From a bacterium (GTDB taxonomy: Bacteria; UBA8248): DNA of 64,000 nucleotides. Position 1 is the stretch's first letter, and every line of letters begins with the position of its first letter. A program made the position numbers and the translations under genes. The notes below the pieces were generated by a model. It worked only from the letters and a program-made list of their open reading frames with translations. It made no database searches and had not been told where the DNA came from. Of this stretch, positions 1 through 64,000 are shown piece after piece. The stretch spans positions 2,688,001 through 2,752,000 of the forward strand of contig CBDBBI010000010.1 in assembly GCA_965202625.1 (NCBI GenBank), written 5' to 3'.

Positions 1-2
1 CG

Positions 3-122
3 GTGATGCGCAATCCAAACATCGCCGATGGTTTGAACGTGGCGAAAGGCCGCATTGTTCATGCGGGGGTGGCGGAAGCCTTGGGAATGAAACGCGCAAG
101 CGCGAAAGAGGTGTTTTCCTAA
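3..122 (+). CDS. ald: Alanine dehydrogenase, C-terminal end (truncated by window edge)
   Basis: Hand translation VMRNPNIADGLNVAKGRIVHAGVAEALGMKRASAKEVFS* resembles the Ald C-terminus (GLNV..G.v....VAEALG). Confidence 0.75.
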   Translation: MMRNPNIADGLNVAKGRIVHAGVAEALGMKRASAKEVFS

Positions 123-142
123 GAGAGGGAGATTTCCCTCTC
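123..142 (+). terminator. Hairpin right after the ald stop, possible terminator
   Basis: Perfect 8-bp stem GAGAGGGA-gatt-TCCCTCTC, with no strong U-tract. Confidence 0.45.
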
Positions 143-877
143 GGTTGACACGAGAGGCCTAGGAATGGCAAGGTTGCAAGGACGACAACCAAAGGTGATT
201 TATGGGCATGAGTTCGAGTTTGTGTTCCCCATAAAATACGAAGAGGAACACGTTCTCAAAAGAATAGAGGCTGCCGCTCCGCAACAGACATGGATGGAAA
301 ACTTAGTGAACAAAACAAACAAGCACGCGAACGACGCAAATGACCCCAACCCCACGAGATGGCGATTGAAAAAGCGCGTGAGGGGGTCATAGGGTGATCG
401 CCAAAATATGAATTTTCCAACCGCCCGTCTTGCTCTGGGCAAAGAGATTCGGCTTGTTGCCACTGAGACGCTTAGGCGCGTTCCTTCCAGGACAGAGAGG
501 ATTATTACTCCCTCGAGGGGTGGCAGGAGAAAATTCAACAGCTTATACAAAATGAAGAATCCGCGAGCGGGCTGAGGAAAACCTCCAGAGAACCAAAGTC
601 GTCAAAGAAAATCTTGGTGGATTGCATATCTAGCCTAGCAGAGGGTCGGGGGGGAGCAATCGCACTAACTCCTGTAACCCCGCTCTCTTGAGGAGACTTT
701 GCAATAAGCAAAGGATGCGCGCAGACAAACGTTAGAGAGAGCCTTAAAAACTAAGCGCGGAATTAAAGATAAAGATCGAAGTTTCTAACCGAGCTCCACT
801 GGTGCGTGCATTACGAAAAGACTAACTTAACCACATGGAAACCTGTGCCTCAGTGCTTGAAGCCCGGCGGCTTCGAT

Positions 878-1546
878 TTATTTCTTGATGAGGCCCAACA
901 CGAATTTCCCCTGAATCTCCAGGTGTTTAATCACCAGGCACTCGGCTTTTATCGCGTCGCTGCCGAGAATGGCTTGGAGTATTTCCTCGTGCTCGGCTAC
1001 AGAGTCGTCGAGGCGCCCGGGCGCGTGGAGCGTCACCACGCGGGTCTTCATGATTTGTTGCCGAAGATTTTCGATGAGCGACTGTAGCCTTGAATTCCCG
1101 CAAGCACTCGTGATGTGTCGATGAAAATCGCGGTTCGTCGCCCAGTAGGAATCTACGTCGCCCCGCTCGTGATGTCGTTTCAAGCGTTGAAAAAAATGGC
1201 GAAGTTTCTTGTTTGCCCTTCCTTTCTGAAGGTTCGGGGTTGCGAGGCGCGTGGCGAGACCCTCTAGAACGCTGGTGATGGCGTAGATGTCTAAAACCTC
1301 GTCTTCTTTCACGCGGCTTACATACGCACCCTTGTGGGGAACGATGGTGATGTACCCTTCGGCTGCGAGTTCCCTGAAGGCTTCTCGAAGCGGCGTTCTG
1401 CTCACGCCCATCGATTGGGTCAACGCCGTCTCGACCAGTTTGTCTCCCGGCTGAAAAGTTCCGTTCAGAATGGCGTCTTTTATCTGTTCCGACGCCATCC
1501 TGCTCAAGGATTTGGGTTTTTTGATTTGAACGCCGAGTATGCGCAT
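878..1546 (-). CDS. GntR family transcriptional regulator (FCD domain)
   Basis: N-terminal wHTH (PGDKLVE..L...MGVSRTPLREA) and C-terminal FCD (NRDFH, GNSRL, EHEEIL). Confidence 0.93.
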   Translation of the reverse strand: MRILGVQIKKPKSLSRMASEQIKDAILNGTFQPGDKLVETALTQSMGVSRTPLREAFRELAAEGYITIVPHKGAYVSRVKEDEVLDIYAITSVLEGLATRLATPNLQKGRANKKLRHFFQRLKRHHERGDVDSYWATNRDFHRHITSACGNSRLQSLIENLRQQIMKTRVVTLHAPGRLDDSVAEHEEILQAILGSDAIKAECLVIKHLEIQGKFVLGLIKK

Positions 1547-1628
1547 GTCGAGCCTCAGTCCGCCCCCTTCACGGATAAATGATCAAATGAAGAAAAGCCC
1601 TCAAGGCGAATTCTAGGTTGTAGAAGAA

Positions 1629-2819
1629 TCAGACCACGCCCCTCCCTCGAAGAACGCTCCGTTGCGTTTCATCCATTCCGAGAATAGTCTCCAACACTTC
1701 TTCGGTGTGCTCGCCGAGTGCGGGCGGGGGCGTCCGCACGGCACCCGGAGCTTCCGAGAGCTTGATGGGCACACCGGTCACTTTCGTCGGGCCAGCGATA
1801 GGCACATCGACGTCCACCACCATCTCCCGGGAGAGCACCTGTGGTTCGCTGAGCACCTGACCGATGTCGTTTATCGGTCCGCATGGAATACCGGCCCCCC
1901 GCAGGGTCTCGAGCATTTCTTCCACCATTTTTTCGGCAAAAAAGACGTCGAGGATCGCTTGTAGTTCTTCGCGGTTGTTCACTCGGTCCTTGTTGACGGC
2001 GAATTTGGCATCTTCCTTGACGTCTCCTAGCCCCATCGCGTCGCAGAATTTTCTCCACAGGCTGTCGTTTCCCACGCCTAGGTTGAAGTATCCATCCTTG
2101 CACGCATAGGTTTCATAAGGCGTAATTGAGGGATGCCGGTTTCCTCTTCTTTGCGGGATGTTTCGGGTCGCGAAATAGCTGTTCGCGTGGTAGGTGAGCA
2201 GGGCCACCTGCCCGTCGAGCATGCTAATGTCAACCATTTGGCCGATCCCCGTTTTCTCGCGGTGATACAGGGAGAGCAAAATGCCCTGGGCGGCGAGCAT
2301 TCCGGCCGTGATGTCTGCGATGGACGCGCCCACTTTAGTAGGCGGGCCGTCGGCGTCTCCTGTGATGCTCATCACCCCGCCCTCGCCCTGGATGACCACG
2401 TCGAAACCCGGTTCGTTCCTCCGGGGGCCGGTTTGTCCAAAGCCGGAGAGCGAGGCGAATATCATTCGGGAGTTGATCTGGTGGATCGCCTTCCAGGAAA
2501 ACCCGAGTTTATCCAGTGTCCCGGGTCTGAAATTCTCCACCATGACGTCGCTTTTTTGAATCAAGTCCCGTAAAAGCGCCTTTCCGCGCTCATGTTTCAG
2601 GTTGAGCGTGAGGCTCTTTTTGTTCCGGTTGATGGAGATGAAGTACGTGCTCACGCCGTTCAGGAAGGGGGGCCCCCAGCTACGAGTGTCGTCTCCGCCG
2701 TCCGGGTTTTCGATCTTGATGACCTCAGCACCCATATCGCCCAGCATCATGGTACAATAGGGGCCTGCGAGAATGCGCGTCAGGTCAACTACCCGAATAC
2801 CTTTTAGTGGTCCGGACAT
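1629..2819 (-). CDS. Family III (CaiB/BaiF/Frc) CoA-transferase
   Basis: PLKGIRVVDLTRILAGPYCT, GDDTRSWGPP, NRNKKSL, ENFRPG and catalytic Asp in SIADITAG. Confidence 0.95.
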   Translation of the reverse strand: MSGPLKGIRVVDLTRILAGPYCTMMLGDMGAEVIKIENPDGGDDTRSWGPPFLNGVSTYFISINRNKKSLTLNLKHERGKALLRDLIQKSDVMVENFRPGTLDKLGFSWKAIHQINSRMIFASLSGFGQTGPRRNEPGFDVVIQGEGGVMSITGDADGPPTKVGASIADITAGMLAAQGILLSLYHREKTGIGQMVDISMLDGQVALLTYHANSYFATRNIPQRRGNRHPSITPYETYACKDGYFNLGVGNDSLWRKFCDAMGLGDVKEDAKFAVNKDRVNNREELQAILDVFFAEKMVEEMLETLRGAGIPCGPINDIGQVLSEPQVLSREMVVDVDVPIAGPTKVTGVPIKLSEAPGAVRTPPPALGEHTEEVLETILGMDETQRSVLRGRGVV

Positions 2820-2834
2820 GAGGGTTTCTCTCCG

Positions 2835-3959
2835 TCAGGCTCGAATAAGTGATATCAGCACGCCAGCCGCGATCGCAGAACCAATGACGCCGGCCACGTT
2901 GGGGCCCATTGCGTGCATGAGCAGAAAGTTCCTGGGGTTCTCATCCGCGCCTACTTTTTGAACCACGCGCGCGGCCATGGGAACCGCGCTTACGCCCGCC
3001 GCGCCGATGAGGGGGTTGATCGGCGTGCGGCTGAGCGCGGCCATTATCTTTCCGAAGATCACGCCGGTGGCGGTGCCGACGCCGAAGGCGATGAACCCTA
3101 GCACGAGGATGCCGATGGTCTCCCACTTGAGAAAACTCCCGGCCGTCATTGAGGCACCCACGGATACTCCAAGAAATATCGTCACCATGTTGAGCAGGGT
3201 ATCTTCTGAGGTTTTGAGCAGCCTCTCGACGACGCCGCACTCTCTGAAGAGGTTTCCGAGCATGAGCATTCCGATGAGGGGTGCTGCCGACGGCAAGAGA
3301 AGGCCCGTGAGCAGCGTCGTGATGACGGGAAAGAGGATGCGAACGGGTTTTTCGATTTCCCTCAGCTGCATCATTGTGCGCGCGCGCTCCTCTTTGGTGG
3401 TTAGCGCCCTCATGATGGGGGGCTGTATCATGGGAACGAGAGCCATGTAGCTGTAAGCGGCCACGGCGATGGGGCCCAACAGGTGGGGCGCCAGCTTCGA
3501 GGCAGTGTAGATGGCGGTGGGGCCATCCGCTCCGCCGATGATGCCGATGGCACCGGCTTCGGAGAGGCTGAAGCCCAGACCGATGCTCCCGAGTAGCGTG
3601 GCGAAGATGCCAAACTGCGCCGCTGCGCCCAGGAGCAGCATTTTCGGGTTCGCTAACAGCGGGCCGAAGTCCGTCAGCGCGCCGATGCCCATGAAGATCA
3701 GAGGGGGGAATACGCCTGCCTTCACCCCGGAATAGAAATAGCGGATGAGGCCGCCTTCATCAAAAATACCAGTTTCGGGAAGGTTGGAGAGCAGCATTCC
3801 AAACCCGATGGGGATCAGGAGCAAAGGTTCGAAACCTTTTTGGATGGCCAGATAGAGGAGTAAGCAGGAAATTCCGAGCATGAGGACGTCTCCGAAACTC
3901 AGCGCGGAGAAACCGGTGACGGAGATGAAATCGGCGACCGAGAAGGACAGGCGGCTCAT
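2835..3959 (-). CDS. mmdB: Na+-translocating decarboxylase beta subunit (MmdB/GcdB/OadB family)
   Basis: Very hydrophobic. Motifs [56 protein letters not shown]. Confidence 0.95.
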
Positions 3960-4357
3960 GAAATCTCCAGCAGCAACTGAGCGGCTTCCACCTTGTCGCC
4001 TTTTCGCACGTGAAGCGCCTGAACGACACAGTCCGAATCAGCCGTAATCACGTTTTCCATCTTCATCGCCTCAAGGACTAAAAGCGTATCCCCGGCGCGT
4101 GCCGCATCGCCCGGCGCCACGTTGACGGATAGTACGACGCCCGGTAGGGGGGCCAATATCTTCCCGCCGTCGCTGGCGGACTCAGGTGTCTGTCTGCGTG
4201 CGCTGGTAGGATGAGGGGCGGTGGGGAGCGAGACCTCCTCTATTCTCACGCGATGCGTCTGGCCGTCTATCGTAATGTGGATATCCTGCGAGCCAGGGTC
4301 GCGCTCGACGCTCACAGAGTAGCGCTTTCCGTTCACGGTCAGATAAAAGTTTCTCAA
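3956..4357 (-). CDS. mmdC: Biotin carboxyl carrier subunit (gamma) of the Na+ pump decarboxylase
   Basis: Biotinylation motif EAMKMEN, N-terminal [12 protein letters not shown], 4-nt overlaps with both neighbours. Confidence 0.92.
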
Positions 4358-4680
4358 CGCCGCCTCTGTTGACTTAAGTGGCTCAGACGGGTGGTTTGCG
4401 CCCAGACGGAATTCACATCGCGTCGCACTTTCGGGACGCGAACCTCCGACATTTCTGTTTCCCCAAAATATCCTGCGGCCGCGGCCAGGACGAAGGCGAG
4501 GTCATCATTTTCCGGAGAGACTTCCCCGTTCTCCGCGTTCGTATTCTTCTTTCGTCGCCCGGTGCTGGTGTCAAGGAGTCTCTCTAGGAGTTGAATGACT
4601 GCCATAAGTATGAGCAGAGAGCCAAAGACGACGCCCATGCCGATGATGGTCAGCAGAATTGCGGGCGTGAACGTATCCAC
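4354..4680 (-). CDS. mmdD: OadG/MmdD-family membrane anchor subunit (delta)
   Basis: Single N-terminal TM helix with GMGVVFGSLLIL, an AAAA helix and C-terminal S.W...R. Lies between the alpha and biotin subunits. Confidence 0.85.
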   Translation of the reverse strand: MDTFTPAILLTIIGMGVVFGSLLILMAVIQLLERLLDTSTGRRKKNTNAENGEVSPENDDLAFVLAAAAGYFGETEMSEVRVPKVRRDVNSVWAQTTRLSHLSQQRRR

Positions 4681-4697
4681 GAAGGAGTCCTTTATCC

Positions 4698-6260
4698 CTA
4701 CAGCGGAATGTTTCCGTGCTTTTTCCGCGGCCTGTCCTCTTGCTTGAGCGCGGTCATCTCCAAGGCGCGAACAAGCGCGCCTCTCGTGTGGCGCGGTTCA
4801 ATGACGGCGTCTACGAGCCCCAGTTTTGCCGCCGCGTAAGGTTTGGCGAAGCGCTTTCGATATTCTTCTATTTTCTCCTGGCGAACCTTCTCGGGGTCCT
4901 GTGCCTCGCTAATCTCACGCTTGAAAATGACGTTGGCGGCCCCCTCCGGGCCCATCACGGCGATCTCGGCGAACGGATAGGCGAGAACGCGGTCGTAACC
5001 TAAGCCGAATCCGCTCATCGCGACAAAGGCGCCGCCGTAGCTCTTGCGGACGATGAGGGCGATTTTCGGCACACTTGCCTCGCTGTAGGCGAAGAGCACC
5101 TTGGCGCCATGACGAATGACCCCCCCGTATTCCTGCTGGACGCCGGGCAAATATCCGGGCACGTCGACGAAGTTGATGATGGGGACGTTGAACGCGTCAC
5201 AGAAGCGCACGAAGCGGGCGAGCTTATCGGAGCTGTCGATGTCCAAGACACCGGCCAGGTGCGCCGGCTGATTTCCCACGACGCCGACGGGCTTTCCGCC
5301 CAATCGCGCGAATCCAACGAAGATGTTCCTGGCGAACGCTGGCTGAACTTCCAGAAAATCGCCTTCGTCGAACACGTTGGTCACTAGGTCTCGCACGTCG
5401 TAGGCGATCGTGGCCTTTACCGGGACGACCTCATCCAGAGCGGGGTTCTCGTCGGGAGGCCACTCTGAGATCTCGGACAAAGGGGGATCGTCCAGGTTAT
5501 TCGACGGCAAGAAAGAGAGTAGTTTCTTCACCACATCAAAGCACGCGCGCTCGTCCTTGGCCAGAAAATGCGCGTTCCCACTCGTTGCGCTGTGTACCGC
5601 ACCGCCGCCTAGCTCCTCGGGTGAGACGTCTTCTCCCGTCACCGCCTTAATCACGTCTGGCCCCGTGATGAACATCTTGCTCAACCCGTCGACCATGAAG
5701 ACGAAATCCGTGAGTGCAGGCGAATAGACCGCACCGCCGGCGCAAGGGCCCAGAATGACGGAAATTTGGGGGATCACCCCCGATGCGTGCGTGTTGCGCT
5801 GAAAGATGCGCGCGTAGCCATGAAGGGAGAGAACGCCCTCCTGAATGCGTGCACCACCGGAATCGAGGATCGTTATAATGGGCGAGCCGGTTTTTATGGC
5901 GAGTTCCTGCACCTTCACAATTTTTTCCGCGTGCATTTCTCCTAGAGAACCGCCCAGAGTACTGAAATCTTGCGAGGCCACGAACACGAGCTGGCCGTTC
6001 ACGCGTCCGCTTCCGGTGATGATGCCATCCCCGGGGGTACGCTTCGCATCCATTCCGAAGTCTGATGAGCGCGTTTCAATGAAAAGGTTGATTTCCGAGA
6101 AACTACCGGAGTCCAGCAGAAGCTCAAGTCGCTCTCTGGCGGTGAATTTTCCTTGTTTGCGCTGTTTTTCTTTCGCCGCCTCGCCGCCCAACGCCCGCGC
6201 CTTGGAGGCATGTTCCTTCAGCTCATCCATCGGATTTTGATGGTTAGATTTTGGCGACAA
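4698..6260 (-). CDS. mmdA: Acyl-CoA carboxyltransferase (MmdA/PccB-type), alpha subunit of the Na+ pump decarboxylase
   Basis: ARERL..LLD.GSF, DSGGARIQEG, GPCAGGAVYSPA, DVPGYLPG, MGPEGA, C-terminal KKHGNIPL. TTG start with AGGAG RBS. Confidence 0.93.
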   Translation of the reverse strand: MSPKSNHQNPMDELKEHASKARALGGEAAKEKQRKQGKFTARERLELLLDSGSFSEINLFIETRSSDFGMDAKRTPGDGIITGSGRVNGQLVFVASQDFSTLGGSLGEMHAEKIVKVQELAIKTGSPIITILDSGGARIQEGVLSLHGYARIFQRNTHASGVIPQISVILGPCAGGAVYSPALTDFVFMVDGLSKMFITGPDVIKAVTGEDVSPEELGGGAVHSATSGNAHFLAKDERACFDVVKKLLSFLPSNNLDDPPLSEISEWPPDENPALDEVVPVKATIAYDVRDLVTNVFDEGDFLEVQPAFARNIFVGFARLGGKPVGVVGNQPAHLAGVLDIDSSDKLARFVRFCDAFNVPIINFVDVPGYLPGVQQEYGGVIRHGAKVLFAYSEASVPKIALIVRKSYGGAFVAMSGFGLGYDRVLAYPFAEIAVMGPEGAANVIFKREISEAQDPEKVRQEKIEEYRKRFAKPYAAAKLGLVDAVIEPRHTRGALVRALEMTALKQEDRPRKKHGNIPL

Positions 6261-6275
6261 TATAAATCTCCTAAA

Positions 6276-6292
6276 GTGTATACTGCATACAA
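6276..6292. promoter_or_regulatory. Putative GntR/FadR-type operator (tandem GTATAC/GCATAC palindromes)
   Basis: GTGTATAC followed by TGCATACAA immediately upstream of the mmdA RBS. Fits the GTM-N0-1-KAC core described for FadR-subfamily sites. Confidence 0.45.
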
Positions 6293-6458
6293 TCAGCTTT
6301 GATGAGTAAAGTCAAGGAGTTTCGTTGAGGCCCCGGAGAGATTTTAGAGCACGTGTCGGAGCGTCGCCCGTTCCCATTTTCCAATTGAGGGTCAGTACAT
6401 GTGGCGGTGTGCCCAAAAAGGGACTGAAAAACACGCATGCGCCATTCGCTGGACAGCT

Positions 6459-7373
6459 TTAAGACGTAATTCTCCACTCCGGTATTCCGGCGTGAAGGAG
6501 TTGTCCCGGTAGCTGGCGGTTCAGAATTCTCTCTGCTTGAGCGACGGCTTCCAAGAGTTTTGGGAGGTGGATTCCGGTTTCCACCCCCATCTCGTGAAGC
6601 ATATTGACAGTGTCCTCGCTCGCTATGTTGCCTGTGGCTCTTGGGGCGAAGGGGCAGCCCCCCAACCCGCCGATGGACGCGTCGAACGTGTTGATTCCGG
6701 CCTCTAGGCCCGCCAGGAGGTTCGCCAAGCCGACGCCCCTTGTGTTGTGTAGGTGAAGCGCGTAGCGTACCGAGGGGAATTTGTTGCGCACATGCGTGGT
6801 GAGCCTCCGTATTTCTAATGGATTCGTCATGCCCACGGTGTCAGCCAAAACGATTTCCTCGCACCCCATGTCCACGTATTCGCCGACCACCCATTCGATG
6901 TCCACGTAGGAAACGCGTCCTTCATATGGACAGCCGAAGGCGGCGACGACTCCGCCCCTGAGCTTGAGGTTCGCTCCCGCAGCCATTTTGGCGACTTCAC
7001 AGGCTACCTCGAGCATTTTCTTTCGGCTCGCCCGCATATTTTTTTGGTTGAACGTCTCACTGGCGGCGACGAACAGCATGACGCGATTCAGCTCGCACGC
7101 AAGTGCCCGTTCCATGCCCGGAACGTTGGGAACCAGTGCCTCGTATTCTGCCTCAGGATGGCGTCTGCAGCTGACGAGCACCTCCCTGGCGTCTCTCATC
7201 TGGGGAACGTGCTTTGGGCTGACGAAACTTGTCACCTCAATGCGGCGGACGCCGGCGTCGGTGATGGCGTCCAAAAGTTTGATCTTATCCTCTGGTGGAA
7301 CGTATTGCTTTTCGTTCTGAAGGCCATCTCGCGCGCTGACTTCGACGACGTTGACCTGCCTAGGGAGATTCAT
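6459..7373 (-). CDS. Hydroxymethylglutaryl-CoA lyase family protein (DRE-TIM)
   Basis: EVSARDGLQNE, TSFVSPK.VPQM, FGCPYEG, LADTVG, HLHNTRG, GGLGGCPFAP.ATGN. Confidence 0.92.
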   Translation of the reverse strand: MNLPRQVNVVEVSARDGLQNEKQYVPPEDKIKLLDAITDAGVRRIEVTSFVSPKHVPQMRDAREVLVSCRRHPEAEYEALVPNVPGMERALACELNRVMLFVAASETFNQKNMRASRKKMLEVACEVAKMAAGANLKLRGGVVAAFGCPYEGRVSYVDIEWVVGEYVDMGCEEIVLADTVGMTNPLEIRRLTTHVRNKFPSVRYALHLHNTRGVGLANLLAGLEAGINTFDASIGGLGGCPFAPRATGNIASEDTVNMLHEMGVETGIHLPKLLEAVAQAERILNRQLPGQLLHAGIPEWRITS

Positions 7374-7423
7374 CGCATTTCTTCTCCTACGTAAGGAAAG
7401 GGCTTGTTTTCATTATTTTGTTC

Positions 7424-8534
7424 TCATCCTGCCGAGGTTCTCCCCGCCTCGTGGAGGCGGGGGAGGGATGCCTGCGGCTCCATGTCCAGGGCCCCTCCCC
7501 GCGTGAACTTGTCTTCGGATATGGAGTGACGCCATTCTGTGTATGGCTCTTCATCAAGGAAATGGGAGAGTTGATGCGCTCTGTCCACGTTCTCCAGAGG
7601 GACAAGGCGAGGGCGAATCCTGCCGATTTGGCTACGAATGACTCATAGGGCGAACTTTAGGATGGCGGTTTTACCTGCGGCGTCAAAGACCCGCGCCATG
7701 TTCCATGCGTTTTTAGTGCCACCGAATTTCGAGAATTTGATGAGCGCGACGTCGGCCGCCTCCTCATCCACGATGTGGTACGCGTCGTCGATAGAGAACA
7801 AGGATTCATCCACGGCGCCCTTCATTCCCCGAGCGCGTATCTCCCGAAAAAGCTCGATACATTTTTTCTCTTTGGGAAGGACCGGTTGCTCGAAGTGCTC
7901 AAGTCCGATCTTGAGCATATCGTCCGTGAAGCGGAGGGCTTCGTCGGGTGAAAATCCGCCGTTCGCATCCGTTCGGAGCTGGATTTGCGAGCCGAATCTT
8001 TCGTGCAGCCGAGCGATGCGATCGGCGTCCGCCTTCGCGTTAAAGCCTGATTTTACCTTGAGGGTGCGCACGCCTTGATGGACGAGGGTTTCCGCTTTTC
8101 GGAGGGCTTCCTCGTTCGAAAGGAGACCTATCGGGCCGTCGAGCGCGATGGTGTTCCTTCTTGGTCCGCCAAAAATGTGAGCTAACGACGTTTTGCTGAC
8201 TTTAGCGGCTAGGTTGATGGCGACGATTTCCAGAGCGTTGCGTGCTGCGCTCATGCCCTTGAAATCTGCGGTCTCATTAAGTGTGGCGAGTAGCTCACTC
8301 GCTTCTTTTCCCTGAATTCGGGGGGCGGCCTCCTGGATCTTAGCAGCCATCTTGGGGCCTGTTTCTTGTGTGACTTGCATGAGCGGTGCTGCCTCGCCCC
8401 CAACCTTCCTCTCCCTCACCGTCTGTGAGGCGAACCACGATTCGCTCCACGACGGAAGTGCTCCCATAGCGATTTCTGGATTTCTGGGCGACTCGCGCTA
8501 CGGTGTCCCAAGCCTTCGTTTTCTGAATCGACAT
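7424..8534 (-). pseudogene. Frameshifted enolase-superfamily (MLE/dipeptide epimerase subgroup) gene
   Basis: N-terminus (RIVVRLTDGEGEEGWG) is in one frame, the core (KVK, DAN, EQP, DES, IKFSKFGG) in another, and C-terminal pieces (SSPYES, GPGHG) in further frames. At least 4 shifts. AGGAGA RBS before ATG 8534. Confidence 0.8.
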
Positions 8535-8631
8535 GAATTATCTCCTGAGCGGATGAAAGGGGTCCCTTCCACTCCAAGAGAGGGGAGGAGGCCGATAGCC
8601 CCTGTTTGTGATTCATGGCGCTCCGGTCGTT

Positions 8632-9216
8632 TTAGTCCTTATGGGGATGAGATGGGGACGCGCCTTGGACAAGATGGCGATCGCCAATGGGGGATTCTTT
8701 CGGCGTATAAATCCGGATGTCCGGCAGAGTGCGGTACGCCTCGCCGTAGTCTAGCCCGTATCCGACGACAAAATGATCCGCAATCGTGAATCCGACGTAG
8801 TCCGCCTCTATCCCCAATTCTCTCCGCGCGGGTTTATCCAGTAAAACGCACGTTCTCACCGATGCGGGGCGTTTTCCTCTCAGTAAAGCGAGTGCGCTCG
8901 AGAGCGTGTGGCCCGTATCCAGGATATCGTCGATTAGCAACACGTTTCGCCCCTTGATGGTGCTGAGGTGGCTGGCGTCGATGTTCACGCGGCCCGCACT
9001 TTGCTCGCCTGCGCCATAGCTCGATGCCGAGAGGAAGTCGAGTGTGGCGTCGCGCATGAGGGCGCGGGCGAGATCGACGCCGAAGAATACAGTGCTTTTC
9101 AGTATCATGATGATGTGAAGCGGCCCGGCGGGTAGTGCCGCGCGGATTTCTGCGGCGAGCGCCGGAAGGCGATTTTGGATGTTCGCATGGGATATCAATA
9201 TCTCGTTCGCAGGCAT
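8632..9216 (-). CDS. hpt: Hypoxanthine phosphoribosyltransferase
   Basis: SSYG, PRPP-binding motif VLLIDDILDTGHTL, LLDKP, FVVGYGLDY. Confidence 0.92.
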   Translation of the reverse strand: MPANEILISHANIQNRLPALAAEIRAALPAGPLHIIMILKSTVFFGVDLARALMRDATLDFLSASSYGAGEQSAGRVNIDASHLSTIKGRNVLLIDDILDTGHTLSSALALLRGKRPASVRTCVLLDKPARRELGIEADYVGFTIADHFVVGYGLDYGEAYRTLPDIRIYTPKESPIGDRHLVQGASPSHPHKD

Positions 9217-9219
9217 CGT

Positions 9220-10377
9220 TTACTCGAGCATCGCCAGCAGCAGGCGCTTCATGTCCTCTTGGGTGGAGGGGACCGGGTTCGTGTTGACCTGGTGGCTTTC
9301 CGCCGCGTCTTTCGCCATGACGTCCAAGTCTTCGTTCACGACGTCCGCCTCTCTGAGGGTCGCCGGAATGCCGATGTCCCTGTTGATTTCGCGGATGGCT
9401 TCTATCGTGGTTTGCGCCGTATGCGTCGTATCCTCCCTTTTCTCGGATGGGACAAGGAGGGGAGACATGCGCGCGTAGGTTTCGCGCATGACAGGAAGGT
9501 TGAACTCCATGACGGGCGGCAAAAATATGCCGTTTGCCGTGCCGTGGTGAAGCCCGTGGTGGGCTCCCAGCGGATGCGCGAGCGAGTGCACGATGCCGAG
9601 TCCCGTGTTGGTGAATGCGCGTCCGGCGAGCGTGGCCGCGAGGGAGATGGCGTCCGCCGCCTCCGGGTCGGAGGGATCGTTCACGTACGCTCTACCGCGC
9701 TCGCCGACATAGGTGATGGCCTGAAACGCCAGGGCTTCCGTCCATGGGTTGGAGTTGGGTGATCCGAGGGATTCAATGGCGTGGGTGAGCGTGTCCATCA
9801 TCGCGCCCGCTGCGATATGGGAGGGAAGCTTAGCGAGCAGTGTGGAGTCGATGACGGCGACTTTTGCGAACAGCGAATGATCGGCCAAGACCGTTTTGAT
9901 TTTCAGTGCCGTATCCGTGACGATGGCACTTGAAGTGACCTCGCTTCCTGTGCCGGCCGTGGTGGGAACGGTGATGAGTGGCGGACCGGGCTTCGTCGCT
10001 TTTCCCCGGCCATAGTAGTCGCTCGGCGCGCCTCCGTTCGCGACGATGGACAGGGTCGCCTTGGCGGTGTCCATCGTGCTTCCGCCGCCGGCGGCGATGA
10101 ACCCATCACAGCCGTGCTGGGTGAAAAAATCCCGGGCCTTCATGATGCTAGTGTCCGTGGGGTTTGTTTCGGCTTGATCGTAGAACTGATATTCGATCGA
10201 TGTGCTTTCAAGCCCCTCCATGAGGGAGTGCAGCACCCCACTGGAGGCGAGTCCCGGATCGGTGACGAGCATGGGTTTAGAAAGTCCGAGATTCCTCGCT
10301 TCCTCTCCAACGCGCACGACTTCTCCGCGACCGAAGCGAATTTGAGGACCAGATGCGATTTGAAACGCTTTAACCAT
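9220..10377 (-). CDS. Iron-containing alcohol dehydrogenase
   Basis: GGGSTMDTAK, PTTAGTGSEVT, DTLTHAIES, HSLAH..G....HHG. Confidence 0.93.
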   Translation of the reverse strand: MVKAFQIASGPQIRFGRGEVVRVGEEARNLGLSKPMLVTDPGLASSGVLHSLMEGLESTSIEYQFYDQAETNPTDTSIMKARDFFTQHGCDGFIAAGGGSTMDTAKATLSIVANGGAPSDYYGRGKATKPGPPLITVPTTAGTGSEVTSSAIVTDTALKIKTVLADHSLFAKVAVIDSTLLAKLPSHIAAGAMMDTLTHAIESLGSPNSNPWTEALAFQAITYVGERGRAYVNDPSDPEAADAISLAATLAGRAFTNTGLGIVHSLAHPLGAHHGLHHGTANGIFLPPVMEFNLPVMRETYARMSPLLVPSEKREDTTHTAQTTIEAIREINRDIGIPATLREADVVNEDLDVMAKDAAESHQVNTNPVPSTQEDMKRLLLAMLE

Positions 10378-10394
10378 AAAAAGACATTCCTTCG

Positions 10395-11030
10395 CTATTC
10401 GAATGAGGGTTTGGAGAAAGCGTGAAGCGCGATCTGATAATCTTTCTCCGTGTCAATGTCGAGGAATACATTCCCATTGCGTAAGTGGAGAAAAACGATC
10501 TTTTCAGGAAATTCCATTTCGAGTTTCTGGATGATTCGCCTTCCCCCCTCGTCTCCGGTGATTCTCCGCAGTTCATCCGTCAGCGAAGCGGAGAACAACG
10601 TGGGGTTTCCGCGCCTACCTTCGAACAGCGGTACTACGATTTGTGTTCTTGGGCGGGATACGCCGTAAAGTGCTATAATGTCGTCCACGATTTCAGGAGT
10701 CAGAAGAGGCTGATCCCCCAATGCGAACAAATAGGCGTCGGCGGCTTTCGCCGCTGCGTTCAGCCCGGCGATTACGCTTGTGCTTTGTCCCTCGGCGTAA
10801 CGGGGATTATGCGTGAAACACACGTCCAGTTCTTTCAGGGCGTCCTTAATCATTGCCTCCGCGTGGCCTGTGACGAGGATGACCTCTGAAACCGAGCTCT
10901 CAAGCAGGACCTTCGCCGTTTTTCGGATGACGGTATCCGCACCCAAGGGCAACAGAAGTTTGTTCCGTCCCAGGCGTTTCGATCGCCCTGCGGCGAGCAG
11001 TATCGCGCTGACGTGGTTTGAATCCGTCAT
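10395..11030 (-). CDS. mocA: Molybdenum cofactor cytidylyltransferase-like nucleotidyltransferase
   Basis: AILLAAGRSKRLGRNKLLL, GQSTS, LGDQP, GNPTLF, GDEGGR, DIDT. Start moved to ATG 11030 (GGAG RBS, downstream of the predicted promoter). Confidence 0.85.
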   Translation of the reverse strand: MTDSNHVSAILLAAGRSKRLGRNKLLLPLGADTVIRKTAKVLLESSVSEVILVTGHAEAMIKDALKELDVCFTHNPRYAEGQSTSVIAGLNAAAKAADAYLFALGDQPLLTPEIVDDIIALYGVSRPRTQIVVPLFEGRRGNPTLFSASLTDELRRITGDEGGRRIIQKLEMEFPEKIVFLHLRNGNVFLDIDTEKDYQIALHAFSKPSFE

Positions 11031-11079
11031 CGTGGCACTCTCCACAGAAACAGAACACAATGCCCAGCGTCTTGCTGCC

Positions 11080-11109
11080 ATGGTAGAGAGGCGGACGCTT
11101 GCATGTCAA
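11080..11109 (-). promoter_or_regulatory. Sigma70-like promoter for mocA-adh-hpt
   Basis: Minus strand TTGACA-N18-TACCAT. Confidence 0.55.
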
Positions 11110-11138
11110 TTCTCGATGTGCGCCCGAAAGCCTTTCCG

Positions 11139-11168
11139 TTGACAAGACCTCACCCTGCGCCCTAATAT
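11139..11168 (+). promoter_or_regulatory. Sigma70-like promoter for the cyclase gene (divergent)
   Basis: TTGACA-N18-TAATAT. Confidence 0.5.
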
Positions 11169-11347
11169 TATTGAAAAGTGGAAAAGTTCTCAAAATCCAT
11201 GGACATTTCGTTGAGAAATCTGCATGTGGGCTAAAGAATTTCGCTGGTTTGTCGTGGCCAATGCTAGGGATGCGCTTCGTTTGACTGATCGGGAAGCAGG
11301 AGATGATTCACTTACTTAATTGAGGAACATGCCGGAGGAGCGTAAGG

Positions 11348-12061
11348 ATGGCATATAAAAATCATGAAATTGTGGATCTCACTCAGGAAATCTATCAGGG
11401 GCAGCCCGTGTTTGTGGGGCATCCTGACACTTGGCGATGGACGAACATGACGCATGAGGAAAGTGTGGCTAGCGGCCGCTTTAAGAGCGAGATGAGCTAT
11501 TATTCTGGCATCGTTCAGTTTTGCGAGCACGGCCCCACGCATGTGGATTCTATTAGCCATCTGGACCCCGCGCCCGATGCGCCCCATATCGATGAGATGA
11601 ACTTCAACTCTTTCTACAGTCGGGGGATAGCGATTGATTTTGAGAACGTGCAGGACAACAGCTACATCAACGTGGACGACGTCAAAAGACGACTTGATCA
11701 CTACAACTACGAGATAAGACCGGGCGATACCCTCCTCTACACGTACGGGCACTTCAAGCGGCATCACCCGACTGCCTTGTATACCGTGGCTTATGCTGGC
11801 TGGACGCGCGCCGCGGCCGAGTATGTATATGGCGAGTGCGGCGCAATCAACGTGGGCACCGACGCCCCCAGCATGGATATGGCGACCAGCCCGGAATATC
11901 CTTGCCACCTCGTGTGCCGCGAGTTGGGTCGAACCAACACGGAGAATCTGTGCAACATCGAAGATGTGGTCGGCAAGGAGTTCCTGTACATCGGGCTTCC
12001 TCTCAAGATCCGAGGCGGGTCGGGTTCGCCGATTCGAGCGATAGCCGTGCTCAACGCTTGA
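11348..12061 (+). CDS. Cyclase family protein (kynurenine formamidase/isatin hydrolase-like metallohydrolase)
   Basis: IVDLT, HGPTHVDSISH (variant of HxGTHxDxPxH), GTDAPSMD, ENL, LPLKIRGGSGSPIRA. Confidence 0.9.
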   Translation: MAYKNHEIVDLTQEIYQGQPVFVGHPDTWRWTNMTHEESVASGRFKSEMSYYSGIVQFCEHGPTHVDSISHLDPAPDAPHIDEMNFNSFYSRGIAIDFENVQDNSYINVDDVKRRLDHYNYEIRPGDTLLYTYGHFKRHHPTALYTVAYAGWTRAAAEYVYGECGAINVGTDAPSMDMATSPEYPCHLVCRELGRTNTENLCNIEDVVGKEFLYIGLPLKIRGGSGSPIRAIAVLNA

Positions 12062-12082
12062 CTTCTCTCATGTGAGAGGGAC

Positions 12083-12300
12083 ATGAAGGCTTTGGTGAGG
12101 CCAGTGAAGGGCCCCGGGTAGGTGAATATAAAGGTTGTCCACGCCGGTATCTGCGCATGGACGTGCACATCGCGTCGGGCGCGGTTTTCACTATTCCCCC
12201 TGTGGTCTTGAGCCACGAGTTCTCCGACGAGGTGGTGCAAATGGGCCAATGGGGCGAGTAAATTTCCCTGGAGTGCGGGTCTTGGCTAGCCGGACGGCGA
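12083..12300 (+). pseudogene. Degraded Zn-dependent (MDR) alcohol dehydrogenase relic
   Basis: Hand translation MKALVRPVKGPG*VNIKVVHAGIC, then after a frameshift DVHIASG..TIPPVVLSHEFSDEVV. This is an eroded GICxxDxH and GHEF motif pair. The rest is unrecognisable and the 3' limit is uncertain. Confidence 0.72.
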
Positions 12301-12725
12301 AGGAGAGGTGGATGCTCGTCCATTTTAGCGACGTGTCCGAGACGGACTTCAAAGTGTAGGGTTTTCACGTGTTCGGTTCAGTTAAGCAGGATTAGAGGCG
12401 AATTTAAGATAGGTTCATCTCCATGGCTACCGTCGACGTGTCCTGTGACGTTCACTGCGTCCTCCGTTGTAGCTTAATAGGATGGGCGATTTCGTATCAT
12501 TTCATTCGGGGAGGCGATGAAGCGGGCGACACTGAAGGCGGACGCCAGGTTCGCCATCGTTCGCTGCGGGTGTGGGGCTACATGACGAATCCACCCACCC
12601 AGGCGCGCATGGCCGATGATGCGCTGCCGGCCTGGAGGCGGATGGATACCATAAAGGGGTGGACCTGTTCAATCTACAAAGATATGCGGAATAATCCAAA
12701 GCGTTCATTTGAAAGGACGGCGCAC

Positions 12726-13229
12726 ATGAGCATCGACCCGAAGGAGTTGAGAACGGCTCTTGGTAGATTCGCCACCGGCGTCACTGTGGTCACCGCGAAA
12801 ACGTGGACCGAAGCCCGCGGAATGACGGCCAACGCGTTTTCCTCGCTTTCACTCGACCCGCCGCTCGTTTTGGTGTGTTTTGACAACAAGGCATCAAGTT
12901 TGAGGGTGGTGCGGGAGGCGGGAAAGTTCGCCGTCAACTTCTTGGCCGAGGAGCAAAAAGGCGCTTCGGACTGGTTTGCTGGAAAGGGCAGGGATTCGGG
13001 GGATCAGTTCGCGAACATCGTGCATGAGATGGGAGAGAACGGATCGCCCCTGCTCACGGGAAACGCGGGCGTTTTGGAGTGCGACCTCCACGAGGAATTC
13101 CCCGGCGGGGATCACACCATCGTCGTGGGGCGCGTGACACGCGTGCTGGTGGATGAGGAAATTTGCCCCCCGCTGCTTTTTTATGGCAGCGCCTATCGTA
13201 AGATGGATATGGACGGTGTCTACGACTGA
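12726..13229 (+). CDS. Flavin reductase family protein (HpaC/RutF-like)
   Basis: LRTALGRFATGVTVVT, GMTANAFSSLSLDPPLVL, GDHTIVVGRV. ATG 12726 has an AAGGA RBS. Confidence 0.93.
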   Translation: MSIDPKELRTALGRFATGVTVVTAKTWTEARGMTANAFSSLSLDPPLVLVCFDNKASSLRVVREAGKFAVNFLAEEQKGASDWFAGKGRDSGDQFANIVHEMGENGSPLLTGNAGVLECDLHEEFPGGDHTIVVGRVTRVLVDEEICPPLLFYGSAYRKMDMDGVYD

Positions 13230-13275
13230 GCTTTCACCCCTAGACCGGATTTTATAAATTTCGCAAGGAGCGTCC

Positions 13276-14037
13276 TTGGCTTCGTATCACGCGGTTGCAT
13301 TTGATATCTTTGACACACTCGTTGATTTTGACGTTTCCCTTTTTCCGGTGGTCGAAATCGATGGAAAAGAGGAGAAGACCACTTCCAGAGCAGCTTATGA
13401 TGCCCTTTACGAAAGCGGCTTCTTGGTGCCCAATTATTCGGCCTTCCACCAGCTTTGGGTGCGGAACTCACAGGAAGTGTGGGCGGAGCGCAACCGGGAC
13501 CCGGAGCACAGGGAAGTTCGCTCGATACGTCGTTTTCGACGCCTGATGGCGTTTTTGGTGGCGATTCCCCCAAAAGATAGGGAAAGCGCCGCCCGAACGG
13601 CGATGAACGCCCACATGGATGGCATCGCGCGCTCCGTTGTGTTTGACCGGCGTCGACTCAACCTCCTGGCGAAGATAAAAGACGCTGGCCTGCCGATAGG
13701 ACTCATCAGCAATTTCGACCATGCGCCTACCGCCCGGCGAATTATAGAACGAGAGGGGCTCGTCCCTTATCTCGATACCATTCATATTTCAGAGGATGAG
13801 GGCTTCAGAAAGCCGGCGGCGTCTTTGTTTCTCAACGCGGCGGAAAAGTTGGGGGCGCCGCCGAAAGAGGCGCTCTTCGTGGGCGATACGTTTGAGGCTG
13901 ACGTGGAGGGCCCGCAAGGTGTGGGCATGCCATGCGCATGGCTGAACAAAAAAGGAACACCGGTTCCCGAGGGAAGCGATCCGCCTGATTTTGAGATCAA
14001 AACTCTGGAGAGCGTGCTTCCGATTCTCGGTCTGTAG
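13276..14037 (+). CDS. HAD-superfamily hydrolase
   Basis: FDIFDTLVD, ISNFD, RKP, FVGDTFEADVEG. Confidence 0.9.
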   Translation: MASYHAVAFDIFDTLVDFDVSLFPVVEIDGKEEKTTSRAAYDALYESGFLVPNYSAFHQLWVRNSQEVWAERNRDPEHREVRSIRRFRRLMAFLVAIPPKDRESAARTAMNAHMDGIARSVVFDRRRLNLLAKIKDAGLPIGLISNFDHAPTARRIIEREGLVPYLDTIHISEDEGFRKPAASLFLNAAEKLGAPPKEALFVGDTFEADVEGPQGVGMPCAWLNKKGTPVPEGSDPPDFEIKTLESVLPILGL

Positions 14038-14049
14038 TCCCTGTTTTTC

Positions 14050-14796
14050 GTGAGGATTTATCCCTTGTCAGTTCTCGCGCTTCAGCATGTAGATATGGAA
14101 AGACTATCGCTACTGGAGGAAGTGCTCGATGAGGAAAACCTCTCGTGGTTCTATGTCGCCCTTCACGAAGGGGAGAGTCTCCCTCGCTCTGTGGACGATC
14201 TGAAAGACGTCAGGGCTATCGTCGTCTTGGGCGGCCCCATGGGCGTTTACGAGGAGGAGGCATACCCCTGGCTGAGGGAGGAGATTTGTTTCCTCGGCAA
14301 GGCGCTCCGCGCGGGGTTTCCCGTTTATGGCCTTTGTCTGGGCGCGCAGCTTATGGCTGCGGCATTGGGTGCCCGCGTGTATCCGTCGAAGGAGAAGAAG
14401 GAGATCGGCTGGTTTCCGGTCGTGTTGACCCCGCAAGCGCGGGCGGATCCGCTACTTGCAGACGAGGCGTCGTCCTTCCCCGTTTTTCAGTGGCACGGAG
14501 ATACGTTTGACATTCCGGAGGGTGCTGTTCATCTGGCGTCTTCCGTGCGATATCCCCATCAGGCGTTTCGGTGGGGTGCGTGCGCCTACGCCTTCCAGTT
14601 TCACCTGGAAGTCGGGGCGGATGACATATCCGCGTGGATCGACGTATTTGGGGATGATCTGCGCTCCCCACGCTCGGACGCGAATCCACAAGCGATACAG
14701 GCCGATACGGCGATGCATCTGGAGGCTTTGAACGAACGCGCCAGGTGCTGGTTCGCACTCTGGCTCGCTCTCTCGGGGCTGATCGCCTCGTCTTGA
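14050..14796 (+). CDS. Type 1 glutamine amidotransferase domain protein
   Basis: LGGPMG, nucleophile GLCLGAQL, QWHGDTF, QFHLE. Confidence 0.9.
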   Translation: MRIYPLSVLALQHVDMERLSLLEEVLDEENLSWFYVALHEGESLPRSVDDLKDVRAIVVLGGPMGVYEEEAYPWLREEICFLGKALRAGFPVYGLCLGAQLMAAALGARVYPSKEKKEIGWFPVVLTPQARADPLLADEASSFPVFQWHGDTFDIPEGAVHLASSVRYPHQAFRWGACAYAFQFHLEVGADDISAWIDVFGDDLRSPRSDANPQAIQADTAMHLEALNERARCWFALWLALSGLIASS

Positions 14797-14854
14797 GCTT
14801 GCCCCTTTGTCGGCGAGGGGTCGATTTTATGATTTTGACATAAAGGAACCATTC

Positions 14855-16117
14855 ATGGCAGAGCTTATCCGCGGAGAGATCGTGGCCATCGGCACCGAGA
14901 TGCTTCTTGGCGACCTCATTGACACCAACAGCGCCTTCATCGCCAACCAGCTCAAGTCCATCGGTGTCAACATGTATTACAAGACCACCGTCGGAGATAA
15001 CCTGGAGAGAATCGCGGGCGTCATCAGGCAGGCGCATGAGCGTTCCCAGGTGGTGATCACCACGGGGGGGCTTGGCCCCACGGTTGATGATTTGACGCGG
15101 GAGGCCTGCGCCAAAGTGATGGGCGCGCCACTCGAGTTTCGAGAGGAGTTGTATGATTACATCAACGCCTATTTTCAGCGTCGCGGTTTTCAAATGAGCG
15201 ACAACAACAAGAAGCAAGCCTACGTTCCTGCCAATGCCACCCCCATCGAGAATCCGCGCGGAACGGCACCTTGCTTCATGTGCGAGGATGAGAAAGGAGT
15301 CATCATCGTGAGTCCGGGGGTTCCGCACGAGATGCGCTACATCATCACCGAGCGCGCGCTGCCCATCTTGCGAGAGAAGTTCGACCTGGGCGAGGTCATC
15401 CGGACGCGCGTCCTGAAGACTTGCGGCATCGGCGAATCGCGGGTCGATGAGATGATATCGGACCTGTTTCGTGAATCCGTCAACCCGAGCATCGGTGTGC
15501 TCGCCCACCCTGGGCAGGTGGACGTGCGACTTACTGCGCGCGCGGCGAACGTTGAGGAGGCGGAGGCGATGATCGACGGCCTTGAGGTGAAGGTGCGCGA
15601 GATTCTGGGCTCGGCCATTTACGCCACGGGGGGGGCTACACTTGAGCAGACGCTGGCGCGCGTGCTCGGCGCGCGTGGTAAAAGCATCGCGATCGTCGAG
15701 TCGAATACCGGCGGGGCCTTGCTGCAGAGGCTAAACGCCTGGCCCGAGCGCGTGAAGTTTCTCAGGCGCGGGATCGTCGGTCTGCGTGCGAAGGAGCTGG
15801 CGCACATGTTCGGGGTGGACGAGAGCGCGGGGCCTGAGCGTTTCGCCAAAGTCCTTGCCCGGAGGGTGCGCGAGGAATCGGGCGCCGACATGGGGCTCGC
15901 CGTCTTCGGCCCCAATCCGCCCGAGAATATTGAACCGGAGAACTCTCGCCGGGCGCCGGCGCTGGGCCCTACTTACATGGTGCTTGACACGGACGCGGGG
16001 ACGTTTGACTTCTCGTCGAGCTTCGGGGGCAACGAGCAGTTCGTCCAATCGCGCGCCCCGGTCTACGCGATGGAACTCGTGCGTCGTGCCTTGCTGGGAC
16101 TCGATCCGCTTGTCTGA
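14855..16117 (+). CDS. cinA: CinA-family protein (MocF/COG1058 domain plus divergent PncC-like domain)
   Basis: GTEMLLG..IDTN, VGDN, TGGLGPTVDDLT, PGVPHEM, GIGES, C-terminal ESNTGG. AAGGA RBS before ATG 14855. Confidence 0.9.
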   Translation: MAELIRGEIVAIGTEMLLGDLIDTNSAFIANQLKSIGVNMYYKTTVGDNLERIAGVIRQAHERSQVVITTGGLGPTVDDLTREACAKVMGAPLEFREELYDYINAYFQRRGFQMSDNNKKQAYVPANATPIENPRGTAPCFMCEDEKGVIIVSPGVPHEMRYIITERALPILREKFDLGEVIRTRVLKTCGIGESRVDEMISDLFRESVNPSIGVLAHPGQVDVRLTARAANVEEAEAMIDGLEVKVREILGSAIYATGGATLEQTLARVLGARGKSIAIVESNTGGALLQRLNAWPERVKFLRRGIVGLRAKELAHMFGVDESAGPERFAKVLARRVREESGADMGLAVFGPNPPENIEPENSRRAPALGPTYMVLDTDAGTFDFSSSFGGNEQFVQSRAPVYAMELVRRALLGLDPLV

Positions 16118-16820
16118 CGTGTTTGGAAGGTGAAAATAACCGAAAAAGCGTCCCCATTTTCCCTGGGTACGTCGCGGGGCGGGTTGTGGCTCGCGTCCAT
16201 TCCGCCCCATGCGCGGCGCCTTCCTGAAGCGCAGCCTCCGTTCGTCGTTTTACGATTTTGACGCGCCATGGAGATTCTCCTTCGGTATCGCTGACAGGAC
16301 CCTTTCCTGGTTCTCAATTTGCTCAAACGAAGCGCGTCCTCTCATCCGCCGCGGTGGTTTTCTCTCTCGTTCAATGTCGTCCGCGCCGTTGGTCTCGCTA
16401 TCACTCCAGCGTCGGTCGCGTCGTTCGTCATGTTCCCCTACCGCATTCCCGCAGACACCCGTCTTCTCGCTGATTTGCGTCCCTGCTCACGAAATCCTCC
16501 CGCCGAAGGGCGCCGCTAGGGGGAGGGGTGAAAGAGTGAATCTTTCGCGCGCGCCTCGTTTCTTGGTAGAAGAGCCGGCTCGACGGTGTTTCAGGATGTG
16601 GGTGTTGCGGTCGTTGTTGGTTCGGGAGCGGCGGGGGCGTCTTAGCGTGTCACGGGAGATGATAGATGCAGCGCGGCCGTTTCCTCGAGACGGCGCGAGA
16701 TAAGTGGGTTTACAAAATGAAAAACGCTTGCGAAAATAGAGGGTCAAAATAGAGACATAAACGTTCTTGTTGAGATAGTCGGTTTTCGGGAAGTATCCGT
16801 TCGATCTTTGGAAAGGTGTT

Positions 16821-18323
16821 TTGATGATCTGGAGGGAAACGCGTCTCCCCGCGCAGTGCGCACCTAACCTGCGAGCCATGATGCGTTCGGCAAAGCTGCG
16901 GCGAGTTGGCGTGTTGTTATCCCTTGGAGCGGCCGTGTTCCTGGGTGCCGTGTTCCTGGGTAAGATATACTTCTCTCGTGACCTACCTGAAGAGTCCGCT
17001 CCAGCCGCGAATGCGCTCGGATCTTCTGAGACGCCCGCAGCCCTGAAGGCGCGCGCCGCCGCACCTGCCCAAACGCCTCGCGTTCTGGTGCGCCGGAAGC
17101 TTGCGGAACGGGAGCTTCCAGAAGGGGGGCTAGAGGAGACTGCCGAAAGCCCGTCTGAGAGGAATGGGTTCACTACGCGCGCAGGTAAATTCTCGAGGGC
17201 GGACACCGTCAGCGGCGTGTTGAGCGCGCATGGCCTGGGTCGTTCGGAGATTCAGGATATCGTGGCGAGCGTGCCCGAAAAACGCGTTTTTTCGCGCATT
17301 CGGGCGGGGCGCCGATATGTGGTGCGCAAACAGGACGGCGAGTTTCGTGAATTCGTTTTCCACCTCGACAACGAGCGTCGGCTTCGGGTTTCTCGCACGC
17401 CGGCGGGAACGCTGAAGGCGACGAAAGAGGCCATTCCCTATTTGGTGGATGTCGTTCGCATGCAATCGCGCGTCAATGACTCCTTGCACCAGGCCATTGC
17501 CGACGCGGGGGGTTCTCCCGGGCTGGTGAACAAGCTGAGCGATATTTTTGCATACGTCATTGACTTCGATAAGGATTTGCAAAATGGAGATCAGGTGGAG
17601 GCACTGATTGAGCGCAGGCGTCTTGAAGGTGAGTTCGTGGGCTACGGGAGAGTTCTGGCGGCGGAATTCGTGGTGCGGGGCAAGCGTCACACGGCGGTGT
17701 ACTTCGATCACAAGGGCGGCAGATACTATACCTTCGAGGGAAAATCCCTGGCGCGCGCCTTTTTGCGATCCCCACTGCGCTACACGCGGGTCAGTTCCCG
17801 CTTTTCTAGGAGGCGCTTCCATCCCGTGCTCAAGCGCTATCGTCCCCACTTCGGGGTGGACTACGCCGCGCCCCGGGGTACACCCGTCCGCGCGGTCGCC
17901 GATGGAGTCGTCACCTGGAAGGGCCGCAAGAACCAGGCCGGCAAGATGGTGAGACTAAGCCACGACGGGGGCTACGCGACCGCCTATCTCCACCTGTCGC
18001 GATACGCGCGCGGGATTCGCAGGGGCAGGCGTGTTCTCCAGAGGCAGGTGATCGGCTATGTGGGTTCCACGGGACTGTCCACTGGCCCTCATCTGGATTA
18101 CCGTATCACCCACCGAGGGAGGCATCTGGACCCCTTGAAGATGAAACTTCCTCAAGGCGTATCGCTTCCCGGCTCGTTACGCCCCGCGTTCAAGAAGATT
18201 TTGGATGCGCGGCGCGCCATGTTTGACAACCTGCCACTGCTGAAGGACTCTCAGGTTTCCGTCGCCGCCCATGAGAGATTGGCCGAGAGCATGGCCGGGC
18301 GCGGCCGCGCGTCTTGGAACTGA
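16821..18323 (+). CDS. M23 family metallopeptidase (MepM/OapA-like DD-endopeptidase); start may be 16878
   Basis: N-terminal TM helix, RFHPVLKRYRPHFGVDYAAPRGTPV, YLHL, STGLSTGPHLDY. Confidence 0.9.
   Translation: MMIWRETRLPAQCAPNLRAMMRSAKLRRVGVLLSLGAAVFLGAVFLGKIYFSRDLPEESAPAANALGSSETPAALKARAAAPAQTPRVLVRRKLAERELPEGGLEETAESPSERNGFTTRAGKFSRADTVSGVLSAHGLGRSEIQDIVASVPEKRVFSRIRAGRRYVVRKQDGEFREFVFHLDNERRLRVSRTPAGTLKATKEAIPYLVDVVRMQSRVNDSLHQAIADAGGSPGLVNKLSDIFAYVIDFDKDLQNGDQVEALIERRRLEGEFVGYGRVLAAEFVVRGKRHTAVYFDHKGGRYYTFEGKSLARAFLRSPLRYTRVSSRFSRRRFHPVLKRYRPHFGVDYAAPRGTPVRAVADGVVTWKGRKNQAGKMVRLSHDGGYATAYLHLSRYARGIRRGRRVLQRQVIGYVGSTGLSTGPHLDYRITHRGRHLDPLKMKLPQGVSLPGSLRPAFKKILDARRAMFDNLPLLKDSQVSVAAHERLAESMAGRGRASWN
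16932..16961 (+). repeat. Exact 15-bp tandem duplication (GCCGTGTTCCTGGGT x2, AVFLG x2) in the TM anchor
   Basis: Read directly from the sequence. Confidence 0.85.
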
Positions 18324-18347
18324 AGGGAAACGAGGGACAGGGTGCTC

Positions 18348-18857
18348 ATGCGGATTCCTTTCGAGGGTGCGTTGCCGAGAATCCATGAAACCGCATGGCT
18401 AGCCGAGACCGCCGTCGTAATTGGCGACGTGGACATCGGTGCGCACAGCAGCGTTTGGTACAACTGCGTTTTGCGCGGGGATCAGATGCCCATCCGCGTG
18501 GGCAAGCGTGCGAATATTCAAGATGGATCGGTGCTGCACATCGAGGGCGGAAAATATGACTGCATCCTGGGCGATGACGTTTCAGTGGGGCATATGGCCA
18601 TCGTGCACGGGTGCCGAGTTGGGGACGGCGCGCTCATCGCGATGGGTGCCATCGTCTTGAACAACGTGGAGGTGGGCGAAGGCGCGGTTGTCGGGGCGGG
18701 CGCCGTCGTGCCTGAGAATAAGGTGATTCGCCCAGGAACCCTCTGGCTGGGCGCGCCCGCGCGATACGTTCGAGACCTCAACGATGAGGAAAGAGAGCGA
18801 TTCAAGAACACAGCCGTCTCTTACGTGAAAAACAAGGAGCGCTTCAAAAATTCATGA
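18348..18857 (+). CDS. Gamma carbonic anhydrase family protein (YrdA/CaiE-like)
   Basis: Hexapeptide repeats, VLRGD, NIQDGSVLH, VGHMAIVHGC, GAPARYVR. Confidence 0.9.
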   Translation: MRIPFEGALPRIHETAWLAETAVVIGDVDIGAHSSVWYNCVLRGDQMPIRVGKRANIQDGSVLHIEGGKYDCILGDDVSVGHMAIVHGCRVGDGALIAMGAIVLNNVEVGEGAVVGAGAVVPENKVIRPGTLWLGAPARYVRDLNDEERERFKNTAVSYVKNKERFKNS

Positions 18858-18881
18858 CCGCGCCGAAAACATCTCCTCGCA

Positions 18882-19841
18882 ATGCCTAAGGAACCCCGTC
18901 TGGAGACGCCCGCTCCTCTCGCCGCGGTGGTGGACTTGGGCGCGAACGCGGCCCGCCTCGCACTCGCCACACTTGACGACGCGGGTCAACTCGAATCCCG
19001 CGGCCGCTGGCGCGAATTCATACGCTTGGGTGAGGGTGTTCGTGAAACGGGGCGGCTCTCCGAAAGTGCCATGCGAAGGGGACTCGCCTGCTTTTCGCGG
19101 TTCTCTGCGATTATTCGGGCACATCGCGTCCAGCTCGCTGACGCCGTGGCGACCAGCGCATTGCGTGATGCGCGAAACGCAGGCGCGTTCATCGCGCGCG
19201 CTGCACGGCTGGGCGTTGCGTTGCGCGTCATTCCGGCGAAAGAGGAGGCGCGGCTGGCGCTGGCGGGTGTCTTCGTCAATGTGGGTGCCTTGCCCGAACG
19301 CGCCTTAGTGTTCGACGTGGGTGGGGGAAGCCTCGAGGTGATGCTCGCCGCGGGGGAGCGCATTTGGAAGATGGTGAGTTTGCCCGCCGGTGTGGTGTAT
19401 CTGACGGAACGCTACCTTGCAGGAATGCCCACGGCGGACGAGCGAGTTCGGGCTTGCGCGGAGGAGGTGGACGCGATGCTGTCGAAGGTGGATTTTGGCG
19501 GGGCGGAGAGGAAGGCGCTCCCCTTCATTGGGTGTGGGGGCGTGGTCGCGTTAGCGTGGTTTTTGACCGAGGGCGCGCCGCTAGGCGGAAGCGTGAGTGG
19601 TATCTCGTTGTCAGCTTCCTTGTTCGAGGAGTGGGTGGATCGGTTCGCCAGAATGCAGTATGGGCAAAGGCGCGAGCTTCGTGGCTTCGAGCCGGGACGC
19701 GAGGATGTGGTGCTCGCCGGCTTGATCGTGGTGCGCGCGCTCCTGCGATGGGGACGCAAAGAGGAGTTCAGCGTATCCACAGGCGGTCTTCGGGAGGGGA
19801 GGCTTCTGGAGCTTTTGCGGACGCCCGCGCGGCGCGTGTGA
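18882..19841 (+). CDS. ppx: Ppx/GppA family phosphatase (short, divergent)
   Basis: VDLGANAARL, RLGEG, ATSALRDARN, EEARL, DVGGGSLE, GREDVVLAG, GLREG. Confidence 0.82.
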   Translation: MPKEPRLETPAPLAAVVDLGANAARLALATLDDAGQLESRGRWREFIRLGEGVRETGRLSESAMRRGLACFSRFSAIIRAHRVQLADAVATSALRDARNAGAFIARAARLGVALRVIPAKEEARLALAGVFVNVGALPERALVFDVGGGSLEVMLAAGERIWKMVSLPAGVVYLTERYLAGMPTADERVRACAEEVDAMLSKVDFGGAERKALPFIGCGGVVALAWFLTEGAPLGGSVSGISLSASLFEEWVDRFARMQYGQRRELRGFEPGREDVVLAGLIVVRALLRWGRKEEFSVSTGGLREGRLLELLRTPARRV

Positions 19842-19940
19842 ACGTGTCTGGCCGCGTCGGGCCTAGGGTCATCCTAGCATTTTGTAGTTTGACACGCTCT
19901 TGCCGTCCGGAGAATCGGGCATAGTGCCGGGGAATTGGAC

Positions 19941-20480
19941 ATGGGGAGAATACTTCAATTTCCTCTCGCCCAAATTCCAAACGATGGACTTGATGTCGAT
20001 CTGGATTTGGAGACTGATGACTTAGGAAAAGTTTGCTTCACTGCCTCGGGTCTGAAACTCATCGGCAGATTGGGGAGAACCGGCCCGAGCGAGGCGCGTT
20101 TCTATGGGCGTATAAACGGTCGGCTCCTTCTGGAGTGTTCTCTGGGTTTGGCGGAATTTCCGCATCCCTTCGACGAGTCTCTGGCCGTTTATTTCTGCCG
20201 GATACCGCCGGACACCGACGCGGAAGGCGAGGTCGAACTGGATGAGAGGGATATGGAGGTCGCGTGCATCGAAAACGAAATAGTAGATCTCACGTCGCCC
20301 GTTCGAGACCAAATTGGTCTGGCCATTCCCATACAGCTAAGATGTCCCGATAGATGTCTGGGAGAGACGCCCGAGACTTGCCGCAGACTCAATGAGGGAG
20401 AATCCGTCGGCGCGGGGACGGTGCCTGACCCCAGGTGGGGCGCACTCAAGAGCTGGAAACCGCCGGATTCCTCGTGGTAG
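19941..20480 (+). CDS. yceD: YceD/DUF177 family protein
   Basis: Directly upstream of rpmF. VDL...RDQIGLAIP, DPRWGALK. Confidence 0.8.
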   Translation: MGRILQFPLAQIPNDGLDVDLDLETDDLGKVCFTASGLKLIGRLGRTGPSEARFYGRINGRLLLECSLGLAEFPHPFDESLAVYFCRIPPDTDAEGEVELDERDMEVACIENEIVDLTSPVRDQIGLAIPIQLRCPDRCLGETPETCRRLNEGESVGAGTVPDPRWGALKSWKPPDSSW

Positions 20481-20628
20481 ACTTGTTGCTTGGTTCATGG
20501 GCGACGTGTTTCGAACGTATAGTGTATGATAGACGTAGATGGCGATTCGTTTCCAGGGATAGGGATGAAGCCGATAGGGTGCTAAATGGTTGCCCTTGAC
20601 GCGGGATTTTGAAAGGAGCGCAGAGGCT

Positions 20629-20808
20629 GTGGGACTTCCCAAACGGCGGCACTCGCAAGCGCGGGGCCGCAAAAGGAGAACGCACTACAAGGTGTCGAAA
20701 CCGTCGATCGCGGCTTGCGCGAACTGCAACAATCCGGTGCTGCCCCATCGGGTATGCGCCGCCTGCGGGTATTACAAGGGCCAGAAGGTTTTGGACGTAA
20801 AGGAATAA
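20629..20808 (+). CDS. rpmF: 50S ribosomal protein L32
   Basis: GTG start with AGGAG RBS. PKRRHSQARGRKRRTH, CxxC..PHRVCxxCGYY. Confidence 0.95.
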   Translation: MGLPKRRHSQARGRKRRTHYKVSKPSIAACANCNNPVLPHRVCAACGYYKGQKVLDVKE

Positions 20809-20829
20809 AACGGTCCCGGAGTGTGAGTA

Positions 20830-21909
20830 ATGAAGATAGCCATAGATGTGATGGGGGGGGACAACGCGCCTTCGGCAATCATAGAGGGAGCGGTGGATGC
20901 TTATCGTCAAGAGGGCATTGAGTCGATCCTGGTAGGGGTACCGGAGCCCATTGAGACGGAACTCGCGCGTCTGGGGGCGAATGAGAACCTCTTTGAGATT
21001 CGCGCGGCGAGCCAGGTCATTGAGATGGGCGAATCCCCCACAAAGTCGGTAAAATCGAAGGTTGACTCATCGGTGCGCGTCGCCCTTCAACTGGTCAAGA
21101 ACGAGGAGGCGCAGGCAGTGTTCAGTGCCGGCGACACCGGCGGCACCTTCGCCGCGGGCCTAGCCGTCTTACAGCGAATGCGAGAGGTGTATCGTCCTGC
21201 CATCGCCGCCCTGATCCCCACCCTGAAAGGCTTTTCCGTCATGCTCGACGTAGGGGCGAATTTGAACCCTCGGCCACAGCACCTGTTTCAATTCGGCGTC
21301 ATGGGATCGGTGTATAGCCAGGTGGTGCTCCAAAAACCCGCTCCTACAGTGGGGCTGTTGAACGTGGGCGGGGAGGATTCCAAGGGAACCGAGGCGCTCA
21401 AGACGGTGCATGATATGTTCATGAAGAGCGATCTGAATTTTGTGGGCAACGTGGAGGGCAGCACTATCTTTCAGGGCGCCACGGACGTGATCGTGTGCGA
21501 CGGCTTCGTGGGCAACGTGGCCTTGAAGGTGAGCGAGAGCCTCAGTGAGATGCTGACAACGTTGCTCCGGGAGCAAATCGTCCATTCGATGCGTAGCAAG
21601 ATTGGCTACATGTTTTTACAAAATGGCATAAAGTCTATGCGCCAGAGAATCGATTATTCTGAATACGGGGCGGCGCCGTTGCTGGGCCTGGGCGGAATTT
21701 GTACAATTGGGCACGGACGAAGTAACTCGAAGGCGGTGAAAAACGCCATTCGCACGACGGCGAACATCGTCAAAGTGCAGCTCAGTGCCAAGATACAAAG
21801 GGAGATTGACAAACATATTTCCATCCAGCGTGGCAGCGACGCCGGCTGGCGCTTGTGGAATCAGATACGAACGGGTATCTTCTACGAGGGTCCAACTAAG
21901 GATAAGTAA
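20830..21909 (+). CDS. plsX: Phosphate acyltransferase PlsX
   Basis: IAIDVMGGDNAP, RPAI, LDVGAN, GNVEG, DGFVGNVALK, GHGRS. Confidence 0.96.
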   Translation: MKIAIDVMGGDNAPSAIIEGAVDAYRQEGIESILVGVPEPIETELARLGANENLFEIRAASQVIEMGESPTKSVKSKVDSSVRVALQLVKNEEAQAVFSAGDTGGTFAAGLAVLQRMREVYRPAIAALIPTLKGFSVMLDVGANLNPRPQHLFQFGVMGSVYSQVVLQKPAPTVGLLNVGGEDSKGTEALKTVHDMFMKSDLNFVGNVEGSTIFQGATDVIVCDGFVGNVALKVSESLSEMLTTLLREQIVHSMRSKIGYMFLQNGIKSMRQRIDYSEYGAAPLLGLGGICTIGHGRSNSKAVKNAIRTTANIVKVQLSAKIQREIDKHISIQRGSDAGWRLWNQIRTGIFYEGPTKDK

Positions 21910-22003
21910 GAAAGAGGAGCCCTCTTGCTATCTGAGTTTATTTCTGCATACTATAGCCTATAGCCCCCCCGGCAGCTCTTTCGCCCAGATAGGGAATCCT
22001 ATA

Positions 22004-22993
22004 GTGACCCACTCTGTTATTCTGGGAACAGGTTCTTATGTTCCTGAGAGAATCCTCTCCAACGCTGATCTGGAAAAGATGGTTGACACCAGCGACGAGT
22101 GGATTCGAGAGCGTACGGGAATCAGCGAGCGGCGTGTGGCGAAGCCTAGTGAGGCGACTTCCCATTTAGCGATTCGCGCTTCCAATCAGGCGCTGGAGGC
22201 GGCCGGCGTGATCGCCGATGACGTCGACCTCATCATTATGACCACTATCACGCCGGATACGATGTGCCCGGCCGCCGCCTGCTGGCTTCAGTCGCATATC
22301 GGGGCGAACAAGGCGGCAGCTTTCGACTTGAACGCGGCGTGCTCGGGCTTCGTCTACGGTCTTCAGGCGGCGGACGCGTATATTCGCTCGGAGATGGTGC
22401 GGACGGTGCTCTTGGTTTCCGCGGACGTGATGACACGGGTGACTAACTGGGAGGACAGGGGTACCTGCATTCTATGGGGCGATGGCGCGGGCGCCGTCGT
22501 TTTGGGGATGTCGCAGAATGGGCACAGAGGCGTCATGGGCTCCAGAATTTATAGCGACGGGAAAGAAGGGGAACTCATTCAGGTTCCCGGCGGCGGTTCG
22601 CGATTCGCCCCCATGACGCTGAACGATGTGCTCAACAAGGAGCATCTGTTGCAAATGAAGGGGCGTGAGACGTTCAAGACGGCTGTCCGCAATTTCTCGA
22701 ACGTATGCAATGAGACGCTTGAGCGCAGCGGCCTCACTTTGGACGACGTGGACGTGTTCATTCCGCATCAGGCGAATCTACGCATCATCGAAGCGGTGGC
22801 GCGCCGACTTGAATTGTCGATGGATAAAGTGATCGTTACTATTGGTAAATATGGCAACATGTCCGCGGCCACCATTCCGGTTGCGTTGGATGAGTCGGTG
22901 AGGGAAGGGAAAATCCGAAGTGGGGATAACGTGCTCATGGCCGCCTTCGGGGGAGGGCTCACTTGGGGCGCTGCTTTGGTCGAATGGAAATGA
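22004..22993 (+). CDS. fabH: 3-oxoacyl-ACP synthase III
   Basis: DTSDEWIRERTGI, AACSGF, GDGAGA, PHQAN, GNMSAA, FGGGLTWG. Confidence 0.96.
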   Translation: MTHSVILGTGSYVPERILSNADLEKMVDTSDEWIRERTGISERRVAKPSEATSHLAIRASNQALEAAGVIADDVDLIIMTTITPDTMCPAAACWLQSHIGANKAAAFDLNAACSGFVYGLQAADAYIRSEMVRTVLLVSADVMTRVTNWEDRGTCILWGDGAGAVVLGMSQNGHRGVMGSRIYSDGKEGELIQVPGGGSRFAPMTLNDVLNKEHLLQMKGRETFKTAVRNFSNVCNETLERSGLTLDDVDVFIPHQANLRIIEAVARRLELSMDKVIVTIGKYGNMSAATIPVALDESVREGKIRSGDNVLMAAFGGGLTWGAALVEWK

Positions 22994-23092
22994 TGCTGTC
23001 AACACCCGCGAAGGTTCCGCTCCGGTTTTATCCGTCCGCCTAAATACATTGTTTAACCCTTTGATGTTCACGTCATAGACAGGGGTTGGGAG

Positions 23093-24031
23093 ATGGGTGC
23101 GAAAATTGCATTTTTGTTTCCAGGCCAGGGTTCGCAGTATGTTGGAATGGGCAAAGGCTTTCACGATGCGTTTTCTTTTGCGCGGGAAGCTTATCAGCGC
23201 GCGAGCGACGTTCTGGGATGGAATCTTGCCAGGCTCAGTTTTGAAGGACCGAAGTCTAAATTGATGCTCACTTGCAACACACAGCCGGCGATTTTGGTGC
23301 ACAGCTATATCGCCTATTCTTTGCTCTGTGAGCGCGGTTTCGGGCCTGCTCTTGCCTTGGGACACAGCCTAGGGGAGTATTCCGCCCTTCTGGCGGCCGG
23401 TGCCATTGATTTTCAAACGACCCTTGAGTTGGTGAAGAAGAGGGGCCGCTTCATGCACGAGGCCGTCCCTGAGCGGGGTGGTGCCATGGCGGCGCTGCTC
23501 GGTGTAGAGAGAGAGGCCGCCGAGGTCATTTGCACGGAAGTGGAAGGCGTGGTGGAAGTTGCAAATTATAACGCCCCCGGCCAATATGTTCTCTCGGGAG
23601 ACAAGGGCGCGGTAGAATCGGCTGCGCGGCTGGCGAAGGACAGAGGCGCGCGAAAGGTGATCATGCTTCCGGTGGGAGCGCCCTTTCACTGTTCTTTGTT
23701 GAGCGAAGCCGCCAGGCGCATGAGCGAGGTTCTCGACGAAGCGGACATCGCTGATCCAGCCATCCCCGTTTATGTGAACGTGACGGCACAACCGGTGCGG
23801 GAGGGCAAACGAATACGAGAGTTGCTCAAACGACAGATTCACTCTGCCGTACGCTGGGAGGACGCCGTGCGCGCGGCGGGCGAGGAGAAGCCGGACGTAG
23901 TGGTGGAATTGGGGCCCGGAAAAGTGCTTTCGGGATTGACTAGGCGGATATTGAAAGGTATGCCGACCTACAATGTTGAAGACGCGCGGAGTCTGGAAAA
24001 GACGGTTTTGGCCCTGGACGCGGTCGCCTAA
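23093..24031 (+). CDS. fabD: Malonyl-CoA:ACP transacylase
   Basis: FPGQGSQ, TQPA, GHSLGEY, PFH, GPGKVLSGL. Confidence 0.96.
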   Translation: MGAKIAFLFPGQGSQYVGMGKGFHDAFSFAREAYQRASDVLGWNLARLSFEGPKSKLMLTCNTQPAILVHSYIAYSLLCERGFGPALALGHSLGEYSALLAAGAIDFQTTLELVKKRGRFMHEAVPERGGAMAALLGVEREAAEVICTEVEGVVEVANYNAPGQYVLSGDKGAVESAARLAKDRGARKVIMLPVGAPFHCSLLSEAARRMSEVLDEADIADPAIPVYVNVTAQPVREGKRIRELLKRQIHSAVRWEDAVRAAGEEKPDVVVELGPGKVLSGLTRRILKGMPTYNVEDARSLEKTVLALDAVA

Positions 24032-24203
24032 GTATCATGCACTTATGCGATGCTTCCCGGTGCCTGAATAGGATGAAGAGCGAAAGCGGATTTTGTGGAA
24101 CTTGGAGTGTGCGCCCAATCTACCGAAAGGTTATGGAATGCCCGCTTCTGTTGGGGAGGCGACTCCGTACAGGTTTGGAAAAAGGGTTTTTGGAGGAATC
24201 GGT

Positions 24204-24446
24204 GTGACGGACAATATAGAAGAGCAGATAAAAGAGATTATCGTTGAGCAGTTGAGTGTTGAGCCTGAAAAGGTAGTTCCGGAAGCTTCGTTTACGGATG
24301 ATTTAGGAGCCGATTCGCTGGATACCGTGGAGCTTGTCATGGCTTTCGAGGAAAAATTCGGTCTCGAGATACCCGATGAGGAAGCGGAAAAAATTTCCAA
24401 GGTGCAGGATGCGTATGACTATATCGCCAAGCTGTCTGAAGCCTAG
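24204..24446 (+). CDS. acpP: Acyl carrier protein
   Basis: [21 protein letters not shown] start with GGAGG RBS. Confidence 0.96.
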
Positions 24447-24496
24447 CGAAGCAGCGTCGCACGAACTGAAGTTGATACATGGATTGAAGAGAACGC

Positions 24497-25774
24497 ATGG
24501 ATAGTCGAGGTTTGGTTAGATCTGACATTCGGGTCGTCGTTACAGGACTCGGACTGCTTACGCCCCTGGGTTTGTCGGTGGATGAAAACTGGGAGGCACT
24601 GATGCAAGGTCGCTCTGGCATCGGCAAGGTGTCCCGATTTTCTCCGCATCGCCTGGCGTCGAAGATCGTCGGCGAAGTCAAAGGCTTCGCGCCGGAGAAT
24701 TACCTCAGCCGTAAAGAACTCAAGAAGATGGACCCCTTTATCCAGTACGTCATCGCGGCCGCTCAGATGGCTTTTCAGGATGCGAACCTTGAAGTTCCGG
24801 ATCAGGAAGCGGCGGTGCGATATGGCGCCATTATTGGCGTGGGCCTTGGCGGTTTGCCCGCCATCGAGGCGAACAAGGAGATACTGCGAACGAGGGATCC
24901 TTCGCGCATTAGCCCTTTCTTCATTCCCATGTTGTTGGCGAACCTGGCCGCTGGTCAGGTTTCGATGCGCTGGGGACTGAAAGGGCCGAACAGCTGTGCC
25001 ACGACGGCGTGTGCGTCCGGCAATCACGCCATTGGAGATGCGATGAAGTGTATCCAGCGCGGCGTGGCCGACGTCATGGTGGCCGGCGGCAGCGAATCGT
25101 GCATTACGGAGTTGGCGATGGCGGGGTTTTGCGCGATGCGGGCGCTTAGCACCCGCAACGACGACCCTGAGGGGGCGAGCCGTCCTTTTGACGTGGACCG
25201 CGACGGTTTCGTGATGGCGGAGGGAGCGGGCGTTGTGATTCTGGAGCGCTATGAGCATGCCATGGCGCGCGGAGCGAGCGTTTACGCCGAACTCAGCGGA
25301 TATGGGTTGACTTCCGACGCGCACCACATTACCTCTCCTGACCCGGGTGGTGACGGAGCGGCTCGCTGCATGGACATGGCGCTCAGCGACGCGGGAGTGG
25401 TGCCCGAGGCCGTGAACTACATCAACGCGCATGGTACGTCCACAGGCACGGGAGACAAACTCGAAACGACGGCCATCAAAAAAACGTTTGGCGAACACGC
25501 TTACGAGCTCAGCGTTAGCTCCACGAAATCCATGACGGGCCACCTTCTCGGTGCTGCGGGAGGCGTCGAGTCCGTGTTTACTATATTGACGCTGAAGAAC
25601 CAGCGCATTCCTCCTACCATCAATCTGAACGCCCCAGATCCGGAATGCGATCTTGACTACGTACCCAATTCGCCCCGGGAAGCGGACATCGGTTGTGCTC
25701 TCACAAACTCCTTTGGATTCGGGGGAACCAACGCTTCGCTCCTTTTCACGAGAGCGGCGAACGGCTCGGCCTGA
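24497..25774 (+). CDS. fabF: 3-oxoacyl-ACP synthase II
   Basis: RVVVTGLG, TACASG, NAHGTST, KSMTGHLLGAAG, NSFGFGGTN. Confidence 0.96.
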   Translation: MDSRGLVRSDIRVVVTGLGLLTPLGLSVDENWEALMQGRSGIGKVSRFSPHRLASKIVGEVKGFAPENYLSRKELKKMDPFIQYVIAAAQMAFQDANLEVPDQEAAVRYGAIIGVGLGGLPAIEANKEILRTRDPSRISPFFIPMLLANLAAGQVSMRWGLKGPNSCATTACASGNHAIGDAMKCIQRGVADVMVAGGSESCITELAMAGFCAMRALSTRNDDPEGASRPFDVDRDGFVMAEGAGVVILERYEHAMARGASVYAELSGYGLTSDAHHITSPDPGGDGAARCMDMALSDAGVVPEAVNYINAHGTSTGTGDKLETTAIKKTFGEHAYELSVSSTKSMTGHLLGAAGGVESVFTILTLKNQRIPPTINLNAPDPECDLDYVPNSPREADIGCALTNSFGFGGTNASLLFTRAANGSA

Positions 25775-25823
25775 AGGGGGCGGGGACGGCTCCACCGACG
25801 CCGGCGAGAATGGGTCTTCCGTT

Positions 25824-26525
25824 GTGGGCGCGGCGGGGGGTACTAATCTGGATAAGATCGAAACCCAGATTGGGCATTCGTTCTCCAACAGGGAACTCCT
25901 CGTTCAGGCGCTGACGCATCGTTCCTTTTCTCAGGAAAGTACGTCCTCCGTCTCCGATAACGAGCGGCTTGAGTTTTTGGGCGACGCTGTCTTGCAGCTC
26001 ATCGTGACGGAAAGGCTTTGGAAGGATTTTCCGGCAGATGACGAGGGCGTTCTCACCCACATGCGCTCCGAGCGAGTGAATGGCCGCTCTCTTGCGAGCG
26101 TTTTCAGGTGCCATGGGTTTAGGGAATTTCTTCGTCTGGGCAAGGGCGAGGAGAAAACGGGAGGACGAAAGAAAACTTCCATTCAGGCGGGAGCGTTCGA
26201 GGCGTTGGTAGGTGCCATATACCTCGACGCCGGCTACGCTCGTTGCGCGCGATGGGCGAAATTGTGGTTTTGGGCATCAGGCATAGATAAAGAGGGCGTA
26301 TTGTCGCAGGATTTCAAGAGCCGCTTGCAACGTTTTGTCCAAAAAAAGGGCGGCAATCTGCCTACCTATCGCCTAGTGAGAGAAAGCGGGCCCGAGCACG
26401 AAAAAGAATTTGAGGTTCAGGTTCGCCTCGGGCGTAGGACAATGGGGCGCGGGCGCGGGATGAGCAAAAAAGCAGCCGAGCAGGAAGCTGCGCGCGAGGC
26501 AATTCGCAACCTTGGTGAATCCTAG
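25824..26525 (+). CDS. rnc: Ribonuclease III (start uncertain)
   Basis: ALTHRS, NERLEFLGDAVL, EALVGAIYLD, dsRBD (GPEH, SKKAAEQ). Confidence 0.93.
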   Translation: MGAAGGTNLDKIETQIGHSFSNRELLVQALTHRSFSQESTSSVSDNERLEFLGDAVLQLIVTERLWKDFPADDEGVLTHMRSERVNGRSLASVFRCHGFREFLRLGKGEEKTGGRKKTSIQAGAFEALVGAIYLDAGYARCARWAKLWFWASGIDKEGVLSQDFKSRLQRFVQKKGGNLPTYRLVRESGPEHEKEFEVQVRLGRRTMGRGRGMSKKAAEQEAAREAIRNLGES

Positions 26526-26656
26526 GAGGGCTCCCTCCCGGAAGGCGATGTTTTTGCTTTGCGAACCTGAGAAAATTTTGATAATTTGACGTTTCCTGCT
26601 GCCCTCGCGTTATTTCAGCACCGCCCCGTGATGATTAAATTCGCTCGCCCGCCGAG

Positions 26657-29600
26657 GTGTTGAGTTTGCGAGTCCAGCGCTTGGAGATGCAGGGGTTCAA
26701 GTCCTTTGTCGAGAAGACCGTAATCGAAATTGGAGAGGGTCTTACGGCCGTCGTCGGGCCTAACGGATGCGGCAAGAGCAACGTGTGCGATGCCGTTCGA
26801 TGGGTTTTGGGCGAGCAGGCGCCGAAAAACATGCGCTCGAAGAGGATGGAGGACGTCATCTTCAATGGCAGTGTCGAGCGCAAGCAGATCGGGATGTCCG
26901 AGGTCTCGCTCACCATCGCCGACCTAAAGGGTGTGGTGACGTCTCCCGCGTTCAAGGATTTTGACGAGATGGTGGTTACCCGCCGTCTGTATCGTTCCGG
27001 AGAGAGTGAGTATCTCATCAATCGCAATCCCTGCCGACTCAAAGACATCGTGGATTTGTTTCTCGATACAGGCGTCTCTCTCGACACTTTTTCCATCGTG
27101 GAGCAGGGCAAGATCGAAACTCTTGTGAACGCGCGGCCCATGGACAGGCGGATTTTGATTGAAGAGGCCGCCGGCATCATGAAATATAAGAACAGGCGAA
27201 ACGAGGCGCTGAGAAAGCTGGAGCTCGCGCAAGCGAACCTGCTTCGCGTGGCCGACATCATGCGCGAGAAAGAAACGCGCCTGCGCTCTTTGCGCCGCCA
27301 GGCGAGGAAGGCGATGTTTCACAAGGAATACCAGACCGAGAGTACCGCGCTTTCCTGCAGAATTCTGGCGCTCGACTACCTCCGGCTCGTGGATGAACTC
27401 TTTCCGGCGGAAAGGGCGCATGATCGCGTCAAGGGGGAGGAACAGGTGCTCCTGGCACGGCTATCCTCGCTGGAGGCCGAGAGAGAAAAGGAGCGCGTCT
27501 TGCTGGCCGAGCGATCGGAGGCGTTGGCGGAATCCCGCCGCCGGGCGGTGGAGATGGAGGGCTGTTTACAGAGCCTCGAGAATCGAGTCGAGATGCTTCA
27601 AAACCGTCTTCTGGAACTCGACGCGGAAGATGCGCGCCGCGCGGAGGAAATCCAATCCCTCGACGCGGAGGCCGTGAGCCTGGAGGAGGAGAGGGTTGGC
27701 CTCGCCAAGACCCTCGAGACGCTGGCGGCGCAGTCTGGTCGCGCCCGAGAGGAATATGACGTCAGCGCGGCGGAGCTGGCCGCCGTCCGCGTGCACCTGG
27801 GAGAGCTGGAGCAGTCACTCGACGAGGGCAGGCGCGCGCAAGCGGAGGAAAAGGAGCGTTTAAGTGCGACACGGCAGCGGATCGCTTCCCTTGAGTCGAG
27901 GCGCGAGGGTTTGGTCGAGTCTGTGAGGAGGATGGTCGCGGAGGCGGCAGGGATGCAGGAGCAGGTCGAATCGGCGCGATCCGACGCAAACGATGCGAGA
28001 GACCGGGCGGAGTCGTTGGACGCCTCCGAGCACCTCGCGAAACAGGAGCTGGAGCGGGTAGCTTTCGAGCATGATGGAATATCCCAATCTCTGCGCCGAC
28101 ATGAAGAATTCGCCGCCGGTGTGAAAGAATCCTTAATGGAGACGAAATCGACCCTCCTTGCCCTAGAAGGCGTTCTCTCTTCTGGCGGGGGCGGGACTGC
28201 GGACATGGAGGCGTTCAGGGCGTGCGGCGCCCAGGTGCTGGCGTCGTTGTCCGACCTCATTCGTGTGGAGCCGAAATTTGAAAGAGCGATCGAGGTGGCT
28301 CTGGGTGAGAAATTGCTGGGCGTGGTGGTGAATACTCCAGACGATGCGGTGAATGCGGTTCGTGCGCTAATGAACTCCGAGACCGGGCGTGGCGTGGTGC
28401 TGTCAATGGAGGTTGGCGCCCAACCGGGTATTCTCCTCTCCTCGGGAGAAGGCGTTCTGGGCGTGGCTGCGGATTTTGTTCGTTGCGATACGGATTGCCA
28501 GGCACTCGTTCAGTCGCTTCTGGGGAATGTGGCAGTGGCCGAGAATATCGATGCCGCACAGGCGGCGTGGTGCGGCGGGTTGCAGGGAGTCGTTTGTGTG
28601 ACCCTGACGGGGGAAATGATTCATGCGAATGGTGCTGCCGAAGGCGGACTGGCCCGGAATGAGGGATTCCTGGAGCGTTCCCGAAGGTGTGAGGAGATGC
28701 GCCAGGAGACCAAGCGCCTTGAAGAGCGGCTTCTCGCGTTGTCCCCGATCTCTCGAAAGCTGAGAGTGCAACTCGCGCAAGCGAAGCGAAGACGCCACCG
28801 TGCGGCGTGCGAGAATCAGCGTGCCGAGGTCATGCGCGTGGAGGCCGAGGGAATCCTTCGCCAGGCGGAGGACAGGCTCGGGGAGTTGGAAAGGCGGCTG
28901 GCCGCGCTCGAAACCGTGCGAGAGCAAGCGCGCGAGGACCAGGGGCGTCTCGTGGATGAAGTTCAGACGGCTAGAGAGGAAAGCCTGTGCTCCGAAGAGG
29001 CGGCTCAAGCGTTCTCTTCGCGTATTGAGGAGCTCGAAGGGAAAGTGGGCGACGCTGGCCGGCGGTGTGCGCAGGTCGAGGCGCGCGTCATGGACAGGAA
29101 GGTCTCCTTGACGGAAATCAATGGTCGAGCGGCGGGTGGTCGGGCCGAGTTACAGCGTCTTGTGGATGGATTGCGCCAGAATACGGCGCGCAAAATTCGC
29201 AGGGAGGAGGAACAAGACGAGTCGGGCGAGAAACGAAGGCATCTTGAGGAGATTCTCGCGCAAAGCGAGGAGGAGATTCTCGCGCTTCAGGGGGAGCGCG
29301 CCGAGGTGGCGGCCCGGCAAGCCGAGCGCGACGATGCCTTGCGTGCGGCGCAGTTGCGCGATGGGGAGCTGAGCGATTCGATTCACGCGACGAGAACGGA
29401 TGTGTCCGCTTTGCAGGACGAGGTGAGCACGGCGGCGGAGAGACGGACGACGCTTCGCGTGCGGCGCGAATCCATGGTGAAATCCGCTCAAGCGGAGCAT
29501 CGAGTCGATCTCGAGGAGACGGCCGAAGAGCGGCGGGAGGAACTCCCCCAATACCAGGAGATGGTCAATCGTTTGGCGATGCTGGAGCAGAGACTTGCCC

Positions 29601-30250
29601 GCATGGGAGAGGTGAACCCCCTAGCTGCGGAAGAGTATGATGAAATCAATCAGGAATATGCGTTTTTACAGGAACAGCAACAGGACCTGGAGGGCTCCAT
29701 CGCCGATCTTCACGCCACGATCGAGAAGCTGAACAAGACGACGAAGTCCCGCTTTCTGGGGGCGTTTGAGAAGGTGGGCGCCGCCTTCGCGGATATTTTT
29801 GGCCGTCTTTTCCAGGGGGGCGAAGCACGTATGTACCTCCTCGATGCAGATGACCCACTGGAGACGGGCGTCGACATTGAGGTGCGGCCGCCGGGTAAGC
29901 GTCCCTCGAACATCATGCTGCTCTCCGCCGGAGAGAAGGCGCTCACCGCGCTTTCCCTGTTGTTCGCAGTATTTAGCGTTCGGCCAAGTCCGTTTTGTAT
30001 TCTCGACGAGGTGGATGCCACTCTTGATGACGTCAACGTCGGACGCTTTCGGGAGGTGCTCGCCGCGCTCGAGGATCGGAGCCAGTTCATCATCATCACC
30101 CACAACAAGAAGACGATGTCCTACGCGAATCAACTCTACGGCGTGACGCAGAGGGAAAAGGGCGTTTCGGAGATCGTTTCCGTAAAACTGAACCATGAAG
30201 GCGCGAGGGTGAACGGCGTGGCGGATGCGGCGTTCGAGTCACGCGTTTAG
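26657..30250 (+). CDS. smc: Chromosome segregation protein SMC
   Basis: GFKSF, Walker A GPNGCGKSN, long coiled coils, hinge GX6GX3GG, LSAGEK, ILDEVDA, FIIITH. Confidence 0.96.
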   Translation: MLSLRVQRLEMQGFKSFVEKTVIEIGEGLTAVVGPNGCGKSNVCDAVRWVLGEQAPKNMRSKRMEDVIFNGSVERKQIGMSEVSLTIADLKGVVTSPAFKDFDEMVVTRRLYRSGESEYLINRNPCRLKDIVDLFLDTGVSLDTFSIVEQGKIETLVNARPMDRRILIEEAAGIMKYKNRRNEALRKLELAQANLLRVADIMREKETRLRSLRRQARKAMFHKEYQTESTALSCRILALDYLRLVDELFPAERAHDRVKGEEQVLLARLSSLEAEREKERVLLAERSEALAESRRRAVEMEGCLQSLENRVEMLQNRLLELDAEDARRAEEIQSLDAEAVSLEEERVGLAKTLETLAAQSGRAREEYDVSAAELAAVRVHLGELEQSLDEGRRAQAEEKERLSATRQRIASLESRREGLVESVRRMVAEAAGMQEQVESARSDANDARDRAESLDASEHLAKQELERVAFEHDGISQSLRRHEEFAAGVKESLMETKSTLLALEGVLSSGGGGTADMEAFRACGAQVLASLSDLIRVEPKFERAIEVALGEKLLGVVVNTPDDAVNAVRALMNSETGRGVVLSMEVGAQPGILLSSGEGVLGVAADFVRCDTDCQALVQSLLGNVAVAENIDAAQAAWCGGLQGVVCVTLTGEMIHANGAAEGGLARNEGFLERSRRCEEMRQETKRLEERLLALSPISRKLRVQLAQAKRRRHRAACENQRAEVMRVEAEGILRQAEDRLGELERRLAALETVREQAREDQGRLVDEVQTAREESLCSEEAAQAFSSRIEELEGKVGDAGRRCAQVEARVMDRKVSLTEINGRAAGGRAELQRLVDGLRQNTARKIRREEEQDESGEKRRHLEEILAQSEEEILALQGERAEVAARQAERDDALRAAQLRDGELSDSIHATRTDVSALQDEVSTAAERRTTLRVRRESMVKSAQAEHRVDLEETAEERREELPQYQEMVNRLAMLEQRLARMGEVNPLAAEEYDEINQEYAFLQEQQQDLEGSIADLHATIEKLNKTTKSRFLGAFEKVGAAFADIFGRLFQGGEARMYLLDADDPLETGVDIEVRPPGKRPSNIMLLSAGEKALTALSLLFAVFSVRPSPFCILDEVDATLDDVNVGRFREVLAALEDRSQFIIITHNKKTMSYANQLYGVTQREKGVSEIVSVKLNHEGARVNGVADAAFESRV

Positions 30251-30349
30251 GAGTCGTCCATATTTTTTCAGAGAGCGCTTCCTCTGGCCATGCCCCAGCG
30301 CCTTGGCGTCGGGGTTGGTTTTTCACGTGGCGTCGCGAAGGAGATAGCA

Positions 30350-31312
30350 TTGGCTTTTGGTTCTGGGGAGAAGGAAAGTCCGCAAGAGCCGGCCGGTGCA
30401 AAGGGCTGGTTTGGCAGACTGCGCGATGGCCTTGCGAAGACGCGCGGCGGTTTTCTCGCCCAGATGGACGACTTGCTCGCCGGACGGATGGATGAAGACA
30501 GGCTCGAGGAGTTGGAAGAAATTCTGTATATGGCGGATTTGGGGCCTCTTCTCGTCGAGATGCTGATGGAGAGGCTGAGAGTGAGAGAAGGTGCCGGGGT
30601 GGACGTGAAGGTGCGCGTCAAGGAAATGCTGCGTTCTTGTCTCGCGCGTCCCGCCCACCCACCCGCGTTTGCGCCGCAGGCCCCGCCGCCGGGCGAGCCC
30701 AGGGTCGTTTTGCTCGTGGGGGTAAATGGCACCGGAAAGACGACGACAGCAGGAAAACTAGCCGCGCGCCTCTTGGCCGAGAAGCGCAAGGCCATGCTCG
30801 CGGCGGGAGATACGTTTCGGGCCGCCGCCGGCGAGCAGCTGTCGGTATGGGCGGAGCGAAGCGGGTGCGAAGTCGTCCGCCACCAGGAGGGGGCGGATTC
30901 GTCTGCAGTGGTGTATGACGCTGTTCAGGCGGCGCGGGCGCGAGGTGTCGATGTGTTGTTCGTGGATACGGCAGGGCGTTTGCATACGAAAAAGAATCTG
31001 ATGGAGGAGCTGAAAAAGCTGAAGCGCGTGGCGGGGCGCCTCGTTGACGCGGCACCCCATGAGGTGCTCCTCGTTCTGGATGCGACGTCAGGACAAAACG
31101 CGCTCTCTCAGGTGCGGGAGTTTGGCCCGGCCCTGGGCGTGACGGGTCTCGTGCTCACCAAGCTCGACGGGACAGCCAAGGGCGGTGTGGCGTTAGGTGC
31201 CGCCTATGAGAGCGGCATACCGATACGATACGTGGGTGTGGGCGAATCGGCGGAAGACCTCATTGATTTTGATCCCGACGCTTTCATTGAGGCGATTTTC
31301 AGCGGGCGATAG
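30350..31312 (+). CDS. ftsY: SRP receptor FtsY
   Basis: GVNGTGKTTT, DTFRAAA, DTAGR, TKLDGTAKGG. TTG start with AAGGAG RBS. Confidence 0.95.
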   Translation: MAFGSGEKESPQEPAGAKGWFGRLRDGLAKTRGGFLAQMDDLLAGRMDEDRLEELEEILYMADLGPLLVEMLMERLRVREGAGVDVKVRVKEMLRSCLARPAHPPAFAPQAPPPGEPRVVLLVGVNGTGKTTTAGKLAARLLAEKRKAMLAAGDTFRAAAGEQLSVWAERSGCEVVRHQEGADSSAVVYDAVQAARARGVDVLFVDTAGRLHTKKNLMEELKKLKRVAGRLVDAAPHEVLLVLDATSGQNALSQVREFGPALGVTGLVLTKLDGTAKGGVALGAAYESGIPIRYVGVGESAEDLIDFDPDAFIEAIFSGR

Positions 31313-31328
31313 CCGTTGGAATGGGGCC

Positions 31329-33551
31329 TCAGCCGTCTTTCAACATTTCTGGAAGGTTCGATTTTTCAGGGCAAGGCTCGGAGGGTTCTGTTCCTTTGAC
31401 GAAGGCTTCGAGTATCGGCTTTCCCTTGCACCAGACGGAGGGCAGATGCCCGGAGTGCGAATCTACCCTCACTAGGGAAACGCCCGGCGGCGGATCGGGG
31501 AGTCGAACGTCCGCATTCTTGTCTTTGAGCCAACTTTTCATCACGTCGATCCAGATGGGCAAGGCCGCGGTGGCACCAGATGCCTGGTATCCCATGTGCT
31601 TATTGTCGTCGCGGCCCACCCAGACGCCCACGACGAGGTCTTCCGAGAAGCCTATGAACCAGGCGTCTCGATACGCGTTCGTCGTGCCCGTTTTTCCGGC
31701 CACAAACGCGCCAATCCCTCCCGCCCTCCTTCCGGTCCCGTTCGTGACGACACCGCGCAGCAACATCTTTAATTGATATGCCGTCTCGGGCGGGATGGCG
31801 AGATGCGCCGTGGGGACGTTCTCCTCCAGTATTCGGCCGTTTCCGTCCGTGACTTTTGTGATTTCATAAGGCCGCGCATATACTCCCTGCGTGACGAACG
31901 GAATGTATGAGGCTGTGAATTCGTATGGCGTCACCTCAATCGATCCGAGCGCTAAGGAGAGATAGGGTCGCATCTTTGAGTGAATGCCGATTCGGCGCGC
32001 GAACGTAATCGCCTTTTGCGGCCCCAGCTGGTCCAGCAGTTTGACGGTGGCCAGATTCAGGGACGATTGCAACGCTCTTCTCATGGTGACGGGTCCATGG
32101 AATTTGTTGCTGTAGTTTCTGGGTTTCCAATCCTTGAGCGTGCCGGGCATCCGGCGGACGAGCGGAGTGTCCATGAGAATGTGGGCGGGAGTGTAGCCTT
32201 GGGATAGTGCCGTCCCCATGATGATCGGCTTCAGGGCCGAGCCGGGCTGGCGGCGCGCCTGAGTGCCCCGATTGAATGGAAAGCGGCGGAAATTGGTTCC
32301 GCCCACAAGCGCGCGGAGCGCTCCGGTTCTGGGGTCGAACGCGACAACGGCGCCCTGAACGGTTTCCTGCCATTCCAGAAAGAGTTTCCTCGCACCGCGA
32401 TCCACTTTGACCGCGCGTCCTAGGAGAAGGTCTCCCGCTCGCAGTCTGTTGGGTTTGACCCGTTCGGGAAGCGACATTTCGGTTTCATAGTTTCCGATGA
32501 GTCCGCTTACCATGTTTCCCTTGATATCCAAAGCGTGAAACTGGAATCCGTCCCCCAGGCGCGGAGGTCTTCCGGTTTTCTCTTCCGGGCGGAGGAATCC
32601 GCGGTTTCGGTTTATTTTTTCTACCCCCTTGACGAGCGCCCGATGCGCGTTTTTCTGCAACGCGAAGTCGATGGTCGTATGAATCTGAAGACCACCCTGA
32701 TAGAGGGATTGTCCAAATCTGCGGCTGAGGAGAAGGCGTGTCTTTTCGACGAAGTAGGCAGCCTCTGGAACGAGGTTGGCGACGTGAGGAAAGAGCTGGA
32801 CGGGTTCTTCAAGGGCGATTCTTTCTTGTTCGGCGGTGATAAAGCCGGATGTCCGCATTCTTTTGATGACCAGGTTGCGTCGTTCCAGCCCTCTCTCGGG
32901 ATGGATTTTGGGGTTGAATCGCGTAGGCGCCTTGGGCAACCCCGCGATCATTGCGGATTCCGCTATAGTGAGTTGGGCGACCGTTTTTCCAAAGTAGATT
33001 TGGGCGGCCGCTTGTACCCCATATGCTCCGCTGCCGAGGTAGATTTGGTTTAGGTAGAATTCGAGAATTTCATCCTTTGTGAAGCGACTCTCGATCTCAA
33101 GAGCGAGGAGCGCTTCTCGAATTTTCCGTTTGAGTTTTTTCTCGGGCGTCAGAAAGAGAACCCTCGCGAGTTGCTGGGTGATGGTACTCCCCCCCTGAGC
33201 GAAATGGCCCGCCCGCAGGTTTTTGAGAAACGCCCGGGCAATATCCGGATAGCTGACGCCCGGGTGCTCGTAAAAGCGGCTATCCTCTATGGCGAGAAAC
33301 GCCTGACGTAGTGTGAGGGGAATTTGCCGCAAGGGGATGGGCCTTCTTTTTTCCTGGTATAGTTCCGCGAGGAGTTCGCCTCCTTGCGCGTAAATGCGCG
33401 TGATGGTACTGGGTTTGTAGTTTTGCAGGCGCTCGAGTTCGGGAAAGTCATACAGATAGCTGAAACCCGCGCCGATGCACGTTCCACCCACAAGCGCGAT
33501 GACGCCCAGCGTCAGAAGAATGGTTTTGCCGCGTCGAGAACGGGGAAGCAA
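31329..33551 (-). CDS. mrcA: Penicillin-binding protein 1A (bifunctional transglycosylase/transpeptidase)
   Basis: EDSRFYEHPG, GGSTITQQL, SxxK (SALK), SxN (SLN), KTGTT. Confidence 0.93.
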   Translation of the reverse strand: MLPRSRRGKTILLTLGVIALVGGTCIGAGFSYLYDFPELERLQNYKPSTITRIYAQGGELLAELYQEKRRPIPLRQIPLTLRQAFLAIEDSRFYEHPGVSYPDIARAFLKNLRAGHFAQGGSTITQQLARVLFLTPEKKLKRKIREALLALEIESRFTKDEILEFYLNQIYLGSGAYGVQAAAQIYFGKTVAQLTIAESAMIAGLPKAPTRFNPKIHPERGLERRNLVIKRMRTSGFITAEQERIALEEPVQLFPHVANLVPEAAYFVEKTRLLLSRRFGQSLYQGGLQIHTTIDFALQKNAHRALVKGVEKINRNRGFLRPEEKTGRPPRLGDGFQFHALDIKGNMVSGLIGNYETEMSLPERVKPNRLRAGDLLLGRAVKVDRGARKLFLEWQETVQGAVVAFDPRTGALRALVGGTNFRRFPFNRGTQARRQPGSALKPIIMGTALSQGYTPAHILMDTPLVRRMPGTLKDWKPRNYSNKFHGPVTMRRALQSSLNLATVKLLDQLGPQKAITFARRIGIHSKMRPYLSLALGSIEVTPYEFTASYIPFVTQGVYARPYEITKVTDGNGRILEENVPTAHLAIPPETAYQLKMLLRGVVTNGTGRRAGGIGAFVAGKTGTTNAYRDAWFIGFSEDLVVGVWVGRDDNKHMGYQASGATAALPIWIDVMKSWLKDKNADVRLPDPPPGVSLVRVDSHSGHLPSVWCKGKPILEAFVKGTEPSEPCPEKSNLPEMLKDG

Positions 33552-33667
33552 CGAAACGTCCTCTTTGGAAGAGGGATTTTAAAGACGTCTCCCCGCACTT
33601 TGGCGGAGCACGCTCATTGTAGATTCGATGCGGTGTTCGCGCAACGTCTGAAAAGAGCGCGCCTGCG

Positions 33668-33696
33668 TTGACAAGCGTGAATCAGGGCGACATAAA
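33668..33696 (+). promoter_or_regulatory. Sigma70-like promoter upstream of the HNH pseudogene
   Basis: TTGACA-N17-CATAAA. Confidence 0.4.
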
Positions 33697-33763
33697 GGGA
33701 GGCAAGTCGTGTTTCGTATCCTTCCTGTCCCATCGTCCGTCGCAATTGAAGGGAGCGTGTAGA

Positions 33764-34271
33764 GTGTTTAAGCAATTACGTGTTCTGGTGCTCAATCAGA
33801 AGTATGAGCCGATTTACGTTTGCGACGCGCGATTCGCATGACGATCAAGGGGAAAGCGGACGCCATCGAAACGAACGGCTTGCTCTTCTGCAGCGAGGCG
33901 ATGCGGTTTCATCTTCCTTCCGTCATACTTCTGCGGGGGTATGTCTTCGTTCCGCACAGGAGCCAAACGCCGTTCAGCAAAAGAAACTTGATGCGTCGCG
34001 GCAGCGCGGCAGGAACATCTGTCAGTATTGCGGCGCAAAAGGCAGTCATTTGACGGTGGATGACGTTTTGCGGCGGTCGCTCCACGTGGGAGAACATGGT
34101 TTGCAGTTGCCGGAAATGCAACACGAAAAAGGAGATCGCACTCCCGACGAGGCAGGTTTGAGTTTAAGAACAAAGCCGCAAGAACCCACGTTTTTCGTGT
34201 CGTGTCACCTGAACCATCGTTTTCCGCAAGCCGCGCCGGGCGTATGGGATAAGTATTTCTACCTCACCTAG
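33764..34271 (+). pseudogene. Frameshifted HNH endonuclease (McrA-like) gene
   Basis: Fragments in different frames: VLVLNQKYEPI / PSVILL..FSKRNLMRR / CQYCG..LTVD / STWENMVCSCRKCNTKK / GDRTPDEAG. Confidence 0.85.
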
Positions 34272-34345
34272 TTCATGAAGTCTCAGGGTTTATCCGCTAG
34301 AATGCCCGGGTGTCGCGTCCTACAGGTGGAGGCGGTTTGTCATCT

Positions 34346-36355
34346 ATGAGCGCATTCGAGCTCCACTCGAAATTCTCGCCCACGGGCGATCAGCCCGAAG
34401 CGATAGACGCCATCATCCGACAATTCGAGGAGGGCCAGAACCATCAGGTTCTCCTGGGTGTCACCGGTTCCGGCAAAACATTCACGGTCGCGAACGTCAT
34501 CGCGCGGATGGGGAAGTCTACCCTCGTCATCGCTCACAACAAAACGTTGGCCGCCCAGCTTTACAATGAGTTCAAGGGATTCTTCCCGAACAACGCGGTG
34601 GAATATTTCGTTAGTTATTATGACTACTATCAGCCGGAGGCTTATGTCCCCACGACGGATACATTTATCGAAAAAGATGCCTCCATCAACGACGAGCTAG
34701 ACTGTCTACGCCACTCGGCTACGCGCTCCGCCTTGATGAGGGAAGACGTCATCGTGGTGGCGAGCGTGAGTTCTATCTACGGGTTGGGTTCGCCGGCCGA
34801 TTACTTTGATCTCCATATCGACGTTTCCGTCGGCATGGAGATGGACCGAGAGGAGTTGCTCACGCAGCTGACGAGAATTCAGTATCGACGCTTGGACGCC
34901 GGTCTGCGCCGCGCCACCTTTCGCGCGCGCGGAGACGTCGTCGAAATTCTGCCCGCCCACGAAGAGGAGCAAGCGATTCGCGTAGAGTTCTTCGGAGAGG
35001 AGATCGACAGCATCGCGCAAATCGATCCGATGCGGGGAGTCGTCTTAAGAAAACTCGACCGGGTGGAGCTCTACCCCAACAGCCATTACATTACGCCCGA
35101 GGAGAGGCTCTCGTGCGCCATTGAGGGCATCCAGAAAGAGTTGTGGGAACAGGTAGCGAAACTCGACGCGTTGGGAAAATCCTATGAAGCGCAACGCTTG
35201 CGGCAGAGAACTTTGCAGGATGTCGAGATGCTCAGAGAGGTCGGCTACTGTCACGGGGTCGAGAACTACAGCTTGCACCTCGACGGACGTTTGACGGATG
35301 AGCCGCCGGCGACATTGTTCTCCTATTTCTCCCGGGATCATCTGGTGGTGATAGACGAGAGTCACCAAAGCATCCCCCAGTTACGGGGAATGTACCGAGG
35401 AGATCGCTCGCGCAAGGAAAACCTGGTGGCGTATGGCTTCCGATTACCTTCGGCCCTGGACAATCGCCCTCTTCGCCTAGAGGAATTCGAAGCGAACCTC
35501 AAGAACACGATATATGTTTCTGCGACCCCCGGCCCCTACGAACTTAAGAAGAGCGAAGGCGTTGTCGTCGAGCAGCTGTTAAGGCCCACTGGCTTGGTGG
35601 ATCCCCCGGTGGAGATTCGTCCAGTGCAGGGGCAGGTGGACGACTTGCTTGCCGAGGTGCGACAGGCGGCGGCGGCGGGCGATCGGATTCTCGTCACCAC
35701 CCTGACGAAGAGGTTTTCCGAAGATTTGACGGAATATTATGAGGACTTGGGGGTTCGGGTTCGCTACATGCACAGCGACATCGACGCTCTCGAACGGGTG
35801 CGAATCATTCGCGAGCTGCGGTCCGGCGTCTTTGATGTGTTAATCGGCATCAACCTGCTGCGCGAAGGTCTGGATTTGCCTGAAGTCGCTCTGGTGGCCA
35901 TATTTGATGCGGATAAGGAAGGGTTTTTACGATCTGACACTTCCTTGATTCAAACGTCCGGCCGCGCGGCCAGGCACGTCGGCGGCCGCGTCATCATGTA
36001 TGCGGATCGCGTCACCGACAGCATGCGCCGCGCGCTTGACGAGATGGACAGGAGAAGAGGGGCGCAAATCGCTTACAACGAGGCGAACGGGGTCGTTCCC
36101 CGCTCCATCAGCCGCAGGATGGATGCGCTTTTGGAAGCGTCCGATGGGCGGGATGGGGACGAAGCCTTTGAATGGGACAATGCGGGAATCCCGCCTCCTT
36201 CCGAGATGGACGCGTCGGCTTTGGATGCGCTTCGCTCCCAGATGCGCGAGGCAGCGCAAAATCTGGAATTTGAAAAAGCCGCCGAGATCCGCGACAAGAT
36301 TCTCGTCATCGAGCGTCGCCAGCTCGGCCTCGCCCCTCCTCAGGTCATGATATGA
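34346..36355 (+). CDS. uvrB: Excinuclease ABC subunit B
   Basis: [34 protein letters not shown]-terminal UVR domain. Confidence 0.97.
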
Positions 36356-38265
36356 GCGTCGGTGCCCTTCCCGCCGGCTCTATCCACGTGGGAGAGGACC
36401 GTTCGTTCTTGAAGTCTCTGCCGGAGAAGCCGGGGATATACGTTTTCAGGGGCCGGACGGGAGATGTCCTCTACGTCGGCAAGGCGCTGCGTCTGAGAAG
36501 CAGGGTGCGCAGCTATTTCGCCAAAAGGACTGGGCGCGGCCCCTGGATTCAGAAAATGGTGGAGGAATCCTCCACCATTGAGCATGTGGTGACGGCCAAC
36601 GAAATCGAGGCGCTCATCCTCGAGAGCAATTACATTAAAAAGCACAAGCCCCGGCACAACGTGTTGTTGCGCGATGACAAGCACTTTCCCTATCTCAAGC
36701 TGAGCATGGGCGAGAGCTATCCGCGCCTGAGCGTCGTTCGCCGTCCCGCGGGAGACGGTTCCTCCTATCTGGGGCCTTTTCCGTCGGCGAGCAGCCTCAG
36801 ACGGACAATTCGCTTTTTGCAAAAAACGTTTCATATTCGGCCCTGCGCGGGCGGCATTGAGGACAAGACGGCGAAGCGGTGCATCTACTTTCAGATGGGT
36901 CAGTGCCTGGGTCCCTGCGACGATCATCAAAGCCTCAAAGCCTATCGGGATGGCGTTGCGGACGCTCTTGATTTTCTAAAGGGAAAAAACCTAGAGCTGA
37001 TCCGAAGACTCAGGAAGCAGATGCAGGAGCATTCCCGGGATCAGCGCTACGAGGCCGCCGCCAAGGTGCGGGATCAGATTAGGGGAATTGAGCACGTTAC
37101 CGAACGGCAGACCATGTCGTCTGTGCGGGGAGGCGATCAGGATGTGCTCGGCTACCATCGTGGGAGGGGGAAGGCGACTTTTCGGGTGTTTTTCGTCCGA
37201 GGGGGCAGGTTGTTGGGCGACCAGGGATTTCACGTGGCCGCCCGGGAGGACGTTCCCGACGGGGAGGTTGTCTCCGCGTTTGTGAAGCAGTATTACTGGG
37301 ATAAGAGTTTTTTCCCCGACAAGGTGCTCTTGCCCTCCGCCGTGGATGACGCCTCGCTCATCGCTATGTGGCTATCCGAGAGGCGGGGAAAGAGAGTATC
37401 CGTTTTCCATCCTCTCCGGGGGGATAAGCGCAGGCTGGTCGAGATGGCGAGCGAGAATGCGTCGCACGCCCAGGAGCGGGAAGACGCTTTGGTCAAAAAG
37501 GAGCAGCAAACGCTCGAGGAGATTCGCAGGGCGTTGGCGCTTGAGGGATTGCCGGTGCGGATCGAGGCGTTTGACGTGTCGAATCTGCAAGGGAGCCATG
37601 TTGTCGGCGCCAGTGTCATGTTCCAGGAGGGACGGCCGCTGAAGGATGGCTACCGCCGCTACAGGATCAAGAGCGTGGAGGAGTCGCCCGATGACTATGC
37701 CTCTATGCGTGAGATCGTTTTTAGACGCATGGAGCGTCTGGTGAACGAGGGAGGCGAGATGCCGGATCTTCTGCTGATCGACGGGGGAAGGGGACAACTC
37801 TCCTCTGCCGCCTCGGCGCTGGAGGAACTTGGAGTGGCGGACGTGGCGTTGTGCGCGATTTCGAAGGGCAGAAGTGCCGACAATCCCGAAGCGCAGGACG
37901 TCATTTTCCTTCCCGGACAGACTGACCCCGTTCAGTTGGAGGAGGGGAGCGCGCCGAAGCGTATGCTCCAAAAGATTCGCGATGAAGCGCATCGGTTCGT
38001 CTTGACGTTTCATCGGACGCGACGCCGGCACGCGGCCATGAGGAGCGGCCTTGACGACGTGCCGGGTCTGGGCCCGAAGCGCAAGCGTGCGCTTTTGCGA
38101 ACTTTTGGCAGCTTGCGGGGTGTTTTGGAGGCGAGCGAAGAGGCGCTCCTTGAAGTGGAGGGCGTCACGCCGAAACTCGTGAGCGTCTTGAGAGAAAAAC
38201 TCGGCGGGGCGAGCGCGTTCGCCGAAAGCACCGCGAAAAGCGCCTTACGGGCGGGCGAGCTTTGA
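36352..38265 (+). CDS. uvrC: Excinuclease ABC subunit C
   Basis: GIY-YIG (PGIY..LYVGKA), [23 protein letters not shown], HhH. Confidence 0.96.
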
Positions 38266-39806
38266 AGGCGCGAGACGCGGGGTACGCCATATTCTCGGGT
38301 CTTTTGCTGGCGTCCTTGTTTCCGCCATTTCGGTTTGAGGTTTTGGCGTGGATTTCGCTCGTCCCTTTTTTGTGGGCCTTGAAGGGCAAAAAGCCGCATG
38401 AAGCGTTCATGCTAGGTTGGCTGACCGGGCTGGCTTCTTTCGGCGTCATCATCTGGTGGGTGAAAATTTCCATGACCACCTATGGCGGCCTCTCTTCTGG
38501 GCTCGCGTGGGTGGTGACCGCCGTCCTCGCGGCCTATCTGGCGTTGTACCCCGGGCTATTCGCGTTTTTCATGGCGCGGATGCGGGCGGATTCCATCCTT
38601 GTTGTTCTCGCCGCGGCGCCTTTTTGGGTTTCGTTTGAATTGCTTCGCGCCCATGTTTTGTCCGGTTTTCCATGGGCGTTGCTGGGTTATAGTCAGTATC
38701 GCTCGCTGCACGTCATTCAAATCGCGGATCTGACGGGCGTGTATGGTGTATCGTTTTTCATCGTGTTCGTCAACGCGGCGATTTGGCATTTTTTTCGCTT
38801 CCCGCAGAGGGTGCCCTACGCCATGGTCGTCGGCGTTTCGCTCGTGACAGCGTTCGTTTTGGGCTACGGTCACTTGCGGCTCCGTGAAGTGCCTGTCGAG
38901 ACGAGGGGCGCGGCGCGTCCGATAGGCATCGTCCAAGGCAACGTGGATCAGTCCGTGAAATGGTCTCCCCAATGGAGGAGGTCCATCGTCGAGAAGATGG
39001 GAGAGTTGACGAGGGACCTCAAGAGTCGTTTTCCGGAAAGCGGATTGCGCACTCCTCCACTCCTCGTTTGGCCGGAGGCGGCAGCACCTTTTGTGTACCA
39101 AAGAGAAGAGGGTGGGAGAAGGTATGTTCGCCGGCTCGCGAGAGAGGTGAACGCCTATCTGCTGTTTGGCGCGCTCGGGCAGCGCGATGGAGAGGAGGCG
39201 CCAAGGTTGACGAATTCGGCGTATCTCCTTGGTCCGAATGGCGAGGATATGGGCCGATATGACAAGATGCACCTGCTGCCCTTCGGCGAGTACGTTCCGC
39301 TCGGTGCGCTTTTGTTTTTTGTAAAAAAACTAGTGCCGGTAATTGGCGCGTTCAGTCCTGGAGATACCCCGAAAGTGTTTGAAGCCGCCGGCGCGAAATT
39401 CGGCGTCTTGATTTGTTTTGAGGCGATTTTTCCCCGCGTGGTGCGGCGGATGAAAGACGCGCAGTTTCTCGTCAACATCACGAATGACGCTTGGTTTGGA
39501 AAAACCGCAGCATCTGAACAGCATTTGTCCATGGTGGCTTTCCGGGCGGTGGAGTTTCGCACTCCGATCGTCCGCTCGGCCAACACGGGGATCAGTGCGT
39601 TGATCGCCCCCACCGGAACGATTCGCAAGCGAAGCCCCCTTTTTGAGGAATGGATACACGCCGACGCCGTTTCGCTGAAAAAAGCCCCCCCCAGCGCTTA
39701 CGCCAGGATGGGCGACGTGTTCGCATATGTGTGTGTCTTCGTCTCCGTGGCGGCGATTTGGTTGTTTCGTTCCAGCCGGCGCTCTTGGATGTGGTATCGT
39801 AAGTAG
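38262..39806 (+). CDS. lnt: Apolipoprotein N-acyltransferase
   Basis: N-terminal TM helices, GFPW, QGN, triad WPE / YDK..L.PFGEY / ICFE, TNDAWFG. Confidence 0.95.
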   Translation: MKARDAGYAIFSGLLLASLFPPFRFEVLAWISLVPFLWALKGKKPHEAFMLGWLTGLASFGVIIWWVKISMTTYGGLSSGLAWVVTAVLAAYLALYPGLFAFFMARMRADSILVVLAAAPFWVSFELLRAHVLSGFPWALLGYSQYRSLHVIQIADLTGVYGVSFFIVFVNAAIWHFFRFPQRVPYAMVVGVSLVTAFVLGYGHLRLREVPVETRGAARPIGIVQGNVDQSVKWSPQWRRSIVEKMGELTRDLKSRFPESGLRTPPLLVWPEAAAPFVYQREEGGRRYVRRLAREVNAYLLFGALGQRDGEEAPRLTNSAYLLGPNGEDMGRYDKMHLLPFGEYVPLGALLFFVKKLVPVIGAFSPGDTPKVFEAAGAKFGVLICFEAIFPRVVRRMKDAQFLVNITNDAWFGKTAASEQHLSMVAFRAVEFRTPIVRSANTGISALIAPTGTIRKRSPLFEEWIHADAVSLKKAPPSAYARMGDVFAYVCVFVSVAAIWLFRSSRRSWMWYRK

Positions 39807-39872
39807 GACGCTTGGGTGCGTTCCTGCGAAAAATCATCGGGTTTGTTGGACTGCGGAGGATGGGAACTATCC

Positions 39873-40995
39873 ATGGAAGAATTATGCAAGAAATGTGAGC
39901 TACTGGAAGCGCGCCTCCTTGAACTGCGAGGGCGGCTTTGACCTCGATCGACTCGAAACCGATCGCGCCGCGTTAGACAAACGGGCTGGAGAGGCGAATT
40001 TCTGGAACGATCCCGAAGCCGCGCAGAACACGCTGAGGCGTCGCTCCTCCGTTCAGAAAACGATTCAAAGCTGGGAGAATCTGAACGTCGGACTCAAGGA
40101 GCAGAAGGAACTTCTTCAACTTCTTCAGTTGGAGGAAGGATCCGAATCAGCACTCCTTGTTGATATCGAGAACGCCCTTTCTTCTCTTTTCAGTGAAACC
40201 GAGCACCTAGAGTTCCGCTTGGTCATGGATTCTGAGGAAGACATGACCAACGCTATTCTCTCTGTGAATGCGGGAGCAGGGGGCGTTGAAAGCCAGGATT
40301 GGGCCGAGATGCTCTTTCGCATGTATGCGAGGTGGGCGGAGGAGAGGGGATACCAAGTGCGTATTGTTTCCATGCTCGGGGGAGAAGAGGCAGGCATCAA
40401 GAACGCGACCCTAATCGTTCAGGGGGATTACGCTTACGGGTATCTTCGCTCGGAGGTCGGCGTGCATCGCTTGATAAGGATTTCACCTTTCGACGCCAGC
40501 GCGAAGAGGCACACCTCTTTCGCTTCTGTGGACGTCGTTCCCGAAGTGTCGGATGATGTGGAGATCGAGATCGATGAGAATGATTTGCGGATAGACGTGT
40601 TCAGGAGCTCGGGCGCTGGCGGCCAACACGTGAATACCACGGACTCCGCCGTGCGGATTACCCACTTGCCGACGAACATCGTGGTTTCGTGTCAAAATGA
40701 GAGAAGCCAGCATAAGAACCGCGCCACCGCCATGAAACTGCTGCGCGGCCAGTTGTATGAGATGGAGAAGCGAAAGCGCGCTGAGCAGAAGGAAACGCAG
40801 CATGCGATGAAGAAGACGATAGGATTCGGGAGCCAGATTCGCTCCTACATATTGCATCCGTATCGGATGGTGAAGGATCATCGAACTGATGTGGAGCACT
40901 CCGACGTGAACGCCGTGCTGGACGGGAACATTGATGTGTTTGTCGACGCCTATCTCCTCTCCTTGATAGAGGAGAAGACAAACGCACGCGCGTAG
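39873..40995 (+). CDS. prfB: Peptide chain release factor 2 (programmed +1 frameshift)
   Basis: Short ORF MEELCKK..ELRGRL ends CTT TGA C (39936-39942). The +1 frame continues DLDRL and carries SPF and GGQ. Confidence 0.95.
39928..39942 (+). other. RF2 +1 frameshift site with internal SD-like sequence
   Basis: GAGGG-CGG-CTTTGAC. Confidence 0.92.
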
Positions 40996-41075
40996 TCGTC
41001 GAGGGATTATGTGAGGTACTGAGAGGCGCATGGAGAAAACGGGAGTTTTAGCCATATGATGAAAGAGGACGCGGG

Positions 41076-42620
41076 ATGAGGGAGCCTGTGGCGGACGAAG
41101 CGGCATCGCCTCCGGGCGCGCGCGAGGATGAGAACGTTTTGATCCAGCAGCGGAGAAGAAAACTCGACGCGATTCGCGCTTCTGGAGTCAATCCCTTTGT
41201 GAATCGATTTTCGACGACGCACCAGATTGGCGCTATCGTTTGTGCGTTTCGTGAAACGCCGACAGATGGTTTTGATGAGGCGAGAGAGGCGCGTTTCTCT
41301 GTGGCGGGGCGCATCCTCGCTAAACGGGTGCAGGGGAAAGTCGTCTTTGTCGATCTTCGGGACGGGACGGGACAAATCCAGTTGTTCGTTCGAATGAACG
41401 ATGTTGGCGAGGAGGCTTTTCAGTTCGTGCGGGAGATGGACGTCGGCGACATCGCCGGAGCGGAGGGCGGCGTATTCCGCACGAGGATGGGTGAGCTCTC
41501 CGTCTGGGTGCGGCGGATATGTCTGCTGACGAAAAGTGTAAGGCCGTTGCCGGAAAAATGGCATGGCCTGAAAGATGTAGAAGCGCGCTACCGCCAGCGC
41601 TATCTGGATTTGATTGCCAACCCCGACGTGGTCAAGGTGTTTCGGGTGCGCGCTCGGATGATTCAGTTGATACGACGTTTTTTGGACGACTTGAATTTTC
41701 TGGAAGTCGAAACCCCGATGATGCAGGCCATCGCCGGTGGGGCAGCGGCCAGACCGTTCGCCACTTACCACAATACGCTGGAGATGCCCTTGTACCTTCG
41801 AGTGGCGCCCGAGCTCTATCTCAAGCGTCTTGTGGTCGGTGGCATGGATCGCGTCTATGAGATCAACCGCAATTTCAGGAACGAGGGCATATCCACGCAA
41901 CATAACCCAGAGTTCACGATGCTTGAGTTCTATATGGCCTATGTGGATTACAACGACCTGATGCGCCTGACGGAGAAGATGGTGGCGTCTTTGACGCGGG
42001 ACATTCTGGGCGGAGACGCCCTCAAATACGGGGATGAGGAAATATCGTTTCAGGCGCCCTGGGCGAGATACAAGTGGCGAGATTCCATCGTGGTCTTGGG
42101 CGGAGCGCCGAGCGTGACGCTCGAAGACGAGGCAGAGGCGCGTCTTTTTGCGAGGGCGATTGCGGGCCCTAAAGGGTATCCCATACCGGATGGGATGGGT
42201 CACGTCCGCATTCTGGAGTATCTGTTCGAAGAATTAGTGGAGCCGAAACTCAAGCAACCGACCTTTATCTATGATTTTCCCAAATCCCTTTCGCCGCTGG
42301 CCAAGAGCAGGGAGGATGACCCCGATACGGTGGAGCGGTTCGAGCTCATCATCGCCGGGCGCGAGATTGCCAACGCCTATACGGAATTAAACGATCCGAA
42401 CGATCAGCGTGCGCGCTTCGAGGAGCAGGCGGCGGCGCGCGCCGCTGGCGACGAGGAGTCCCACGAGATCGACAGAGATTATTTGGAAGCTTTGGAATAC
42501 GGCTTGCCACCTGCCGCGGGCGAGGGAATCGGGATTGACAGACTCGCGATGCTGCTGACGAATACGCATTCGATTCGCGACGTGATCCTTTTTCCCCTCA
42601 TGCGGAAACGTCAGGGATGA
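41076..42620 (+). CDS. lysS: Lysine--tRNA ligase (class II)
   Basis: [49 protein letters not shown]. Confidence 0.97.
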
Positions 42621-42621
42621 A

Positions 42622-43899
42622 GTGTCCTTCTCCGTAGAGGCGTTCATTGGCCTCAGACACCTGCGCTCGAGGGGCAAACTCGCCTTCATATCGCTCACGA
42701 CCTGGATATCCGTGCTGGGGGTCGCGCTGGGCGTTGCCACCCTCATCGTCGTCGTGGGGGTGATGACCGGGTTTCAGCGCGAATTCCGCGAAAAAATCCT
42801 AGGGACGCAAAGCCATGTCGTCGTAGTGAAGTCCGGCGCCGGACTGATGCCGCAATGGCGGGACGTCCTACAGAAGGTGCGTGACCAGGCGGGGGTGGTG
42901 GCGGCGAGTCCCTTCGTGTATGGCCAGGCCATGTTTTCATCCAATGGTCGGACGACGGGGTCGGTCGTGCGGGGGATTGACCCAGTGCGGGAAGTCGACG
43001 TGACGGATATCAAGAGATATTTGAAGGATGGCGCGCTGGAAAGGATTTTAGAGATGGGAAATGGTGCCGGAGGGACGCCCGGCAAGCCAGGCGTCATCCT
43101 CGGAGAGGAACTCGCAAAGAATCTGCTCCTCGGCGTAGGCGATTCGGTGACGATGGTCAGCCCCGTGGGGGTGGTGACACCGATGGGCCTGGTGCCTCGA
43201 ACAAAGAATTTTCAGGTGGCGGGAATCTTTCGCAGCGGGTTTTATCAATACGACGCCGGCCTCGCGTTTATTTCCATGAAGGAGAGCCAAATCTTCTTTG
43301 GTCTCGGCGATTCTGTCACGGGGGTGCATCTGCGCGTGCGGGATATTTTCTCGGCCGAGCACATCTCCCGGAAGATTCAGAGCACGCTCTCGGGGGCGTA
43401 TTGGTCGCGCTCGTGGCAACAAATGAACCGAAACTTGTTCTCCGCCCTGAAAACGGAAAAAACCACACTCACCATCTTGTTGCTTTTGGTCGTCGTCGTT
43501 GCCGCATTCAACATCATAGGTTCTCTCGTAATGGTGGTGATGGAAAAGGGACGCGAAATCGCAATATTGAAATCGATGGGTGCGACGAACGGAGCAATTT
43601 TGAGAATTTTCTTCATTCAGGGGGCTTTCATCGGCCTTCTGGGCGCTGTTCTGGGGATCATCGGCGGACTGTTTCTGGGGTGGAATCTCCATGTGGTGGA
43701 GGATTTTCTAGAGCGCTCGTTTGGTCTGGACATTCTGCCCCCCAGCGTTTATCATATAGAGAAATTGCCAGTGCAGATGACGCCTTTTGACGTCTCTATC
43801 ACTGCCTCGGCCGCTTTTTTCATTTGTTTGGCGGCGACGCTTTATCCTGCATGGCGTGCGTCGTGCGTCGATCCGGTAGAAAATCTCCGCTATGGTTGA
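42622..43899 (+). CDS. lolE: Lipoprotein-releasing ABC transporter permease (LolC/E)
   Basis: GVALGVATLIVV.GVMTGF, W...N.NLFSAL..EK, EIAILKSMGA, YPAWRAS..DP. Confidence 0.92.
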   Translation: MSFSVEAFIGLRHLRSRGKLAFISLTTWISVLGVALGVATLIVVVGVMTGFQREFREKILGTQSHVVVVKSGAGLMPQWRDVLQKVRDQAGVVAASPFVYGQAMFSSNGRTTGSVVRGIDPVREVDVTDIKRYLKDGALERILEMGNGAGGTPGKPGVILGEELAKNLLLGVGDSVTMVSPVGVVTPMGLVPRTKNFQVAGIFRSGFYQYDAGLAFISMKESQIFFGLGDSVTGVHLRVRDIFSAEHISRKIQSTLSGAYWSRSWQQMNRNLFSALKTEKTTLTILLLLVVVVAAFNIIGSLVMVVMEKGREIAILKSMGATNGAILRIFFIQGAFIGLLGAVLGIIGGLFLGWNLHVVEDFLERSFGLDILPPSVYHIEKLPVQMTPFDVSITASAAFFICLAATLYPAWRASCVDPVENLRYG

Positions 43900-44620
43900 T
43901 TCAGGCATATTGGAGGTGAATGAATCCGCTTCGATAGAAGATGCGTCGCCGCATATTATCGTCGCCAGAGGGCTGGAGAAATCATACGAGATGGGCGGCG
44001 GCGAGGTGATGGCTCTGAGCGGAGTTGATCTCGAAGTGTCCTGTGGCGAGATGGTCGCCGTCATGGGGGTGTCGGGAGCGGGGAAAACCACCTTACTGCA
44101 CCTTTTGGGGGCACTGGATAGGCCGACGAAAGGAGAGGTAATTCTGGGTGGTAGATGCCTCTCTGATTGCTCGGAAGTGGAATTGGCGCGATTGCGGAAT
44201 CAGCATGTGGGCTTCGTATTCCAGTTCCACCACCTGCTGCCAGAGTTTTCTGGCCTGGAAAACGTCATGATGCCGGGGTTGATTCTCGGTGCTCGAAAGA
44301 GAAAAGTGGAGGAGAGGGCACGGGAATTATTGAGACGGCTCGGCTTGGCCGACAGATGGGACCATAGCCCCGGAGAACTTTCGGGAGGAGAGCAGCAAAG
44401 GGTTGCCATCGCCCGTGCCTTAATGAACAATCCTTCTGTGATACTTGCGGATGAGCCCACGGGGAATCTGGACTCATCAACTGCGGGGAAGATATTCGAG
44501 ATGCTCCGGGAGATTAATCAAAGGAGCAGGCAAACAATCTTGGTGGCGACGCACAACAGTTCCATGGCGAAAAAAATGGATCGCGTGCTCGTCGTGGTCG
44601 ACGGGAAAATAGCCCGATAA
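43892..44620 (+). CDS. lolD: Lipoprotein-releasing ABC transporter ATPase
   Basis: GVSGAGKT, GFVFQFHHLLPEF, LSGGEQQR, DEPTGNLD. Confidence 0.93.
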   Translation: MVDSGILEVNESASIEDASPHIIVARGLEKSYEMGGGEVMALSGVDLEVSCGEMVAVMGVSGAGKTTLLHLLGALDRPTKGEVILGGRCLSDCSEVELARLRNQHVGFVFQFHHLLPEFSGLENVMMPGLILGARKRKVEERARELLRRLGLADRWDHSPGELSGGEQQRVAIARALMNNPSVILADEPTGNLDSSTAGKIFEMLREINQRSRQTILVATHNSSMAKKMDRVLVVVDGKIAR

Positions 44621-44644
44621 AAAGTCAAAAATAAGGAGGGCCGT

Positions 44645-47089
44645 ATGTTTAAGCGATTCACCGAGCGTGCCCGCAAAGTCATCATCTTGGCCAGAGAGGA
44701 AGCGGAACACCATCGTCACGAATATCTGGGGACCGAACATATCCTTCTTGGCGTGTTGAAGGATGGGGGTGGAATCGCCATAGCGGTTTTACAGAAGCTG
44801 GGCGTCGATCCCAAGCAGCTTCGCCTCGAACTGGAGCGCAATTTACCCAAGAGCCTGAGCGGCCCCGTGGAGGGGGATATTCCATTTACCCCGAAGGCTA
44901 AGAAGGTGCTGGAATACGCTGTGGAGGAGGCTCGATTGATGGGCCACAACTACATTGGTACCGAGCATCTATTGTTGGGCATCGTCAGGGAGAAGGACGG
45001 TCTGGCGGCTAAAATCCTGGCCAGCTTTGGCGTCAAACTTCAGCAAACGCGCGAGCAGACTATCAACCTTCTCCGGGAACCGGTGGCGGCGCGCTCGCGC
45101 GAGAAGAGTAAGACGCCGGCGCTCGATGAATTTGGTCGAGACCTTACGGAGTTCGCCGACGAGGGGCAGCTGGATCCCGTCATCGGGCGAGAGGGCGAAA
45201 TCGAGCGTGTCATCCAGATTCTCGCGCGCAGAACGAAAAACAACCCTGTGCTGATCGGGGAGCCTGGCGTCGGGAAAACGGCAATTGTCGAGGGCTTGGC
45301 CCAGTCGATCGCCTCAAAAGAAGTGCCCCAAATTTTGTATAACAAGCGCGTGGTACAGCTAGATTTGGGCGCCTTGGTGGCGGGAACGAAATATCGCGGG
45401 CAATTTGAGGCGCGTTTGAAAGCCATTATGAAAGAGATCACGCAAAGCCGGGACGTGATCATCTTCATCGATGAGTTACATACTTTGGTGGGCGCAGGCG
45501 CGGCGGAAGGCTCCATCGACGCTTCCAACATGCTGAAGCCCGCGCTCAGTCGGGGCGAAATTCAATGTATCGGCGCCACGACATTGGACGAATATCGAAA
45601 ATACATCGAGAAAAATGGCGCTTTGGAGCGTCGTTTCCAGAGCGTGATGGTGGATCCGCCCTCCATCGACGACACGGTCAACATATTGAAGGGCTTGAAA
45701 GACAAATACGAAAAACATCACCGTGCGCAGTTGACCGAGGATGCGATTCTCTCCGCCGTTCGCCTTTCCTCGCAATACGTGTCGGATCGCTTCTTGCCGG
45801 ATAAGGCGATAGACGTCATTGACGAGGCGTGCAGCAAGGTTCGCCTTGAGAAGGAAACCTTTCCGATCAATATTCGGGATCTGCAGCGTCAAATCGAGGA
45901 GACGGTTCGCACGAAGAAGGACATGATTGAAAAGCAGGATTTTGAAAAGGCTGTTGAACTGCGCGACAAGGAAGAGCAGAACAGAAGCCGGCTTGATGAA
46001 TTGAAGGCGGAATGGGAGGCGGGGCAGACGGATGAGGAGCCGTTCGTCACCGAGGATGACGTGGCGTACGTGGTGAGCCGAATGACGGGCATTCCGTTGC
46101 AGCGTATCGGGGAGGTGGAGAATGAGCGTCTTCTCCGAATGGAGGAAGAGCTGAACAGCCACATCGTCGGGCAGGAGGAAGCCACGCGTGTCTTGACGAA
46201 AGCGGTGCGCCGGGCGCGTGCAGGCTTGAAAAGCCCGAAGAGGCCGATCGGCAGCTTCTTGTTTCTTGGGCCCACGGGCGTGGGCAAGACCGAGATGGCC
46301 AGAATGCTCGCCCAGTTTATGTTTGGCGACCCGAACGCGCTGATCCGCATCGATATGAGTGAATACATGGAAAGATTCAACGTTTCTCGCCTCACGGGAG
46401 CCCCTCCCGGCTATGTGGGATATGAAGAGGGGGGGCAACTTACCGAGCGCGTGCGTAGAAAGCCTTATTCCGTCGTGTTGCTTGATGAGATAGAGAAGGC
46501 GCACCCTGACGTCTATCACGTGTTGTTGCAGGTGATGGACGACGGTCTGCTGACGGATAGCTATGGCCGCAGCATCGACTTCAAGAACACCGTCATCATC
46601 ATGACTTCAAACTTGGCTGCGCGCTCCATTGAAAAAGGAACGTCCCTCGGCTTTCAGAAGGTGGAAACGGGCCTTGGCTTCGATAAGGTGAAAGACAGGA
46701 TTCGAGATGAGTTGAAGCGCACTTTTAATCCGGAGTTTCTGAACCGGGTTGACGACGTCATCATCTTCCGGCCTCTGGCCCATGAGGATATCTTGAAAAT
46801 CGTGGACATTGAGATTGCCAGGGTTAACGAGACGCTACGAGAGAAAGAAATGCTGATTGAGTTGAGTGAAGAAGCAAAGGACTGGATTGCGAAGCAGGGG
46901 TTTGAGCCGGCTTATGGCGCAAGGCCGCTGCGTCGCGTCATCCAAAGGCATATTGAGGATACCCTCAGCGAAGAAGTTTTGCACGGAAAATTTCAGGATG
47001 GAGGTACGATTTTGGCGAAGCTGGCTGGAGATGAGCTCATGTTTGAACTGAAAGAAGACACGGAAGTACTTAGTGTTCAGGACCTTTAG
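44645..47089 (+). CDS. clpC: ATP-dependent Clp protease ATPase ClpC
   Basis: MF.RFTERAR, two Clp-N repeats, two AAA+ modules ([16 protein letters not shown]), UVR coiled coil, LGF loop. Confidence 0.95.
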
Positions 47090-47138
47090 TTTCACTGGAC
47101 AGGCAAAACGTGTTCTCCTTTCTTGCTTGGGTGGTGCC

Positions 47139-49457
47139 TTGAAGTGTGATGTGGCGAGGGCGTTAGTCTGCGCCGTTTCTCTCATCGCATCTTTTTTCGC
47201 TGCCTCCCATGAGGCAATGGGACAGTCGGTCTTGCCAACCATCACGATCCGGGCTGTTGAAGTGCAAGGAAATCGCCGGGTGGATCGCTCCACGATTTTT
47301 TTCTATGTTCGGCTGAGAGAGGGGAAGAGATACACCAACATAGAGTTGGTCAAGCAAATACGCGCGGACGTTCGGTCGATATACAAACTGGGATTCTTTC
47401 GCGATGTCCGGGTGCAGGTCGAGTCTCTCGAAGGAGGACTTCGTGTCGTGTATGCGCTGAGCGAAAAGCCCACGGTGAACAAGATTGAAATTATGGGCAA
47501 CAGCGGCGTGGACGCCGAGAAAATCCGTGATCGCATCACGGTCAAGCCCCAGACCATCGTCAACGAATCCGCCCTGAAAGAAACCGTTCGGAATATCCGA
47601 AAGTTGTATCTGGAGCAGGGCTATTACTTCGCGCGCATAGAAGCCGTGCTGAAAAAAACTGCGCAGAACGCCGTGTCCGTCACGTTCTTGATAGACGAGG
47701 GGGAAAGCGTACGCATTGAGGCGATTCATTTCCGAGGGAATGAGAAGGTAGCCAGAAGAGATCTGCTCAAGGTGATGGAAACGAGCGAGGTGGGTTTTTT
47801 CTCCTTTATTACGAACTCGGGAGTATTTGACGAGGATGCGTTGCAGAAGGATTTGGTGCGAATCCGCATTCTGTATGAGAGCCGGGGGTATGTGAGCGTT
47901 CAGGTGGGGGAGCCCGTCATCCGCGAGGATCGGGAAAGAGGCCAGATTCGCATCACGATACCCATCAGTGAGGGTTTTCAGTACAAAATCGCAAAAATTG
48001 ACGTTCAAGGTGGGGAGGATGTCATCCCTCACGAAGAGCTCAAACGGGAGATGTCTCTTTTCGTCGGCGACGTTTTCAACAGAACCAGCCTGCTCTACGA
48101 CACGCGGAGGCTGAAGAGCAGGTTTGCGAACCGTGGCTATGCGTTTGCTGACGTTCGTCCTCTCACGAGGCAGAACGACGAGAACAAGACGGTTGACGTA
48201 ACGATTCGAATCAATAAAGGGAGAAGGGTATATATCGGAAAAGTGGAGGTCAGGGGCAACACGCGGACCCGCGAGAACGTCATTCGCAGGGATGTCCGCG
48301 TTGTTGAAGGGTCTTTGTACACCGCGAAGGGATTGGCCCTGACGCGCCAGCGTCTCACGCGCACGAATTATTTCGAGAAGGTGGAAGTTGTTGAGAAAGG
48401 CCGTCCCGATAGCGATGAAATACTCGATATCGACATTGAAGTGGAGGAAAAGCCAACTGGTTCCATCACGGGCGGAATCGGGCTCAATAGCGGCGAAGGG
48501 GTATATCTGCAAGGAGAGATAAGGGAGTCGAACTTGTTCGGCAAAGGTTTGATTGGCGAGCTGTTCACCAGAGTTTCTTCTGAGCGTTTTGATCTGTCCG
48601 CCCAGTATTTGGACCCGAATTTTCGCGATACGGGATTCTCGCTCGGGGGAAGGCTGTTTTTTGTCGATCAGGAATTTGAGACCTTTGATAACAAGACGAA
48701 AGGCGGCCGAATCACCGTGGGCCGCGAATTACGGGAATTTCTGAATGCCTCGCTCTCCTATGAACTCTCGGAGTCCCGCATCAGCAATGTCGATGCCACG
48801 GCGGCATCGTCGATTCTTGAGCAAGAGGGAGAGACGTTTTTTGAAAGTCGGATTACGCCCAACCTCGTCTATGACGACCAAAACAGGCGCTTTTTCCCAA
48901 CGAGCGGAACGTTCTGGAGCATTGCGCCTACGATTTCGGGCGGGATTCTGGGCGGAAACGTGGATGTGTTCTCGTTTGAGGCGGAATTTAGGCAACACCA
49001 TCAAATCGGAGAATATATCCGTGTTCGCGCGTTGCGGCAATTGATCCTCAGCCTCAGGGGGAACGTGCGCTATATTGACTCATTTGAGGGCGATTTGCCC
49101 GCCTTTCGCCGGTTATACGCTGGCAGAAGGCGCGCCGTCCGAGGTTTCCACTCCAATGACCTTGGTCCCAAAGACTCGCAGGGCGAAGCGATAGGCGGGT
49201 TGTCTGCCGCGCTCGCCTCCATCGAGCTCTGGCATCCGTTTATCGGCCCGACCCATGTCGCCGCTTTCCTCGATGCAGGAAATATATGGGAAACGCACAA
49301 TGCATTTGACATCGGCGATTTGCGGTATGGCGCTGGATTCGGGTTGCGCCTCGTGACGCCAATCGGCCCCATGCGCGTCGATATCGGATATAAACTGGAT
49401 AAAAAGTCGGGGGAGCGCAGGCGAGAAACACATTTAGGAATTGGCGCCGCGTTCTAA
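47139..49457 (+). CDS. bamA: Outer membrane protein assembly factor BamA (start approximate)
   Basis: Signal-peptide-like N-terminus, POTRA repeats (V.GN), EEKPTG, VRGF, TPIGP, terminal Phe. Confidence 0.94.
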   Translation: MKCDVARALVCAVSLIASFFAASHEAMGQSVLPTITIRAVEVQGNRRVDRSTIFFYVRLREGKRYTNIELVKQIRADVRSIYKLGFFRDVRVQVESLEGGLRVVYALSEKPTVNKIEIMGNSGVDAEKIRDRITVKPQTIVNESALKETVRNIRKLYLEQGYYFARIEAVLKKTAQNAVSVTFLIDEGESVRIEAIHFRGNEKVARRDLLKVMETSEVGFFSFITNSGVFDEDALQKDLVRIRILYESRGYVSVQVGEPVIREDRERGQIRITIPISEGFQYKIAKIDVQGGEDVIPHEELKREMSLFVGDVFNRTSLLYDTRRLKSRFANRGYAFADVRPLTRQNDENKTVDVTIRINKGRRVYIGKVEVRGNTRTRENVIRRDVRVVEGSLYTAKGLALTRQRLTRTNYFEKVEVVEKGRPDSDEILDIDIEVEEKPTGSITGGIGLNSGEGVYLQGEIRESNLFGKGLIGELFTRVSSERFDLSAQYLDPNFRDTGFSLGGRLFFVDQEFETFDNKTKGGRITVGRELREFLNASLSYELSESRISNVDATAASSILEQEGETFFESRITPNLVYDDQNRRFFPTSGTFWSIAPTISGGILGGNVDVFSFEAEFRQHHQIGEYIRVRALRQLILSLRGNVRYIDSFEGDLPAFRRLYAGRRRAVRGFHSNDLGPKDSQGEAIGGLSAALASIELWHPFIGPTHVAAFLDAGNIWETHNAFDIGDLRYGAGFGLRLVTPIGPMRVDIGYKLDKKSGERRRETHLGIGAAF

Positions 49458-49500
49458 GATTCGGAGCGCCATCAGGTCGTCTTTGGCCAGGAGGGGTAGC

Positions 49501-50070
49501 ATGAGGGGTTTCGGACTATGGGTTTTGATCCTGTCGATCTTTTTCGCCTTTGCCTGTGCGGGCGACGCGGAATCGGCGGACGCGAAATATGGCGTCGTCA
49601 ATGTCCAGAGGGTATTGCAGGCCTCAAAAGCCGGACGAGACGCGAGGGCGTCTTTGGACAGGGAGAAGAAGAGGCTGGGAGATACTCTTAAGAAAGGACG
49701 CGAAGATTTGGCGAATTCGGCGAATAAGGTACGGGATTTACAGCTGGAGATCGATCGTAAAAACGGCGTTTGGCGTCAGGAGGAAAGAGAGCGCAAGACC
49801 TTTGAGTTGAGGTCTCAAAAAAGGTTGTTCGCGCGCAAGCAGGATAATCTGAAGCGATTGTTGCGCGAGAGCGAACGGGATCTTCAAGATCGCCAAAAAG
49901 CAGCCTTGGCCAGGATTTTCAAGGAAGTTCGCGGTATCGTTCATGAAATCGGAAAGAAAGAAGGTTTCGACGTAGTTGTGGATAGCGCGTCTGGAGGGGT
50001 GTTGTTCGCCAACCCGAAGGTAGATCTGACAGACAGGGTGATCAAACGATACGATCAGAAGAAGAAATAA
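49501..50070 (+). CDS. skp: Periplasmic chaperone Skp/OmpH
   Basis: Signal peptide, GVVNVQRVL, coiled coil, DLTDRVI. Follows bamA. Confidence 0.9.
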
Positions 50071-50071
50071 A

Positions 50072-51079
50072 ATGCTTCTTGCAGACATCGCGAATCTGCT
50101 TGGCGAGGAATTGATCGGCGATGGCAACCTGGACGTCCTGGACGTAGCGGAGTACGAAACAGCCTCGTCGAGAGATTTGAGCTACGTGGACTCGGCGAAA
50201 AGGCTCAACGCGACATCGAATGCGGGCGCCCTCATCGTCCCAAAGGGTCTGGAAGTCGATCGTCCCGCTATTTCTGCGAAAAACCCCCGGTTGTCTTTCG
50301 CCCGCGCAGTGTCGTTTTTGCGTCCGCCTCGAAAATTCCAACCGGGAGTTGACCCCAACGCCAGCGTCTCTGGCGTGGCCCGTTTGGGAGATGGGGTATA
50401 CGTGGGTCCATTCGCATCGCTCGCCGCTGGCGTGGTGGTGAGCGAGGGATCCTATATCGGTGCGGGTGCGCGCGTCGGTGAGAACGTAAGGATAGGCCCA
50501 CAATCCTACATATACCCAAATTGCGTCTTATACGCTGAGGTGGAGATAGGCGCGAGGGTGATCCTCCACGCCGGAGTCGTCGTCGGAGCGGATGGATTCG
50601 GATACGTTTCCGATGAGGATGGCCATATCTTCAAGTATCCGCAAACGGGTAGGGTCGTCATTGAGGATGATGTGGAAATCGGGGCGAACACCACGATTGA
50701 TCGGGCGTCGTTGCAGGAAACGAGAATCGGCCGAGGCACGAAAATTGACAATCTGGTGCAAATCGCCCACAACGTCATCGTTGGAGAGAATTGTATTCTG
50801 GCGAGCCAAGTGGGTATCTCAGGCAGCGCGAGGATTGGCCGGGGCGTTGTGATGGGCGGAAACGTCGGAGTGGCGGATCACGTCGAAATTGGCGATGGGG
50901 CGAAGCTGGGGGCGAGAACCAGCGCGCCCAAAAGCCTAGAGGGCGGGAAAGTGTATCTCCACACTCCGGCGGCGGAAATTCGTGAGGCGCGCAGGCGAAT
51001 CGCAGTATTGAGGAATTTACCCAATCTGGCGGAAAAAATAAACAAACTCGAGAAAAAGATTGCTGAGTTGGAATCATGA
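50072..51079 (+). CDS. lpxD: UDP-3-O-acylglucosamine N-acyltransferase
   Basis: Hexapeptide repeats, [29 protein letters not shown]. Confidence 0.95.
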
Positions 51080-51513
51080 TGGATAAGCGGCGGATACAGG
51101 CGCTCATTCCACACAGGCATCCATTTCTTCTTGTTGACGAGGTGCTCGACATTAACCCGGAGAAAATGTCCATCGTGGCCCGAAAAAACGTCACTCCGGA
51201 TGAGCCGTATTTCGCGGGCCATTTCCCCGGTCGCCCTATCATGCCGGGTGTGTTGGTCGCGGAGGCTTTGGCGCAAACCGGCTTGATTTCCCTGTTCGCA
51301 CTGAAACTGCTCGAGCCGGGTGTGGATTTTTTTTTAGCCGGCATGGAGGGTGTGAAATTCAGGCGTCCCGTCGTTCCCGGCGATTCGTTGCAACTGCGCG
51401 TAAAGCTTCTGAAGCATAGAAAAACGTTGTGGAAGTTTGAAGGACGCGCGTTTACGGAGGATCAGATAGCCGCCGAGGGTTTCTTCACCGCCTATGTTTC
51501 CCTTCCAGCCTGA
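51076..51513 (+). CDS. fabZ: 3-hydroxyacyl-ACP dehydratase
   Basis: [38 protein letters not shown]. Confidence 0.96.
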
Positions 51514-51519
51514 TATCCA

Positions 51520-52302
51520 TTGAACGATATAGCCCCCACTTCTTACATCGACACGAAAGCGCAACTCGGGCGGGATTTGAAGATCGGGCCGGGTGCTTTT
51601 GTGGGCGCGGAAGTGGTCCTTGAGGACGGATGCGAAGTCGGGTCGAACGCGAGCGTTCAGGGCCCTGCGTTGGTCGGTGAGGGATGCCGTATTTTCCCGA
51701 ACGCCGTCATCGGTGCAGAGGCGCAAGTTGTCCATTTGGCGTCGGATGCAGGCGGTCTTGAAATAGGAGCGGGAACCATCGTTCGCGAGACGGCGACGAT
51801 TCATCGTTCCATGCGTCGGGGCGAAAACACGAGGGTGGGCAGAAAATGCTACATCATGGTCGGTGCACACGTGGCGCATGATTGCCGCGTAGGCGATGAG
51901 GTGATTCTGGTGAACCATTGCTCTTTGGGAGGACACGTGGAAGTCGGAAACAAATGTTTTGTGTCCAACTTCGTCGGCGTCCATCAGTATGTGCGGGTAG
52001 GAGAGGGCGCGATCGTCGCCGGCCCTGCGGCGGTGCGAAAAGATGTCCCCCCGTTTGTCAAAATGACGGGCGAGCCTCCTCGTGTCATCGGGTTGAACGT
52101 AGTGGGTTTGCGTAGAGGTGGGGTTTCGACCGAAGCGAGAGAAAGTCTCAAGAGAGTGTATAAAATTTTTTTTAGTACGCCGGGCGCAGTGGCGCAAAAA
52201 ATAAAGAGAATAGAAACGCAGGCGCCGTTGGGAGCGCAGGTTCGTGCCGTGGTGGAATTTATGCGGACCTCGAAGCGTGGTGTCTACCAAGGCCGGATGT
52301 AA
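51520..52302 (+). CDS. lpxA: Acyl-ACP:UDP-GlcNAc(3N) acyltransferase
   Basis: Hexapeptide repeats, HVAHDC, LGGHV, HQY, DVPPF, GLNVVGLRR. Confidence 0.93.
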   Translation: MNDIAPTSYIDTKAQLGRDLKIGPGAFVGAEVVLEDGCEVGSNASVQGPALVGEGCRIFPNAVIGAEAQVVHLASDAGGLEIGAGTIVRETATIHRSMRRGENTRVGRKCYIMVGAHVAHDCRVGDEVILVNHCSLGGHVEVGNKCFVSNFVGVHQYVRVGEGAIVAGPAAVRKDVPPFVKMTGEPPRVIGLNVVGLRRGGVSTEARESLKRVYKIFFSTPGAVAQKIKRIETQAPLGAQVRAVVEFMRTSKRGVYQGRM

Positions 52303-52332
52303 GCGTGGACGCTTTGGCGAGGTGAAAATCCC

Positions 52333-53304
52333 GTGATGGATTCTTTGCAAGTGGGTGTCGTCGGCTGTGGGCATATGGGTAGTTATCACATCGCGGCGCT
52401 CTCTGATCTCCTGGACGCGAATTTGTCGGCCGTCTGTGATGTGGATCCCGCTCGCGCCGAGGAACTGGCGAATCGATACGGGATCGAGGCATTTTCCGAT
52501 CCATCTGATCTCATCGGCCTTGTGGACGCCGTCAGCATTGCTGTTCCTACCTCCCAGCATTTCGCGGTGTCGCGCCTGTTTCTTGAAAATGGCGTTCACG
52601 TGCTGGTGGAGAAGCCCATTTGCGAGATGATGGAAGACGCGCGGAAATTATTCGACTTAGCGCGCGAAAATAACCTGGTTCTTCACGTTGGTCACGTGGA
52701 GCGGTTTAACGGAGCGGTTCAGGAGTTGTGCCGCATCATAGATAACCCGTTGCTTATTGAATGTCGCAGGCTCGGGCCCTTCACGTCCAGAGCGAAGGAA
52801 GATGGAGTTGTGTTCGACTTGATGGTGCATGATCTCGACATCGTTTTGCGGCTGGTGGACGAGAGTATCTCCTGCCTTTCGGCAACTGGAGCCAGCGTCT
52901 TGTCCGAACATGACGACGTGGCGAACGTGCAGATTGGGTTTGAGGGCGGATGCGTGGCGAACCTTATCGCGAGCCGGGTGACGCAGAACAAGGTCAGGAC
53001 GCTTTCTGTGTCCCAGCCGAGCGCGTTTATTACGCTTGACTACGCGGAGCAAGAACTCAGAATACATCGCCAGGCGATGAACGAGCATCGCTTGACGCTC
53101 GAGAACATCACGTATCGTGAACAATTTCAGATGGAGAGGGTATTCGTTCACAAGGACAATCCGCTCAGATTGGAATTACGGCATTTTCTGCAATCGGCGC
53201 GGGCGCGGGAAGTTGTTCGCGATCCCGAAAAAGAGTTGCGCTCTTTGGCCGTCGCGATTCGCGTCCTGGAAATGCTGAAAACCTCCATGTTCTCGACGCC
53301 CTGA
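52333..53304 (+). CDS. Gfo/Idh/MocA oxidoreductase, GnnA-like (candidate UDP-GlcNAc 3-dehydrogenase)
   Basis: GCGHMG..H, AVPT..H, EKP, GHVERFN, DLMVHDLD, ASR. Lies between lpxA and lpxI/lpxB. Confidence 0.8.
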   Translation: MMDSLQVGVVGCGHMGSYHIAALSDLLDANLSAVCDVDPARAEELANRYGIEAFSDPSDLIGLVDAVSIAVPTSQHFAVSRLFLENGVHVLVEKPICEMMEDARKLFDLARENNLVLHVGHVERFNGAVQELCRIIDNPLLIECRRLGPFTSRAKEDGVVFDLMVHDLDIVLRLVDESISCLSATGASVLSEHDDVANVQIGFEGGCVANLIASRVTQNKVRTLSVSQPSAFITLDYAEQELRIHRQAMNEHRLTLENITYREQFQMERVFVHKDNPLRLELRHFLQSARAREVVRDPEKELRSLAVAIRVLEMLKTSMFSTP

Positions 53305-53311
53305 CACCCCC

Positions 53312-54142
53312 ATGCCGAATTCCCGGACAAGAATTGGTCTCGTCGCGGGTGCAGGAACGCTGTCGTCTGACTTCGTCTCTCGCGCGAAGGAACGGGGCAA
53401 GTGCGTGTTCGTGGCGGCGTTGTCTCCCGAAGTCGAGAGCGCGTTGTCGAGAGAGGCGGATTTCGTCTCGCGTATTCCTCCTACCCAACCAAATAAGATC
53501 ATACGGTTCTTTAGGGACAACGACGTCGACGAAATAGGGTTCGCTGGAAAGGTAGAGAAAAAGCTCCTATTTCAGTCTTTACGCTTCGATATGACGGTGC
53601 TGCGCTTCATGAAAAACGCCAGGAACATGGCCGATGCAACGATCATGGACGCCGTCATTGCGTTTGTGGAAAAAAATGGCATGAAGGTGGTTTCGCAAAC
53701 GGAGTATCTGAAACATCTCATCACCCCCAACGGCGTCATCACGAAAAGGAGATTTCGTCAGAGTCAACGCAAAAGCGCGGAGTATGCGTTTCAAGTGGCC
53801 CAAAGAGTCGCGGACCTGGAAATCGGTCAGACTGTGGTGGTGCATAAAGGGGCGGTGACCGCCGTGGAGGGTTTGGAGGGGACGGATGAGGCGATTCTGA
53901 GAGGGTGCGCTCTCGCTGGGCGCGGGGCTATCGTTTGCAAGGTGGCTCGCCCCCATCAGGATATGCGTTACGACGTGCCCACTGTCGGGCTCAAGACGCT
54001 GGAGGCGATGCGGTCGGGAAGCGCATCGGCTTTGATCTTGGAGGCGGGCCGGACTTTTCTCATCGCTCGCGATCGTTTTATACGGGAAGCCGACGCGGCT
54101 GGTGTCATTGTTGTCGGCTGGTCGCAAAATGGACAAAGATGA
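53312..54142 (+). CDS. lpxI: UDP-2,3-diacylglucosamine pyrophosphatase LpxI
   Basis: GLVAGAG, IGQTVV, AVEGLEGTD, QDMRYDVPTVG. Confidence 0.92.
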   Translation: MPNSRTRIGLVAGAGTLSSDFVSRAKERGKCVFVAALSPEVESALSREADFVSRIPPTQPNKIIRFFRDNDVDEIGFAGKVEKKLLFQSLRFDMTVLRFMKNARNMADATIMDAVIAFVEKNGMKVVSQTEYLKHLITPNGVITKRRFRQSQRKSAEYAFQVAQRVADLEIGQTVVVHKGAVTAVEGLEGTDEAILRGCALAGRGAIVCKVARPHQDMRYDVPTVGLKTLEAMRSGSASALILEAGRTFLIARDRFIREADAAGVIVVGWSQNGQR

Positions 54143-55292
54143 ACTCAGGATGTGCGACGTCATGGTGGTCGCTGGCGAGCCGTCCGGCGACGTTCACGCC
54201 GCGAATCTGGTGAATGCTCTTTCCGCCAGGATTCCCCGTCTCCGGGTATCTGGCATGGGTGGGCGATGGATGGCCGAGGCGGGCGTGGATCTCGTTCACG
54301 ACGTCAGCTCGATATCCATCGTCGGTTTTGCCGGAATTCCTCGTGTTTATCCCAAGTTGCGAAGAATCAAAAAAGACTTGCTGGGGAGAATCGAGGAGAA
54401 AAAGCCCCAAGCGGTCATTTTCGTGGATTATCCGGGCTTTAATCTCTCTTTGGCGCGTGCGATGCGCGCTTTGGCGCAGTCGCCGAAGCGCATCTATTTC
54501 ATCACCCCCCAAGTATGGGCATGGTGGAGGGGCCGCGCCCGCACCATCGCAGAGATTTTTGACCTAGCGTTGAACATATTTCCTTTTGAGCCGCGCATTT
54601 TTGAGGAATGGGGCGGAAGAGCGAAGTTCATCGGAAATCCCCTCGCCTATTCTCTCCGGGACGCACCCTCCAAAGAAGTCGCCCGACGTGCGCTGAACGT
54701 GCCGACGGGTGAGAAGGTGGTTGCGTTTCTTCCGGGCAGTCGCCTCAAGGAAGTCGATGCGCACATGGACGCCATGGTGGGTGCGCTGAGGATAATGCAC
54801 GAGGAAACGCCGGGGCTGCGCTTTTTGGTTTCAGAGGCGGACTCCCTTCCCGAAGGCTACGTTTCGAGTCGATTGCAGCCCTCGGGGGTCGAGATACGGC
54901 CCCTCAGAGGAGATTCTCATCAGGCGATTCGAGCGGCTGATGCCGTAGTCGTGGCGAGCGGCACGGCTTCTTTGGAGACTGCCCTTTTGGGCGTGCCGAT
55001 GGTTGTTTTATACGCCGGGGATGCGCTTACGTATATTCTGGCCAAGTATTTTTTGGTTCATGTGGACTACCTGAGTCTCGTGAATTTGCTATCCGGATAT
55101 GAGGCCGTTCCCGAGTTGTATCAAAACCATGTGCGCCCGAAACTTGTGGCGAACGCGTTGCGGGATGTGTTGTGGAATCAGCATGTGAGGAGGAGGCAAA
55201 TCAAGGCGTTCGAAAGGATTCAAGACGCTCTGAGAGGGGCGAACCCCTATACGTGCGCCGCCGCGCACGTCGCGGCGGCGCTTGGCCTTTGA
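54129..55292 (+). CDS. lpxB: Lipid-A-disaccharide synthase
   Basis: AGEPSGD, VDYPGFN, PQVWAW, LPGSR..E, SGTASLE, VPELYQ. Confidence 0.95.
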   Translation: MDKDELRMCDVMVVAGEPSGDVHAANLVNALSARIPRLRVSGMGGRWMAEAGVDLVHDVSSISIVGFAGIPRVYPKLRRIKKDLLGRIEEKKPQAVIFVDYPGFNLSLARAMRALAQSPKRIYFITPQVWAWWRGRARTIAEIFDLALNIFPFEPRIFEEWGGRAKFIGNPLAYSLRDAPSKEVARRALNVPTGEKVVAFLPGSRLKEVDAHMDAMVGALRIMHEETPGLRFLVSEADSLPEGYVSSRLQPSGVEIRPLRGDSHQAIRAADAVVVASGTASLETALLGVPMVVLYAGDALTYILAKYFLVHVDYLSLVNLLSGYEAVPELYQNHVRPKLVANALRDVLWNQHVRRRQIKAFERIQDALRGANPYTCAAAHVAAALGL

Positions 55293-55309
55293 CGCGCGGG
55301 AGTGAGGGG

Positions 55310-56047
55310 ATGAGTGAAGTCTCGTGCTCGCGTGTTTATGATGAATGGGGCCGCGCCTTCGACGCGCCGTTTTCGGCGCGGCTGGGCGGTATGGTTATAG
55401 CGTGCTACTTGAAAGCGGTATACGCCACTTCGACAAAGATCTTTCTGCAAACGGATTTTCATGAAAAAGTGATAAAGGCGTCCGGCAAGAGGTATATTTG
55501 GGCGTTCTGGCATCGGCACGTGGGGTTGGCCCCCTTCTTCTCTTCGAGCGCCGGTCGCCGCACTTGTATGGCGAGCAGAAGTCGGGATGGGGAATTGAGC
55601 GCCCAGGTGATGTGCCGCCTTGGTGTTCATTGCGCAAGGGGCTCCTCTTCCTTGTCAGATGGGACGGACAAGGGCGGCGGCGGCGCGTTTCGACAAATGG
55701 CGAGAGCCGCGAAAAAAAATGGGCACCAACTTGTCATTACGCCAGATGGGCCGAAGGGTCCGCATGGGAGGGTGCGGATGGGCGTGGTCTCTTTGGCCAG
55801 CGTCACGGGGTATCAGATTTGTCCGGTCGCTTGCGCGGCGTCCCGCTTTTTCACCATCCCCACGTGGGATGGGACGATTTTTCCCCTGCCGTTTGGGAGG
55901 ATATCCGCTTTTTGTGGCGAGCCGCTGGACGTGCCGCGCACCCGGGACAAAAGGGTATTGGAGGCAAAGCGCGTGGAGCTAGAAAAGCGGCTCATTCACG
56001 TGAATAACGAGGCAAAATCCTGCCTGGAAAAGTCCGCTGAGGTGTGA
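55310..56047 (+). CDS. DUF374 family acyltransferase (LpxJ-like)
   Basis: FWH, SRSRDGE, RGSS, TPDGPKGP, WD...PLPF. Confidence 0.85.
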   Translation: MSEVSCSRVYDEWGRAFDAPFSARLGGMVIACYLKAVYATSTKIFLQTDFHEKVIKASGKRYIWAFWHRHVGLAPFFSSSAGRRTCMASRSRDGELSAQVMCRLGVHCARGSSSLSDGTDKGGGGAFRQMARAAKKNGHQLVITPDGPKGPHGRVRMGVVSLASVTGYQICPVACAASRFFTIPTWDGTIFPLPFGRISAFCGEPLDVPRTRDKRVLEAKRVELEKRLIHVNNEAKSCLEKSAEV

Positions 56048-56054
56048 TCCGCCG

Positions 56055-57326
56055 ATGCTGTTTCTCTACAATGCACTCCTCCTTCTGCTCTCGCCCGCTT
56101 TGCTCGCCTATTTGCTGTTCCGTCTGTGGCTGCGCGGGTCCGATCTTCGGGCGGTGCGTCAAAGGTTCGGATTTCCGCCGCAGTTGCCCGATGTGGCGGA
56201 AGGGCGCCTCTGGCTCCACGCCGTATCCGTGGGGGAAGTAGGCGTGGCCGCCCATCTGGTCCCTGCAATTTTGAAAAAAAAACCGAAATTGAAAATCGTT
56301 CTTTCCACGGTGACGCAAACGGGAAGGGAGGAGGCGGAGAAAATACCCGGGCTCGAGCGGCGTATCTATTTTCCGCTCGACTTCTCCTTGGTTGTCCGCT
56401 GGGCTTTGAGGCGAATTCAACCGTCCATGATCGCACTCATCGAAACGGAGATATGGCCGAATCTCGTGAGTGAGGCCGCGAGAAAAAACATCCCTGTGTC
56501 CATCGTCAACGGGAGGCTCTCGGCTCGTTCGTATAGCGGTTACAGGCGCTTTCAGTTTTTTTTCTCTCCAGTTCTCAGGCGTCTCAGGGGCGTTCTAGCG
56601 CGTGGAGTGGACGACGCCGAGCGATTTTTGAACTTGGGGGCGGTTTGCGTACAGGTTTCCGGAAACGTGAAATTTGACGCGCCTCCGCCGGTGCGGGAGT
56701 CGTCGTCCGCCTCTTATGGCTTGAGCACGTGTCGGGACGTCATCGTGGCTGGCAGCACGCACCCGGGGGAGGAGAGTTTGATTGGGGAGGTCGTATCGTC
56801 CATTCGTCGAAACATGCCCGAGGTGGGTCTCCTCCTCGCCCCACGTCACCTTGCAAGAATCGATCAAGCGGAAGAAACCCTGCGCACCTTGGGGGTTTCT
56901 CCCGTGCGATGGAGTCGCGTGAAAAATGCGGACGAGGATCATCGGGTTGTCATTCTGGACGTGATGGGCGAACTCGCGGACGCCTATGCGTGCGCGACGG
57001 TGGCGATTATCGGTGGAAGTTTCATTCCTCATGGAGGCCAAAACCCGATAGAAGCGGCGCGTTGGGCCGTGCCATGCTTGTATGGTCCCCATATGGAGAA
57101 TTTCGCGGAAGTGGCGCGGGAGATGGTGGAGAGGGGCGGTGCGATTCAAGTGAGCGACCGTAGGGCTTTGGAAGCCGCCATCGTGAAATGGCTGCATGAT
57201 CCGGTATCCCGAAAGCGGGCGGGTGAGGCGGCGCGCCGAGTGGTCCGGGACAACCGGGGCGCCGCCGATAGAACCGCGGAATACATCGCTCGCATTCTGG
57301 CGGAATCGGATGGAAGCACGGCATGA
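56055..57326 (+). CDS. waaA: Kdo transferase
   Basis: WLHAVSVGE, ETEIWPN, GNVKFD, GSTHPGEE, APRH, GGQNPIEAA. Confidence 0.95.
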   Translation: MLFLYNALLLLLSPALLAYLLFRLWLRGSDLRAVRQRFGFPPQLPDVAEGRLWLHAVSVGEVGVAAHLVPAILKKKPKLKIVLSTVTQTGREEAEKIPGLERRIYFPLDFSLVVRWALRRIQPSMIALIETEIWPNLVSEAARKNIPVSIVNGRLSARSYSGYRRFQFFFSPVLRRLRGVLARGVDDAERFLNLGAVCVQVSGNVKFDAPPPVRESSSASYGLSTCRDVIVAGSTHPGEESLIGEVVSSIRRNMPEVGLLLAPRHLARIDQAEETLRTLGVSPVRWSRVKNADEDHRVVILDVMGELADAYACATVAIIGGSFIPHGGQNPIEAARWAVPCLYGPHMENFAEVAREMVERGGAIQVSDRRALEAAIVKWLHDPVSRKRAGEAARRVVRDNRGAADRTAEYIARILAESDGSTA

Positions 57327-58408
57327 GCCTTCGTCGGGGCATTCTGATGGCCTGGGAGGGTAATCCCTTGTCTCCTACCTGGTCCCGTGTGCTGGCGAGC
57401 GGTCTTCTGCCTTTGGGAGTCGTCTATGGCGCGGCAATGGCGTATCGGCGCGGCCGCTATGCGGCGGAAAAAATTCGGGTGGAGAGGATTCCCGTGCCCG
57501 TCATCTCTGTCGGTAACCTCGCGTTTGGGGGGACGGGCAAGACGCCCACCGTCGCGTGGGTTCTGGAGAGATTACTCCTCAAGGGTCGAAGACCGGCCGT
57601 GGTGAGCCGAGGCTACGGCGGAAGGTCTGGGGACGTGATGGTCGTGTGTGATGGTGGGGGTGGGCGGATGCCGTCGCCGCCGGCCGGGGATGAAGCCGCG
57701 ATGCTCGCCTGGCGATATCCCCATCTTCCCATTTTAACTGGCGTGGATCGCTCTTTTGTCGCCCAAAAAGCGGCGGAGGAATTTGGAGCGGATGTTGTCG
57801 TAGTCGACGACGGATTTCAGTACCTGTCCCTTTTCCGGGAGATGGATTTGGTGCTTCTGCGGGGAGATTGTCCCTTTGGAAATGGGAGGGTGACTCCTGC
57901 GGGGGTTCTACGGGAACCGGTTTCGGCCTTGAGGCGCGCGGACGCCGTTTTGATGACGGGGGAATGCTCTGATCGCGCGAGGGGCGAGATTCAGTCTCTG
58001 GTGCAGGAGGTTCCCGTTTTTACCGGAAGTCTCGAGCCCGATTCGATTCTGAATTCACAGGGAGAAACCGTAGGTGCGCCCGATGTGCTGAGGGGGAGGA
58101 AAGTTGTCGCCGTGAGTGGCGTGGGGAATCCGTATGGCTTTGAGAGGACGCTCGAATCGTTGCGCGTCGAGGTCCTGGCGCATCATGCGTATCCGGATCA
58201 TGCTCGTTACGTGGTGGCCGATGGCGCGCGCCTTGCTTCATCGCTCCAGAAAACGGGGGCCGATTTCATTCTGACGACGGAGAAAGACGCGATAAAACTG
58301 ACCCCCTTCCTGGGTGAGACACCGTTTTACACGCTTCGGGTGGCGATGAAAATCAACGACGACACAGATTTGGCCGCCTTGGTTGAGGAGAAACTCTTTT
58401 CCTCTTGA
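57323..58408 (+). CDS. lpxK: Tetraacyldisaccharide 4'-kinase
   Basis: VISVGN..GGTGKTP, SRGYG, GDE, DDGFQ, PAGVLREP, TTEKD. Confidence 0.95.
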   Translation: MSLRRGILMAWEGNPLSPTWSRVLASGLLPLGVVYGAAMAYRRGRYAAEKIRVERIPVPVISVGNLAFGGTGKTPTVAWVLERLLLKGRRPAVVSRGYGGRSGDVMVVCDGGGGRMPSPPAGDEAAMLAWRYPHLPILTGVDRSFVAQKAAEEFGADVVVVDDGFQYLSLFREMDLVLLRGDCPFGNGRVTPAGVLREPVSALRRADAVLMTGECSDRARGEIQSLVQEVPVFTGSLEPDSILNSQGETVGAPDVLRGRKVVAVSGVGNPYGFERTLESLRVEVLAHHAYPDHARYVVADGARLASSLQKTGADFILTTEKDAIKLTPFLGETPFYTLRVAMKINDDTDLAALVEEKLFSS

Positions 58409-58416
58409 GCGGAGCG

Positions 58417-59505
58417 TCAGCCTCGTATGGAGGCGAGCAAATAGGCGCCTCCCGTGAGGAAGATGGCGTTGGGTCCCCAGGCCGCTAGAATGGGTGGCAG
58501 GCGTCCGGCATGTCCGAGCGAGAGGCTCGCATAGAAAAGAACGAGATAGACGGCGCCAACCCCGATGGTGATGGCGACGCCCAGAGCGGCTCCGCCGCTT
58601 CTGCTGCTGCGAATGGAGAAGGGGACGCTCACCAAAACCAGAACGAAACTGATGAAGGGCATAGAAATTTTGGCCCACATATCTACGATGTGGCGGGTGG
58701 GATAGACGCCGCTTCTCCTCAGGTTCTGGATGTAGCGGCTGAGCTCTTGGTAATTCATCGTTTCCGGTGCTCTGCCCGTTTTTTTGAAATCTTCCGGTTT
58801 TTCCATGACCATGAAAATTTTTTTCTGGAAAGTTTCTCGCCTGATTTTTCCCTCGTCCTCAAAATGATGAATGAGGCCTTGATGAAACACCCAGTGCTTT
58901 CTCTCAGGTGCCCAGGCCACCTTGCGCGCGTCGACGCGTTGCGATAGGCGATTATCCCGGTCTATTCGGTACAGCGTAACGCCTCTCATTGTTTTCGTGT
59001 TCGGATTGTAGTGCGTGATTTGCCAGATGGTGTTGTCCCCCGAGCGATACCAGATCTTGTCTCTCTGGGCATGGGTTCGCAAGCCGACTTTTTTGATGCG
59101 GACTCGCCAGACGTAGTTCTCGCGCATGTTGGCTATCGGCACGACGTATTCGTTCGCCAGGAAGTTGAGGAGACTAATTCCTAGGCTGGCGATGAGGATT
59201 GGCGTAATGATTCGGTAGATGCTCAGCCCGTTGGCGCGCATCGCGACAAATTCGTTTCCCCTGGAGAGAAGAACCAGCGTGAGCGTGCTCGCCAGCAGAA
59301 CGGTGAGCGGAACGGAGAGGAAGACGAGCTGGGGCATTTTGTAGAGGAAATATAGGGTGCCATCGATCAGAGTCGCTTTTCTTTCGATAAAATCATCAAT
59401 TCGTTCGACGAATTCCGCTATAAAAAAAAGTGTGATGACCCCCGCCTGACAGATGAGCGCCATTCTGAAAAACTGTTTGAGAATATAGCGGTTGAGTAAG
59501 TTCAT
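58417..59505 (-). CDS. lptG: LPS export ABC transporter permease LptG
   Basis: YjgP/Q family: RYI, NEFVAMRANGLS, P.LAAWGPN. Confidence 0.9.
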   Translation of the reverse strand: MNLLNRYILKQFFRMALICQAGVITLFFIAEFVERIDDFIERKATLIDGTLYFLYKMPQLVFLSVPLTVLLASTLTLVLLSRGNEFVAMRANGLSIYRIITPILIASLGISLLNFLANEYVVPIANMRENYVWRVRIKKVGLRTHAQRDKIWYRSGDNTIWQITHYNPNTKTMRGVTLYRIDRDNRLSQRVDARKVAWAPERKHWVFHQGLIHHFEDEGKIRRETFQKKIFMVMEKPEDFKKTGRAPETMNYQELSRYIQNLRRSGVYPTRHIVDMWAKISMPFISFVLVLVSVPFSIRSSRSGGAALGVAITIGVGAVYLVLFYASLSLGHAGRLPPILAAWGPNAIFLTGGAYLLASIRG

Positions 59506-59513
59506 GCGGGAGT

Positions 59514-60731
59514 TTAAAGCGGATTGCGCGGGAGCAAAGCGAGGGGTTTCAAGAGCAAACCCCGGATGTCAATGGCGTTGCGCCGTTTCACGGTTTGGAC
59601 CATATAGCCTGCAATGAGGGCTAAAAATATGTTCGGCCCCCATACGGCGAAGGAGGGATGAATTCGCCCGTTCTCTCCCATCCCTTCGGCAAAGGTGAGA
59701 ATTACGTAATAGAGAATCAGGACACCCAGGCTCAGGGCGAAACCACCGTGACGTCCTGAGCGTCGGTTTTGCGCTCCAAGAGGTGCTCCCAGGAAAGCCA
59801 GAATGAGGCAGGCGAAAGGAATGGCGAATTTCTTGTGTATCTCCACGAGAATGGCGTTATATCGGATCGTTCCTGGTTTTTGTTGTTTTAATTTTCTTCT
59901 GAGCGCGCTTAACGGAAAAGAGGGCAGGCTCGTCCGAAGCGCTTTCGATTTCCCGATAGTGGTCGTGAGGTCCAGGTTGAGGTCGTATGTCTCGAAGCGA
60001 GTAACTTGATAATGATTGTTATGGAGGGCGAAAAGGTTGTGCGTGCTTGTTTTTTTGCGAGGGGCTTTTTCAGTGCCGCCGACCGTATGAACAGTTCCCC
60101 TGACGAGACGCAGCCATACTTTCGGGGACATGGGAGATTTGATGAGCATACCATGGTCCGCGAAGATGACCTGGTTCTTTTCCTTTTCTCTCGTATTCGA
60201 AATTATGATCCCTCGCATGATCTTGCTCAACGCTTCGACTTCTTGAACGTAGATCATGATTCCGTCGAATCTGTCGTTGAAAACCTGCTCCCGCACCTCG
60301 AATGCAGCGGTTCGGCTGCGGAGTATCCGCTGGCTGAGCTCCAGGGTGGTGCTTTGGCTCCAGGGAAGAGCAAATATCATGAGGAATCCACTCAGAGCCG
60401 TGGCGGCTATTCCGGTAACTCCCACAGGGATGAGCTGAGAGTAAAAACTCACACCAGAGGCGGTTATCGCGACAAACTCGCTGTCGCTTGACAAACGGCT
60501 GAACGTCATTATGCAGGCGATGAGAATAGAGATGGGCAATGTCGCCAGGAGAAGAACGGGTAGGGCGGCGAAAAGGAATTGCGCCACAATCGAGAACGGC
60601 ACTCCTCGGTTCAGCACCAAATCCGTGAATTGTAGCATTTTGTTGAGTAGAAGGATGAACGTCAGAAAAAATAACGATATGAGGAGATAGGATGCCAGTT
60701 CGCCCAGAATGTATCGGTGTAGTATTTTCAA
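59514..60731 (-). CDS. lptF: LPS export ABC transporter permease LptF
   Basis: RYILGEL, RLSSDSE..A..ASG.S, EIHKKFAIP, WGPN. Confidence 0.9.
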   Translation of the reverse strand: MKILHRYILGELASYLLISLFFLTFILLLNKMLQFTDLVLNRGVPFSIVAQFLFAALPVLLLATLPISILIACIMTFSRLSSDSEFVAITASGVSFYSQLIPVGVTGIAATALSGFLMIFALPWSQSTTLELSQRILRSRTAAFEVREQVFNDRFDGIMIYVQEVEALSKIMRGIIISNTREKEKNQVIFADHGMLIKSPMSPKVWLRLVRGTVHTVGGTEKAPRKKTSTHNLFALHNNHYQVTRFETYDLNLDLTTTIGKSKALRTSLPSFPLSALRRKLKQQKPGTIRYNAILVEIHKKFAIPFACLILAFLGAPLGAQNRRSGRHGGFALSLGVLILYYVILTFAEGMGENGRIHPSFAVWGPNIFLALIAGYMVQTVKRRNAIDIRGLLLKPLALLPRNPL

Positions 60732-60818
60732 TAGGGATCCTCTGGGAGGCGTTCACCGAACGCTCCTATATCACCCTATACGAGCAGTTGCCGGATTGCA
60801 AAGCGTTTTTCCCGCTCG

Positions 60819-60847
60819 TTGACGCTCATGGCATCGGTTGATAGCGT
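60819..60847 (+). promoter_or_regulatory. Sigma70-like promoter for the waaF operon
   Basis: TTGACG-N17-TAGCGT with a TGn extension. Confidence 0.4.
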
Positions 60848-60924
60848 TGAAAAAAGGGGGAGTTTTGCTTCGTCGTGCCTCTCGGGGCCGTGGCGCGGAG
60901 CGGCTCTTGGAGGAGGAATAGGGA

Positions 60925-62013
60925 TTGAGCAGTGACGTTCAGAAGAGGGAATTGCACCTGGTAGTGGCTCCTACGTGGATAGGCGACACGGCCATGGCCG
61001 CTCCTTTTTTCTCATCGTTGCGCAAGGCGCATCCCGGAGCGAGGGTGATGGCGGTGGCGGGCCCCTGGACTTCCGGTCTACTTCGCAGCTTTCCCTGGAT
61101 AGATCGAGTCTTGTCGGTCGATGAGGGGAAATGGAGAAGATTCTTTTCGCTGAAGGGGATGCTGAAGGGTGAGACGGTAGACTGTGCGTGGATTCTGCCC
61201 AATGGTTTTCGCGCGGCGTTGCTGGCGAGGTGGTTGGGGGCGAGGCGCCGCATCGGGTACGTCGTCGACGCTCGAGGCTGGCTCTTGAGCGATGGCGTGC
61301 TCCGCTCGCCGAACGCGCCTCATTTGGCGGATTATTATCTTCGTCTTCTTGAGGCGCAAGGATACACGACCCAGCCCCAGGTGGATGATTTCTATATCAC
61401 GCCAAAGGCGCAAGAATTCGCAGAGAATTTGTTAGAGGGGCATTCTGGCGGTGAAGGTGCCCCGTTGGTGGGTGTCCACCCCGGGGCTTTTTTTGGCGAG
61501 TCGAAGACCTGGCCGCTGGAGCACTTCAAAGCGCTCATCCACCGTCTCATCGACGGCGAGGGGGCCCGGGTCTTCATATTGGGCGGGCCGGGCGAACTGG
61601 TACTTGCGGAGAAATTGGACACGATGTCTGGCCGGCGCGCGACGAATCTGGCCGGAAAGGACACTTTACAAACGCTGCCCGCTTTGTTGTCTCGCTTGGA
61701 CGTGCTTATATCCGGCGACACGGGCCCGCTTCACGTGGCGGCGCTCGTCGGCACGGCAACGATTGCGCTGTTTGGCCCTACGGATTATCGTCAAACGGCT
61801 CCAAAAGGCCTTCGGGCCCGGACCATTCATAAGAATCTCGATTGTAGCCCGTGTTTTCAGAGGACATGTCCGCTCCGTCATCACGACTGCATGAAGCGGA
61901 TTACGCCTGAAGAAGTGGCGGCCGAGGCCGTAGGGTTGCTACGTCAAAAATTTGAGGCGCGCAAGAGTGGAAATAGAGGAAGTCATGCCCATGAGGCCGG
62001 CGATATTTTTTGA
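60925..62013 (+). CDS. waaF: LPS heptosyltransferase II (GT9)
   Basis: PTWIGD, HPGA.FG.SK.WP, NLAGK, DTGPLHVAA, CSPCFQRTCP..H.CM. Confidence 0.9.
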   Translation: MSSDVQKRELHLVVAPTWIGDTAMAAPFFSSLRKAHPGARVMAVAGPWTSGLLRSFPWIDRVLSVDEGKWRRFFSLKGMLKGETVDCAWILPNGFRAALLARWLGARRRIGYVVDARGWLLSDGVLRSPNAPHLADYYLRLLEAQGYTTQPQVDDFYITPKAQEFAENLLEGHSGGEGAPLVGVHPGAFFGESKTWPLEHFKALIHRLIDGEGARVFILGGPGELVLAEKLDTMSGRRATNLAGKDTLQTLPALLSRLDVLISGDTGPLHVAALVGTATIALFGPTDYRQTAPKGLRARTIHKNLDCSPCFQRTCPLRHHDCMKRITPEEVAAEAVGLLRQKFEARKSGNRGSHAHEAGDIF

Positions 62014-62569
62014 CAGGGATGGAACTTTGAATCGTGACGTGGGCTATGTCACCCATCTTGACATATATGAACTCCTGCCGAGGGCGGCGGCGGCTGTGCG
62101 AAAGGTGAACGAGGCGGGGTGGCTCGCCATACTGATTACGAATCAGGCGGGCGTGGCCAGAGGCTACTTTCCGGAATCCTTTTTGGAAAGAGTGCATCGC
62201 AAACTCCGGAACGAGCTCGGCACCAAAGGAGCACGGCTCGATGCGATCTATTACTGTCCACACGCTCCGAATGGAGACGTCCCCGGTTATGTGTTCGATT
62301 GCAAGATGCGAAAGCCCTATCCCGGCATGGTTTTGAAAGCGGCGGCGGAGTGCGACGTCGATTTGGAGCGATCCGTCATGCTGGGAGATAAATACTCCGA
62401 TTTGGAGGCAGGCTGGCGTGCGGGTTGCAGGTCGGGCCTGTTGCTCACGGGGTATGGACGGGGGGAGAGAGAACTGCGCGGTTCTCAGTGGCCCCGTCAG
62501 CCGGATTTCGTGGCGCAAGATGCGTATCATGCAGTGGAGATCGTTTTGGGCGCGGCGGGGAATTGCTAG
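61985..62569 (+). CDS. gmhB: D,D-heptose 1,7-bisphosphate phosphatase
   Basis: FDRDGTLN, TNQAG, CPH, RKP.PGM, GDK.SD. Confidence 0.92.
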   Translation: MPMRPAIFFDRDGTLNRDVGYVTHLDIYELLPRAAAAVRKVNEAGWLAILITNQAGVARGYFPESFLERVHRKLRNELGTKGARLDAIYYCPHAPNGDVPGYVFDCKMRKPYPGMVLKAAAECDVDLERSVMLGDKYSDLEAGWRAGCRSGLLLTGYGRGERELRGSQWPRQPDFVAQDAYHAVEIVLGAAGNC

Positions 62570-62570
62570 T

Positions 62571-63563
62571 ATGGATTCGAAACTGGCGGAATACGTCGAA
62601 AAATTTTCATCAGCCCGCGTGGCGGTGCTCGGCGATTTCATCGCGGATGAATTCATCCACGGCGCCACCTCTCGCATCAGCAGGGAGGCGCCCGTTCTCG
62701 TTCTGGATTTCATTGGCCGCGACGTCGTTCCCGGCGGTGGAGGCAACGCGGCTATGAACGCGGCAGCTCTAGGCGGAAATGTGAGCGCGATCGGCGTTTT
62801 GGGCGCCGATGACATGGGCGAGGCTCTCTGTCGCGAGATGGGGCACCACAGGGTCGACACGAAGTGTTTGTGGGAAGACGCCGAGCGCGTCACCCCCACG
62901 AAGACGCGCGTGATGGCGGGCGGCCGAAACACCACGCGCCAGCAGGTGATTCGGGTGGATCGTGAAAAACGGTTGGAGATGAGCGCGCGGTTTGAGTCTC
63001 GAATGGTGCACGAAATCGAACGGATAGGAAGTGACGGCGTGGACGCCCTCATCGTCTCTGACTATGGCTTGGGGGTTGTGACGAATGTCGTGAAGGCGTC
63101 GATTCGGAAATTGCCTGAAAAGATGGTCGTCACCGTAGACAGCCGATATGGGGGGGACTCGTTTTTGGGCGTCACCGCCATCACGCCCAACGAAGAGGAA
63201 GTGGAGGAGTTGCTCGGCTATCGCCCCGATGGGGATCATCTTGACGACGCTGGTGCCGCTTTGCTTCAAAAAACGGGCGCCCGAGGAGTGTTGATCACCC
63301 GGGGCGACAAAGGGATGAGCCTCTTTGAAGGGAATTCTCCAAGGTTTGACGTCCCTATTCATGGTTCAAGCCAGGTGCTTGACGTGACTGGGGCGGGAGA
63401 TACGGTGATCGCCGCGTTCACGCTCTCCCTGGCCGTGGGCGCGTCGATGCGGGAGGCGGCGGAGATCGCCAATCGGGCGGCAGGACTGGTGGTGATGAAG
63501 GCCGGGACGACGGTGGTGGAGCCTCGCGAGCTTCTGGCCACGTTCGAGGAGGATGGCGTGTGA
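62571..63563 (+). CDS. hldA: D-glycero-D-manno-heptose-7-phosphate kinase (stand-alone RfaE domain I, HldA)
   Basis: [38 protein letters not shown]. Confidence 0.9.
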
Positions 63564-64000
63564 GCCTCGGAGAAAGAGCGTGTCGGGGGAAGTGGATGCA
63601 GATGGATGCGCTGAAGCCGGCGTTGGAAGGATTACGCGAACAAGGCAAGCGCATCGTGTTTGCCAACGGGTGCTTCGACATCCTCCACGTCGGGCACGTG
63701 CGTTATTTCCGCGCCGCGAAAGAAAACGGGGACGTGCTGGTGGTGGCGGTCAACAGCGACGTCTCGGCGCGCGAGCTGAAGGGAGAGGGGCGACCGTACG
63801 TGGCACAGGATGAGCGTCTCGAGATACTCTCCGCCCTGGAGCCGATCAATTATCTTCTGCTGTTCGATGCGCTCAATGTGTCGAGCCTTTTGCTCGCCCT
63901 GAAACCCGACGTTCACGCCAAGGGGACGGACTACACACCGGAGACGGTCCCTGAACGGGAGACTGTCCGAAGCTATGGCGGGGAAGTCGTCATTTGTGGA
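63560..64000 (+). CDS. hldC: Heptose-1-phosphate adenylyltransferase (stand-alone RfaE domain II, HldC), truncated by window edge
   Basis: Hand translation from GTG 63560 (GTGA overlap): [38 protein letters not shown]. Confidence 0.9.

Follow-up and report, generated by a model that had tools for sequence, protein, structure and literature searches.

The genome has one biotin enzyme and one acyl-CoA carboxyltransferase, both encoded by the operon at positions 878-6260 of the window, by which we mean the whole analysed stretch of 64,000 nucleotides. As the sole biotin enzyme of a fatty-acid-making bacterium without a normal acetyl-CoA carboxylase, it probably runs as a carboxylase and not as a stand-alone energy module. 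The explanation we put first, though at somewhat under even chances, is that it is a reversible Na+-coupled acyl-CoA carboxylase/decarboxylase, which alone would supply malonyl-CoA in the lineage and alone would connect propionyl-CoA with methylmalonyl-CoA there. A preliminary description of this DNA had proposed a stand-alone decarboxylation module. The mutase-family genes and haem-copper oxidase of the genome, together with the lack of a transporter and of an ATP-dependent carboxylase, count against that proposal and favour the alternative it had mentioned, Na+-driven carboxylation in reverse.

Operon structure, subunits and conservation

Open reading frames and Pfam/NCBIfam matches place alpha, delta, gamma, beta, a family III CoA-transferase and a GntR regulator, in that order, on the minus strand (Table 1), in agreement with the tightly packed run first reported. 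Delta overlaps gamma by 4 bp, as gamma does beta, and the gaps are 17 bp (alpha to delta), 15 bp (beta to transferase, the spacing given earlier) and 82 bp (transferase to GntR). No transporter gene lies within or adjoining the operon.

Table 1. Features of the operon and its flanks, with positions in the window.
Feature	Position	Strand	Details
HMG-CoA-lyase-type gene	6459..7373	-	304 aa; NF004283 352.7 bits, over cut-off 246
TTGACT, candidate -35 box	6310..6315	-	conserved in same-genus loci
Palindrome TGTATGCAGTATACA, candidate GntR operator	6277..6291	-	17-31 nt upstream of alpha start codon
AGGAG, ribosome site of alpha	6268-6272	-	sequence reading
Alpha, acyl-CoA carboxyltransferase, PccB/12S/MmdA type	4698..6260	-	520 aa, TTG start; PF01039 620 bits
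Delta, OadG-like small membrane subunit	4354..4680	-	108 aa; PF04277 39.8 bits (cut-off 27)
Gamma, biotin carrier	3956..4357	-	133 aa; PF00364 56.5 bits; EAMKM, Lys99
Beta, carboxybiotin decarboxylase / Na+ channel subunit	2835..3959	-	374 aa; PF03977 528.6 bits
Family III (CaiB/BaiF) CoA-transferase	1629..2819	-	396 aa; PF02515 461.5 bits
GntR-family regulator with FCD ligand domain, last operon gene	878..1546	-	222 aa; PF00392 66 bits, PF07729 88 bits
Flank beyond GntR			116-aa ORF, alanine dehydrogenase, then rpoA and ribosomal genes

Beta exceeds the cut-off of TIGR01109 (514 bits against 190.6) and has the intact motifs noted before, GGADGPT (residue 142) and GPNVAG (residue 352); it is the only OAD_beta match in the genome. 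Delta, with a single N-terminal hydrophobic helix, exceeds that of TIGR01195 (39.8 bits against 36.05). Gamma is the only small biotinyl protein of the genome; PF00364 has three further matches, all in open frames of 412-446 aa.

Alpha alone matches PF01039 in the genome; it scores 785 bits against the mmdA model TIGR01117, under its cut-off of 998.8. PDB chains of the PccB type (560-683 bits) outscored those of the MccB type (205-224) and the GcdA type (90-95), and by its sequence alpha is classed as PccB-type and as neither of the other two. Its matches to 1vrg (683 bits), which we take to be Thermotoga maritima TM0716, and to PccB (616 bits) are full length, a likeness to the ATP-dependent acyl-CoA carboxylases (Streptomyces coelicolor PccB; 1vrg); unlike those enzymes, it has no biotin carboxylase partner in the genome, and a Na+ channel subunit lies 3' of the carrier. 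Val413 of alpha aligns with a PccB position where PDB entries 3iav and 1xnw carry different residues and at which, we assume, Asp excludes acetyl-CoA and Ile admits it. 1vrg has Ile there, and all alpha orthologues have Ile or Val (24/24 loci).

The best PDB match of the transferase is succinate-hydroxymethylglutarate CoA-transferase (SUGCT, EC 2.8.3.13; 343 bits, full length), the closest solved structure, in which TDLATG aligns with the segment ADITAG containing the catalytic-region Asp169. Nevertheless, the protein falls far under the cut-offs of all named NCBIfam equivalog models (the best, succinate-glutarate transferase, at 387 against 750), and the genome holds 11 matches to it at E<=1e-60, itself included, so its substrate is not readable from homology.

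The pairing of pump and transferase, whose conservation the preliminary description had proposed to check, is maintained throughout, with the transferase immediately 3' of beta at 30/30 loci in one set and 27/27 in another. GntR lies 3' of the transferase at 29 of the 30 (the exception ends at a contig end) and, in the second set, at 22 of 22 loci with sufficient flank. The order gamma-beta-transferase-GntR is unchanged at every orthologous locus examined.

Upstream of alpha, the sequence TGTATGCA(A/G)(T/A)ATACA occupies the palindrome position in the window and at 15/15 same-genus loci, and the GTATACAA core does so in 7/9 more distant loci. The pattern TGTAT-N5-ATACA has three copies in the genome, the remaining two inside ORFs. 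From this conserved palindrome 5' of alpha, we read the six genes as one self-regulated operon. GntR probably represses it at the palindrome over the promoter, responding to an acid or an acyl-CoA; a consensus promoter scan upstream of alpha called none, because a good -10 hexamer is absent. Directly 5' of alpha, and absent from the preliminary description, is an HMG-CoA-lyase-type gene that matches human HMG-CoA lyase with 253 bits (RDGLQNE, HLH and GGCP segments aligned) and recurs at 20/20 loci with sufficient flank. Since its distance to alpha ranges from 74 to 1123 bp, with the promoter/operator in between, this gene is probably a separate transcription unit, a conserved neighbour outside the operon.

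Carboxylases, mutases and fatty-acid genes in the genome and the phylum

In the genome, which is 99.69% complete, there is no match to Biotin_carb_C, and CPSase_L_D2 gave only CarB-like or weak matches. A tblastn search with the biotin carboxylases of two relatives and the pyruvate carboxylase of a relative returned only the gamma biotinyl domain and a weak CarB match. AccA, AccD and PYC_OADA/OadA were likewise not found in the genome. It does encode BirA, as well as FabD, FabH and FabF, each above its curated cut-off, and lipid A genes lie within the window. The sole alternative malonyl-CoA route tested, PRK07514, which we take to be malonyl-CoA synthase, scored 307 bits at best, its cut-off being 558. 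Because a haem-copper oxidase (COX1) is present, the host is, to judge from its genes, an aerobe.

Among the 55 window ORFs scanned there was no mutase, glyoxalase-type epimerase or biotin carboxylase match, as first stated. The absence of a mutase holds for the window only: the search for mutase and epimerase elsewhere, which the same description had suggested, yielded two methylmalonyl-CoA-mutase-family genes outside the window, at least 167 kb from the operon, and an epimerase-like gene (107 bits, cut-off 115). There is no sign that the operon is co-regulated with the mutase genes, the palindrome being unique to the operon outside ORFs in a genome scan.

Across 51 genomes of the phylum, the pump operon is a single-locus, near-universal gene set: OAD_beta is found in 49, at one locus each. 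FabD is above its cut-off in 49/51 and a methylmalonyl-CoA-mutase-family gene is present in 51/51, while accD above cut-off is found in none (0/51) and AccA is absent from all 51, where no ACCA match exceeds 56 bits and every one falls within carboxyltransferase frames of ~530 aa. In 23 of the 51 no biotin carboxylase was found. One same-genus match, scanned as a frame, is a 1154-aa pyruvate carboxylase; the remaining same-genus matches lie in open frames of ~1160-1190 aa, and those outside the genus in frames of roughly 330-690 aa. Two of the latter that were examined are AccC-like and stand beside a divergent carboxyltransferase, a pair that might be the malonyl-CoA source there. The control genome of Thermotoga maritima lacks biotin carboxylase but has OAD_beta, a carboxyltransferase and FabD; Thermotogales without ACC have been described (statement in PMC3199775).

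Direction of the reaction and comparison with known systems

The carboxylation direction is argued from what the genome lacks. In the mechanism proposed, an Mmd-type, Na+-coupled biotin enzyme would act on the short 2-carboxyacyl-CoAs malonyl-CoA and methylmalonyl-CoA. Carboxybiotin on gamma might arise by beta, reversed by the inward Na+ gradient, or by alpha taking the carboxyl group from (S)-methylmalonyl-CoA; in the second route mutase and epimerase would supply that compound from succinyl-CoA, and the transferase would move CoA from propionyl-CoA back to succinate. In both, alpha would then hand the carboxyl group to acetyl-CoA. Reversal of Mmd with acetyl-CoA has reportedly been seen in vitro.

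Several observations count against carboxylation: no primary Na+ pump of the NqrB/RnfD type was found in the genome, biotin carboxylase is present in 28/51 phylum genomes, and beta is split in two pieces in one genome of the genus (G020). By a rough estimate, Na+-driven carboxylation would run close to the thermodynamic limit and need a large Na+ gradient. A role as acetyl-CoA carboxylase alone would also leave unexplained the co-transcribed transferase and the GntR/FCD repressor, features more usual in catabolic operons.

A second explanation, which we consider unlikely, is decarboxylation as in Propionigenium or Veillonella, as an energy-conserving or Na+-extruding branch, with malonyl-CoA coming from elsewhere. 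The transferase would activate succinate with propionyl-CoA, the distant mutase and epimerase would rearrange the product, and methylmalonyl-CoA would be decarboxylated with Na+ moved out. Each of the four pump subunits is Mmd-type, and the Mmd pump (MmdA/B/C/D(E), EC 7.2.4.3; Veillonella parvula, Propionigenium modestum) has matching components, likewise in one operon: a carboxyltransferase of the PccB/12S type, an anchor resembling OadG, a small biotin carrier and, with its motifs intact, an OadB-type membrane subunit. The genome has candidates for all four activities of the succinate-to-propionate pathway of P. modestum (CoA-transferase, mutase, epimerase and Mmd), the mutase being found in every phylum genome. 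In addition, succinyl-CoA is a substrate of the named enzymes nearest to the transferase, and at a Desulfarculaceae locus (L108) a transferase with 52% identity stands together with an alpha-like carboxyltransferase, a B12 subunit and a mutase. By contrast with the Mmd hosts, which are fermenters, the host here has a haem-copper oxidase, so fermentative succinate decarboxylation is unlikely as a core function; this explanation also leaves FabD, FabH and FabF without a malonyl-CoA source. Unlike in the P. modestum pathway, the mutase is distant and the operator occurs nowhere else outside ORFs, so its co-regulation is not indicated. Further differences from Mmd are that alpha is under the mmdA cut-off, that no epsilon subunit was seen, and that the operon carries GntR and a family III transferase, whereas the transferase adjoining mmd in P. 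modestum presumably belongs to the acetyl-CoA hydrolase/transferase family. As the only biotin enzyme of an ACC-less genome, the enzyme here likely runs in the reverse direction.

Equally improbable, in our estimate, is the cycle on a free dicarboxylate proposed at the outset, in which the transferase would load malonate or methylmalonate with CoA from acetyl- or propionyl-CoA and the pump would decarboxylate the product and export Na+, with neither ATP nor a mutase. Its conserved pairing stood; the missing transporter, in the operon and among its neighbours, and the genomic mutase speak against it. A MatC-type dicarboxylate carrier, which such a cycle would predict, is present at a Vicinamibacterales locus (L092), where the carrier, a 53%-identical transferase, alpha, two small ORFs and beta are tightly packed on one strand; by analogy, this gene set suggests decarboxylation of imported malonate. 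Sporomusa malonica degrades malonate via malonyl-CoA, with a malonate CoA-transferase (EC 2.8.3.3) and malonyl-CoA decarboxylase known from enzyme assays. Like L092, the operon here has a CoA-transferase adjoining an Mmd-type pump, but no carrier gene. A local GntR/FCD repressor would suit an inducible acid-catabolic operon, and Ile or Val at the alpha position, with the meaning assumed above, would suit malonyl-CoA. Yet one locus in nearly every phylum genome resembles a core rather than an accessory catabolic function, and the origin of malonyl-CoA when malonate is not supplied would go unexplained. Malonyl-CoA is listed among the accepted substrates of EC 2.8.3.13 enzymes (list in PMC8085960), in line with this cycle.

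The least probable explanation, and a rather remote one, is a Na+-driven propionyl-CoA carboxylase only, which with mutase and epimerase would take propionyl-CoA to succinyl-CoA, the transferase activating free propionate with succinyl-CoA; the near-universal operon and mutase, an aerobic host, a PccB-like alpha and a genome in which ATP-dependent propionyl-CoA carboxylase was not found agree with it, but it requires malonyl-CoA from an unrecognised enzyme, and the hydrophobic specificity residue, if its meaning is as we assume, speaks against a strict propionyl-CoA preference.

Our literature search found no paper claiming such a pump operon as a carboxylase. The logic of the reversible carboxylase is that of Nitrospina gracilis, in which an oxaloacetate decarboxylase has been proposed to carboxylate pyruvate, a reversed Na+ pump replacing a missing ATP-dependent carboxylase (proposal in PMC3578206). 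A true oadA-oadB-oadG set is present in N. gracilis (supplement of PMC3578206), whereas the genome here lacks the PYC_OADA domain and its carboxyltransferase would act on acyl-CoA, not pyruvate. We infer that carboxylation, and not energy conservation, is the main physiological role of the operon.

Gene content, conservation and proposed control of the operon

The gene content proposed in the preliminary description was borne out by open reading frames (ORFs), profile matches and motifs. Delta overlaps gamma, and gamma overlaps beta, by 4 bp; 15 bp separate beta from the transferase, and beta carries GGADGPT at residue 142 and GPNVAG at residue 352. The same description had reported no mutase, epimerase or biotin carboxylase in the window, and none was found among the 55 window ORFs scanned.

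Features of the operon and its upstream neighbourhood (positions within the window)
Feature	Position	Strand	Evidence
GntR/FCD regulator	878-1546	-	profile matches
Family III CoA-transferase	1629-2819	-	PF02515, 461.5 bits
Beta, OAD_beta (OadB/MmdB family)	2835-3959	-	PF03977, 528.6 bits; TIGR01109, 514 bits (cut-off 190.6)
Gamma, small biotin carrier	3956-4357	-	PF00364, 56.5 bits; EAMKM biotinylation site
Delta, OadG-like anchor	4354-4680	-	PF04277 and TIGR01195 above cut-offs; one N-terminal helix
Alpha, carboxyltransferase	4698-6260	-	Carboxyl_trans (PF01039), 620 bits
AGGAG, upstream of alpha	6268-6272		
Candidate GntR operator, upstream of alpha	6277-6291		palindrome TGTATGCAGTATACA
Candidate promoter element, upstream of alpha	6310-6315		TTGACT
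HMG-CoA-lyase-type gene	6459-7373	-	NF004283, 352.7 bits (cut-off 246)
Short enolase-superfamily ORF, 274 aa	7643-8467	-	MR_MLE_C, sole domain recognised
Fe-alcohol dehydrogenase and hypoxanthine phosphoribosyltransferase	8632-10377	-	

The subunit content appears to be that of an Mmd-type Na+ decarboxylase (EC 7.2.4.3), with gamma scoring 62.8 bits against the MmdC model NF047903 (cut-off 200). Beta fell short of the MadB type found in the biotin-dependent malonate decarboxylase Mad of Malonomonas rubra (TIGR03136, 184 bits versus a cut-off of 596.9), and the families listed ORF by ORF, rather than queried by name, for the 13 ORFs at 200-11908 include no ACP or MadA/C/D match.

In a search of solved structures, alpha scored 560-683 bits against PccB and 12S chains overall (683 against 1vrg, 613-616 against Streptomyces PccB entries and a chain named "hypothetical methylmalonyl-CoA decarboxylase alpha", and 600 against the 12S transcarboxylase subunit), but only 205-224 against methylcrotonyl-CoA carboxylase beta chains and 90-95 against glutaconyl-CoA decarboxylase A. 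This pattern of high and low scores points to alpha-carboxylated short acyl-CoAs as the substrates of the subunit, which matches TIGR01117 (mmdA) at 785 bits, under the cut-off of 998.8. Its Val413 falls at a position that differs between the PccB entries 3iav and 1xnw, is Ile in 1vrg and is Ile or Val in the orthologues of 24/24 loci; we take this to be the S. coelicolor PccB/AccB specificity site, at which Asp would exclude acetyl-CoA and Ile admit it.

The transferase covers all 366 positions (1-366) of the PF02515 profile, and its Asp169 aligns with an Asp of the human SUGCT chain, presumably the catalytic Asp of family III CoA-transferases. It reached none of the models for named substrate classes (succinate-glutarate, mesaconate, oxalate and formyl-CoA transferases; 387 versus 750, 340 versus 700, 329 versus 522 and 314 versus 504). 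Reading its substrate from the neighbourhoods of relatives 44-58% identical was abandoned: across the 96 ORFs scanned from 16 loci the contexts were heterogeneous, and only two loci were suggestive, L108 from Desulfarculaceae (carboxyltransferase, mutase and B12 subunit) and L096 (TRAP transporter and a second transferase). At E<=1e-60, the genome gives 11 matches to this transferase and same-genus relatives give 11-19 each; genomes of 3-4.6 Mb do not usually contain so large a family.

The adjacency of pump and transferase is kept across orthologous loci. A transferase match at E<=1e-60 was present in 37 of 41 related genomes, and in the 30 best loci, from 30 genomes with the window's own included, beta directly precedes the transferase in 30/30 and GntR follows it in 29/30, the exception ending at a contig edge. 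A second sample comprised 79 loci from named contigs; in 27 of them the transferase shares at least 60% identity. Among these, beta is adjacent in 27/27, alpha in 24/24, GntR in 22/22 and the lyase-type gene in 20/20, denominators below 27 counting only loci with enough flank. The loci come from MAGs labelled Nitrospinota, "Candidatus Tectomicrobia" and "uncultured Nitrospinaceae".

We infer a promoter and a GntR operator upstream of alpha, where the position of the palindrome in the window is matched in 15/15 same-genus loci, and where the GTATACAA core recurs in 7/9 more distant loci. On this reading, the operon would extend from alpha through GntR and regulate itself. A scan for consensus promoters was uninformative (0 promoters, none upstream of alpha; 13 terminator-like sites versus 9.3 expected). 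The pattern TGTAT-N5-ATACA has only three copies genome-wide; the two besides that of the operon fall inside ORFs, and for this reason the GntR regulon was discarded as a clue to the pathway.

The HMG-CoA-lyase-type gene had been overlooked in the preliminary description. Its RDGLQNE, HxH and GGCP segments, which we take to be those with the catalytic residues, align with human HMG-CoA lyase. It was rejected as an operon member because TTGACT and the palindrome intervene before alpha (gap, 74-1123 bp) and because the genome has no methylcrotonyl-CoA carboxylase as feeder; on the promoter/operator reading it would be a neighbour only. Free HMG could supply the lyase, since the best solved relative of the transferase is succinate-hydroxymethylglutarate CoA-transferase. 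Further upstream, the alcohol dehydrogenase and phosphoribosyltransferase genes are retained in 18/18 loci with enough upstream flank, distant families included. Because gene order in this region is kept over long distances whatever the genes do, the adjacency of the lyase is by itself weaker grounds for inference. About 740 bp of the MR_MLE_C ORF are kept at 65-74% in most same-genus loci and are absent from loci L041 and L043 and from more distant families; the ORF may encode a truncated enzyme or may be a gene in decay.

Biotin-dependent enzymes in the genome and the phylum

The genome (3.09 Mb, 99.69% complete, 10 contigs) encodes a single OAD_beta and a single Carboxyl_trans protein, which is alpha. 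No match to PF02785 (Biotin_carb_C), to a biotin-carboxylase-like ATP-grasp domain (PF02786) or to a PYC_OADA domain was found in it, and tblastn with the biotin carboxylases of two relatives and the pyruvate carboxylase of a relative recovered only the biotinyl domain of gamma and, weakly, CarB. No biotin carrier beyond gamma was detected; three other Biotin_lipoyl matches lie in open frames of 412-446 aa and are presumed lipoyl proteins. BirA and a haem-copper oxidase are present, FabD, FabH and FabF all score above their cut-offs, and the window contains a run of lipid A genes. The best match to PRK07514, which we take to be the malonyl-CoA synthetase family, reached 307 bits versus a cut-off of 558. 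Judged by these genes, the cell appears to need malonyl-CoA and to be without an ATP-dependent route to it.

The preliminary description had envisaged a stand-alone module without a mutase, a premise that fails genome-wide: two mutase-family genes (C10:2519803 and C10:1030129, on a contig of this genome) and an epimerase-like gene (107 bits, cut-off 115) lie elsewhere. Directly before the second mutase is a 190-aa enoyl-CoA-hydratase ORF matching only the C-terminal two thirds of its family (L005:7528-8100), and an aldehyde:ferredoxin oxidoreductase then follows; this mutase may have a substrate other than methylmalonyl-CoA.

All 51 genomes available for the window's phylum were scanned. OAD_beta is present in 49/51, at one locus each, the two misses being MAGs of ~350 contigs; FabD exceeds its cut-off in 49/51 and the mutase is found in 51/51. 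By contrast with these, accD exceeds its cut-off in 0/51 (matches <=80 bits) and ACCA matches reach <=56 bits, both in alpha-type frames. With no AccC and no AccA plus AccD found in the genome, the enzyme of the operon is not an AccABCD-type bacterial acetyl-CoA carboxylase; it may nonetheless work like one. In the closed same-genus genome G020 (locus L025), beta lies in two frames (residues 1-211 and 223-354), the result either of a frameshift or of faulty assembly; a genuine split would count against essentiality of the operon.

A biotin carboxylase match occurs in 28/51 genomes; the 23 without one, the window's own included, would have no ATP-dependent acyl-CoA carboxylase. Open frames of ~1160-1190 aa contain the matches in the genus of the window. 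G022 encodes a 1,154-aa single-chain pyruvate carboxylase (L147:2287-5751), and 15 further same-genus genomes have a match, with one exception in a frame about as long, while the window's genome and six others of the genus have none; anaplerosis therefore varies within a single genus. Outside the genus, the open frame that contains the match measures roughly 330-690 aa in most genomes. The two examined, G025 and G023, have an AccC-like gene (564-572 bits versus a cut-off of 597) beside a divergent carboxyltransferase, and such genomes may therefore possess an ATP-dependent acyl-CoA carboxylase. A FabD-like acyltransferase domain also occurs in open frames of ~3000-3500 aa in several same-genus relatives; these are probably polyketide synthases, which would add to the demand for malonyl-CoA although the lineage has no ACC.

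Possible sources of carboxybiotin and direction of the reaction

The operon resembles the Mmd family in subunit content but differs from it in physiological setting: the host does not fit the anaerobic fermenters of that family, its genome having a COX1 match of 511 bits. A carboxylating role would be needed because the genome lacks biotin carboxylase and ACC. We infer that the complex serves as the acyl-CoA carboxylase of the lineage, because no other enzyme would be capable of converting acetyl-CoA and malonyl-CoA, or propionyl-CoA and methylmalonyl-CoA, into each other. It would act as a reversible hub centred on carboxybiotin, which could arise in two ways. Beta could run backwards on the Na+ gradient; reversal of Mmd with acetyl-CoA was reportedly described by Dimroth and Hilpert in 1984. 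Alternatively, (S)-methylmalonyl-CoA could donate the carboxyl group through alpha itself, the donor being regenerated by the mutase, the epimerase-like gene product and the transferase (propionyl-CoA + succinate -> propionate + succinyl-CoA), for a net conversion of succinate + acetyl-CoA to propionate + malonyl-CoA. The methylmalonyl-CoA variant would explain the transferase within the operon, and the Na+-driven variant the universal retention of beta and delta.

Tentatively, and with somewhat less than even confidence, we propose that the lineage gave up ATP-dependent acetyl-CoA carboxylase and relies on an Mmd-type membrane biotin enzyme for all the malonyl-CoA that goes into fatty acids, lipid A and polyketides. 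The driving force would be either the sodium-motive force or the transfer of a carboxyl group from methylmalonyl-CoA, itself made from succinate via the CoA-transferase of the operon and the mutase found throughout the phylum. Against a carboxylase, a GntR repressor and a transferase have a catabolic look, Na+-driven carboxylation would be thermodynamically tight by a rough estimate, and no nqrB or RnfD-like primary Na+ pump match was found in the genome.

Operation in the decarboxylating direction, as in Propionigenium, would fit the gene set and the mutase-linked locus L108, but it is a poor fit to an aerobe without any malonyl-CoA source, and we consider it unlikely. The preliminary description had favoured a transferase-pump cycle acting alone on a free dicarboxylate. 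This receives real support from the Vicinamibacterales locus L092, in which a MatC-type carrier is followed by transferase, alpha, two small ORFs and beta; no carrier accompanies the present operon, however, and the genes are distributed across the phylum as a core set would be, which leaves the cycle improbable. Of that interpretation, the conserved adjacency stands and its alternative, carboxylation in reverse, is now the favoured one, while the stand-alone claim is weakened. A role solely as a Na+-driven propionyl-CoA carboxylase is quite unlikely but conceivable.

Known systems and significance of a possible carboxylating role

For Nitrospina gracilis, Lücker et al. 2013 proposed that an oxaloacetate decarboxylase working in reverse carboxylates pyruvate (PMC3578206). 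That enzyme is a different one: N. gracilis has a true oadA (PMC3578206), whereas the present genome has no PYC_OADA, and identity of the operon with an N. gracilis-type "oxaloacetate decarboxylase" was ruled out. According to Lombard and Moreira 2011, Thermotogales lack biotin carboxylase and the ACC transferase subunits and keep an acyl-CoA-type carboxyltransferase (PMC3199775). In our control genome of Thermotoga maritima, OAD_beta, Carboxyl_trans and FabD were present and biotin carboxylase was not found; this independent lineage has the same pattern as the window's genome, differing by a PYC_OADA domain. If the carboxylating role is true, the same solution may explain malonyl-CoA synthesis in Thermotogales without biotin carboxylase, and it would offer a concrete, testable answer on the malonyl-CoA source of bacteria lacking that enzyme, for which Thermotogales are the published case (PMC3199775).

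Our literature searches turned up neither a report on the operon nor a claim that acetyl-CoA carboxylase is Na+-coupled or fed by methylmalonyl-CoA in vivo. Acetyl-CoA carboxylase, an antibiotic target, is regarded as catalysing the committed step of fatty-acid synthesis in all bacteria, at the expense of ATP. If the proposal holds, an ATP-free carboxylation module would become available to metabolic engineering, and annotations such as "methylmalonyl-CoA decarboxylase" or "oxaloacetate decarboxylase beta" in aerobes would need rereading. For these bacteria, such a biotin enzyme, whether sodium-coupled or transcarboxylating, would be a cheaper route to malonyl-CoA and would link the synthesis of lipids to the ion gradient across the membrane.
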